A DNA stretch of 61,548 nucleotides, the filler included, from Rhabdomonas costata (lineage: Eukaryota): assembly GCA_019059605.1 (NCBI GenBank). It is 17 parts of 17 records of this genome, joined end to end, with 100 filler letters (N's around TTAATTAATTAA, not from the genome) between each part and the next. Parts side by side here need not be neighbours in the genome. Positions count along the whole stretch, not along the records: positions 1 to 3,531 come from JAHMHO010000752.1; 16 more parts are not named here. One strand, given 5' to 3'. Every line of letters starts with the position of its first letter. The stretch's first letter is position 1. Shown here piece by piece: positions 1-61,548 of the stretch. The translations under genes and the position numbers were made by a program. Under the pieces are notes generated by a model that saw only the letters and a list, made by a program, of their open reading frames with translations, did no database searches and had not been told where the DNA came from.

Positions 1-127
1 GTGAAAGTACCTAGATATGTTTAAACACGTCCCACCTCACATGCCTCGGCTTGGAGTCGGGGGGTGTTATTTTTCGTCCCTTTTGCGTTTATCGATCTCC
101 TGGCTTCAACGTGAATCGTCGGCTAAA
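1..127 (+). repeat. Terminal direct repeat of contig 1, copy 1 (circular or tandem-repeat overlap)
   Basis: Bases 1-127 (gtgaaagtacc...cggctaaa) are identical to 3405-3531. 127 is a common de Bruijn k-mer size. Confidence 0.95.
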
Positions 128-1058
128 GATAGACAACTCTAGAAAACCGTGCGGCCGAAGCGCCTTTGTTCGCGTTGGAACGCGCGCTTTTGTTGAAACA
201 AAAATTCGAGAATTCCAGGGGAAGCGCCGCCATCCACGATAACGCTGCTGAGGGTGTCTCAGACGCAAAGCTGCGCATCTTCGGCCTCATGATGTGCACG
301 AAAAGGCGCGCAGCTGTGCGATGAAAACGGGATGGGCGCCTACGCGCTCAAGGGCAGTGCGGCGGAGCGCGAATAACCGCTAGGGTTGAAGGATGCGAGT
401 AGGTGGAAAGATGGCGCGCTTGTTGGTCAGTTTGGGTGGTTGTATGTGCGGGTGTGTTCGGGTGGGCAAGCTGGTCGCGTACCGTAGTGCGTGTGAGTCC
501 TCTTCCCCTCTGCGGCTTTCCATCTGTGTGAACCAGAGGTCAACTGCAGCAAACTTCCACAGCAAATGCACCCGCGAAACGCAAGTGATCATCTGCGCAG
601 CAAAAACGTGCCAGGTGAGGCCAAGCTTTTCTTCATTTATCACAAAAACGCAAACCAACAAGGAGAAAAGGAAAGCTGCCCTGCTGGAAAACCAGACCAG
701 TGATGCAGCTCTCTGCCAAGGAAAGGAAATGGCAAGAGATGACACAGAAATACGCACAGAAGGAGTGTAACGGAATGGAAGGGATTGTAGGGGATCACGT
801 CCCTTTCCCTGTGTGTCCCTCATTCTCCTGGCGCAGTGAAACATCACACACACCAAAAAAACAAAAACGAGGCGCTTTTTGGAAATTAAAGCAGCGAAGC
901 AACCTCCGAAAACAGAGGGACACAAAAAACACACAAATACACAAAGAAAACCCGGCGGCATCACTGATTCTCCGTTGCAATGTTGCAATGACCCCACACG
1001 AAAGGAGCATGTGGGCGCATGTGTGACACAGCTGTAAAGCATGAGCTTTCTTTTTCTT

Positions 1059-1967
1059 TCACCTTGTTTCACCCACCTGGTCACTGAAAGTGGGCTGGGG
1101 AACAGAAGGTGAGATGCTGAAATCCTCGCCGAGGAAGCGCAGCTCAGGCACCCCCGGGATCAGGCCCAGCTCCCAGGCGTAGCGGTAGAAGGTCTTCACG
1201 CCCTCCATGTGGGCCGGGGTGAGGTCGTACGACAGGGTACGCCAGTACTCCACCAGCCCCTGCTCCCCGAGCCAGGCCCGCTCCGGGCATCGTGCGGCGA
1301 CTTGGGCGTAGCTCTCGGAGGCCAACTGCTTGGCCGCCAGAAGGTCCTCCGCCAGCTGCCGCAGCCTCGCGCCGTGCTCCTCCGTCGCCTTCCGGCGCAC
1401 AATCCACAGCGCGAAAACAAACGGCAGCCCCGTGAACTCCTTCCACAGCTCCCCAAGGTCATAGCAGTAGCGCCGGCCTTGGCCCACGCTCCCGCTCCCG
1501 CTGCCATACACCACCGCCTTCAGCGCAGCGTCGCCGATCACCAGCATCCCGGGGTAGTGCTGCATCCCCTCATCAACGGGCAGGGAGGTCCGCTCAAACG
1601 TGTTGCGCAGGCCGTACCTCTTCGCCAGCAATACCTTCAGCAGGTTGACCGAGGTGTCCGACTCCGTGGTGAGGCCAATGGGGCGGCCGTCGAGCTCCTC
1701 GATGGGCACTGTGGACAGCAGCAGCACACTCAACACGGGCCCCACGGCGCTAATCGAGAGCCCCGGCAGCAGGCAATACTGCTCCGGGGCCATGGCGTAC
1801 TCGATGGAGGAGGTGGGGGTGAGGTCGAGCTCCCCGGCTCGCAGCATTGCGTTCAGGCGGGCCGGCACAGCATCCACAAAGCGGTACACTCCACAATCGA
1901 AGTGGGCTTGCAACGCAGTGAACAGGGGGGTGCAGTTCAGGTACTGGATGTGCCCGAAGTTCAGCAT
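1059..1967 (-). CDS. mqnA: Chorismate dehydratase MqnA (futalosine menaquinone pathway), Geobacter/Desulfuromonadia-like
   Basis: Uninterrupted ORF from ATG at 1967 (MLNFGHIQYLNCTP). MqnA family motifs occur in order: YLNxxP, VPARLN, SSIEY, SISAVGPVLSVLL, TTESDTSV, IGDAAL, DLGELW, GLPFVFALW, YWRTLSYDL. Confidence 0.93.
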   Translation of the reverse strand: MLNFGHIQYLNCTPLFTALQAHFDCGVYRFVDAVPARLNAMLRAGELDLTPTSSIEYAMAPEQYCLLPGLSISAVGPVLSVLLLSTVPIEELDGRPIGLTTESDTSVNLLKVLLAKRYGLRNTFERTSLPVDEGMQHYPGMLVIGDAALKAVVYGSGSGSVGQGRRYCYDLGELWKEFTGLPFVFALWIVRRKATEEHGARLRQLAEDLLAAKQLASESYAQVAARCPERAWLGEQGLVEYWRTLSYDLTPAHMEGVKTFYRYAWELGLIPGVPELRFLGEDFSISPSVPQPTFSDQVGETR

Positions 1968-3304
1968 CTTGAGAATCCCTGTCACCGCCACCACCCACAA
2001 AATAGGCAATGATAGTATTAATTATTAGTCCACAATTAAAATTACAATACCAGGCCCACGTGCATTCCCGCACGGCCATACATCTGGTAGAAAGAAACAT
2101 TCAGATGTCAACAAACTTGAATGACTACTAACCGCCCTAAATCGTTCACAGTAAAGGCCCCGGAAAATTCCGCATCATTTGCTGCTGGGCGGAGGTTCTT
2201 GGGAAACCTCAATGGTGCATTAATGGGGATTTCCAAACTGTCACACACACATGGAAACAAACGCACCTATGTGTCAAATCCACAAAAGAAGCAGCGAGCG
2301 AGACGGCCGGGAAAACGGCAAAGCCCAACAAAAATCTGAGTGAAAAAGTCCAAATCAGAAAGAGATTCAGACAGAGACAGAACGACAAAAGACGGAAAAG
2401 AACAAGCAAGCGAACAATGGGAATAGGAAGACATCACCCGAGAGCAGCTTCAACCGCGTTCACCACTGAGGGGAACTATTTTAGGAAAGGCATCACACGC
2501 TGACTCAGCAAAGAGCCTGCGCCCACGTGTGCCATTTTCATTTGCTCTTTTGGGTGTACTCCGCCGCGTTCCCTCACTTCCTCACTTTTGTTGACCATGT
2601 GGGACTGGAGCATTTGAATGCAACTCCCACGGATCGCCGGTTGCTCTTCACACCTGACTTGTTACTCCCCCGTTAACACTTCAAGACAGCAGTGGCACGT
2701 GCCCGAGGTGATTAAGAATTTGGCACGTTTTATCTCACAAGCGAGAGATTTTGACGACGACAGAAAAAGAACTCGAACCTTTGAAATACACGTCGTTAAC
2801 GCAGTGTCCCTCAAGCAAAGTTGGTCCATTCCATCCATAGCGTTCCCACAAACACCTGCGAGAGTTTTGGGATTGGCAGCCCTTCTGCGCCTAGCCCACC
2901 CCCCCGAAACATTGCTGCTGAAATCTTGAAGGCACTAACTGGAAACCCTAGTTGCGAGGGATTGCATGTTGGAAACATAAGCAAGAGCCCCACAAAAAGA
3001 ACTGAGCGGGCAAAGATGGAAATCACCCCTTAATCGACCTGTGCAAGCTCACTGGTGCAGTGTATCTAGATAATAACTCCCCCCCCCCTCAAACCAGTCA
3101 TCATTCAAGGTGAAACGGGCAACAAAAGACCGCCCCAGGGTGGGCGAACAGCCTTCGAAAAGCATACCAGCATCCATCCTGGGCTTAAGGGCAGGATATC
3201 GGCCGAAACCGCCGAAAGTGACATTTGTCCAAAGGCGGAAGGGGCGATGCCCAAAACAAGGTTGTTTTGTGCGAAAAAGTCGAGACACGTGTTTGGGGGG
3301 GGGG

Positions 3305-3391
3305 TCCGGGGGGCCCCCGGATCGGTCTCATTCCCGCTGGTCGAAACCCGCTACCGAGCCTGAAACCCGCTACTGCGACGGAAACCCACGG
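3305..3391. repeat. GC palindrome followed by three 19-bp-spaced GAAACCC(G/A)C direct repeats
   Basis: tccggggggcccccgga at 3305-3321; gaaacccgctac at 3343 and 3362; gaaacccacg at 3381. Confidence 0.7.
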
Positions 3392-3404
3392 ATGTACTTG
3401 TTTT

Positions 3405-3531
3405 GTGAAAGTACCTAGATATGTTTAAACACGTCCCACCTCACATGCCTCGGCTTGGAGTCGGGGGGTGTTATTTTTCGTCCCTTTTGCGTTTATCGAT
3501 CTCCTGGCTTCAACGTGAATCGTCGGCTAAA
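3405..3531 (+). repeat. Terminal direct repeat of contig 1, copy 2
   Basis: Identical to 1-127. Confidence 0.95.
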
Positions 3532-3631
3532 NNNNNNNNNNNNNNNNNNNNNNNNNNNNNNNNNNNNNNNNNNNNTTAATTAATTAANNNNNNNNNNNNN
3601 NNNNNNNNNNNNNNNNNNNNNNNNNNNNNNN
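3532..3631. other. Artificial contig linker (N44-TTAATTAATTAA-N44), recurring 16 times in the window
   Basis: The same 100-nt all-frame-stop spacer recurs about every 3.6 kb. Confidence 0.99.
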
Positions 3632-3649
3632 GGTTGTTGTGGCAATCCG

Positions 3650-3850
3650 ACCTGTGTGTTAAACGCGTTGGACACGTTCAACTTCGCCAGCGTCTTGCGG
3701 CGCAGGTCCTTTGTCCATTCCCGCACCAGGTAAATGGCGGTTTGGCAACTTTTCTGGGGTGAAACACATCTGGGTGTGAGCTCTTCGAGCGCAACACCTG
3801 AGCACGATCGCAGGACAAATGAGAGCATCCCCCGATGCCACTGCCAAAAC
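3650..3850 (-). pseudogene. Degenerate non-LTR retrotransposon reverse transcriptase fragment (CRE/SLACS-like)
   Basis: AVASGDAL, a frameshift, then EELTP..KSCQTAIYLVREW..TLAKLNVSNAFNT. These match the CRE-clade motifs RPIAVGE.L, GGCE.IVH..R and KLDF.NAFN. Confidence 0.6.
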
Positions 3851-3949
3851 AGCAGGGTCCAGGATATGATGTGTGGAACGGAAGGATTGGAGCAGAAAGT
3901 TCTAGTGGGCAGTCTAGGTGGGCAAAGCAAAAACGCACCGTGAACGCAC

Positions 3950-5620
3950 CGTGAACACCAGCGAATCGAACAACGATGCATTATGTGTTGCACGCCACTG
4001 TTTTAAATGCGCAGAAGGAGATGTCTCAGCCGGGGGTTATCAACAATGCAGTAGGTGGCGTCGTCTTCACTTAAGTATCCGAACCATCCTGAGTAATACC
4101 TTGTACCCTGCAACCTTGTAACCTTGAAGAGGACGGATGGAACGCACTCGCGGTGCCAAAAACACCACTCTGCAACAGACACCCCGCAGCAAGGTCTGTT
4201 TCGACATCCGAAAAAGCACATATGAACTGAATCTGGCCCATTTGTCAGCGTCGTGAAGAAGGACGAGTGCAACCAAGGGCGGCACGCCATCATCAATCCC
4301 CAGGCTTGACACAAAGTGCGGATATCTCATGTTTCAAAAGGCTGGTGGGAACAAGCTTGTTCCGCAGAGGCGGGTTTCTGTAGCAGCTGTACACAATCTC
4401 CCGCATTCTGAGTGCATTGGCAAAGATGCGAAAGTGCCACACCGCATCCTGTTCAATTACCGTGATGTCAGCTTCACTCATTCTCTCGCTCTCCAATTTC
4501 CAGTAATAATCACGACGTTTCCACTCGCAGCCAAAACACCATTGTTGATGTTGGTAGAAATGCCCCTCAACCCACTTCCGTGCCTTTGAATCAAGGAGGG
4601 CGAAGGGCAACATTAAGCAACTTCGAAACTTCGAAATTTGTCCCCCCGAGTGTGCAGTTGGTCTGCATTTTCCAGCGGCAGGATCAAGGAAGGTAAGAGT
4701 CGCGAGATGGTAGCGGATGAATTTATGGTGGAGAATTTGGCCTTTTAGTTTCTCCGAGCTCGGATTGGGAAAGCTCCGCAGTTGTTGCGCAAACCGCTGT
4801 TGATTCCGTGCAAAAAAGCATCTAACAACAACACAACACAGGATGCCCGTTTGCTGAGCCGAAAGCGCGCTACAGGAGCCCCAGGATGAAGCAGGATGAA
4901 CGTATGCCTCAGCCTTGCGTGGAACAATCGGTGGACCAAAAAAGCGAACCCCNNNNNNNNNNNNNNNNNNNNNNNNNNNNNNNNNNNNNNNNNNNNNNNN
5001 NNNNNNNNNNNNNNNNNNNNNNNNNNNNNNNNNNNNNNNNNNNNNNNNNNNNNNNNNNNNNNNNNNNNNNNNNNNNNNNNNNNNNNNNNNNNNNNNNNNN
5101 CCAGGTGCCTTTCCGGCGACCGATCCCGTCACTGCAAAGGCCGGGGCTTTGCAGAATAGCGCATGGAATGCTCTCTTGCACAGGGGCACACCTCATGTTG
5201 TACTCCAGAACTTTTGTGAAGAAAAGCCGCTGCACGAGCTGGACGGTAGCAGGCCTTCGAAATGCCACCTTAGTCTTGGCATAGAACCGCGAGAAGCCCT
5301 CGGAGCTAAGACCAAAAATCGAACAAACGCCGGATTCATCGAAACTCAGCAGAACAGACAGAACAGCGAACAACAGAGCACCAGCAAAAGTGACGCCTCT
5401 AAAGGGTCCATTATTCACGTGCACCCGCCGCTTCCGGTTGTATACCCACATAAAAATGGCAAAACCAGCAGAAAAACTGGAAACCAACCACTAGAAACCA
5501 AGAAAAACGCTCCAAAATCGCGCACCATTGCGAGTGGAAGGTGTTGATAACAACCCGCAGCTCCTCCTCGTCAACGGTAGCGAGGTTGCTCTGGTAGATC
5601 TGTGGTGGCAAAGAACTGTT
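3950..5620 (-). mobile_element. Possible decayed KDZ (Kyakuja-Dileera-Zisupton)-type transposase
   Basis: Frameshifted blocks in the expected order: EYNMRC-PLC...PAFAV-DG (CP.C..P...DG), KPG-LMMAC..FFTT..PDSVHMCF, EWCFWHREC.P..FK.T, NSG..HNASL. Confidence 0.35.
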
Positions 5621-7296
5621 ATAAGTAAATAACAGCAACAGCATAATAGTAGTGGAAGAAGTCGAAGCTGGCCTGGAATTTACACAAACTGGGAATGATG
5701 CGGGGCCGGTCCTTTCATCCTCGGCGTACACAGTCGTTTTTGAGAGGTGGCCTTCTCGCAAAAAAGGTGGCAAGCCAAATACTGAGTCAAAAGATTCAGA
5801 ACAGATCGACAACAAGCATCAGAACAGAACCCTTAGCCAAATGCTTTTGATCATGATGAAGTGTTGCACTACTTATGACACCGTTCGATCCACCGGATTC
5901 TGGAAACAGCAGCCAAGGCAGCTCCCAACAGGGTGGGAAGTTGGGTTGCATCCCCAACCTGATCTGCCTTGGACGGGTCCTCCGAAGGAGGCACAGCAGT
6001 CACCTTGTCTCCGAAGGCCTCCACAAAAAGCATCATCCTGCATTTTACAAAGTGGGTAACCAAAAAGCAGAGCTGCTCTTCCTCATGTACTACCACTTTG
6101 CAATTTCGTTGCACTATGCAGAAAACGTTATTGCACACATATATAAAAGGGCGTTTGATCAGCAGCACTAAGTTGCTGCCAGTTCAAAAAAAAAGAATGC
6201 GCCCCGGAATTGGGTGCGTACCTGCAAAATGGAGACGTGGCGTACTCCTGCTGCACATAGGCATCTGCATGGGCATCCAGCGCGTCTTGGAAGACAACAA
6301 GGTCTGTGATATCTTCGGGCAAGGCCCATTCCTGAATTTCCCCCATTTCGTGAAAACAGTTGTAATTACGATTGTCATCCCTTCCCACGCAGATGCAAGC
6401 AGTTTGACTGTGGTACTGCGGCTTTGGTAACGAAAAGCTTGCCGAGTGCGGGTCTCGAATCCACACTTGCTCCAGACACAACGCGCAAAAGCAGAAACAG
6501 AAAAAGAAGTCGGGAACTCCCCAGAAAAATTCTGTTGAGGAAGGGTTCTCAACCGCAAATCCCTAAAACGCTCCAAAACGCGGATGGTTGCTCATACGAT
6601 GTTTGCTATGACCACGTGGGGTAGAAATGTGTATCCCGTAAATCCCCATCCCTGGCAACAATTTGAAGACAAGCTAAGGGTTCAAAAAGGGTTCAAAAAA
6701 CTGTAAAGGCGAGGGAATCGGTGTTTTTTGGTCTGGTGGGGTTGAAGTTGCGCTGGTGTCTTTCTCTTGCTCACTGGTGACGAAACTGGGCACTTCACCA
6801 ACAATGGGGGAGTCAGAAAACAACTCGGATAAGCCTTCATACACTCCTCTGTCACTGACTGGGAGAGGGGAGGTGGACAAAACATGCAGTGCGGTGGCGT
6901 TTTGTGCATTTTGAGCTTCCTAATGTTCGGGTAACTGTCGTTTCAGCCTCCGCCTGCTCTCCTGACATACCTTTGCAGACGTCGCTCGCTTTTTGAGAAT
7001 CTGAATTCTGCACTTGGCTGTCATTTTCTCATAAATGTGGTAAAGAACTGCATATCAGTGCGCGTTAGGGTTCTTCTAATAACCACACCAGTGGGGACGA
7101 CATTCTCTAGAATTTTGCACTGGAACCAATAGCAAACTTGTGCTGATACTAGTACTTGGGAACTTTTNNNNNNNNNNNNNNNNNNNNNNNNNNNNNNNNN
7201 NNNNNNNNNNNTTAATTAATTAANNNNNNNNNNNNNNNNNNNNNNNNNNNNNNNNNNNNNNNNNNNNGTTTTTGGTGGCTCTTGCCTACTGTTCAG

Positions 7297-10200
7297 TGCA
7301 AGTTCTATCATCATCAGTGCTCGTCATCTCACAATAGAGAAATCCTTCGCGGATTCCTTCAAGGTGGAGGCGGAGCTTGGTCACGGTGCCTCTGCTGTGG
7401 TTTACCGCATCGCAGATCGCGTCACCAAGATGAAGTACGCCGCAAAGGTATGTACACTCTCCACGCCCTTTGGGGGTATGGCTGTTTCTATTCGTCGCGT
7501 TTTCGGCAGAGCGTCCATTAGACCTTTTTGTGGGTCATAGGTGTACACTTCAAAGAGGCACTCCCCTTCCAACGCAGTTTTGTGATCGCCCGAATGAACG
7601 CCCTGGCCTTTCTTCGCCTAATGTCTCGGTGCATCACGTTCGACCTGCTAATTCAAGTGAATAGACCTTCGACCTGCTAAATTCAAGTGAATAGCACGAC
7701 TCGGCGACAACGCCGGGGGCATGTTGACAGTAGCTACAGTAGCGAGTTAAGCGAGTCTCGGCTTCGGCAAACACGTCAAGCAATCGGAGGGACAGCGGAG
7801 GTTGGTGTAATGGTGGAATCCCGCATTTGTGAAGCTTTGGCTTGTCTTGAGAGGGAGTTGCTTGGAGGTAGGGGCGGTGATAGTTTTCCAGATGCCGAAT
7901 TATTTTCGCAAAAAAAAAAGCGGACCAAGAATAACAAGCAAACCAAACCAAAGCAAAGCAAAGCAAAGCAAAGCAAAGCAAAGCAAAGCAAAGCAAAGAA
8001 ATGAAATGAAATGAAATGAAATGAAATAAAATGAAATGAAATGAAAATGCAACAGCAACTTTTGTATGTGCATTAGCGTGCGTTGGCGGGGGTGGGGGTT
8101 TCAGTTTCTCAAGTTTCTGGATGACAAAGGCAAGAGCCGCGACGAAGCCGTTGCCATGTTCCGGGTCGAGGTTTGCTCTCCCACCCGAAATGTTTCGCTT
8201 TTAGTTTCATTTCGAGGCTTTTGGCCACAACCACCTTGCTCCCTCCTCCAATAGCACCTTTCAAAAGGCGACATTCCCATTTTGCCTGCCTTTTCGGTAT
8301 CTGCACTTGAATAAATTTGACTAACAGCAACTCAATAGCTCGTGATTGTTCCTCTTTGAGGTCATTCACTCAAGTCAACGCTTCCTTTGGAGTGTCGGTA
8401 CTACTCATTGTGTTCGGAAAAATATATCTTGAACAAACCAAATATTCAGAATAAAAGGCAGACATTTTGCACAGTGCTCCATCACATCACTCTGTTTGCG
8501 TGAAAAGACTTCCCCACATCATATCTGACTTGCACCACCATGCGTAATTTTATCAAACATTCGCTTTGATTCTTGAGACCTGCAGACTTGGGTGTAAAGT
8601 CCTTCACTCAGTTTGTTCCGTTTAAAATGGTGTGTCCATTTCTGTCGATGCGAATTCACTATAGTTGTGTTGAGTTTACCTTCACTCCGTTTCTTATGAT
8701 TGTATTCATTTGTGTCTTCTTGTCTTCTTGTTCACTAGTCACTCGTGGTGGTGCGCGTACCTAAGCATACGCGAAAAGAAGGACTGATGCGTTGTTACGC
8801 TGCCGCAGCTTGCCCAGATAGATCCCCCGCCGAATCCGCGCTGAATCCCCCGCGTTGTGCGAAGCACCATGCCCAAAATGAGTGGGTGTATGTGGGTGCT
8901 GAGAAGAAGAGTTGAGCCTGGGCTGCCATTCAGATCAATGCGCTTCGCCGGCTCACTCGTCACGATAACATTGTGGCCATCTACGACTGCTTCGAGGCCC
9001 CAGACGCGCTCTGTATGGTCATTGAGCTGCTGCAGGGCTCGGAGCTTTTTACCTGTGTTGAGCAGCTCTCCCGGTATTCAAACCTGTATTCTCATATTTT
9101 GGTTATAAGCCCTCCCCCATGCTCAGCACCCCTCTCCGCTCCCTCTTTGCGTGCGGTTATTGTGCGCTTGACCGTTTTTATGTTCTCTCACACGGCGACT
9201 TTTTCCAACCGTTTTATCAGTCAATTTTTCTGTCCTTGAATGTTTTTCCTCCTGTTTTTCCGCCTCCGAGAGGGTAGGCGGCGGCCACATCGCTTACGGT
9301 TTGCTGTAGGTTTTAATTTTATTCCTCTTGCTCTTAAGGTTCTCTGAAGATGTGACCGCGCAGTTGCTGCGTACGATTCTGGGAGCCGTCGAGTTCATGC
9401 ATCAGCGGGGCGTCTGTCACAGGTGGGGATTACGTTCTGCCGAGAGCCCTTTTTGAGCCTCACGTTTTATGTGGAAGCCGATGCAGCAAAATACCTCCCA
9501 GAAACATACAAGTCCCCATACAGTCGACGTCGACTTTATGGGGACTTGCGTCAGAGGCAACAACGGCGTTTGTGAAGCATACAAGGTGGCTCCATTGATG
9601 CTTTTCACCAAAAGAGAGACAACCACTGCTGCCAACAACCTTAAATTTTATTGTCTCTTCACACACCCCAATTTAATGATACTGGAGATCACCGCATGGA
9701 AACGACGGACAGGTTGGCATATCGATCCCATCAATGCAGCCACACCCTGCATACGCATGCACCGACGTATGTCTCCAGAGATCTCAAGCTGGAGAACGTC
9801 ATGCTAAAGGTGCGCACAAGTGACTTGAACCTTGTGCTGGTGGGGGACCACATCGAGGTCTCCTCGGCCGGGGTGAACCACGCCCTAACTGAGGAGATCG
9901 CGCGAAGAGTGCTCTCCAACGTTACCTTGGTGGACTTCGGGCTGGCCGCAGTGTTTGAGCCCCCCAAGTGCGAGCTCACTGAGGTGTGGTGAACGCTTTT
10001 CCCGAAGGAAGCAAAAAGGTCTTTCACTGTGGGAAGCCCGCTCGACGTTGCGTTGATCCATTGTACAGGAACTGGGTCCTGCAATCCCCACATCCTGTCA
10101 CACAACCCGTTACGTGAAAAAAAAAAGCACCCCCCAAAGAAACTCTTGTGAAGTTTGCGTCAGCTGTGCGCACTTATGGAATGCGCTGCTGCAGCGCAGG

Positions 10201-10760
10201 AGTTGTCAAGGTTGTTGGGACTGACACGCTGTTGTACTGGTGGGGGGCTGCAGGTTTTCGGAACCCTTGAGTATCTCTCTCCGGAGGTGATCGAAGTGGG
10301 GATGCACACTCGCAAGGTTCCTTGCGTTGTTGTTTGCTTGTGGCGACAAGCGAATGCGAAATGCGAAATGCTCAAACTGGCTCGCCACCTTCGACGCAAA
10401 AGGACCTACTTTCACCGACCTGGCCCCGTTCGCAACTACGGGTTTGCAGTCTGCATTCAACGACCTGCATCCGGAAGAAAAAGATGCCATGACGGGTTCT
10501 TGTTGCATTTGACATGATTCAGTTGCATCTGCGGTGCGGTACAGGAGTTTGCTTCGGTACATAGAGAGGGAGCCAGGGTCCCAAACAAAGCGAATCTTTG
10601 GCTGTGCCCTTTGCCGTCGCTGTCCTTCCGCGGGGCGGTCCAGAGCTACAACGAGCGCTGCGACCTATGGGCCGTTGGGGTGATCGCCTATATGGTGCTC
10701 TCTGGGCTGTCCCCATTCGCGGACCCCTCGCCCAAGCTCACTGTGAAAAGGATTGCCAAG
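7297..10760 (+). CDS. CAMK-like Ser/Thr protein kinase, partial, multi-exon
   Basis: GT-AG exons: 7297-7447 (LGHGASAVV..YAAK), 8105-8170 (..MFRVE), 8934-9073 (HDNIV..IELLQGSEL), 9339-9422 (VEFMHQRGVCHR), 9779-9983 (DLKLEN..DFG), from 10254 (GTLEYLSPE), and an exon ending 10760 (DLWAVGVIAY..PF). Confidence 0.92.
7946..8048 (+). repeat. Compound microsatellite (AAAGC)n-(AAATG)n in a kinase intron
   Basis: Visible pentanucleotide tandem repeats. Confidence 0.95.
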
Positions 10761-10944
10761 GTATCGTGCCAGCGGTGCTGTCGTTGAAGGGACAGAGCCC
10801 AACCCACANNNNNNNNNNNNNNNNNNNNNNNNNNNNNNNNNNNNNNNNNNNNTTAATTAATTAANNNNNNNNNNNNNNNNNNNNNNNNNNNNNNNNNNNN
10901 NNNNNNNNGTTGTGTTGTCCTGGCATCCAGGTCCGCTGATGTTC

Positions 10945-12740
10945 TCTTGCCCATGTTCTCGTTCAGGGCAGGCACAGAACCCTTGCAGGGCGGCACCACT
11001 GTCATTGGGCACCCCAAAGCCTTCTTCAGCCTCCAGACTTTCAGCAAAGGGCGGAACGGATATCTCAACTGGAGCGAGCTCTGATATCCATGATACTTCG
11101 TCCTGTAGCCCCAGATTCACAGCGATGCAGCCCTGGTCATCGACATCACTTGAAACAAGGCTTGGCAATGGTTCAGCATCTGGAAATGGCACACTCTGGG
11201 GCTCACGCTCGGAAATCGGGCTTGAGCGGACCACCGGCATGTCCTGACCATTGCCCTGTTCCCAGGCTGCTGACGCTGTTTCGGTCAACAGAGCTGACAA
11301 CGAGCAGGCCGCTGCATCAGCGGGGAGTTCGTCGTGGTCGCACGGCGGGGAAGATACATGGAAGAACTCGGGAACATCAGCGGACCTGGATGCCAGGACA
11401 AAACAACGACGAAACAGGATCAGTGAGTCCCCGGTAGGCCCCGGTAGAAATGTGACACGCGCGGTGTGTGCAATGTGCGCATGTCACCAGCACAACGTTC
11501 GTCCGCAGCAAAACCTGGTACAAACGCCTCTGGACGTACATGACCTCGCAACTTCCAGAAAGTCTTATTTTTTAAATCATGCGTCTGCACCACGTGCAAA
11601 GGAACAGCGGTGCAGTACAAAACGACGGCATACAAGCTACAGGGAAAGTGGGGCACTCCATCCTCGCACCCATCGCAACTGCTATTTCGCAGAGTGACCA
11701 GCGACGAAAGGAAAAATCAATTTCATGATGACAACAACCTGTGCTGCGGAGGGCTACCCAAGGCAGCAGCAATGGTCTCGCCAGACGGGCCTCCAAGCGG
11801 TGGAGGGGTTGCTGGGGACGAAGGAGCCGAGGCTTCATCTTCAGCTGTAAGTGAATCACCTGTGGCAAGAGGCGTTCTGATCCAATGAAAACCACTGCAT
11901 ATGCTAACAGCGGGACAAAGGCGGAAAAGGAGCGGAAAAGGTACCTCGAGCGAAAGGGAGAAGTGGTTGTTCCTGGGGTGGTGGAGTTGCCGCGGAAGGT
12001 GGAGCCGAAGCCTCGGACGCGGCTGCAACAACATCAGCCTTCACAACAACGGCATCACCACCTGCAACAATGAGGAGATAAACTGAGGGCCAAAGCCGGA
12101 GGTCTTGTATACACTGCAGGTATCCCCAAAATGCTGCGGGGCATGTCCTTGGGGTCAGAATTTCCTGACCTTTCACCCTCGGCGGTGGTGCTCCTTGGTA
12201 GCTCATTCGTGTCCTTTTTGCGCTGCTTCTAGCCCTACACAGCTGAGGGTTGGGCGCGACCCTCCATTAACCGGTACTGAATGATGGAAAGGTTGGTTGA
12301 GGAACAGATCAATCCACATCGTCATCACTCAGAAAAACGCGAACAGCTAAGAAGAGAAAATCACCTCCAGCAACAGATAGCAGTTGATCCTCCTCCTGAG
12401 GCTTGTCCGGAACAGGGAGAAGTGGCGCACTACTCGCAGAGGGCCCGGTGCCACTGGATGGCTGCCTGAAGCTCCATTGCTGCGGTCGAACGGGTGGTGC
12501 GGATGGCTTTGGGCCACCCTCCATCGCACAGCGAGATTCAGGCTTTCCGGCTGACGTAGGCACGGGCTCCAGGGGCGCCAGCGCTCCAGAGCTGCGTGGC
12601 TTCTTGAGCAAAGGCTCATTTCCCCGACATTTTTCCTCAAGTATGCGCAGGCGTCTCAGCTGAAGAAACGACTCTTCGGGGTTCCGAGGAGCCGAAGAGG
12701 GGAGCCCACCACGCAGATCCTTAGGCTTCTTGGATGCCAT
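10945..12740 (-). CDS. Hypothetical low-complexity Pro/Ser/Ala-rich protein, 5' exons
   Basis: ATG at 12740 (MASKKPKDLRGG...). Phase-compatible GT-AG exons near 12740-12365, 12060-11945 and 11860-11758, then a long open block to ~10945. Confidence 0.45.
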
Positions 12741-14164
12741 CACACAAAATAAATTAAACAAAAAACACTTTCACAGCACTGCGTTACCAAAGTCCAGTGA
12801 ACAGCACACTGGCATTACAAACAGCAAAACAAAAATACACACGAAAACCCCTTGTATCCAGCGGACTGGCCCACACACGGGCTGGCAAACACGTTTTCGG
12901 TAACCGCTGCAATTCCTCAATAAATCAGAGCTCGGCTACACGATGCTATCGGGCATAAAAGCGGATCAAACTTCGGAGACACTCTGAGGATGGAGATTGC
13001 ACTAAAGATGAAGGGGGGGGGGGTAGGGAAGGAGGGAAGTTTGGAGGACCGCAAAGATCGAAAATACCCCCCCCCTTCAACATTAATCATGAATACACGC
13101 GCCGTGAGCCAATTTCAGCCAGACATTAGGGATACCTGCAACCTCAACCTCTGGACGCGCGCTGGCAAGGATCAAGAATAAACGAATGTTAGGGTAAGAA
13201 TGCTGCACATAAGTTCACAGCGCCAAGTGTCAGGCAAGTCAAGCAAAGCGCTGACGTCCCCAATATTACCGCAGGACACACAGACACACAGGCGGGCAAC
13301 GATGCGCACGCAAAGACAGCGTCAACAAACGAAAGTGTGCAATAAAAGAAAGCACCGCCCCCGAAGCCCACGTCATGGACGCAGCTGTACTGTACTGTGG
13401 GCTGACGGTGCAGAGGCGATGGAAGCGATTTCATTCGCTCACAAGAAGACAATGACGCAACACACTTCACATTGAAGGAAAAGGCGTGATGATGTATTCA
13501 ATGACTCCACTTCTCCGAGGAACCAGCGCCGGCGGGGGAGTGGACAAAAAATCCAAAATAGAAAAAAAGGAAGTACAGAAAAGCACAAGGGAGAACGAAA
13601 AACAGAAAAGCATTTTCACTCTCTGGGGAGGGGGGAGGTCAAAAAAGGCTGCGCAACCGCGACAGTGGCCTTTCCAGCGGTTCTTTTATCTCCTGCTCCC
13701 ACACACACACACTCTCTCTTGCCAATTATTCGTTTCATGGAATCCAGCCTGAGGGTTTGTGGATACCTTGCAAAAAGACCATGCCGGAAAGGGGGCAAAC
13801 GCTCATAAAAGTGGCTACAAGAACTGCTGGCAGTGCAAAGTCTGGAAAACGTGCGCAGGGGGTGTTCAGGGAGAGATCCCTGAAGAGATGTTCCTGCGGC
13901 ACAGGGAAAAATCAGGGAAGAATCAAGTCGCACAAAAAAAGCACATTAAAAAACGCCTGTAAATCGTGAAGCGTGGGGGAAAAAAATAGTCAGGAAACCT
14001 GCTTGGACCTGCCTTGTACCCCATCCACCAGCATCACCGGGGAGCTGCGGTTTGTGCAAGTGTTCACATAAAACAGAACCATCGCCGCCCTGTTGCAATC
14101 ATTTTTCCCTGCCCCGTATTGCCCACAAAACCATCTCGCTGCTTCCTGCTTTCCCCTCTCCTTC

Positions 14165-14335
14165 TCACTTGTTAAGGACACGAAGAATCCCATCCCGAAC
14201 CGGGGTGCCCGCGGTTCCTGGGGTGCAATGTTCCAACATCACCCGAGAGGGCCCGTCCGAGGGCACCTGCCGGGAAGCCTCCATGAAATACGGCCGCGCA
14301 GCCTCCAGCCGACCCTCCAGGAACAAGCAAAGCCC
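14165..14335 (-). CDS. Terminal exon of a class III adenylyl/guanylyl cyclase-type protein
   Basis: cag| then GLCLFLEGRLEAARPYFMEASRQVPSDGPSRVMLEHC...RDGILRVLNK*. This matches the P.DGPS...L.RC...WDGV....K tail of these cyclases. Confidence 0.6.
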   Translation of the reverse strand, partial: GLCLFLEGRLEAARPYFMEASRQVPSDGPSRVMLEHCTPGTAGTPVRDGILRVLNK

Positions 14336-16905
14336 CTGAGGTCCATACAGACACGCCGCAAACGGCACAACATACTCAGCGCGCGATTCATTTTTTATTC
14401 TTCATACTATTTGCATTTTTACCATCCCCCACCACACNNNNNNNNNNNNNNNNNNNNNNNNNNNNNNNNNNNNNNNNNNNNTTAATTAATTAANNNNNNN
14501 NNNNNNNNNNNNNNNNNNNNNNNNNNNNNNNNNNNNNGTTTGATGGAGAAAGTTCCTGCTCCCCTCAGTTTTTCTTCACGGGCCTTGCCATCTGGCGGAG
14601 CCCTGAAAGTGTCTGTTGACACTTTGATACTAATGCCTGTACTGTACTTGTAGTCTGTGGAGAGGACATGCGGCCCTCTTCCCCCTGCCTCAATCCAATT
14701 AACCGCAGGCCGAAACAAGGGTAATAGCAGAATTCGCATGTTTGGAGTGCAGAAGGATGGTCAAATCTGCGTTGAATCAACGTGCATAAGGTGGAAGGGA
14801 GGGCGGTATTGTTTGAAAAAGAAATGAGCTGATCAAGGGAATGGAAACGAGCCACTGCTGCGTGCGGGAGCGATGGATGTGGTATGATTTGGTATTGCAG
14901 GCGAAATTACTCACTGTTGCACTTTGTGTTTGTTTCTGACCATTTTTCGTCCCCTTCCCTCCAACAATGGCAACTCAAGTGATGGAAAGGAAGAGGAAGT
15001 CGTCGACAGTGATGCGCATGCTCGCTGCCTCGACGGAGGTTTGTAGCGGGCGCTTCTTTTGCTTTGTTGCATCACAGCACTTTCGTTGGAAGTAGGGAAG
15101 GTGCATTTCTCGTACGTCGGTGGGCACGCCGTTCCCCCGCTAGCGAAGTGCTCCGCGTCTGCTTGAGGTACCTCACGGGGTGTGCCAGGCTGCCAACCGC
15201 TTTTACAACCAGCAAGAGCTTCCCTCCCTTCGGGGAGTTGAGAATGCTGCAGAGCGGAACCTTCGTTGGTTCGTTGTTCCTCAGTGGGCAAAGCGGTCTG
15301 AATGACTTTTGGAAGAACTCCGAATGAGCTTGCGGTTCATGGCGGTTTGTGCGGATGGTTTGGCGGGTGGACCAGGAATTCGGGGGCGCGGTTGTTCATG
15401 GGAACTTTGTCGCCCTCCCGACTCCCGACGAGTACCGAGAGCAGATTGCGATCAAGTACATCATTCAAATTGTCTATGTAAACATGGTGCGCTTGTGAGT
15501 GTAGAAAACACTCTTTCGCATCACATTTGACATGAGTCTGAGAGTGTTTTTTTCTGCCTGGAATGGGGTTATCCCGGGAGGTGCGAGGGGCTGTGTACGA
15601 GTTTTTGATTGGACAGTATTGTTACCGACACTCACCCATCTGGAGAAGGATTATAATTCTCATGGCTTCTGAATTTGTTGGATTGCGTTGGATTGGCGTG
15701 GAAGTACTTTCCAGTTTTCAGGTTACCCGTATCGAAGGCATTAAATTTTGTACTCCTGTCTTCTGCTTTTTTCTTCTGCCATTTTTCACCGCCGCACCTC
15801 CCGCATCCCGCACAACGGAAACAGGGCATAGCTCTTTGCTGGATGGTCCTGACCAGCACGCAGCTGCAGTATCGCGAGATTGTGCAGGATAGGCCTGATG
15901 CTGAAAAACTTGGTGTGCAATGGTCTCTTCTGTCCCGGCCAGCGGTGCAGTTCAGAAGTCATCCGCTCTGTTATGGCTCGATCAGGCAGCTGTCAACCCA
16001 GTTTTCGTGCCCCTGCACTGTTAATCGCAAGGAAAAGGCGAAAGTCATAAGCCCCCAAGCCCTCCACATGTTGATTTCCGCCGGAAAGCAAGGCATTACC
16101 CCAATTCCCCGCTGGTATCGTCACCATCCAGTCCGGGCGCCTTCTCCTTCTTGCTCTTCAGCTTTCTGATTGTGGGTACGTCAGAGAGATACGTTTGGGG
16201 GTCTTTTGGGGGTTCACAGGGTGGCCGGAGACTCCAGAGCGGTGGCGGTTTGCCGCAGTCTGCTTTCAGATGGTGCAGGCGTGTGTTTTGGACGTTTTCG
16301 AGCCCGGAGCGATTCTCCTGGAGATGAATTCCTCATTTTACCGTTCTAGGTTTTGGAGGTCTTCCAGCAGCACCCGTTTATCCTCCTCTGTCAACCTCAG
16401 GACCTTCTCCAATCGTCAGGGGTCACCCGGAAGGACCACGTGCTTCGGCTGAAATCTTCATCTTTTTTGAAATGGGCCCCTGGGACCGGAGGACCTGGCA
16501 CAGCGCATTACTAATGGCGCAGCGCATTACGTGACGTATAGGTCCAGGCGGGGAAGTTGGGGATGTGGTGATTTGTACGTGAACCCCCTCTTTCATCGGG
16601 GTGTTTTCTATGCGCAAAAGAGAATGGATGAGTCGATGCAGATGTTCTCTCGCTGGGAATAATAGAAGAAGGTAAGTTTTGCGGGGGGTTACGTGGTGAT
16701 ACTGGTGCCGCATGTGGTTTTCTGAACGTCGGAGCGGCCGGATGGGTGCTTTCTAGGTGGGGGCTCACCCAGGACAGTTATGCCGTTTGGATTTGAACTC
16801 GGACCAGGGGATGGAGGGAGGGAGGCGATTGTAGGGTGGGTAAGGAGAATTTTTCCCAGTGGAACCAGGTGGACCACAATTGGATCATTCTGGGAACTTG
16901 CCCAG

Positions 16906-17982
16906 GACCAGGAGGGCGGGGTGGCGCTGGTCGTGCTGGCGGTGCCCCGCAACCTCCGGAGGCTGTGCATCATGGACGAGAACGACGACGATGACTACAA
17001 GCAGATCATCTCCCACGGCCGCCGAATAGGTTTGCAAGGGTTCTGGGGAAGAAGTGTGATGTGGCACCTGAAGAAGTCAGGGAGGTTTTTGCATACCAGA
17101 GTGAGGTCAAGCCACACATCTGAACAAGAAGTCAACAAGTCAAGTGATGAATGAGTGTGAATGAGTGTGGGTGGGCGGTTGGCTGCTCGCCTAATTGGTC
17201 TTGCCCTGTCCTATCCTGCTGTCCTGTGCTGTCCACTTGTATTCCTGCCCGCTTGTTGTGTTTCTCTTCTATTCTTCTGTACTTTCTGAATGTCTCCGCC
17301 ACATTTCTGGAGAATATTCAACACGCGGAAAAAAGTTGCGGTCGTTTGTATTTGATCAAAGTATCCTTTTTTATGCAACCACCCCTTCGGTTTCCACTGC
17401 AGGTAAAAGATCCGCAACCCCCCCCCCCCCCCCGCATATTAAACTGAAGGCGCCGTGCTGATCGCTGTGGTGGGCCGGGATGCGAGCTCTCCAGACGAAG
17501 CAGGCCGCAAGAAAGCCGCCCGGGCGCCTGCCCTGCCCTCCTCGTGCCGGCTCAAGAAGGCTGCTGACCCCGGGGGCCTCCCCGAAGATGCTCTGTACCA
17601 TCCGGTTCCGTGCTTCTTTTTTTCACACGAACGCACGCACATACTCTCTGACTCTCTCTTTGAATTTTGTGCTGTATCGCTTCCCTGTCTTCATTCTGTG
17701 GTTTATTGCTTGAATGCCCATTGTCTTCCCTAGCCTCCTGAACAGTGCCTCTTCCTGGAGAGTATCCCACACTAAAAGTGTACCTTCAGATAGATATCTG
17801 CAATCTCTCGACATGACATGCCATATTATGTCAGGCTGCAAACAAAACCTTGAAAGGGTGACTCTCTTCACACTCCGCCACTCAAGGATCTTGAGCGGTT
17901 GTTCGAGGCGCAGCCCCAGCTGGTGGACTTCAAGGAAAAGAAGCTCTTCTTCTCCTTCCGCAGCAGTCTGAGCGAGGTTCAG
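16906..17982 (+). CDS. Hypothetical protein, three internal exons
   Basis: GC-rich AG/GT-bounded blocks in compatible phase: DQEGGVALVVLAVP..., GAVLIAVVGRD..., DLERLFEAQPQL...SEVQ. Confidence 0.5.
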
Positions 17983-19300
17983 GTGCACAGAGTGCCCTGT
18001 GGTTATCCCTACTCATATCTTTTTCCATCGATTGGCTCGATGGTGGTCAAAGAATCAACCCCAACCNNNNNNNNNNNNNNNNNNNNNNNNNNNNNNNNNN
18101 NNNNNNNNNNTTAATTAATTAANNNNNNNNNNNNNNNNNNNNNNNNNNNNNNNNNNNNNNNNNNNNGTGGGTGTGTTTGGGTTTTGTGTTTCGCGCACGC
18201 TGGTCTGGTAGGGTGTGAGCTTGAGTTCGGCGAGGCAGCCAGTCAGCGCTATCACTCGTTCAAAAGCAGGAGAATATTCGGTAGCCCGCTGGAGGCAGAA
18301 ACACCCCCTCGTTTCTGGAAGGCCTAACACTCTCGTCTTTCCAGAGATACGAGCATCCTCGGATGCTCAACGTGTTCCGGAATCCCTTTCCATTGCTTTA
18401 CCTCTAAGGTCGCCCTACACCCACTCAGCCTCTCAATGATGCGCAGGAAAAATAGCTGTTGTCGCGCCTTCTTTTGTAGGGGTGGCAAGGGTCGCAGTCG
18501 GACTGCTGCCGCTGGCGCTTCGGGCGCTGGTCCGGGTCCTGACAGTGATCCTAGCGGTGGGGCGCATGCTGCTGAGGCTTCGGGGGGTGCAGACTGTGCT
18601 CATGGCCGCTGCTCTGCTCGCCGTAGGTCATCATCGTTTCGTTCTTTTTTGTTACGAGAAGCCCCCCTCCTCGTTTCTTCTTCGCAAGGCGTTGATGGCG
18701 CTGTGTCGTTGTTTGCTTTGATTTATGAAACTATGTAGTATTTGTGGCTCAGTGGTCTGTGGGAAAGCAAGCAGGGGGCTGAAGTCGCGCAGGATACATG
18801 CCTTGGGCTTCTTGGCGCAAATGGCGCCAAGGTCAATACTCTACCCCCAGCAAGAGTTGAAGGCCAATGACTGGCCGGGGTACCAGCAGAGTGCCGCTTT
18901 TGGGTATCCGTGCAGGAATGTACACTCTGTACTGTGTTGAGTGCTGTGTAACATAGGATATGGCGGCCTGTGGGGCCGCCAGTGGGTGTTGGACGCGAAT
19001 TGAACACGACAGGACACCGCCCGTGCGTGTAGTGCTGTGCTGGGAGGACCCTGCTCAGCAATACGATGTAACACATGAGGAAAACATGGCATATTCATGG
19101 CAAAACTTTGTGGTATGCCACGCGGTAAACTCAAAACTGCAACTTATTACTTGACTGTTCATAACATTTTTAAGCCACGAAAAGGAATCCATGACACTTG
19201 CGATGATTGCCCGGAAAACGCCCGGGAAAGGGGGCGCGTGAAATGTACAGATCAGCAGCCACCCAACCACATAACAACACACACACACACACACACGCAC

Positions 19301-21035
19301 CCCACGGTGGGGATGAAGTTGGCCACCAGGTTGAGCACCCCCCACATTAGAGCCAGGTCGACGCCAAGGAAGGAGTAGATCCCAAAGAGCCCGGCCGCCA
19401 CGACTGCAGAGACCGCGAACTTGATCAGAATGTACGAGCGGATCTGCTGGTCGATCCGCTGATACAGGCTGCCCTTGGGGAGGTACAGATGGTGGTGGAT
19501 ATCCCACTACACTCGCAAGCAAGGGTGTATAAAGTGGATTTCCCATAATTTCGAGGGAGAATATTTGTACTGCTTCAATTTCAAGGACGTACACTGAGTT
19601 TATTTGAATGTGTGTGCGGGGGTCACATTAATGCACGTCGCAATTGCGACATGAAGCTGACCTTAGGAGAATAGGTGCGGCTGTAATTTCTGGCGTCGCC
19701 ATCAGGCGCGGTAACGCTTGTGACAGCTCACAAAAACGCATATTAACCGCCATCTTATTACACGACTTTGGTCCGTTTCAATGCAAAACACAACAAATTC
19801 GTTCCACTCAGCAGTTGCACACTTCTCGCGAAGCTAAAGTGCCAAAGAGTGGGAAATGAAGTGAGTACTCTGATTCGTTTAATGTGTCCGTGTCGGCGGG
19901 CGGACTGGCTGCGTGGGAGGGAGGGTCAAAGGCTGCAGCGCGCCGCACTTGCTTGGGCTGAATCGGAACCACCAGCAGGAATGCCAAGAAGATCAGCACG
20001 AACGTGGTGCGCTCCACAACAAAGCTGACATGGTTGGGGAGCTGCACCACAAAGGCATTCAGCATTCCCAGAACTTCAGGAAGCACGCCGTCGTCCCTCA
20101 GGTCCACCTGCGAAAGAAAAAAAGGCACAATTATTCCGTTTTGCCTCAGCACTCCCACATGTACGGAAGACTTCCGCATCTGAATACGTGATCATGCGGA
20201 GAGCGTCGCGAAACGTAACCAGTGTAACCAATGATCGAATGCTAGTGTCTGGCAACTGCGGTTGGTTGGACGGGTAAACTTACAGTTCTTTCTCTTATCG
20301 CTGTTCTGGGGGTTTTAACAGGGGGGGGGGCATATCTAGCCTCTTCAGCTGGCCTCGGGAATGTCACCATTCGTCGGGGCCTCATCGGAAAGGGGCACAA
20401 CCGGCCCAAATCGTCACCCTATTCGTTGGTGACATACACCATGGTCACTCCCGGACCGGACCGGACCTAGCATTGACCTCAGAACTTGAGCTAGAGTGAC
20501 GGGCTGGGGCTCAATTTTGGTGGTATGGTGGAACTTCTGAACTGAGTTGGTCGACCGCTTCCCCACTTTTTTTTGTCTACACACAGGCTTGGAAGGACCG
20601 TTTTTTTTGCGTTTCACTTGTACTTGGGTTTTGATAAGAGACAGAACTGTAGGATGGTACAACGTCCGCCCACCTGCACGCCGGTGTGCCAGGACAAATT
20701 TAAGGTAATGTTTCTTGTTGGTATTGACGCGAGTGTATCCTCTCGTCCACAGTCAAAGAGCAGGTGATAAGTGTTCAAAACCAGAACCTCAGTTGCAGAA
20801 GGCCGGTAAATCCGGCCAGAAGCGGCAACAACAAAAACGGTGCGGGACCTTGAGATACGTCAGCAGCTTCTGCACCTGAGTGGCGACAATCATTGCCCCG
20901 TGGATATACTTGTCCCGCATTGCTTGTAAGGCGTACACCGAACACAGCACAAGGTACCCCAGCACAACAATCGTACTCAGGCAAACCATCACCGCAGCCA
21001 CAGCGCAAATCCATCGCGGCATGAAGCACCGCAAC
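19301..21035 (-). CDS. AI-2E (TqsA/PerM) family transporter, partial, 3 exons
   Basis: GT-AG exons: 21035-20849 (MPRWICAVAAV...DKY), 20107-19949 (..FVLIFLAFLL), 19473-19301 (RIDQQIRSYILIKFAVS..LGVDLALMWGVLNLVANFIPTVG, the AI-2E signature). Confidence 0.82.
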
Positions 21036-21789
21036 CTGACAGGAAGACAAAACATGCTCGCCGATCAAAAACCCAGTTCACTGGAAAGTGGGGATGCAGT
21101 TCTTGCGCCAACGGCTGGAGAAAAAAAATCAAGATCAACAGGATGGGGGGGCACTCCATAACGCGCCATACCCTTCTTGTGGTGCTGTTTCCCCACTGGA
21201 AACCTTTCACCTTTTCTCGCATTAAAGAAAAGGAACCCCGAGGTGAAAAGTGTCTGACTTGATATCCCATGTGAATCCATCACTCACGACTTTTCGCGTT
21301 ATCAGCTGAGTCAGTTGTTCAGACCTTTCCACTCATTTTTTTGAGTGAGAAAGAGAGAAAGTCAGGGGTTTGGGAGCGCGTATGCGCGTTGTGATACCCG
21401 AGACAAGCATTGCAATATACGACCAAACGACCAAAAAAGCGGGGGCAAACACTCCCGTCGAGGCCCGCCCCGCAGCGGTTAAAGTGCTCACGTCCTATGT
21501 TCGGGTAACTGAGAATGAACACTACATCATCGACTTACAGTGACCTTACCAGGACCACGACTCTAGGGGTTACCCTATTTTCCTAGCACATTGTGTGCCA
21601 GAACAAAAGGCCGGAGGCTGCAAGGAGAGAAAGCGGGCACAATGAGCGGGAAAGAAAACAAACCCCCAATCACACCCAACACNNNNNNNNNNNNNNNNNN
21701 NNNNNNNNNNNNNNNNNNNNNNNNNNTTAATTAATTAANNNNNNNNNNNNNNNNNNNNNNNNNNNNNNNNNNNNNNNNNNNNGGTTTGG

Positions 21790-24700
21790 TGTGACCGTCG
21801 AACTTGCTCACATATGTGTGAAGATGAGGACCAATGTGCTCAATGCAAAGGTCCGGTGGCTTTTCTGTTGCCCTAGGAGCCCCAGCTGAAGCCTGCGCTG
21901 GCGTCTACCTCACGGCTGTGTTTGATGCGAGAATGGCCGCGAGTCAAGGTGGCCTGTCTCTTTTATCATGCGTTCCGCTAGGGGTCTTTCCTATGCTTCC
22001 AAGACGTGTGCTTTCAGCGTTTTAGCATTTCGTTCATTAGCAAACTTCACTGTGGGGAGGGGAGAACAATTTTCGACCGGGATTTTTCTTTGCTGAAATT
22101 GCAGCTGTCCGCCCTGCTGGTTTTTTTTGGGCTCTCATTTGCACCTTCTTTCCTCCCCGTCAGGCTGCTGCACTTTCCCCGGTGATCCACATCTACGTGG
22201 GGTGCAGCTCCGCGGGAGACCTCTCCGCCTTGCGCGAGTTGGCGCACGGCCTCAAGCAGTTCTTGTTAGACCGGTACGCACACCGCATCAACAGCCCCAT
22301 CTCCACCCCCCATTCCCTTTGTCACGTGCATTTGGATTGGCCGTAATATACGTTCATTTTCTCGGTTCAAAGGGATACCAAGGTGGACCGTAGCTTCCAC
22401 ACGCTGACCCGGGCCACCGCGGCGCCGTACTTCACTACAGTGCTACAGCTGCTGGCCAACATCCCTGTGGTGCCCCCCGTGGAGCCCGGCGAGACCGGTC
22501 CGCCCCCCTTTCCCATCTCTCCCACTGTCCAGAAAAGGTGCGTTCCCCACACTGCGATCTATTTGATATATATATCAAATATATAATTGATATATAGCAT
22601 AACGCGGGGAGCAGAGTGTTACGGAGGGGCGCCTGTCTGCCAAGAAAACGTTAGCTGGATATGTTTGTACGCTGGAATTTATCAGGGCGCAGAGAACGCG
22701 CTATTTAGGAATTTCCCTTGGTGTTGCATCACTTCTGCGTTCCGCATCCACCCAGCTGGTTGATGGCCAGATCAAACCTATCGCCTTGTGCTGCTTCCTG
22801 ATGTGAAGCGTCCAGTTCCTTCTTTTGCTCCCATATTCTACACTGGCTTCTCCGGCTGCTGCCTATTCCCTTATTCCCTGTGCCAGGACCGTTTTGGACC
22901 CGAGTGAAGCGCCACGTGGAGCTCTTCGAGTCCCTGGTGGGGGTCAGCCGCACTCCGAACACCATGACCCCGGCCCTGCTAAACATTTGCCTGAAGCATG
23001 GGAAGGTGGCCCTGGAGGGAGGGAGGGAGTTGGAGAGCTCTGTGCTCAGTTTGGATTTGGCACCACCGCAGAAACGCATACACGAAAAAGCAAACTCGCT
23101 CTGTGATTTGACGCGGGAGACAAGCCCGAGGAGAGTTGGACCGCGGTGCCGCCGTACCGAGTGGCTCAGGTAGGACGTTGCCTGGAGGATAGTTTATGGC
23201 GTCTACGTGGCCATGGACATCAAAAACTGATACATCTGTGGGGGCTACTGAGAGAGAAGGAGGAGGCAGATCCTCCCCAGCCTACTTTCCGACCTCACCG
23301 TTTAGCAACGTTTACCGTTTTAACAACGTAAGCCGTTTGACCCCCCCCCCTCCAAGGCGAAATCGGACATTAGGAATCCTTAGCAATTTCTGTACACTAG
23401 GCCCTGCGGCTCAGGGCATAATCATTTTCCCAGGGGCCCAAATTCGAGGTACGGTTAACGCACCCCACAAAAGAGAAACGAGCACCACGATAAGGCAAGC
23501 GTCTGCACCCCCCGCCCAATGGGGAAGTGGTGTGATCGAGAGCGTCCCTCCGTCCGTCTGCTCGGGCTGCCTTCGCTTCTCAGTGTGCGATCCTAGTTTT
23601 TCGCCTTGCGTTTGCTTGTTTCCCCGTCCTCGCACCCCTCGCGCAAGTGTGGGGTAGTTTCTGCTTTTCTGCGTGGCGGGGGTGGGACAGACACTTTTGG
23701 ATAAGTTTCTGAAGCTGCTTCCCGCTCTGGCGGAAGGAGAACGGGACGCTGCATTGATGCGGCAGCTTCTGGCACATGCCCAGGGGGTGGCCATTGTGCT
23801 CCAGGCGTGTGAACTGTGTTAGTGGGTGCAAGTTGATTGGTAGGGGTAGTTTTTAATTCTCTGTGCAGCCCATCCAGCCAGCTGCTGCAGCGTTGCAACG
23901 TAGGTGGGCCCACTGATTCACTAAGTCTGACCTTTGACGTGTAGTGGTGGTGAGGAGGCTTCTTGCGCGTCTTGTGCCTTGCACCTGCTCTGGTTCCCAA
24001 CCGACGGGTGGGATGGTGGGGGAAGGGGGCGCAAGAAGTAGCTTTGCCGTGATCTACTCAGTTACGAGATTTTTTGCGTGGAGAAGGGTCAGGCCAGAAA
24101 TTAACACCTGCCAACCATGCGGTTTGATGTGATGAGAAGCACCGGGCAAAGGCCTTCTTGTTTGGTTTCCTTTTTGTATTTGCCTCCTGAGCTTTGCACC
24201 TTCCAATGGTACCCATGATATTCGGCTGTGTCTGCCTTCCCTATCATCCCAGGAGATTAGCAGGCACTGTGCCACGGCCGAGGGCATTGGGGCGCGTGCT
24301 GCGGCGGCAATCCCTCTTGCGAAGACCCTGGAACAGTTCCTGCAGCGAACCCAGCAGCTTCTGCAAGGCGTTCCGCATGGCAAGCGCTGCGTGATCGGTC
24401 GTCCCACACACGCACACACGCACTTCGCACTTCGCTTCTCGTTCTTTTTTCTGAGCTGGTGACTTCCTGAATTGTAATTTTGGTTGAGATTGGCTCTCTA
24501 TATATACAGTTCTAACTCTGACGCAGAACGGTCCAAAAACGGCCTCGAACTTTGGTGAAAACCCAAGCACAATGCCCCGCTCAGGCATCCGCAAACCATG
24601 CTCCTGGGCTCTGCCCTGGGTCCACTGTATGCAGCCCATTGTGGACAATGGATCAATCGGTATGCACGCCCGCACGAACAGACGCATGGATGGATGGGCG

Positions 24701-25261
24701 AACTAAAAAAGTACCAGGATGGATGAAGATTGAAGTCTGATTTGAAGGGTTGTGTGCCTAAGTTTTTAGTCCTGCGAGGAGTGAAATGAACACTAAATTG
24801 ACTGTTTTTATTCTGTGTATGTGGTTCTCCTTGTCGTTCCTGCCCTTTTGTTGCTTTCAGGCAGCTTTCAGCCTACTGAAATCGTCACGGCAGCCAAGGT
24901 ACGCAAAGTCTTTTTGTCACGGAAGTGGGTGGAGAGTTCTGCGAACAGGTTGAATTCGCTTCTAGCGCTTACAACTTCTCACCCGTTGCAAAGAACCTTG
25001 ACTTTCATTGACCTTGACAAAGAAATTAATGCCTTATTAGCCGTGAACTTGAAGCACAGAACAGAAACCTGCGCAGAAGCCTGCGGTAATGTTGGTGAAC
25101 TTGCGTGTTGAGCGTGTGCGCTTGTGTTGCCGACACAGAAGCGCAAGCCAAACCTTGCCACCAAGAATTCCAGCAAGGCCTCTTCGGAGGGAGACGAAAA
25201 CTCCTCAAGGGCGGCTCCGTCCGACGAACATGGGGAGGACCCGGGGGGCAATCTTCTTTGA
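21790..25261 (+). CDS. FANCD2: Fanconi anemia group D2 protein homolog, C-terminal exons
   Basis: Exons 21877-21948, 22164-22273, 22373-22497, 22887-23005, 23691-23804, 24253-24397, 24861-24898 and 25139-25261 (stop). They give SFHTLTRAT..YFTTVL, LLNICLKHGKTLLDKFLK and IPLAKTLEQFLQR, collinear with the FANCD2 motifs FPTLTRHT, LHVCLKYGRLFVEAFLK and VPLLKKTLELLVCR. Confidence 0.7.
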
Positions 25262-25519
25262 CAAGGAGAAGGGCGACCCGTATGCCCTGTCACCACCAAC
25301 NNNNNNNNNNNNNNNNNNNNNNNNNNNNNNNNNNNNNNNNNNNNTTAATTAATTAANNNNNNNNNNNNNNNNNNNNNNNNNNNNNNNNNNNNNNNNNNNN
25401 TTGGTGACAGTATGGATCAAGTTCCCGTAACTTGCACAAAACCAAAAAGCCCTAATGAGCACAATGCAAAACTTTTGTGCAAGTTACGGGAACTTGATCC
25501 ATACTGTCACCGACTTTCA

Positions 25520-28500
25520 CCAGCAGGAAACCGCAGAAGTAGCAGGCCTACGGAAACGTCAAGAAGCAAACTCAGAATTTGAAAGGTTTTACGGGAAACA
25601 TGAGCACTTATTGAATGGCTCGTCCGAGTCGAGTAACGAAAACAACATTGACTGGTCCCGGACCAGGTCGCAATTAGCTACGCAATTACAGCATTGGGTG
25701 ACTCAGTACTAAGCATTTTTGTCAGGACAAGACACATTTGCCTCGTGGATCAGTTTCACCGATGTGCTCAAATCTCACTACATCTCCATGTCCTACCACT
25801 ACCAAATTATGCAGGAATTACAAACAAAATGTGCGCATGCAAAACGGCGACTTCCCTAGCGCGCAGGCCAAATTCAAAACCATGGTCTAGTGTCTCCATG
25901 AGTCCTACCGGACCCACACCTAATCTTTTTGTACATCCAAATGCTGGAAAGCTGATAGGTCGCAAAACGGAACCCTCAGACGCTCAAAGCGGCCTATGAG
26001 ATCGCCTCGGAGATCTTCCGAGAGCCACGCCATGCGCCACAAGTCACCTACGTAGTTCAAGTGCCAAGCACAGTACCACCACACTCATCGCCATTCCAAC
26101 ATTCTCGTCACCGCCTCCTCCCAAGCAGCACACCTCTAACCAGCCTGGACACACACCAGTGGACCTAGACGCTGCTAGGTTCTGTACCACGCCGCATCAT
26201 CACAGCATTTTATCTCTGCACTTTCATCCGTGTTCACATGTACTTGGAGCTTGTCTTGCTCTATCTGCCTCCCACTCCTCCAACTTCTCTTCTTCTTCTT
26301 CTTCTACTTTGACTGAACCAAAAATACCCACCAAAGCAAAGTCACTCTCCGATCTTCCGCCTTATGGGCGTCCCCAGAGCCCAGCACAAGAAAGATAACG
26401 GAGAAGCTCTCCCTACAGTGATCGCCAGAGAATTCGCAGTTCGCCGCGCGACAGTCGCCACTAATCACCGCGTAGAACCCACGAGCGTGATCGAGACCGT
26501 GAGAGTAATGACAGGAGCCGCTACTGGCAACTCAACCGCAATGGCAACCGAAACTGGGAGCAAGAGCGTGATAGAGTCAGATACAGAAGGGAAACGCCAC
26601 ACCGTAGAGACGCCGACAGACGCACCCCACCACGTGAAGAGTCGTACTAGCGTCCTAACCCGAGGCCCTCCTCTTCTTACCGAGACCGTCGAGAAGGTGG
26701 TACACCGAGAGAACACCAAGCCCCATACCGCCAGTGCAAGAGCGCACCTGCTACGCATGTGTTAAGGTAGGTCATTTCATCAGGGAATGTCCAGAGAGAA
26801 GGAGTGGTTCGCCGAGAAGAGTTGAGGAACGTGGAGGGTTGGGTGTGAACAAGGTGTAGATGGTAGGAGGCCGAGTTTTGAGATGTTAAACTGGGGCTGG
26901 AGATGAGATGTGCGCCTGTCTCCAGAAGAGTGTGCGAGCCCCACGCCACCTATGATGTCGGAGCGTGTAGTTGTATGAACAGAGGAGAGTCACACACAAA
27001 GTACCGTACCAGTACCAGTACCAGTACCGGAGATGTTTCAGTGTTGAACGAGTACACCTACTGTCATCGTCTAACGATGAGTCGCCTCCAACAAGCTGCC
27101 TGCTTCTTGTTGCGCGTTGTTCAGTAGTCCAGTTAGTGTGGTGGAGTTGTTAGAGGAATAACCAGGTGTGAGTCGGACGGAGTACACACCGAAAACAGAG
27201 AGAAAATGTGATGGTAACCGACCAGCACTGTCATCAACGTGCGGTAAGCCAGTGACAGTGAAGTCGGAAGTTTCAACTCAGACATCACTCCACTTCCAAA
27301 TACCGGCGTTTGCGAGAAGCGAAGTTGGTACCATCATCATCCCCCCGACTAACGTGCGTTGCGTAGCTGTGGGACCACCTCCGGAATGCCAGCCGTAGTC
27401 TCTGTCGCGTGAATTACAGGCAGAGCCCCAGATTGGCAACCCAATCTCGCTGTTTCGTGATTTGCGACCAGCAAAAGTTGGCAGTACTTTGTGTGTTTTT
27501 GAGTCAACGGCTGACATGCAAAGCGGAGCCATCGGCTCATTGATTGGTAGCCTCTCCAAGACACCGAGTTGCGAGATGCAGTCGTTCCCTCAGGTTGGCG
27601 TATTGTCTTCGTTTCCTGTATCCAGGAGTGAGAATGGGGAAGGGAACACTGAGAGTATATGGTAGGAAAAATGGCACTTTGACCAACGACAAAAAACTTG
27701 TTTCTTCCTTACTATTCCTCAATCTTCCTCCCAATCCATGAACCTGCCGCAAAACCAACCTTCTCTACCATTCCTTTATCTGTGCTTCCTGAACGATTAG
27801 GTCTAGCAGACGTTTGCAGTGACCCACACGAACCACCAGCGCCAAAACCATTTCTTTTCCTACCACGTACATTTGTAAAGCGTCCTCGCCCTTCTGGATT
27901 CGGGCGCCTCGGACTGTTTTATCAGTGACAACCCGGTAAAGGAGCTCCAGCTACCGCGGAAAATACTAAATCAACTCATTGCAGTTCTGGTGGCCAATGG
28001 GTCGACTCTCACCGTTAACACCCACGTCCATGTTGCCCGGTGTTTCTCGGCACAAGGCCAGATTGGCTGTTTTTTCCGATTTATATCTCATTCCAGTGCT
28101 GGGCTGCACCTTCCTGCACATAAATAAGCCCTTGACTGGAGACATAGAGAAGTTCAAAATATCCGCAGAGAGACCACCTACATAACCCACGCACTAAACA
28201 CACCGTCACCCGATGTTTTCCGCTTTGTCGGAAGGTTTGTGTGATCGCTTGTGACGGCGTATCAGATGCCACCGAACTACGGTCACCTCCTATGCAACCC
28301 CCCCAGCCTCCTCAGAAGATGGGTCTGATAACCACCAGCCACGCTCCGGTGAGACGACCCCGTCCCTCGCGCTAACATCCCCTTCACCTCATCCAGTATC
28401 TCGTTGCTTTGCTCCTAATTTGATGGTACCTTTCCACGTCCTTTTGCATTCCATACCACTCGCACGACAGCCAGCTCTTTCGCAGACGGACCCCTTCCTT

Positions 28501-28923
28501 CAGCTTCAGTGGGGGAGCGTTTGGCTCCAGTGGTGGAGCACTCCACTTCCGTGTTATGCCGTCCACTCCATATTATGTTCCCTCCGATCAACGTGAACAA
28601 ACTGACTGTTGTTCCTCTTATGATCCCTACCAACAACCGCGCTCACCATTGTTTCCCCCTGATCCATTTGATAACGACGACTCATTGCTGGCAATACCTC
28701 ACCCGATACCCCCAAAAAACGAGCTACCATTGTACTGCCACCAATTGCCACATTCAGCACAACCTGTGGTGCAAACACTGTCCCCAGTTCCAGAACAGCC
28801 GTCTCCGATTACAGAGTTCCCACCATATCTTCACACAGAGCCTGAGTCACCAACTCACCTGGACACTAATCCTACCTTATATCTCGCTGAACGCTCGCCT
28901 TCACACTCTCTTGAATGAAAACT
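25520..28923 (+). mobile_element. Degenerate Ty3/Gypsy-like LTR retrotransposon, gag-protease region
   Basis: Gag-like W..FTDVLKSHY near 25745; CCHC zinc knuckle CYACVKVGHFIREC at 26749-26790; aspartic protease ALLDSGASDCFIS..VANG with the catalytic Asp at 27897, then PVLGCTFL. Stops and frameshifts throughout. Confidence 0.85.
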
Positions 28924-30541
28924 NNNNNNNNNNNNNNNNNNNNNNNNNNNNNNNNNNNNNNNNNNNNTTAATTAATTAANNNNNNNNNNNNNNNNNNNNN
29001 NNNNNNNNNNNNNNNNNNNNNNNGTTGTGGTGTACTACTGCGGTCGATTAAGAAGCGCGCACACACACATACACACACGCTGCTGCTACTAGAAGACTCA
29101 TCGGCGATGTCTTCCCCTGCTGGGCGCAGGTTTTGGTGTGACTATCCAGTCCCTACTTATCTCCGAGGGATACCACAGGTGTGAGTTTGGGTGTTTTTCT
29201 TTCTTTTGGTGCCCGTGCATGCCTACAAGTCCTTCGTTCCTGTTTTGTGGGTGACTAAGGACGGAGCAAAGTCAGCAAGCCGGGTGAAGAGAGAGAGAGA
29301 GCGCGTTTTTGACATGGACAATGCATGAGCTGGTGCACCCCTTCCTCGCCCAAGAGATCGATTGGAGATTTGTGTTGGTGGAGGGAGAATGGGGTGAGAA
29401 TCAGTGACCACCGCTAAACGACGTGTCATGTCGTTTCCTAGCTCCGTCGATGGAAACGTTTATATGACTTCAAGAAACTGTTGAAATGGCCGTGGCCACG
29501 CAATCGCATTCACAAGTATGCGCTCGCGTCGTGTCGTCTTAACCGGCAGTGTTGGTATGGTTTTTAGTCTGGTGAATGCCGTTCACTTTGCAGAGACATG
29601 CTTGTGGCTTACGAGTCTGCTGGCCGGGATGACATTGTCAGTGCGCTGCAGGTCCGAGCTTTTTGCTTCTGCCATCACTCCTTACTGTGGTAAAGCAGTG
29701 AATAGCCTCCCGCTTCCCAACAGGAGTGTGTCATGCGGCAACGTGTTGACGAGAACTCCTCAATGATCACTGACTTTTCGTGTTATTCACCCCAACCCAG
29801 GTGTTCTGATGAGTGCGCGTTTGAATACAGCAATCCATCAGGCCACCAAATATCGTTTTGCGGCCAGACCATCTGAGACCTCTTGAAAAGGCTCGGCATG
29901 TTTGTTGGGAATTTTTTCGACTGAGACGGTCCTAGAACTAGAAGCTCGCTAACCTCTGCTACCAACAACTTGATCTCTTCTGCGCCGCCATGAATAACGA
30001 CCCAATACACGACCGAGCGGAACATTGCTGCGGCCAAAGCCCCGTGGCTCCCTGGCCCCCTGATTTCCCGAAATTTGTTGAATACACTCAGTCGCTCACT
30101 AGCCCTTTTGTGCTGTATGGTGGGGGACTCCCGTAGGACCTGGTTATCGAGGTCATGGGGCCGCAGTCCGTGGCGGACGTACTTCGCCTGGAGGACCGTT
30201 TGCGGGGAAAGCTGCAGTCTGACGAGGATATGGCCTGGTGCGCTAATCCACACGCTTCTTCGGAAAAGGATGGAGAGGAAGTCTGGTTCTGATGTCAAGT
30301 CGTTGAACATTCGATCTTAATCGCCGGCACACTGGTTGGGGTTGGATTGATGCGAATGCATCACTGTATTAATGGTTGGGCAAACGCATTCCCCCGAAAT
30401 CCTGCAGAAGATAATGCCTGGAGCCTTGGACTCTCTTCGTCTTCCCGCGCCAATCCTTTTTGAAGCTGAACTGAACCTTTCGCCGCTCGAGAACTGGGGT
30501 ATGCTTGCTTGCCCCACACTTGCGCAAGAAAAAATCCACAG

Positions 30542-32490
30542 GAACAATTTGGAGCACCAGCGACGGATGGCCAGCTTCCAACTGGCTCAGCTGGTGTCCT
30601 TGCTGCAGAGGGAGTCCCAGTCCCGGGGAGCCATCCTCAGGCAGGAGACCGGTATGCTGTGTGCTGTTGTCGCCTTTTGTTGTGCTCCGTTGGCGGGCCT
30701 GTGCGGGTGGAGGTTATGTGGGAAGGTGGCGGTTCTGCACTCGTGGAAAGAAATTCAAAAAAACGCCGACCTCTTGGAGCGGGCCATTCTGAAGTTTGAT
30801 GCTCCCTGTTCTTCGTCAATATTCTAGCCAACAAGGCGCAAGTTCCGATGGGACATCAAAATTTTGAACTCGACATTTATTGTTTTATGGGCACTAGTGC
30901 AGAAATGGTGGTGAGAGTAAAGTGGTTGAGGAAAATGCCCCAAGATCTAAAACAGGACAAAAGCAGCCGAAATGAGGGGGGGACATGATCTACGGGTCAC
31001 TGCGAGTGGAAGTTGCCTATTTTCGAAATTCTTCATGAGATCCCATCAAATCAACGGGAACCGGGAAACGGAGAGGATTCGTATGCTAGAACTCAAATTA
31101 TTGTCTGTGTTTTTAAAAGTTTTGTCGCTTTTTGGGCCACGCAGATATGGTTTTGGGGTATCTGCCAAATATCCCACAATTGAATGCATTTTCCGTGATT
31201 GGGTATTCTCAGGAACACCGTCAGGCGAGGAGGGGGAGGGGGAGGGGGTGCTTGGACCGTGTACCTTCACCAGCTCCCTGTCTCTTGTATGCCATCCCTC
31301 ATCATCACATAGTGAGCGTGGGTGAGCTCTTCTCCACGTCCGGCTCCCTCCCCCTGGTGGAGGGCTGTTCACCAAACCCCTTCCTTGCCTCCGAGTTTGC
31401 CGGGGCCTCTCCAGTGCTGCAGGGCGAAGATGGTGAGTGGCCCGCGGCGGTACCCTCGCCGAGCGCCATTGCAGCAATACAAGAGAGCCTGGACGAGGAG
31501 ACTCGTGGGCGTATGCTCGCCGCCCCTTGAGAGCACTTCCGAGAGAGAAATGAAATGGAGGGGATCAGGGGTTGCTTTTCAGGGCTGAAACAAATGGAAA
31601 TAGCCTCTCAGCAATGATCAGTTATGATGATTGGTTGGGAGGAATGAGCTGATTTACCGCGCCATGAAAATAAAAGAGATGCGGTACTGTGCAGAAACGC
31701 AAAGACGTGAGTTGCAATTCGCAACACAGAAGCAAGGTAAGGAAATGCGCATTTGGGAAGGTACACAACGACAGTGAAGAAAAGAGGCAAGCAAATAAAA
31801 AAAGGAAGGAAACTCGAGACGCTGATTGGAAGAAATGGGAATGCCGGCGATTCTGAAGGCAGCACATTTTTGTTTTGTCATCGCTCACAGGCCTTGAGTT
31901 TTAGTTTATTGAGAGCAGGGCAGAAAGCAGGGCAACCCATTCCACCGCAACAGTTGTGCACAGGGCGTTCGAAGTTCCAAGGCAAACCCACGATGCGGGC
32001 GGGAGGGCTGCGGATCTTTGTTTGTCGACACAAAAAGAGAACTCCTGTGAGAGAAAAACCCACGACACTCCATATGTGAGGTCGCTGCCCTCCTTGGGGT
32101 CCTGGTTGCGAGGTGGTGATGTGATGGATCTGACCGACACTGTGTCCACTCCCTGCTCCGTTCTAATCTGTTTCTATCGAGGAAGTTGCGGGAGGCGGGC
32201 GAAGGCAGTCGTTTTGCTTAGGAATTCCAAAACCCAGCGCATTGATGAATGGTGGGCGAAATCGGTTTGCTTTTGAGGTTTACTCGTTGTGTCCGTTGTG
32301 GGTGGTGAACCTATGCCACTTGATGGATTATGCGCAGACGGTAGATGGGAGTGGGTTGGTGTTAAAGGGATGCTCAACTCGCTGGTTAACTCCGAGGCTG
32401 TCGTACGCGGCCACATGGAGGAGGCGGAGACCTGCCACCACAGCGCGATGCAGCAGGAGCTCCTGCACACCCACGTTCTGGACTCGTTCT
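30542..32490 (+). CDS. Hypothetical coiled-coil protein exons with E-x3-R motifs
   Basis: Exon 30542-30651 (..LLQRESQSRGAILRQET) plus blocks LDEETRGR and NSEAVVRGHMEEAE. Confidence 0.4.
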
Positions 32491-32639
32491 TATCTGGTCC
32501 GTTAGAGCCACCCCCCATTCTCGCCCACTCTGGCCACACNNNNNNNNNNNNNNNNNNNNNNNNNNNNNNNNNNNNNNNNNNNNTTAATTAATTAANNNNN
32601 NNNNNNNNNNNNNNNNNNNNNNNNNNNNNNNNNNNNNNN

Positions 32640-33593
32640 GGTGTTGGGTGAAAGTGAAGACGTAGGTGTCAATGACTGGGTAAATGTCAATGTGACGGTG
32701 CACGTAGGAGTTGGAGTGGACGAAGATGTGACTGTCGGCGTCTCCGTAGGAGTGCAGCTAGGAGTCACCGTAAGAGAACCACTGGGTGTCAAGGTGGGAG
32801 AGGATGTCGGGCTCGACGTCGGTGAGGAGGTTGGAGACGATGTTGGCGAAGATGAGGGGGTGGAGCTCGGCGTCACGCTGGGCGTCAGAGTGGTTGTGGG
32901 CGTCGGCGTGGGTGTTATCGTGGGGCTGTCCGTGGGACTCAGTGTGGGGCTGGACGTCGGAGTCGATGTCGGGCTGGGTGTCGGTGTCTGGGTAGGGCTT
33001 TCGGTTGGCGTTGCCGTCGGAGTCAAAGTCGAAGTCGGGGTCGGACTTGGTGTAGAGGTTGGTGTCGAGGTGGGTGTGAAGCTGGGAGTAACCGTTGGAG
33101 TGAGGGAAGGGGTGGAGCTCGGCGTCACGCTGGGCGAAAGAGTGGTTGTGGGCGTGGGTGACAGGGTTGCGGTTGGAGTGGAGCTGGGCGTGGTGGTCGG
33201 GCTGCAGGTCGGCGTGGAAGTTGGAGTGGACGAAGGGCTCGACGTCGGCGTCTCCGTAGGCGTCGGTGTGGGGCTCAACGTGGGGCTCAACGTTGCCGTG
33301 GGGGTCGGCGTCGGAGTGGCCGTGGGGGTTGAGGTGGGCGAGGATGTCGGGCTCGACGTCGGTGAGGAGGTTGGAGAAGATGTAGGCGAAGAGGATGGAG
33401 TGGAGCTCGGCGTCACGCTGGGCGTCACAGTGGTGGTGGGCGTCAAAGTGGGCGTGGGCGTGATGGTGGGCGTGGGACTGAGAGTGGGGCTGGATGTGAG
33501 TGTTGGTGTAATGGTCATAGTTTTTACCGGCGTCACAGACGCAAGTAAGATGGCGAAGAGTATCATGGCAAAGAGGTAGAAAGCGTTCAGCAT
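32640..33593 (-). CDS. Secreted or surface mucin-like Thr/Ser/Pro-repeat protein, 5' part
   Basis: ATG at 33593 after an AG, hydrophobic signal peptide [19 protein letters not shown], then ~290 aa of TPT/SPT repeats running off the contig. Confidence 0.85.
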
Positions 33594-36500
33594 GTGGCCT
33601 TGCAGACAAGAAATGATAAAATGTCGACAAAAAGAGCTGTTCTGCTTTAGTTGGAAATATCACCAAGGTCAATGACAAACTAAGCCAAGTCGTGCCAGGT
33701 GGTGCAGCACAAATTCCAAAAGTCGCTCGAAGCAAAGTCGGCATTGGTTACTTTGCAGAGAAGTTTCAGATAAGGTTAACGCTCGGTGAGCGCTGAAAAA
33801 CGGACGGAATTTTGAAACAGAAAAGAGATGGCCTTGCGTTGAAATTAAGGGAGAGCTTTTACATCTATATCCTTTACTCCATTGACATGACTGACAGAAA
33901 AGGGGCAGCGCAGCACCCAGGGATCCCCATACTTTCGTGTTTTTTTTGTGTTTTACTGCATTTTCGAGGTTTTTGTAATCCTGTGCTCTTCGCAACCTTT
34001 CGTAAATTTCCCGTGCTTTCCCGAATTTCAGTATTTTTGGCGCCATTCCAAATGCACCCGACCCAACTTTTTGTTTATTTCTGTTGTTTTCCCATATGCA
34101 CTAAGTTATACCCTTCGAATTCAATAATGCAGTGTTTTCGTTCTCATTTTCGCATTTTCCCCCATGAGATAACCAATTCCGAAGAACCGCAAACTAGCTT
34201 CCACCACCAAAAGAAACCCTGCCCTTCTCATCTAACACAAGCCCGGTAGCGCCTTTTCTTTGGTCCTAAAAACCAAAAACGACTGGAAGAGATAAAAACT
34301 TGAAGAACCTCAACGTCTCAAACAGTTTTGGACCCCTTGATAGTTTTCTAATTTCAGTCTAGAGTAGAGAAAATACACTCGACAGGCAGGGGTAGAACGT
34401 GAGAGGGGAAGGCGTTTTTCTGGATCAATTACCTATCAGGATCAACTTTTATGAACAGGAATTCCGCAAAAAGAGTGCCACGGGAATAGTTGGAAAATCG
34501 ATTCGGGAGTTTGCCCAACCTCGAACTGTATTTTACCTCCCTCATTTGTTTTCTTTCCTTTTCAGACCTTTCGACTTGGATCCATGGAGCAAGAATGGAG
34601 GCAGCCAACATGACACATGCAGTGAGAACACGTAGGGTAACGTGAAGTGGACGGGATTCCAGGCGCACAGAATCTCTGGAAACACCCACACAGGAAGAAG
34701 AAACAAATAGGCAGCGAGCAAAAAAACGAAAAATGGTACAGGCACATCACGGCAGCTGACGCACTGTGCAACGCGAGCTGCTTGCGACCTCCTAAACCCC
34801 TTTCCTCGGAATCCTCTCTCGCTCTCAATCTCCGTGTGCCCAAACCCACTTCCAATCAAGCACTGGTAACGGGAGGGACGCTGTGATCGCTGAAAATCTC
34901 TCCTATAACCACAAACGCCCAGACGGTCAACACAGTAGTACATGTAGTATTGGTTTTGATGCCTCGCGATTCATCCCGGGCATCAAAGGCCCAGACTCAA
35001 GGGCTCTGGCCGCAGGTGTGTGCGCTATGGACGAACATGAAGTTGCACGCACTCGTGAAAAGTCGAGCGTTTGGTCTCAATTATCCAAGATCACGGGAAA
35101 AAATACAGGAGGCAGTGCCACGATGCGGGCCTCCGAAATGGCTGTGAAGCAAGTCAGTGGCCATGGACTTGCACACAACGGCCGTTTTCGTACAGCACCG
35201 TAGATCGCAAACCGTGGCAGTCCGTGAATACTCCTCGACCATCGAGGGAATTGCTGACCCACTCCCCTGTGCAGGCATATGTGTGTCGGTGTATCTGTGC
35301 GAGCGAACGAAAAAAGAATTCGGAAATGGATTTGGGAGATAGGGGCTACTGCAGCAACCCTATATGCGCAGCGCGAAAAATTTCCGGTCACGGTGTGCTG
35401 TGCGATGAAAAACGACAGGATCGGAGATAATCGGTCCGCACACACGCATATGTAACTCTTTCTGCGCTTCCAGCGATTGCGCTGAATGTGTTTCAGCTTC
35501 TGCCCACATACAACACTGTATGCACCTGCATCTTGAGATGGGTTTTGTACGGTGCAAGGTGCAAGAGTGCATGGAAAACCAAAAATAAACACACGACGCC
35601 AGCAACGATCACCCTTTCTATGTGCCACACTAGCGGGCAATTTCATGAAAGGAGACACACAACCGATTATTGGACCCTGATTATCATCTGAGCCCGCGTC
35701 ACCTAGGTAGGGGTGGACACACCAAGAACTGAAAAAAAAAAAAGGAAACAAAACACTTCCCAACAGTCCTTCGTCACCTCCTTTAAACTTTTAAGCCCGA
35801 AATGCCTGATGTTGGTTGAGTCTTCTTTAGGCGGACAATACAAGAGGACCAAGACGCCGGCTCAGCAGAAGCTCAGCGCGCACACGCACTTCTCGTCTTT
35901 TCGAAGGGCGAATAACCACGGAACGCAAAAAAAAGGGGGGGACACAAGTCGTCAACTACTGCAAGAAAGCAAGATTGGAGGTACCTGTCCCCTGTCCCAA
36001 TTCAATTGCGAAAGAACGGCCTTTTCTGTACCTCCAAACATTCACTCACCCCACTGGCACTCGCATCGCAATGAGTGACTGCAAAGTGCCCCGAGCGGCG
36101 GGCGTACCCTCTCCCTAATCTGAGGTCAAAGGGGGCGCGCGGTGGACGAAGGGTNNNNNNNNNNNNNNNNNNNNNNNNNNNNNNNNNNNNNNNNNNNNTT
36201 AATTAATTAANNNNNNNNNNNNNNNNNNNNNNNNNNNNNNNNNNNNNNNNNNNNGTGGTTTTGTATGTTGCGTTCATTGCTTTCGTACGGAATTCTGGTC
36301 ACCCATCACTTTTTTGGGTTACGTTGCCACTGACCCGCGGTTTGGATGATTTTGGCCGGAGGGGAGAACTTGATTTTTTTATTCCGAGTATTGTGGGTGA
36401 TGCTGTAATATCTTATAATCCTGTTTTATCGTATGACGTCCCATTTCCACAGACCCAACCACACATCCTTTAAACTGAGACAATTAGAAGAAGAATTGGA

Positions 36501-37363
36501 ATTGGGAATGTCGACGCATCTCGAAGCCCGCAGTAGTCATACAGAATGCAAGACAGTTTGCGGGAGGACTCACAAAACGATGAAGAAAGGGAGAAAGACA
36601 GAAAGACAGAAAGACCGTGAGGTGGCCTGGCGTGCATTCCCGTGCCCATTCACGTGAAACAATGCGCGTGGGCCTCCGAGCACCGAGAAGAGAGGTTGGG
36701 ATACCCTTTATGCAGTTGGGAAGACTGTCGAGCGTGGTAACTGTCACTTTGGAAGGTGCCTTGTCGAAACCACTTATCAATCAATGCCCCGATATCCTTT
36801 AGTCCCTGTTGTCGTTGTGGCAACTTGACCTTCTTTCCGTCATTTCTCTACCCACGCACCAAACCCCCACCGCCCCTGTGTAACAACCGGGAGCAGTTTA
36901 CTCATCACCACAGGTTTGAGAAAACGTGGGCAAGCAGGCAGCGCACAGAGTCCTTTTAAGTCTTGAGGTCATACAAGCAAGAGAAGTTCTGTGTCCTATC
37001 ACCGACCTCCTGCGTTTCATAGGTTGAGGATGTTTCTTGAAACAATGCTGGGAGTGCGTGCCCGCGGCGGGCAAACGAAGACGCAGTGGTCTTGTAGAAG
37101 TTGCCGATACTGTCAGCGTTTCAGGGAATACCACCCATAGAACCCACGCAAACAAGGAGGGCTATGGACCCTGGTGTTGTGGTTCTGGTTCTGGTTCTCT
37201 CTGCTCTGCTCTGCTCTGCTCTGCTCCATCTGTTGGGTTTCTCATTTTCAAAACTCTTCTCCAATATAGTTTTCCTTTCCTTTTTCTGAAATGAGGTGAG
37301 CTAACGCAGCTCCCATCACCACCATCGCCCTCGACCAGACACACACACACACACTCCTCTGCA

Positions 37364-37474
37364 ATGGCATCCTCCGGGGCCTCCTCAGCCCCTGTGGTGA
37401 TTGACCTGGGCACGGGCTCCGTGAAGTGCGGGTTTGCCGGGGACAACTTCCCCGCGGCGGTGTTCCCGTCCATG
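37364..37474 (+). CDS. Actin-family protein (Arp2-like), first exon
   Basis: [37 protein letters not shown]|gtgggg contains the actin phosphate-1 loop; GTG..KCG..G.NFP is typical of Arp2. Confidence 0.8.
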
Positions 37475-40400
37475 GTGGGGCTGGAAGCGGGGGTGTGGTA
37501 GGGGCGCAACCTGACTCGGCGGCATTCATTGTACAAAAAAAAAAGCGCCGCTAAAACAAAACCGCCCTCACACAGGAGGGAAAGGAAACTCTCCCGGGAA
37601 AAAGCTGATTGAAGTGGAACAGAGGGCAGGACGAGTTGTAAAACTGCAGGTGGAGATCACATGCGGCAACACACCAATGCTCTCTACTGTGCATGGAGTG
37701 GGGTGGGGGTCCAAGATGGGGGCTGTTGTATTTTTACTGGGGGAGCCGGTTCCGTTCCGGGCTGGCGGGCTGGCTTCCGCCCCTGAACTAAAGTTGTTCC
37801 TGTCTACCCACAAAGGCGCAACTCAGGGGAAAACCCCAATACACCCTGTTCAGTAACAACCCAGGATGCACCTTCTACAATCCATTGCTTTCTTGGGGTT
37901 CGCCATTGGGGTTTCAGACCACCACTCAAGCTCGCTTGACGAAAGACTACACAATTCTTCCGGACGGACCTTGACTTAACTTACATCGGGTCAAAAAGGA
38001 GTAATTCGCACAATGCGACCTCTTGGTGGCAATGCGGTCGTCTGCTTCCCCATCAAACCACCCTCCAGAAAATAACTGCTATAGAAAGAAAAATACCACA
38101 CAAAACGAAAGGCAGGAGGTTCAGGGTTCCGGATCACTCCGAGAATTGTGATGATGGGACACAAGTGCGCTAGTGCGCATAGAAGATGGCAAGTTGATTA
38201 CTAATCCTTTTAGCTCTCCCTCCCTCGCGAACACACACTCATGTATATAATGGACGACACCAGATGGCGCCAAGCAACAATCTTTTGTGCCAGCCAGCGG
38301 TGACGACACCCGAAAGAACCGCACATCGTGCACCGCCTTCTACTGCTGCATGTGATGGGGCAATAGGATTGAGCTGGAGGTATTAACCGGTATTACACGT
38401 TACCGGTACCATTGTTAACCCTTCCGCTGTGGTGGGATAAGAAGCGGTGCAAACAAGGGGTTCAAACTCACACTTAAAGTCTCTCTCTGCAGCCGTACGA
38501 AAGTTGAACGGAGGCGAGGCAATATCGGCAGCCCTTCGAGGCAAAGTACCAGCCCTCTGCTTCCTTTAGAGGCGGCAGGAGGCAGTATCCGTTTTCCACT
38601 TTCTGTCAGAGCCGGTGGGTGAGTATGACAATGGCTAACGGAAGGAACCAAACTGAATGGTGGGGGTAACACCTGTGTTTCGTCTCACGGCCTCAATCTT
38701 CACCCTGACTGCTGACCGGCATCGTGGGGAATAGAATTCAAGTGGAGCCGCAAAAATGGGGCGCGATATGGCTTTTTGAGTCAAAGATTTTACGCATCCC
38801 CGGGCACTCCCCAACTTCCCCTTTTCACCCGATAAAACCGCGCTCGCCATCACACTACGGCATTCCTGCAACGCCCAAGCCCATGGTTTGACAACAGTAA
38901 AAGGGAAACACGTCAACGGACAGAAACAGCGGCAAGGCACAAACAACCAAAATATCAAACAAACCAAACAGACGAAGAAACAAAGGAAACCAAATTCGAG
39001 GCAAGGCCAAAAAAACCACACCCTCGCCCACGTGTCCAAGTGACACCACAGGTGGGAGGGTACATCCCTTGGGCTAGAAACAGAACAAAACCCGAAAGTC
39101 CAAACAAAAAAAGGGCAGAAGAAATGTGGGGGATCGCGGGCGCAGGCGGGGAGCGATCGAGGATCGAGCGGCAGAATGAGCAAAATGCGCCGCGAGACGC
39201 CACACACAAAAGCGGGGCCGCACAGAGCTGTGTGCAACTGTGCGTGAGCGAAAGTTTCCCAGTTAGGCCAGGTAATTGAAAACGTTGACGCTGCTTTCAT
39301 CTCTCACTAGGTATTCCCTGTGACGGAACAAGCACAATCAGTATAGTAAGACAAGGAAAATCAGGAGGAATCAAGGAAACCGGAAGGAAGGTCATATCCC
39401 CCTCACTGCCCTATTTCTGGAATGACCCCTGTCAATTGGTGCTGGTCCGCAGAGGGGGATAGACGGGTGCTGCTGGAAGAACCCCCCGAAAGAATAGGAA
39501 ACAGGAATCAAAGTATAAAAACACAGACAGGACGCAAGGAAACGGAATACTCTCTCCGACATGAGTTTATGATTCCGCCAGAGAGGAGGCTCTATTGAAA
39601 CCTGCAACACAGGAAACATCCTGGAAACAACCCCAATACCTAACCGGGGGCATTGCCCCCCCCCTCGTAGTCTTTTGCTTTTCGGGGAGACGCGCTTCGC
39701 CCTCTGATCCCCTGAGTCTTCTACCCAGGGTGAACTTCTGCAGACACCCAACCAGAAACTNNNNNNNNNNNNNNNNNNNNNNNNNNNNNNNNNNNNNNNN
39801 NNNNTTAATTAATTAANNNNNNNNNNNNNNNNNNNNNNNNNNNNNNNNNNNNNNNNNNNNCCTATCTTCTCTATTATGAGCAAGTAAAAGTGCGAATCGT
39901 TGTGGTGGTGATGTGTGTGGCATCAGACCGGAATGTAGCGAAGGAAAGGAGGTGGTTGGGGCTCTCTGCTCCAGAGGACTGAGATCGGTGTTTGTTGGGA
40001 GGTGGGCTGGACTGGGAAATCAGGGCTGGCGCCTCTGCGCACTGATTAGGAGGATGAATTCGATGAAGCAGCTACACAGAGCAGCGAAGGACGAAGCAGA
40101 GCAGGATGAGAAATGCTGAACCGGAAGTTCCTTGCAGAGGGCTGGAAAGCCTAGCCAGGGAGAAATTGGGAAGGGGGAGAGGGGAACTGGTTTCTTCCCT
40201 AGAAAAGGAGTCATGATGTATGTTCTAAAAAAGGGGGTGTTTGTGTACGCAGATCCCATGCATGTACGCAGACCCCATTCACCAGGCTTATGCAAATGTG
40301 TACGTTTGTGCAGAGCCCAAGGCTGCGGCCTGGGCGAGTTCTCTCAGAAGCGCTACTCCAGCTAAGCTTGCCGACGACAGCACTGCCAGGGACCCGTCTG

Positions 40401-42626
40401 CGTCAGACCCCCTGAGTTTGCAGGCATAACCCTCCACCTTGGGGAGGAATGATGTTTGTTCCCTTCAGCGAGGTCTCTGGATTGAGGAGCAAAGTCCCTC
40501 CTGATAGCATGTCCATCACGGGAACTCCTGTCGTACCCGTACCTCACCTCCGATTGACTCACTGCCTTGTGCATGTGTGAGTGGGCAGTTGTTAGATCAG
40601 TTGGATAGGTTATTCCATTTCTTCCATTTTTGAAGCTCCGCCTCCGCACTGAAGTGAGCAGAGCAGAGATGTAGCCTGGAGACGACTCTCCATCAACTCG
40701 AACCGGAGTCCAGAAAGGGAGGGTGTGGGGAGGAAGGGTAATGGGGCCTTCCACTTTAAAGAGGTGTGAAGTAAAGAGAAAAGCTGAACATGAATCTTGC
40801 GCCATGGAACAAGCGCAAGCACAAATACCGATACGATATCTCTGAATTTTTTTTTACCGTTCTCTTCACACTTGGTCGATCCCCCTCCCCTGCTCTTTCT
40901 TCAGTTTGCGGAGCTTGTCTTGGGACACCCCCGCTCCGTGCTCGCCGCGCTGAAGGACTCCAGCGTGTACGTCGCTTTGCAAGCCCTTATGGAGGTATCG
41001 AGATCGGGAGGCTTTCAGTGTTGCTGGTGCGTTGTGGACGATGCTTCTTTCCTGACGGTTGTGGGCCTGTGCCACAGCCTCTTGGGAGAAACTTCTGGCC
41101 CATTCCTTCGAGAGAATTCTTGCCGGGCTGCCGCTTGGCGCCCGGAGCATCCACTTTGTTTTTTTCCAGTGCGGGGCATATATCTAATGAGACAGACGCT
41201 TTTTTCAAAGCTATGGGATGGCGGTTCCTTACGGAAAAAAAGTGGTCTAATTTTCCCTCTAGCCGTTGTTTCGCTTTTCCTGCAAATATAGGCTCACCGA
41301 AACCCACGGACGTCTCCATCCCTCAGCCACATTCGGGATAGCCCCGCGCTTTCCAGAAATACCTCCTCTCCGCAGCCTTGGCTCAGCCTCAATGGTAGCC
41401 CCCCCACACACATCTATGAATCCTCCTGCTGTGTTGTGCCTTTTTTTCTTAGTTTCGTGCAGTATGCTGTCTTTGGTGCCACTCTAATGTGCCACTCTAA
41501 TGTTGGCGCAGTGTCGCTGTTGTTGGAGACTCTACGGCTAATTTGGGAAATTCCCTTCGGGCACCAGCCACATATCTACAGCCACTCCTGTTCTTATTCC
41601 TGAATCAGTATGAACAGCTGAAGGCTGAAGGGAGTGTGCTTGAATGTGACTCAGAGCCACTGGTGAAATTTTTTCGGCTTTCGTTAGGAATTCTTATTGC
41701 TTTTATTGTGTGGATATGTGACAGCTGAATGCACTGGCCCGTTGTAGGCATCATCGCATGCAAACGTGCAGGGGCCGGGCATGCTTCCCCCCCGAGTGTC
41801 TGCGGCTGGGCCACCGTGGCGGCGCACAGCAGCCCCCCAGCCCTTGCAGTGCTTCAAATGGTGTTCCATCTTCCTTTTTCTAATTGCAAATTTTGGAGTC
41901 CGGCTCTAATTCTGACCATTTGTTTGTCCACGGAATACAAATCCTTTCCCCCATTGTTTATGGCATTCACCTTCTCTGAGCTCGTTTCTGTCTCTACTCT
42001 CTGTATCCGCTTGGTTTACAAGTGCGGTAGATATGCGTGTGGAGCGGGGGGCGGAGAGTGCTGGGAGGGATGCTGATGTATAGCTATAGGTGTCAACCGG
42101 GCTTCTTTGCAGTGTTGTGGGGACTCTGTGGCCCGTGAGCTCCGCACCAACCTCTGCTGTGGATTGTCCCCGAGTCGTATGCGCACGGCGCGCTAGCGCT
42201 GCCCTGCGACACACGCAGACTTTGTTTATAGGGAGCAAGCAGGAAACGTTTACACAACGAGAGCCACACACATCTATCGGAAACTGGATTACTACTCTCT
42301 CGAAATCTGCACAGACTTCTTTGCAAAGGCCACTCGACCTGACCGGTGACGGGTGTTGTAGAAACTTTGTCTGGTTTGTCTGGATTGTCTCTTGAATGAA
42401 GAAATCGACGACGGTATCCCTTCCTCGCCGTTACGGCGGTTTGCATTGCCCGAATCATCCTCGTCTTCGGGCTTTTGAGGGTCACGATTCAAGTCTTCGT
42501 TAAGATGTCAACTTTTATGCCTGACAAGCAGGCCGCTCTCATTCGCTCTCATGAATGGGGATGCAACTGGTTGTCAGTTCCATTATCAAAAGCGTCCATT
42601 GCGGCCACCGACGCATTCTCGCGCAG

Positions 42627-43118
42627 GGTGCTCGCGGGCTGGCGAGGGCGAGTGTAGCAGCGGGGGTTCTGCCCCGCGGTGGCTTTTTGTGTGGGATTTC
42701 GACCGCACTCTGACCCGAACGCACACCGTGGGGCAGCAGCCGGAGGCCCAGCTCACGGCGGAGTACGTCCGCTCCAACCTGGTCGACGAAGAGCTCTTCC
42801 GCCGCGTGGTGCTGGAGGTGGGGTTCCGCTCCTTCCCCCTAAACAAATCTTTTTTTCAGGGTTGCGAGCGAATGACTGAAAGGATGCGGCCCGATGTGAG
42901 GTGCCACTGGCACTGGTGATGAAGCCTGCAGGATGCAAGATTTTCGCCCTCCGAGAATGTGAGCTTTGTTGTTCATTGTGGTGTTATCGGGACAGCACAT
43001 CTTCCGCCCCCCCCAACACACACACACACAAACACGCATCCAACCTTTTGCAGGTCCTCTCCAAGGGTGACTTTGTGAGAATCGCCACCTTTGCCGATTC
43101 CGTGACCCGCGATGATAG
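42627..43118 (+). CDS. HAD-superfamily hydrolase/phosphatase, two exons
   Basis: Exon to 42817 has LFVWDFDRTLT (motif I, DxD). Exon 43054-43118 has FVRIATFAD (motif II). Confidence 0.7.
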
Positions 43119-43638
43119 GTGACTGCCCCAATGCCTTCCGCTTCATTTTTGGTTTTGCTCTCTGAGGCTGTGATTGAGAGATGCTTCTCCCTTTTCTTTT
43201 TATCTCTATTTGGCAGAACATAAGAGGTGGCCCGTGGAGGCCTCATCCTCGCAGAAATCTCCCTGTCTCATCCCCAAATCTCCCTCTCTCGTTGCGCAAC
43301 CTGTGGGATATAACTCAGGGAATACGGGTTAGGCCTCTCGCAGACGTCAAATTCGTACCCCACCCCCCNNNNNNNNNNNNNNNNNNNNNNNNNNNNNNNN
43401 NNNNNNNNNNNNTTAATTAATTAANNNNNNNNNNNNNNNNNNNNNNNNNNNNNNNNNNNNNNNNNNNNTGTTTTTGTCAGAATTGGAGAGAACCGCTTGA
43501 CGGAGAGATGGAATCTCGTGCCCTCCCGTTCTATCAAAAAGTTGCAAACAGTTGCTGCACAATCACGGGTGGAACATACTTACAAGAGACGGTGCTGAAA
43601 GGAAACAGAAAAAGGACGCATCGTTGAGAAGTGCCCAC

Positions 43639-46601
43639 CTGAGGGGAGGAGGCGAGGGCCGACTTTGGTGCCGGCAATGCTGCTCACTTCTACCTCGTCC
43701 TCCATCAAGGTGTCGAGGTTGGACCGCGCGTACAGTGGCTCGAACACTGGTAGCACCTGAGCCTTGCCCGGCACAGTGATGGTTGCGATGTGGCGAAACC
43801 GAAAGGCCTCCTGGGCGCCCTCCTTTGTGTTGCCCGAGACCAGCACCACGGTGCGGAATTTCTGAAACGGGAAACGCATACATATCACTTTGCAGCACGG
43901 GAAATAATTGTCTCGGTTATCATTGCCACAGAGTGTAAGAGGGCTAGTCGGCCGCAGCAAAGCAAGGAGGGATGTTTCCAGCAAGTTTATTAGCCGTTCC
44001 AAAAGGGACGGATGGAGAGCGGAGCAGCGCACTACCATCGTGGCAAAACCGAAATAAAATAGGTGGAAAAACGCTGACAAGGCGTAATTGCGTCCACACC
44101 TACGGAAGGCGCCCGCTCCAGCCAATGGTGAAAAGAACAGGGGAGGAAAAGACGTAATGGGCACACCTTGTTCATAGCTTCCAGGCGACTTGCCAGGTTC
44201 ACCCCGTCACCTGTCGAAAACAGCGTTGTGATGTAAACCGCACAATCTGCAGTATACCCTTCCCAACATCATCTGTTTCCTAGATCTGCAAACGTACTGA
44301 GGCAAACGGACAAGAAGGTTCCAACATCTTAGAGAGACGAAAGGAGTAGCGTGACAAAACAAAAGACCAATTAAAGAATGCACTGCACTAGAACCGCGAG
44401 TTTCAGAAGGGCGCAGGGAGAGGCGAGGACTGGAGGACTGGGTTGCGTACACATCTCCACCCCCACCCAGAACCACTGCCAATCTCACCCGACTGCCCCG
44501 GAAAATATCCAAGGCATCTCGAGAGGTCCCACTACATTTTCACCGCGTCCCCACCACACCTCACAAGCCGTCTTTCATCCCGCCCATTAACGCTTCCCCT
44601 CCCCTCATCTTATCCACCGTACTCATCCGCCAATTCACACCGCCACCGCTTTTTGGGCCTCTGTTGCATAAACAAAACTCCAACACCCCAGATACAAAAC
44701 ACGCTCCATACTCGGCCGTCTTGTCCCATGACTCGAGGTTGCCCCGACCGAGTGAATCGCAACTAAACCTTGTCGAGCAAGCGTACCCCCGCCCCCCACT
44801 AATAAAAAGAAAGAACAGGCCGCACACCCAGACAGGTGTAGTTAATGCGGTGCTCGCAGCCGACATTCCCCACGAGCACAGCGTCGGTGTTGATGCCAAC
44901 TCGCATTCTATGTGGAAGTGAGGAAACTTGTTCACTCTTCACTCTGGCAGGGTACACTTATGCCTCTCACGGAATGCTTCAAGAGAGCCAATTGCTTCCG
45001 TCACATACAAACACAACTACGCACACCGGATCTGAGGCAGGCCCGCCTCGGCCCATTCCGCCCACAACGCGACCAGTCTCCTCTGCATTTCGATTGACGC
45101 CCCAACAGCGGCCGTCTGGTAGTCTTTCACCGAGCGCGGGGCGTTCCAAACTGCCATGATGCAGTCCCCAATGAACTATTTGGTGCATCCCCAGCAACCA
45201 GACGATAGAAAAGAAAGAAAACAAAACAAAGAGGGGGTGAAGAGTGGACGTGTGGCATCGGGCGGGGTGGTACTGTTGCTTTGATTCAGGGAAAGGTCTG
45301 GTGTACGGCAGAAAACCTTTTTATACATTTTTTGGCACAACTTTCACAATTATTTACGGTAAGTTACACCCGGAAACTCAGAAAACGGTATGTGACGGTT
45401 TTCCATTTGAAATCTTTTTAGCCTGTATAAATGCAGTAGAAACGCAGTACAACATACTTTATACTATTACCATTTTGCTTGAACGTGCAAAAAAAAAACG
45501 ACAACGATGACAACACGCTAAAAATCACCAGGAGCACGTTTTCGGGTACCGACCTTTGATACAACTCCTGTATGTGAAAGAACCCGGTAAGGCCCGTGGT
45601 CACGATAAACTTCTCTCCTCGTTGAACCTCGTTGAATTCGACATTATGAGATGACAATCACAACATTTCGAACCAAAACCTTACATGGGTACTCAGACGG
45701 CAGGACTACATTTTTGTGCACTTCTACATAAATAACAATACAAATTCAAAATATTCTAAACAATTGTAAAAACGCGAGAATCCGCGAGCATTGCTAACAC
45801 CAAGAGGCTTCCAAGTAACTTTGTGAATCCGAGAAAAATGCAGCACTGAGGAAAACCGAAACAGATGAAGTTAAACCGGGCTGATGGTAGGCGCTCAAAG
45901 AATACACCTTGTCCAAAGTTCCTCTGGTGTGGACAATCGCTTGGCACATGGACTGAAGGTACCTGGGCGTTCAGAGCAAGCAGTGATGCCACTTGAGTGG
46001 TTCAAAAATCCAGGAAGCGTCACGGCTGACCTCACGACAGCAACCGCACATACCAATAGTTAACAACCATGGCATGTCAAAGAAATGTTTGGAGCAGTTT
46101 CTGCAAACAATATTGCCGCAAACAGTACTTTCGGGCTCGCACACTGTCACCACTGATGATCGGGCAAGGCTAGAATCTTGACACGAGAGGTTACATGAAG
46201 AATAACATGGGGTCACCCTCATTCATCAATTTCGTTTCGATGCAGTGTTTGCCAGAAAGTACAACAGACAGTGGAAAGCAACACTATGCCAGGCTCTGGC
46301 GCGTAACAACGAGAAAACGACGACATGCACCCACACCCCACCTGCCTGAAAACACGGAACGCAGTCAATAAATTACCTAGCCAGGGCGGAGGGCAAAACG
46401 TAACCCGGAACTCCATACTGCGTCATCAGCTGAACAAGTTGCTCAGAATGAATCTCCTCGCACAGCGTCGAGAAAGCCGCAATGTCCGCAAACATGATGC
46501 TGACCACCTTGCGAGCCATGAAGCTGCCCACTTCCATCGATCCCGTCAGCATCATCTTTACGACGTCTCGGGGCACGTACCTCACGAAGGCCTTCAGACC
46601 T
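43639..46601 (-). CDS. Class III adenylyl cyclase catalytic domain, 6 exons
   Basis: GT-AG exons: 46601-46419 (FVRYVP..IMFADIAAFST), 45962-45908 (GTLDK), 45175-45027 (FIGDCIMAVWNAP), 44907-44828 (RVGINT..GNVG..INYTCL), 44210-44167 (GDGVNLASRLE), 43861-43639. Lys/Thr specificity residues indicate ATP as substrate. Confidence 0.93.
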
Positions 46602-47149
46602 CTGAAAAAAAGCCACAGCACTTTGACACGTCAGAGATTCAGAAGAAGAAGAAGAAGAATGTAGGGTACTAAACAGGTTCATGCGCATCACAGGGCAGTT
46701 AGACAATCGGGATAAGCAAGGCAACAGTGACAGTGAATAAATTGGCCTCTGAGAAAAAGTCATTCACCTCAAAGTTTCCAACACACAATCAAGCGACAAA
46801 CGCAACTGCGGCGTGTCAAAGCCCTCCCCGCATTGCTCACATGCCGCATCTCACAGTTTCCGAAAAACAAGCAGCCCACCATCAAACTATCGAAGGATTT
46901 CCAGACGACACACCGCATTACCCACAGGAACCGCCCCTAAAAAAAAGCGATTCCAAACTACACCTCCCACAAACANNNNNNNNNNNNNNNNNNNNNNNNN
47001 NNNNNNNNNNNNNNNNNNNTTAATTAATTAANNNNNNNNNNNNNNNNNNNNNNNNNNNNNNNNNNNNNNNNNNNNCGAAGGCTAGGGAAAGATGCAGGCT
47101 GCGATCAAAGGTTCAACATTTCTCGAGAACGCTGAGCATGGCTGGAGCC

Positions 47150-47194
47150 ATACACGCACACGCACACACGCACGCACGCACACACGCACGCACG

Positions 47195-47246
<52 letters not shown>
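47150..47246 (+). repeat. (CACG)n/(CA)n microsatellite; a second copy at ~47659-47723
   Basis: Visible di- and tetranucleotide repeats. Confidence 0.95.
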
Positions 47247-47248
<2 letters not shown>

Positions 47249-47696
47249 GCACACTGTGTGTGACGTTTTCAGGAAGCCAAGAGAGAAGGCTGAGGATGGG
47301 TTTCCTGCGGAGTCTGCCAAGCTCACTCTCTTAGGGCACCGGGAAACGGTGTCATGCGTGAGATTTCATCCCACCTTCAGGTTTGTTTTGTTCCAGGCTG
47401 GATTGTAGGGCAAAAATTACTTTACGTTACTTTCCCTACATAATGAGTCCATAGTTCATACCAACAATATAGTAGTGGTTTTATTTTTGTTTTCTAGGTT
47501 CCTGTAAGTCTGTAAGTGAGTACTTCATGCTTATATTTTAAAATTTCGCCATCCCTCAGTTATCGCATGTTGGTTAAAATTCCGTCCAATTATCTCGCAC
47601 CTTTCCGAAGTTTCGTTACTGTTTTTTTGCCCGTGTTCCGAGGACGCTTTGCTTCCCGCGCGTGCGTGCGTGCGCGCGCGCACACACACAGACATG

Positions 47697-47727
<31 letters not shown>

Positions 47728-48206
47728 CGAGGGCGGCTTTCATCTTTTTCAGGTCTTGTATAATAACTTTTGGCTCAAATCATCGTTGTCTTCGCAACAT
47801 AAGGTTAGTTCAGAGAAAGGTAATTTGGTTTCGCATGGCACAAGCATATGCTAGATAGCGTTGTCAAGATACCCTGTGAACACTTTGTTGTGTTTTACAC
47901 CTTGAATTTCTTTTTTCGGGACGAAATCTTTGAACGAAAAGTAAGTGTTCAACCATTCATCTCCTCCCGATTTAAAGACTGTCGTGAGGTTAGTCAAAAC
48001 TAACAGCACCCTGTGCAGCGTGCAAAAGAGCATGTTCTGCATCAGCAGTAACCGCAGCTCGCCACCTTACACTTCGCAGCACAAAGGGCTGACCACACAG
48101 TCTCCAAGCTCTGAAAAATCAGTCTTGCCTGCTCATTCACATTCCTTTCATTCTGAACAAATTCTTCGGGAAAAGGTCCTGCTCTGCTCGCATGCCACAC
48201 TTGCAG

Positions 48207-49431
48207 TTTGATCGCGAGCTCGTCCGAGGATTGCACGATTCACGTGTGGGATTTCGAGTCTGGGCAGCACGAGAGCACCCTACGGGGGCACACAGGCATT
48301 GTGAACTTCATCGACTTGAATGAAGCGGGCAATGTTTTGGGTCTGCGCGTTTCTTGATCTTAGTGTCAAGCACTGAAGTTAGTCTCTTGCTGTTCCCTGC
48401 CCTTTCAGCCCTCATTAGAATTTTCTGTGGTGCACCTCACCTCCCACCAGGTCGGCTAATTTTTTAAGATCGTAAAAAAAACGCAAAAAACGTAAAAGAA
48501 TCGTAAAATCTAGTGTTTTGTTTCTTAAAATCCAGGGTTCCCGAAAACCGTAGAAAATTTGGACGTAAAAGATAATGTAGTAGAAATCAACCTTTAGTCT
48601 CGTATGAGGCAGGACGTGGTCAGGAAGGTATTTTTTTGGGTGTTTTGTTTCTTAAAATCCAGGGTTCCCGAAAACCGTAGAAAATTTGGACGTAAAAGAT
48701 AATGTAGTAGAAATCAACCTTTAGTCTCGTATGAGGCAGGACGTGGTCAGGAAGGTATTTTTTTGGTTTTGGCCTGTCCGCTCAATTTCTTGGTAAGTTT
48801 GTTTTCTTCGTGCAAACCTGTTGTACAAATTTCCCGCGTCCTGTGTGGTGCCGCGGCGAATAATTTTGGCTCATGGTATTGCCTTACACCACCGAGTGAA
48901 CTGTGGCCTCCCACACAGCAGCATCCCCACAACCGTGCACCAAAGAACTGCGTAGGCCATGCAATCTGTGATTGACGGACGCAGTGGAACGCTTTTTATC
49001 TATATCACATTTCAGAAGGCAACCGTAAAAGTTAATCCCACACCACAATAGCCTTGAGAACGCAATTTTGAGTCAATTACTTCGCAGCGGGGGCTGCTTT
49101 GGCTTCGCCCTCTTTTACTGTTCTCAGTTTTGAGTCAACTCCGTTATTTTTCTTCGTATTGTTGCCTTCTTGTCGGGTGATTTTGCGACGCAACGCGCGA
49201 ATTCTGACTTGCATGTAAAATATCAGTCTGAACCAGAATCACATCTTCTTGTTCAGCGTCCTGTTCTGCCGACACCACTGTGAAGCTCTGGAGCTTCCCC
49301 TCTGGGCCGTGTACGCGAACGCTGGCAGGACACGACCACACCGTTTCGTGCGTTCGGTTCGTTCCGGCTTCCGAGAAGCTGGTGTCGTGCTCACGTGACC
49401 ACACCCTGAGAATATGGGACTCTCACAGCGG
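48207..49431 (+). CDS. LIS1/PAFAH1B1-like WD40 protein, two exons
   Basis: Exons 48207-48340 ([28 protein letters not shown]) and 49257-49431 ([32 protein letters not shown]), collinear with LIS1 WD repeats 1-3. Confidence 0.8.
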
Positions 49432-50815
49432 GTGCGTGTGTCGTGATCTCCGTCTCTTTGCTGTGTACAAGACGACTCCTTCTTTTCTTACTCCCTTTTT
49501 TGCTGTATTCTGGGAAGACCTGGGTATTACGTTTGTGCAACGGGTGCGGGTCAAATGTGCATGCCCCCTTGCATCTCTTTGCATATGACCCGTCTCACTC
49601 GTTTTTACCCCATTCATTCATTTAACCCATTCGGTTGTTCTTGGGCCTCACTGTTTTCTTTTGCGCGATGAACATTGAACAGTGAACAGTAGCCTTAACC
49701 CATTTTATGACCAAAAATACACCATCGAGCTCTATCTCTCTTGGATCTGACCCTTCCAGTATTGACTCTGTGATTTTGGTGGGCTCCAGGCGGGCGAGAG
49801 CCATTTGCCTGCGCCCACCCACTATCAGCCTGGAAACCCAGTAGACGGGGAAACAGGGGAGAAACAGGGAAGGAATGGACGGAAACTATAGAAGAACAAT
49901 AGAAATTCCGGAGGAATTTTTTTCAAAATGGCCAACCCATTATTGGGGTGGCGTCTCCCTCCGGATCGACTTTTTTGTCTTTTGGTGTCGCCAGTGCTGA
50001 GCAAAACGGTGAGAGCCCAGCACGCCCGCACTAGAGGACACCGCCTTTGGAGACATTCCAGTCGCTTAGTCACTTGCCCTTCCCCCCTCCCCCAGTTTTC
50101 GAGTTGCCGCTGCGGACAGGGACCGTCCTCGACGGGTTCCCCCTCCCTTCTCCAAAGCAGACTTGCGGGAGGCTCGTGCTCTACGTACTACTTCCCCACT
50201 GCACCCTCTGCACCCGTTCTTCTTGCAGCAGCAGAAACGCAGGGACCTTTGCTCTCACATTACTGACAGGGAAGCGCCGGGGACAATACCGCCTCCTAAC
50301 CCGCAAAAGGTGGAGCACAAACGCCGCCTGCTTGAGCGTACGCGCTGCTGAGCCACAACCCTACGAAAACCACATCGACCCCTTGCCAGCATTCACGCTG
50401 AGGCTGGAAAGCAGCTCTCACTGTCGTCAGGGAAAGAAGCGGCACAAGATTTTAGAAAACATAAGGAAAGAGCCACCAAGGGGGCACCGGTCGGAGGGTG
50501 ACCGGCCTACGCAGCGTTTTGGGAGGCCCTCAGAAGTATATTACCCCAATTAATTCTGTCTTGCACCAGCTGCCGTTCTCTTGGCGGTTTTCTCTCACCG
50601 AAAGGACCTGCCGAAGTGCTTTGCTGGCCGAGTGCAGCATTGGTCACTGTGTGTCGTGACACTTAAACGCCCACGACGCACACGCAACTTTTGCAAGTAT
50701 GCGAAAAACCANNNNNNNNNNNNNNNNNNNNNNNNNNNNNNNNNNNNNNNNNNNNTTAATTAATTAANNNNNNNNNNNNNNNNNNNNNNNNNNNNNNNNN
50801 NNNNNNNNNNNTCGT

Positions 50816-51679
50816 TTTGGTGGCAAGCACGGAGCGAAACGACGCCGAAGGCGACACTAAAAGTTGAATTGCAGTAAATCTATTGGAATTTTTCCTCCAA
50901 TTAATATGACAAAAATCGAAATAAAAAGGGGCTTTATGGACAATAATTCTGTATCTCGTGCCCCCTTTCCCCCGCCCGTCAATGCTGGGTCTACTACAAA
51001 CTCCACCCCCCTGCCCCGTGTGGTGAATGTTGGATCGGAAAATAATGAAAGCAGCGTATCCCAGAGGTGTATTTGCTGATTTCGACAATTTTATACGACA
51101 AAAGTCGATTTAAAAAGGGTCTCGCTTGACAGGACCTGTTTCCTATAATGATTACTTACCATAAAGCGTTACGGCAGCAGCGCACAGGGTGTTTCAGGGT
51201 CCGTGAAAATGGCAACCCAATAACTTACACTGGCAACGAAGGAAAAGCGTTTGGTAGAGAAAAAATCTTTGGACTTCAACAGTGCTTTCAAAATATTTCA
51301 CTTCCACCGACCATGGCGCCTGGGCCATATTTTAGGCTCGTTTTTCGGCTGTTTTTGGCCCATTCTTGGCCCATTTTGCTTGTTTTGCCCCATTTTACGG
51401 CATTTTTCACCAAATATTCACCACCCATATGCACCCATTTGGTCAATGTTGGATTGAAAACTATAATGGTAGTATATCCTACCAGGCCCTGAACTTTTTC
51501 GGGCCCCACATTGACCGGGTGGAAAGGGGGTAAGATACATAATACAGAATTATTGTCCATTTTAAGCCCCTTTGTATTTCGAGTTTTATATTAATTGAAA
51601 GCGAAATTCGAATAGATTTACTGCGATTCTTCTTTTGGTGTTGCCTAAGGCCTCGCTTCGCTCCGTGCTGGCCACCAAA
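50816..51679. mobile_element. Non-autonomous element with long (~175 bp) imperfect terminal inverted repeats
   Basis: 50816-~50988 (tttggtggcaagcacggagcgaa...gcagtaaatctatt...atggacaataattctgtat) is an imperfect reverse complement of ~51504-51679. Confidence 0.75.
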
Positions 51680-52642
51680 CTGAGGGTAAATTTGTACCCC
51701 ATTATTTGCTCCTTTACAAGCCAAAACTACCTTGCCGGCATTTTCTCATTCACTGCAGGGGGCCAAAGATGGAACAAAAGGTCGAAGTCCAAAAAGCAGC
51801 CAAAACAAATGGGCTGAAAATGGCTTAAAAACGACCAAAAAGGCCCTTAGAGGTGCACTACCGAGGTCTTTCTCAGGCAAAGTGTCAGTCTGAAGTACTC
51901 CTGGGTATCATCACTGGACACACCTGGGACCTCGGTCTGAGAGCTTGAGCGCTGGTCTTAACCCTGAAAAGGCCTTAAAATGGCACTTTTTCTGCAGAAT
52001 CGCCAATCGCCAATCGGTAATGAAGCAGCCGTTGACGAAGCCGCGGAGCAGGAAGTAGGGTTGCCATGATTTAATCATAATTAATAAATAAAAAATCGAT
52101 AAAATCGAAAATTTCGTCCAAATTTGATTTAATTCACCACCCTACCAGGAACTCTATAGCCGCTCAACTCTGCACACGGGTCTCGGTCGGGTCTGAAACG
52201 AGGTTTGCTTGGAAGCGGTCCACCCTTTGGCTGCAAATGCGAATGCTGCAACCTAACAGGTTCTGCATTGATCTGGATTGTTAACTCCAGCACATTCATT
52301 GCTTGCAAGATTCCGATTTATAATCGTGGTATACCCCCTGGTTCGCCGTGCTTTTATCTGCCTGAATCCCACCACTGCAATCACAGCCACCTGCAATGCG
52401 GCGATACAATGGCGTAGTAAGGTCGCGTCTTAAAATAGGGCCATGACAATGTGGCACTTGATAAAGTTTACTTGTCTTCTGTGTCAACCTGCTCTGAAGC
52501 ACTGACATACGCTTCCTGGAGGGCGCATATTATCTCGATCGCTCTGAGTCGCATGTTGGCTTCCGCTGCGCCTTTGCTGCCTCAAAATCGGTGAACAGTG
52601 ATTTTAGGGATTTCCGAGTTCCTGAAAGTATATGCGACACTC

Positions 52643-53349
52643 CTTTACCTGTGTACTCCCCCTGTGTGGGAGAGGATTTTTTTGCCGATGCTTACGCTTC
52701 ATGATGTCTTAGAGATTGTGAATGATGATCGAAAACTGAGGCAATGGCTCAGCAAAGACAAGATTGTTGTGCCTACTGCAGCTGAATGCCCAAAATGTGG
52801 TGCGAGAATGCGGTTTGCGGAGCACAGGGGGAGGGCTGGGATGATGTGTTCCAGCAAGAACTGTCGGAAGAGGGTTAGGGTTAGGGTTTAGGGTTAGCCT
52901 AAAACCTAGGGTATCGATGGAGCATGGGGACGCTTGAAGATTTGGTTTGCTGCGAAGGGCGGTGTTGCTTCTGACCACATTGCTGGATATGTTAAACAGT
53001 TTCAGAGGAGGTCCCATATGTCTTACTCGGACTTGTTTGTGAAACTGTGCGAGCACATTCGGGACGGCTATTTTCAGTGATTGTGCCTCTTTTTTCATTC
53101 CCTTTATTCAGAAAAAGGGGGTTAGGACACTTTGCATGCTTCAGGATTTCCAATAAACAGNTTGTGTGTGAAACTGTGCGAGCACATTCGGGACGGCTAT
53201 TTTCAGTGATTGTGCCTCTTTTTTCATTCCCTTTATTCAGAAAAAGGGGGTTAGGACACTTTGCATGCTTCAGGATTTCCAATAAACAGCATGCAGGGGG
53301 TTAGGAAGCCTTGCTCATGTTCCCACTTAGGGGGAGTACAGTAGTAAAG
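52643..53349 (+). mobile_element. Merlin/IS1595-family DNA transposon, internally deleted
   Basis: N-terminal zinc ribbon CPKCG..M...C..KNCRKRV (ATG at 52688) and C-terminus GIDGAWGRLK..GG..DHI..YVKQF..R..DLFVKLCEHI* (stop at 53080). TIRs at 52643-52671 and 53321-53349 match at 24 of 29 positions. Confidence 0.8.
52871..52908. repeat. Interstitial telomeric repeat tract
   Basis: agggttagggttagggtttagggttag followed by cctaaaaccta, a degenerate repeat in the opposite orientation. Confidence 0.85.
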
Positions 53350-54437
53350 CTATGCCGAATAAAAATTACGCATGCCACGAAACAGATATGCTGTCCTGGT
53401 ATAGGCGGACATCATCGCTACCGACCGTTCCGGGGAGTTTCATGGGGTTTCAAACCTCCGAGATCAACTTCCATTTCCACTTCCATCATCAGATACTTTC
53501 CATCCTATGCACTTCACCCATCCCCGTATCGCCGCCTATCGATCCTGTCCCATCTCCGTTCCTAATGCATCGCAAAGAGGCGGCAAACTACATTTCAACT
53601 GACGCTTCAGCAGTTCCTAGGGCGTGAGGCAAATTTATGGACCTGGGATGTGCAACATGCCCCTCGCCTCCTGGCAGCTGTTCTACGAGGAGGAGGAACG
53701 ACAGAAAAGACACGGATCTCCGCATCGACAGTGACCAGTCGTTGTGACAGGAGGGGGGGGGGCAATGGGTAAGTCAAAACGCCAGCTCCCATACAACACC
53801 AAGGAGGAGGGATGTTGCGCTGAATGGCAGTTCGTGGCAGAGTGCGATGACTGCAGGCTCCTCCCTGCTGCCTCCCAGGCAGCCTATTAACAGCACCAGG
53901 ACGGAACGCACGAGTGAGGAAAAAGCAGACTCCGGCTACCGGTTCCGCCAGAAAGGAAACGAGAGACGAGCGTGTCGGGGGTTCAGACAGGCTACGCGGA
54001 GCCTAAGCAGCCACAGGTGAAAGCTCACGTGCGCACATCCAGCACATACACCCGCGCACATGCACAGACCTGAGCCGTGAAGACACCAGGCCAGCACATG
54101 AGAGGAAAAATGAAAGAAGTAGCAACAGGCCCACCGAAAAAGACAGCTGCACAGCTCGTGAGCGGATGCATGGGAAACTACACCCCCAACACACTCATTT
54201 CCCAAGGGCTCACATAAATCTCTGTAGCACGTTTCTTCACTCAACTCTTATGATGCACGTGCACGCAAAGACAAGTACAGAAGGAACTATGGACGGGGCG
54301 CCAGTGTTCCAGCGAATGAGAAGGGGGCACCACCACCNNNNNNNNNNNNNNNNNNNNNNNNNNNNNNNNNNNNNNNNNNNNTTAATTAATTAANNNNNNN
54401 NNNNNNNNNNNNNNNNNNNNNNNNNNNNNNNNNNNNN

Positions 54438-54644
54438 GGGGTTTGGGCGGCCCCCTGCAACGGAGGAGTACCCCCTGCTACCCCGGGCGCCCCCCAAAAA
54501 TGAGGGGCCAACCCTTCCCCCTACAGCAGTGACGCGCCAAGGACTCAGCGTGGCGGCGAACAACGCCCCATCCCCACTCCGGCTCACAGTGCAGTCCTGC
54601 AGCACAGTGCGGTGGCACGCTGCACCCCAGCAAGCCCTCCTCAT
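54438..54644 (-). CDS. Possible gene start encoding a mitochondrial targeting-like presequence
   Basis: ATG at 54644 after an AG; Arg/Gly/Ser-rich MRRACWG...GARGSRGYSS with an R-3-like cleavage motif; runs off the contig. Confidence 0.3.
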
Positions 54645-55981
54645 TCTATCGCTCGCCCCACGGCGAAAGCAGGCAGCAGCAGCAGCAGCAGCAGCAGTCA
54701 CTCAGAGACTCCGCTGGGTGGCACCGTGTGGAAAAGGTAATAAGACCAGAAGCGAAAAGAAACCTCCCCCACTGCAAACAACAGAGATTCAAAAACGGAG
54801 AAAGAAGGCGGGTGTGGGGCGACTTGTGAGGTGGCAACAGCCTTCAGCTACCTGAAGGAATAATGGCAGTGCCATTTAAGTGAGATTGATTCTCTTTGGT
54901 GCCCCGCCAACACCACATCGTCACGTTTCCAGCACCAGTAACAGCTGACCCATGGTGATACAGTTCCCCAATCACGGATCCGAGCACCCACCAGATGATA
55001 TCTGTGACTTCGTTTTTCAAACCGTCATTGACCGTTTTGTTTTCGCTCAACACGTGTCTATGCCATGCAGTCTGCAGCAAGGATACGATACGATAGTTGA
55101 TGGTCTCTCCCCCCCTCCAGGCAATATTGGCAGGTTGATTTAGGGGGGGGGGGAGCGCGAGCAGATTAAACTGATTTTTACCTTTGGGGATGCCATTTTT
55201 GTCAAAGCATTTGCACATACCAGTAGTTCCGGTGATCACACAGGTTTTGGCACAGGTTGCGAGCTCTGTGTGCGTACAGGGTGGCATCCCTTTTTGGCGG
55301 ATGTGGTTCCACACCTACTTCATTATGAAAAAAACCTCAGGGGGGACTGAGGAAAGGGAGTCTACGTTCCCGATCCAACACCAACACTTGATTCAACATC
55401 AATTTGTTTTTACGGAAAAATGTCTGAATATGGTGGTGGTGGGGGCTGAAGGGCTGTCATGGGCGGAATCCGGAGTCACAACAACGGACACCGCCTGAGG
55501 CGCTGCGCTTGGGGCCTGCATAGCAATAAACCACCACAATTTTGAGAGAAACCTTGCATATGAAGGACACCTGCTTCGCTTTCATTTTTGCCGTTCTCAA
55601 TTCCATCTTTCTTTCGTTGTTATCTCTTGTCCTGAGCCGAAAAAAAATAGTAAGCCGAAAACCACAAGCAAAAACCAAATACGACGCAAAAACTAAGGAC
55701 AGCGAGAAAGACTTATCGCCAGAGGGTTGTGGGTGAGGAGGAAAGAGTTTTCCTGCATTTTCACCCACATTTAGGGAGTCTCAGAACTTACTTTTTCGAA
55801 AAGCCCCTACTGTCCTGAGTGTCCCCTTCAAATCACGTCGCTTGGACAGTACTTTTTTCAACCTTAACCTGCTTTCCGTCCCATCGTTAGGAAATCGGGC
55901 GGGTTGTGCTGGGCTGATCCCTTGCAGGCATCTTCCTTCTTTTCTTGTCTGTGTCGTCTCTATTGCTTTTTGCGGTCGAAC

Positions 55982-57903
55982 ATGTCCAGCAGCCTGGTGA
56001 CCCTGCTGCTTGCCGCCCTAGTGGCAGCGCCCTGGCCACAATGCACCACCCACGGGCTGGACATGCGGTACGACACCCTTCCCCAGTGCGTGACTCTGGG
56101 GCCCACGCTGGCGGGGCAGCCCGCCCTGACCCTTGAGTGGCTCTACAACGCCACGGGGAGCTACCTGCACGGGCGGCTGGTCAGCAGCGGGGAGCGCGCG
56201 GGTTACCCGCCCAGGGACGGGTTTGTTGGGGTGGCTCTGCGAGGGGACGGGGGCACGGATGCCCCTTTGGGCGAGGACAACATGCTGCTTGGCTGGCCCG
56301 TGGACGATGCCAGCTGTATCTCCGCCCTGTACATGAACGTCACAACTTCCTGGAACGGGTGTGAACCCCCGCAGTGTGGGCCGTCGTTGCCGTCGTCCTT
56401 TTTAACCCCAACGAGGTGATGCTCAGAAGCCAACATGAATCCTCAAACGAGATTTTGAGGGTTGAGTCTTCGCAGGTTTGCTTTTCGTTGGAATGCGAAA
56501 AGGTGGGGGATTGATAAATGTATGATTCCCTTAGAGGATGCATGAGCAATGGCTGCCTCCTTGTGCACAGGTACTGCGAGCTTGACAATGCCACCCTGTC
56601 GCTCCCGAACTGCAGCGTGGTTGCTGTGGACGGCTACAACGGGACTTGCCGGTGGGATAACGCCACCATTCCGGTGTATTGCTACTGCTACTGCGACTCC
56701 GTGCGGGGGTGCTGGGGCCCCGCCCCCAGCGGCCAGAACAGCACGGATGGCTGTTACCAGTGCGCTGAGGGCTACGGGGGGTTCTCCTGCCGTGCCCCCA
56801 TCCTAACCGACCTGTACGAGCCCGACGGCGCCAACATCTTCGTTCGCTTGAGCTTTCTACGGAACTTCAGCAGTTACCCTGCTCCCATTGTCCCCGGGGT
56901 GAAGTCTGCCCTGCAGTTCCTGTGGGCCTACCGCTGGGACTCTTTGTTCAACCCCTCCGGCAGTGGGTGCGCAGACTGGGTCGTTTCCGGGTTGTACCAA
57001 AACTCTCCCTACCAAATGGTTACCCGGGACACCGAGCGGGTGGGAGTCTCCCTGGACTGGACAGACCCAGTCAGCTACAACCGGCTTCCCAACGGCTCCT
57101 GTGTGCCAGCCACCATCGTCCCCTTGCCAGGGCAGAAGCCGGTCCTCCACGTGCGAAACGGGCAGGGCCTGCCCAACTTGGGCACTGGATGGATCACCAA
57201 CTTCCTCAAGCTCGGGGGGTACAACGACTACATCTCGGTTCCCTTGTCCTCCACTGTGGACACCTCGGTCTCGTTGACAAGTGAGGGGAACCTGGCCCCA
57301 GAGCCCGGCGACAAGGTCACTTCCGGGGGCACCACCTTAACATGGGGGGTGCTGAGCAATCCCACGGGGCAATGGAACGGGTTTCCCTCTAGCCCCACAC
57401 TGCAGTACTGGAGCCTTGCAGTGACCTCTGCAGCTGGCACCGCAGTCGCCGCCTTGCAGGTCACTGTGATGCACAGTGGTAGCCTCACTTGCTGGTTGGA
57501 CGGGTACCCTGTGTTTACCCTGATGGGCTCTGACGGCGGAAGCCCCACCTCCCCTTCCGGGTTTCCCCTTCCCGTGGGCTGGCACATTTTGCTGTGCAAG
57601 ATGTTTGCCCAATCCCCTGGGGACTACTTTGCGGTGAAGTTCTTGCAGGGCGACACCTTGCTGAGCAAACCCAGCAACCTCACATCGGGCTCCGGGGACG
57701 TTTTGGGCAGCAACTGGGTCACCACTCTCTTGCACTTGGGCCCAGGACTTGGCCAGGGCATCGCCGTGGCTGGGGTCTCAAGCTTCTCGACAAACTTCCT
57801 CAACCCCATTATCGAGAGTGCCATTCAGCCGATGCCTGGGGATTCCGTCTACAATCCCTCTGGCAGCACCGCCCCGTTCTCGCTGTACAGCGCCAGCGCA
57901 TAG
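55982..57903 (+). CDS. Secreted protein with a DOMON-like domain, a Cys-rich EGF-like insert and beta-sandwich repeats
   Basis: Exon 55982-56358 (signal peptide, LTLEW, GFVGVAL, DNMLLGW) splices in phase to 56571-57903 (CYCDSVRGCWG..C..C.EGYGGFSC, LSFLRNF, FLWAY, CWLDG..LPVGWHILLCK). Confidence 0.7.
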
Positions 57904-58044
57904 TATTGACCGTACGACAGCACCGAAACGAAGCCCCCCACACCNNNNNNNNNNNNNNNNNNNNNNNNNNNNNNNNNNNNNNNNNNNNTTAATTAATTAA
58001 NNNNNNNNNNNNNNNNNNNNNNNNNNNNNNNNNNNNNNNNNNNN

Positions 58045-58228
58045 TGTGGTGGTGACGGTGAACCTGCTGCTTCTCTTTGAGTACCACGGCTCGACCTCCT
58101 CCACGAGCTCCACAAAGTCTGGGATGCCGGACTGGGTATTCTGGACCCTGTGTGTGGTGGTGTTCGCGATCAACGTGGCCTTCCTTATGGTGCTCGCCTA
58201 CTGGCTGATTTGGGCGTTCAAGACGAAG
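58045..58228 (+). CDS. Single-pass membrane protein exon
   Basis: Ser/Thr linker, then PDWVFWTLCVVVFAINVAFLMVLAYWLIWAFKTK|gtgcgc. Confidence 0.6.
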
Positions 58229-60616
58229 GTGCGCAAGGCGAATCCAAAGCTCAGTCTCTGAATATCCTTGGGGGGGGGGTCTGACTCTCTTTGTCTGCCC
58301 CTCGTCTCTTCTTCGCTTCTTCAACCTTTGCTTTCCTTTGTTCCAAGAAGGTTTTGATGGGCCGCGCTGCATTTCGGTGCGTACGATCCAAATTTCGGCC
58401 GGTCTGCAGCGGTTGAACTGTTCGAAAGGCTCTGCAAGTATCTCAATCAGTCTCCTGGGGATTTTAACGCCCACAGACCGCTATTTCTTTCTTCTTATGC
58501 TCCATCAATCACTGACTTGTGGTTATAGCCTCTGAAATATACGTTAGAATTTAATGGCTCTTTCCATAACTCTGTGCCGTACCCTCGTTAAGATTTACAT
58601 GAATAAAGTGTACGCTTATCCCACCAATCCAACTCCTGTGGTTCAAATGCTTGTGAAATGGATGGGAAGCCTTGCCGCTCCCAAACCGCGGGCAGGAAAG
58701 AGCGTGCCCTCTTTCGACTCCACACGCGTTAATCCGCCTTCCGCAGGTGATGATGAAGTTTGGAACTGTAAATCTCCTGCTGAAGCTGCTCGGATTGCCA
58801 CTGATCCGATCGGACCGCCTGGATTCCCTCGTGAAGGTCTGAGTACCTCCCAAAGACTTTTGAGTGGGCAGTTGCAGGCGGGAGGGAGGGCGACGGAGAG
58901 TGGGGGTGCTGGGATTCGTTGCAGACTTGACCGCTACTGACAAGATGGGAGGAGTCAATGCCACCTTTTCCTCGAAATGTGGTATTGCTTTATGGAGTGC
59001 CAAATAATTTTTGCTCCTGCGAATGTTCTTAGGTGTGGCCTAATACCGCACTGTATTTCAGTCCCGCACCTGCGCCTGCGGGTAAAGGGGAGGCCTCTAT
59101 CTCCGTTTCGAGGGAGAGACGGACAGTGAACAAAGGTTTTTCTCTCTCGCTCAGGCTGAGGAGCGAGCCGCGGATATTGAGGAGCGCGCTCGGCAGCATG
59201 AGCAGCACCAGCGCAAGTTTAGGAGCCGAGTGAAGGGTCGCCGGAAGTCCGGTGCAGCCGTCGCCCTGGTTTGGGCGCCGCACGGTGGCTCCCCAGCATT
59301 ACATCCACACTCGGCAGGTTGGTTGTTGTTTGAACTTCCTGGATGTGTTTGTTTGAGTGGGTATGTTTGTCTGAAGGGTATTTGGAATCCAAGTGACTTT
59401 GGGGATGCCTAACGTCCACTGTAGTGACCCTCCCTGCTCATGATGCTCAAGGAACTGTGAGAGATGAGGGGGGCTGCCTTTGTTGCCTTTTCTTTCAAGA
59501 CGTCCGTGGCAGGTTCTATTGCGCAGGTGAAAGTTAGAGACAATCAAAAAGCCAAACGCTGGATGCCCTCATCTTATTGTTTGGTTCGAAAAACAATTGG
59601 TAGCATTTTATTTTGCAACGGAGAACTGCGGAGCAACTTTCGAATACCGCCACGTTGCAGAGCGAGAGTGACAGAGGCAGCTCCCCGAATTGGGCTTATG
59701 TTCAATCACTAGTATGGCGGTTCGGAGAGTCAGCTCCCTATGTCATGTGTAGATTTTGTGGAAGCACTCCGGTCTCTCAACAATGAGGCCCAGGCTGCTC
59801 TGACCATCTGGGGTGCCTGTTTCTCGGGGAAGCGCCACTTATGACAGGGCAAGCCCCAACGGGGGGGGTTCTCCACGACACATGCGTTGGCATATGGATA
59901 CCCCGCGGGATGCAACACGGCCGCAGCTCAGAATGAGGGCGAGGGTCCCCCTCTTATATTTTTATGCAGTGGTGGACATTGCGGCCACCTCACCCCCGCT
60001 GAGCCCTGCAGCACCCGCCCAACAAATGCCCATCTTCCCAGACAAGGACGGCCCCCATGGTATGCACCATCTGCTTTCATTTTTGTACCACCGCCGCTCC
60101 CCGGGTGGAATTCGGGAGGGGAAGACAAAATCCCCCGGATTTGCGTTTCTCTTTCTTTTTGTGGTCAATAGCAGCGGGAGGTGGGGGTCCAATTTCGAAG
60201 GTACAAGATGCCTCTCTTGTGCTTCGGTCTGCATAGCCCCGAGGGGTTTTCCCCCTCCTTTATTTTCTTTTTCCCTTGTCATATTCGGATGGTGCGTGCA
60301 TTTCCCTCTAACTTCAAATCTTCATTTGGGCCTGGAGTTGGGACATGATAGGGGACCGGTAACGGACGGGGGTCCTTCTCTTCAAGGAGCTGTCCCATAA
60401 TTTTATGCGTGTCGTCATTAATTCACCTGCTGTGATTTTTTCCCTTTTGTGTGTATGCAAATGACCCAGGCGAGCTTTGGCTTAGCTCTCCATGTTCAGC
60501 TCTCGACCCTCCATCTGCAATGCCTTTTTGCGTTATTTTCTTTTTCTGCCTTTAGTTAGTTAGTTTAGTAGTTTATCTGCCGGGCCCCACCGACTGTAAC
60601 GGGCGTTTGTCTGCGG

Positions 60617-61140
60617 TTGGAGCAAGCCAGCAGCGACGGCGCAAACCTGCAAAGGCTCCCAAAGGGTCGCAGACACTCCAGGCAACGATGGACACACGGA
60701 AGCTCTCTTCTCCCTATGCGTGCTTCAGTGTTGCGCCCGCCGAGGTCCGTGTTCGCCGATGACGAGGAGCTGACCCTGGAGGACGAGATTGTGCTGCTGC
60801 AGGATCAGATCTCTGCGGTGAAGGAGCAGTCTGCGCGGCTGCGCGAGATCAGCCGCACCCTCCGTGCCCAAGTCCTGGCTATTGATCAACACAACCAACA
60901 CATCGAAGCTATTCTCCTTCCCCCTGAAGCCGCGCAGCAGGGGCTGGGCCTAATTCGGAGGCAGCTGCCGGTGCGACCCCGAGAGGCCCCAGGTGCTTCC
61001 GAGGCCGAGAAACCCGAGGTCCCGGTGTGGCCGCAGGAAGGGCTGGGGGCGAGCTCGGAAGATGCTGTGGAAGAGTTGCAGCCAGAGGAGGATGGCCCTC
61101 TTTCCGCTGCACGGCCAAGGCTGCGGGCTCGCACCGGCAT
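60617..61140 (+). CDS. Hypothetical protein exon with a short coiled coil
   Basis: GC-rich open frame with heptad pattern LEDEIVLLQDQISAVKEQSARLREISRTLRAQV. Confidence 0.45.
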
Positions 61141-61548
61141 GTGTTCGTCCTTTCCTGCTCGTATCGCTCTCTTTTTCTCAAACATGGCTTTTCACTGCCC
61201 CCTGTAAGCCGGCCATCTGACAGTCGTAGTTGTGTAAAGGTCAACAGTCTCTGGTCTCTGGTCTCGGACATTGTGAACCACAAGACCAAGCACCGAGCCT
61301 AGATACTTCGATCAGGTGAATCACGTGGGATTCCACACACACGCACTCGCATTGTCTTTCTCTGTCGATTTGGCGGTGCTAATGGCGCTTCCACAACGGC
61401 GAGATAGACACTGTCACGCTATTTGGGTTCATGCTGAGGTTTGGACACCTCAAACCTCCGGCTTCGATGACCGCCGAACAAGCAGCTCAAACAGCAGTTT
61501 CAGATTAAATACATTCGGCATGGGATTCACCCCTCGCTACACAACACC

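Follow-up and report, generated by a model that had tools for sequence, protein, structure and literature searches.

Why a small contig of the euglenid Rhabdomonas costata closes on itself in the assembly, with mqnA as its one recognisable gene, and where that gene came from are the two questions raised by this locus. The window analysed, i.e., the whole stretch of 61,548 nucleotides, consists of 19 contig pieces in a row, with spacers of N/TTAATTAATTAA between them, and contig 1 occupies positions 1-3531. Its first and last 127 nt (1-127 and 3405-3531) were 100% identical and their starts were 3404 bp apart, giving a unit of 3404 bp. A 45-nt piece of this repeat was present at two sites only in the window, and none of 100 shuffles matched. 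Moreover, the terminal pair was the sole long-range exact repeat of at least 100 nt in the window, terminal self-overlap was seen in one of the 19 pieces (the first), and no internal repeats were found within the unit. The features of contig 1 are the following:

1..3404, unstranded: a single complete turn of the 3404-bp self-closing unit, from the spacing of the terminal repeat and the lack of internal repeats.
1..127, unstranded: 127-nt terminal overlap, left copy (k-mer vertex of the cycle), by exact identity.
3405..3531, unstranded: 127-nt terminal overlap, right copy, by exact identity.
1059..1967, minus strand: intron-less mqnA coding sequence of 302 amino acids plus stop, from the PF02621 match and homologue alignments.
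554..583, minus strand: 3'UTR block conserved with the homologous mRNA L001 (90% over 30 nt).
850..912, minus strand: weaker 3'UTR likeness to the same mRNA (71% over 63 nt, E 6.5e-4).
2280..2400, minus strand: pyrimidine-rich tract 5' of mqnA on the coding strand, read from the sequence; possibly a region of trans-splicing signals.
3398..3407, plus strand: 10-nt G/T-only run TTGTTTTGTG across the opening point of the cycle, resembling the primer annealing sites that start other contigs.
3079..3304, unstranded: C10 and G11 homopolymers that pair imperfectly in inverted orientation (arms of 21 nt with 76% complementarity, separated by 184 nt), likely native priming sites.

The source DNA was amplified by a GenomePlex-type procedure with degenerate G/T primers and assembled in a de Bruijn graph with k=127. 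Among the 18 pieces other than contig 1, 12 had G/T-only heads of at least 9 bases and 11 had A/C-only tails of at least 8 bases, and both values were 3 in contig 1. Part of the universal primer was retained in the contig at 18167-21682, and the sole match to this primer in the whole window, allowing up to three mismatches, was at 21666. A stretch at 3289-3305 (GTGTTTGG and then a run of G) was considered as residual primer marking a chimera scar and was dropped, because it matched the universal primer over 8 nt only, G/T runs are common natively and the full primer sequence was found nowhere in the 3404-bp unit. Two more unmerged overlaps were identified in the window, one of 127 nt at 48513-48766 and another of 123 nt spanning the single N at 53161, and for this reason 127 was taken as the k of the assembler. 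As the length of the terminal repeat equals k, the repeat is the mark of a graph cycle and not a biological repeat. It shares this length with the k-overlap artefacts of de Bruijn assemblies, of which the other two overlaps are examples. However, those are adjacent duplications at edge joins, whereas the overlap of contig 1 joins both ends of one path of 3.4 kb, and such a link calls for a genuine graph cycle.

The closure of contig 1 is a cycle in the k=127 graph, and it follows that some molecules of the amplified DNA ran from the right end of the unit into its left end. The junction is present at the assembly level, where a tandem repeat or a chimera leaves an equal signature. The preliminary description had reported the exact 127-bp direct repeat and had read an overlap of k-mer length as the signature of an assembler loop; both statements agree with these data. 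Its observation that contig 1 lacks primer tails also holds, with the qualification that the 10-nt G/T run 3398-3407 spans the break point (3404|3405). In a post-hoc test, G/T runs of such kind covered just 2.0% of the interior plus-strand positions.

The gene lies in an ORF at 1059-2009 on the minus strand, with its true ATG at 1967, and encodes a product of 302 amino acids. This protein matched the Pfam family PF02621 (VitK2_biosynth) with an E-value of 1.4e-75 and 254.5 bits (cut-off 26) over profile positions 2-250 of 252; no NCBIfam model matched it at E up to 0.01. A PDB search returned nine matches (with a match at E 2e-40), seven of them named chorismate dehydratase and the remaining two, 2nxo (SCO4506 of Streptomyces coelicolor) and 2i6e, named hypothetical protein, while the source names of the nearest homologues were chorismate dehydratase or futalosine synthase. 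Residues N11, S80 and Y241 were invariant in an alignment of six sequences and aligned to Asn17, Ser86 and Tyr242 of S. coelicolor, so that the key Asn, Ser and Tyr of this structurally solved relative (PDB 7AHR, 2NXO) are kept. In the accessible text of PMC9672406, Asn17 and Ser86 are given as active-site residues that are absolutely conserved in MqnA, and the role of Tyr242 is taken from the same source. Judged by its sequence, the protein is MqnA and not MqnD, its paralogue in the same Pfam family; the gene is intact and its enzyme activity is predicted. In menaquinone synthesis by the futalosine route, chorismate dehydratase (MqnA) catalyses the first step.

The window MqnA has no N-terminal presequence and carries a C-terminal extension of 24 amino acids relative to the bacterial proteins. 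Its likeness to the MqnA of Geobacteraceae (Geomonas, Citrifermentans) extends over the full length of PF02621, with 66-68% identity to chorismate dehydratases of Geomonas. The closest relative was L001, an environmental contig of 1396 nt representing an mRNA, with 77% identity at the amino-acid level; this mRNA is colinear with the window mqnA coding sequence (78.6% nucleotide identity). Over 301 codons, dN/dS between the two genes was 0.22 and dS 0.70. L001 starts at its 5' end with GTGTAATCATTTTTTCG, in which 17 of 17 nt match the 3' end of the spliced leader from R. costata, as published in the part of PMC8219788 that was available. An insertion of 7-8 amino acids and the 24-residue tail were present in the window protein and in P0002, and in none of the four aligned Geobacteraceae proteins; in comparison with bacterial MqnA, they are common only to the lineage of the environmental spliced-leader mRNA. 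The window gene also differs from its bacterial counterparts in lying in gene-poor, eukaryote-like DNA and in its GC3 of 85% (GC of the coding sequence, 65%).

In a quick-search tree of MqnA, with the bacterial metagenome matches L002-L004 as outgroups and the 23-residue fragment L005 omitted, the three eukaryote-type rows formed one clade (SH-aLRT 100), nested inside a set of 98 rows of Geomonas/Citrifermentans type (SH-aLRT 98). The gene nests inside bacterial MqnA and was transferred from a Geomonas-like member of the Geobacteraceae into an ancestor of this euglenid lineage. The horizontal acquisition of mqnA by a euglenid, proposed in the preliminary description, is sustained by this nesting, the identity to bacterial proteins and the spliced-leader homologue. 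By analogy, the mqnA mRNA of the window organism itself would also be trans-spliced with the leader, although the leader was seen on the mRNA of the homologue. The block conserved at 554..583 on the minus strand indicates that the mqnA transcript ends at least 500 nt beyond the stop codon. A candidate trans-splice acceptor spotted by eye at 2310-2337 on the minus strand was dropped, as its likeness to the 5'UTR of L001 was not significant and within the range of the shuffles (score 23; shuffles, mean 17.6 and maximum 30).

The coding density of the unit is 27%. None of the 10 other ORFs of the unit gave a Pfam family above the cut-off (best, DUF3038 with an E-value of 0.11), in agreement with the earlier statements that mqnA is the only recognisable gene and that rep and transposase genes are absent; reverse transcriptase and integrase were likewise not found among the Pfam families of these ORFs. 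Rfam yielded no matches in the whole window at the gathering threshold and only CRISPR-DR36 noise in the unit at E up to 1 (E 0.85), and the tRNA scan was negative. Therefore, no recognisable replication, maintenance or partition function was identified on the unit with Pfam and RNA families, although eukaryotic origins may escape recognition at the sequence level. The backbone has a GC content of 50.8%, and its trinucleotide profile correlated with that of the pooled other contigs with an r of 0.914 (range among those contigs, 0.62-0.95). Its comparison with the remaining 58 kb of the window yielded no more than a chance match of 15 nt (E 0.56), which leaves unsupported the suggestion that sister circles share this backbone. 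Neither mqnE nor mqnB, mqnC or mqnD was found within the 61.5 kb window, in which there were no further convincing Pfam matches. Because of the composition of the backbone, the spliced-leader homologue and the common insertion and tail, the setting of the gene is eukaryotic, and the unit is nuclear DNA of a eukaryote and not a contaminant.

As regards the closure, the explanation that we rank first, with a probability of about 0.45, is a tandem head-to-tail repeat. A clean cycle requires junction reads at a depth like that of the unit, with flanks that are rare or absent, and arrays supply both; a multi-copy template also eases gapless coverage of 3.4 kb in an uneven and highly fragmented assembly. 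The tandem array is preferred on this general knowledge, since both the clean cycle and the gapless coverage fit a multi-copy template, and we infer that the cycle stems from an array, in preference to a circle or a chimera. A gene from a Geomonas-like member of the Geobacteraceae entered an ancestor of this euglenid lineage, and the nucleus would now contain a head-to-tail array of at least two near-identical 3404-bp copies, each with one intron-less mqnA that would be expressed as a spliced-leader trans-spliced mRNA. The unit resembles the tandem arrays of Euglenozoa in its head-to-tail junction, in its organization as gene plus spacer and in the spliced-leader trans-splicing of the lineage; such arrays are described for trypanosomatids in the consulted part of PMC1621084. 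However, kinetoplastid-style arrays are not to be assumed here, and the draft genome of Euglena gracilis is described, in the portion of PMC6366073 at hand, as sparse and unlikely to be extensively polycistronic. In addition, circles have precedent in euglenids (rDNA circles and eccDNA candidates), and the break point in a G/T run also fits a chimera mediated by a primer where the leftmost amplicon begins. The literature searched yielded no euglenid with an array of a horizontally acquired gene.

That chimera belongs to the first of the competing explanations, an artefact of amplification or assembly on a single-copy locus, which we consider unlikely. The right end of an amplified island of 3.4 kb would have been joined to its own left end and the true flanks would have been lost to uneven amplification or clipped as low-coverage tips. 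The use of degenerate G/T primers, the opening of the cycle inside the G/T run of 10 nt, at the position expected for the head of a leftmost amplicon, and the other k-mer-overlap artefacts of the assembly all fit this explanation. It also fits a comparable rhabdomonad draft genome, obtained with a similar kit and a de Bruijn assembler, in which, according to the accessible sections of PMC8219788, the authors blamed uneven amplification for the fragmentation and no more than 43.5% of the transcriptome reads mapped. On the other side, closure at k=127 demands real reads of at least 128 nt over the join, and the full primer is absent from the unit, the one match in the window (up to three mismatches) being that at 21666. 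A random chimera rarely picks the head of its own contig in direct orientation among some 10^5 amplicons and must also survive the removal of chimeric edges, so that a self-joining chimera is improbable by this estimate from general knowledge. Furthermore, a native G/T run at the opening is equally expected in a genuine cycle whose last branch vertex was created by variant heads derived from primers, and the window has a precedent for such variant heads (53033-53046 versus 53162-53175).

A true extrachromosomal circle, either a stable nuclear episome of 3.4 kb that would resemble the rDNA circle of euglenids or abundant eccDNA excised from a chromosomal mqnA locus, comes next and is also doubtful; it is not the most likely reading. 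The contig closes into a cycle and shows no primer tails at its ends, and euglenids offer precedents. Their rDNA is carried on extrachromosomal circles (PMC9082867, as far as its text was accessible), and E. gracilis has an rDNA circle of 11,055 bp and about 1000 eccDNA candidates, some of them from housekeeping genes, according to the portion of 10.1101/2023.11.29.569251 available. These share with the unit the euglenid host and a self-closing sequence in the assembly. In contrast with the rDNA circle (~11 kb), the unit has one protein gene of bacterial derivation and no rRNA, and its closure is known from the assembly alone; the eccDNA, in turn, is heterogeneous and mostly below 1 kb (600-1000 bp in the same portion of that source), whereas the unit measures 3404 bp. 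With small heterogeneous eccDNA, chromosomal flanks would dominate over a weakly supported junction, and no clean cycle would result. Against a circle also stands that no origin, replication or partition function was recognised on the unit and that any tandem repeat yields an equal assembly signature. The spliced leader on the homologous mRNA shows ordinary nuclear expression, with which an episome is nevertheless compatible. That a rhabdomonad-type euglenid keeps the acquired mqnA on a stable multi-copy nuclear episome of 3.4 kb is improbable; if true, it would add a second extrachromosomal class to the rDNA circle of euglenids and hint at a futalosine-type menaquinone pathway in a eukaryote.

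More improbable still is a single copy of the gene between longer direct repeats (LTR-like, or left by a partial duplication) that lost their outer flanks, so that the repeat and the unique part were assembled into a cycle. In the graph it would look just like a tandem array, and the drop-out of flanks is plausible, with most contigs ending at primer tails. However, reverse transcriptase, integrase and transposase were not found, the unit has no internal repeats, and the remaining 58 kb of the window contain no further copy of the 127-mer or the backbone. Finally, a small plasmid of a Geobacteraceae-like contaminant or an organellar mini-chromosome is very improbable: the bacterial affinity of the gene (66-68% identity), its GC content of 65% and the small closed contig would suit it, but the unit has no rep gene and is only 27% coding, its backbone resembles the other contigs in composition, its nearest relative is a spliced-leader mRNA with common eukaryote-specific indels, the bacterial homologues L003 and L004 lie in dense gene surroundings unlike those of the unit, and a DNA search of 72,556 plasmid records gave no match and a scan of IMG/VR no relative (55 pattern matches, none confirmed).

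The transfer of mqnA is a firmer result than the structure behind the closure. Should a chimera or a collapsed tandem repeat be all that lies behind the cycle, the "minicircle" is nothing out of the ordinary for an assembly. Whatever its cause, the transfer holds: an enzyme for the first step of the futalosine pathway passed from anaerobic sediment bacteria to euglenids, where purifying selection has maintained it in two lineages, at least one of which expresses it from an mRNA with a spliced leader. The open-access literature searched contained no description of a futalosine-pathway gene in any eukaryote, euglenids included. These results raise the question of whether facultatively anaerobic euglenids make a low-potential quinone of the menaquinone type besides rhodoquinone or, alternatively, whether 3-enolpyruvyl-benzoate is put to another use in these organisms.

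The window's 61,548 bases are made up of 19 contig pieces, mostly of about 3.5 kb, with N runs around TTAATTAATTAA between pieces. Besides contig 1 (window 1–3531), G/T-only heads of at least 9 bases were found in 12 of the 18 pieces and A/C-only tails of at least 8 bases in 11 of them. Contig 18167–21682 carries at both ends a partial copy of what we take to be the universal amplification primer (start, 18167–18191; reverse complement, 21655–21682, 2 mismatches), and the match serves as a check on that sequence. Heads, tails and primer remnant are together the hallmark of whole-genome amplification with degenerate primers (GenomePlex type). Native short runs of G/T only or A/C only are also common window-wide (102 G/T runs of at least 10 nt in 58.7 kb). 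Long open reading frames are nearly absent across the window and no Rfam family was found in it at gathering score, which fits a gene-poor eukaryotic genome. (CA)n microsatellites lie at 47152–47246 and 47697–47724. Two open frames were recorded for their composition:

32592–33659, minus strand: mucin-like open frame of 355 aa, nearly all of it Ser/Thr/Pro repeats (all other frames are open too, owing to the repeat)
56518–57903, plus strand: Cys-rich and N-x-S/T-rich open frame of 461 aa

The latter is possibly an exon of a surface or secreted protein; its sole Pfam match, DUF4232, is sub-threshold (E 0.0047, 17.5 bits vs a cut-off of 27).

The preliminary description had reported an exact 127-nt end repeat, a unit of 3404 bp and no primer tails on contig 1, and all this was seen again: window 1–127 is identical to 3405–3531, giving a 3404-bp unit, and the contig has no primer-type head or tail. 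Terminal self-overlap was found in this contig only (1 of the 19 pieces), and a 45-nt piece of the repeat has no further place in the window and matched in 0 of 100 shuffles. The idea that a 127-nt overlap is an assembler's signature of a closed loop was borne out by two further k-sized overlaps. The first is an exact 127 × 2 head-to-tail duplication at 48513–48766, inside contig 47076–50711, where a G/T primer-type head opens the second copy; it was rejected as a biological tandem repeat, being an un-merged k = 127 overlap of two assembly edges. The second is a 123-nt identity (53038–53160 and 53167–53289) in which the end of piece 50812–53160 recurs at the start of piece 53162–54337, one N at 53161 separating the two pieces. 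The head of the latter piece reads TTGTGTGTG, vs CTTGTTTGTG in the native sequence: direct proof that bases from the primer are present in contig heads. Since the 127- and 123-nt features are un-merged graph-edge overlaps, the assembler k was 127 and, as a consequence, the terminal repeat of contig 1 marks a path back to the starting vertex, a cycle. As a biological 127-bp repeat it was rejected, its length being that of k. For a de Bruijn cycle to close at k = 127, each of its positions must be spanned by real reads of 128 nt or more and, therefore, molecules joining the end of the unit to its start were present in the sequenced, amplified DNA. The non-coding backbone (128–1058 and 2010–3404) also holds an inverted pair of homopolymer runs:

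3079–3099 and 3284–3304: imperfect inverted pair of C10 and G11 runs, 184 nt apart

After this pair come GGGGGGCCCCCGG and three copies of the motif GAAACCC(G/A)C (3344–3389); the whole may mark preferred sites of priming or form a small structured element.

Four structures give the same cycle: a tandem array, an abundant episome, a direct-repeat-flanked gene whose flanks were lost, and an end-joining chimera. The point at which the assembler broke the cycle falls in a 10-nt G/T-only run at 3398–3407, such runs holding 2.0% of interior positions (post-hoc test). This shows an amplicon head there, and it does not discriminate, as it suits a genuine cycle whose last branch vertex arose from primer-derived variant heads, as at 53162, and equally a chimera at the leftmost amplicon head. 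We rank first a unit that would be a tandem head-to-tail repeat of near-identical copies, with a probability of roughly 0.45 and likelier than a circle, because a clean cycle needs a junction depth comparable to that of the unit, with flanks rare, and because a multi-copy template eases gapless 3.4-kb coverage in unevenly amplified DNA. An amplification or assembly artefact, a chimera linking one end of an amplified island to the other, is unlikely: the chemistry favours it, and in the available text on a comparable published draft the authors ascribe fragmentation to uneven amplification (PMC8219788), but the chimera must meet its own contig's head, and in direct orientation. An episome or eccDNA comes next and is likewise doubtful. 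Euglenid rDNA circles (PMC9082867, accessible part) and E. gracilis eccDNA (preprint 10.1101/2023.11.29.569251, accessible part) are precedents; however, no maintenance function is recognisable in the unit, and the E. gracilis eccDNAs are described in that part of the preprint as small and heterogeneous. A gene lying between the copies of a longer direct repeat, with the outer flanks lost, seems improbable, and bacterial plasmid or organelle DNA is a most improbable source, a plasmid DNA search having given no match.

Only 27% of the unit is protein-coding. Pfam searches on ten further ORFs of the unit gave no family above cut-off, no tRNA or RNA families were detected in it, and no viral-contig relative was found. 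The backbone has a GC content of 50.8% and a trinucleotide profile correlating with that of the pooled other contigs at 0.914 (the contigs' own range is 0.62–0.95). It resembles nothing in the window's remaining 58 kb, and a second mqn gene is absent from the window; the sister circles on a shared backbone that the preliminary description suggested are hypothetical. Gene contexts around the bacterial metagenome homologues L003 and L004 are dense. The gene of the unit is:

1059–2009, minus strand: mqnA open reading frame; the ATG at 1967 gives a protein of 302 aa

Its product matches PF02621 along the whole profile (E 1.4e-75) and no NCBIfam model. The best named homologues (2720 significant among 8000 candidates scored) are chorismate dehydratases of Geomonas, Citrifermentans and other Geobacteraceae, with 66–68% identity, and among solved structures the top match is Streptomyces coelicolor MqnA (E 2e-40). 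Asn17, Ser86 and Tyr242 of the latter are described in the accessible part of PMC9672406, and their counterparts N11, S80 and Y241 are invariant in the alignment. Judged by its sequence, the window protein is an intact MqnA. A cytosolic location would be the simplest reading because, in the alignment, an N-terminal presequence is absent relative to bacterial MqnA.

The metagenome scan identified L001, a contig of 1396 nt whose protein product shares 77% identity with the window protein across residues 1–302. The first 17 nt of L001, GTGTAATCATTTTTTCG, coincide without a mismatch with the 3'-terminal 17 nt of the spliced leader published for Rhabdomonas costata, ACATTACTGGGTGTAATCATTTTTTCG (PMC8219788, in the available text), so L001 is a trans-spliced euglenid mRNA. 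The two coding sequences are 78.6% identical, with dN/dS 0.22, dS 0.70 and a GC3 of 85% in both. A 30-nt block of the 3'UTR is conserved (window 554–583, L001 1275–1304) and could have a regulatory role in the mqnA transcript. An insertion of 7–8 residues and a 24-residue C-terminal extension are common to the window protein and P0002, a protein of the L001 lineage, and are missing in all four aligned Geobacteraceae proteins. Searches of the open-access literature on futalosine in eukaryotes or euglenids, or on MqnA in Euglena (including PMC6832408), turned up no account of such a gene in a eukaryote, and the words 'menaquinone' and 'quinone' are absent from the main text of the R. costata paper (PMC8219788).

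A quick maximum-likelihood tree (124 rows) placed the three eukaryote-type rows in one clade (SH-aLRT 100), which was nested, with support 98, in a 98-row Geomonas/Citrifermentans-type set, the Geobacter and Geotalea types lying outside. Taken together, the eukaryotic setting, the shared indels, the tree and the dN/dS give good support to one transfer from a Geomonas-like bacterium to a euglenid ancestor and to purifying selection since then. The earlier proposal of a horizontally acquired mqnA in a euglenid is thus upheld by the tree nesting, the spliced-leader relative and the eukaryote-like backbone: the gene belongs to a Rhabdomonas-like euglenid, not to a contaminant, and is intact, selected and horizontally acquired. 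The move of mqnA into euglenids is a more solid result than the circle question, and a moderately interesting one.
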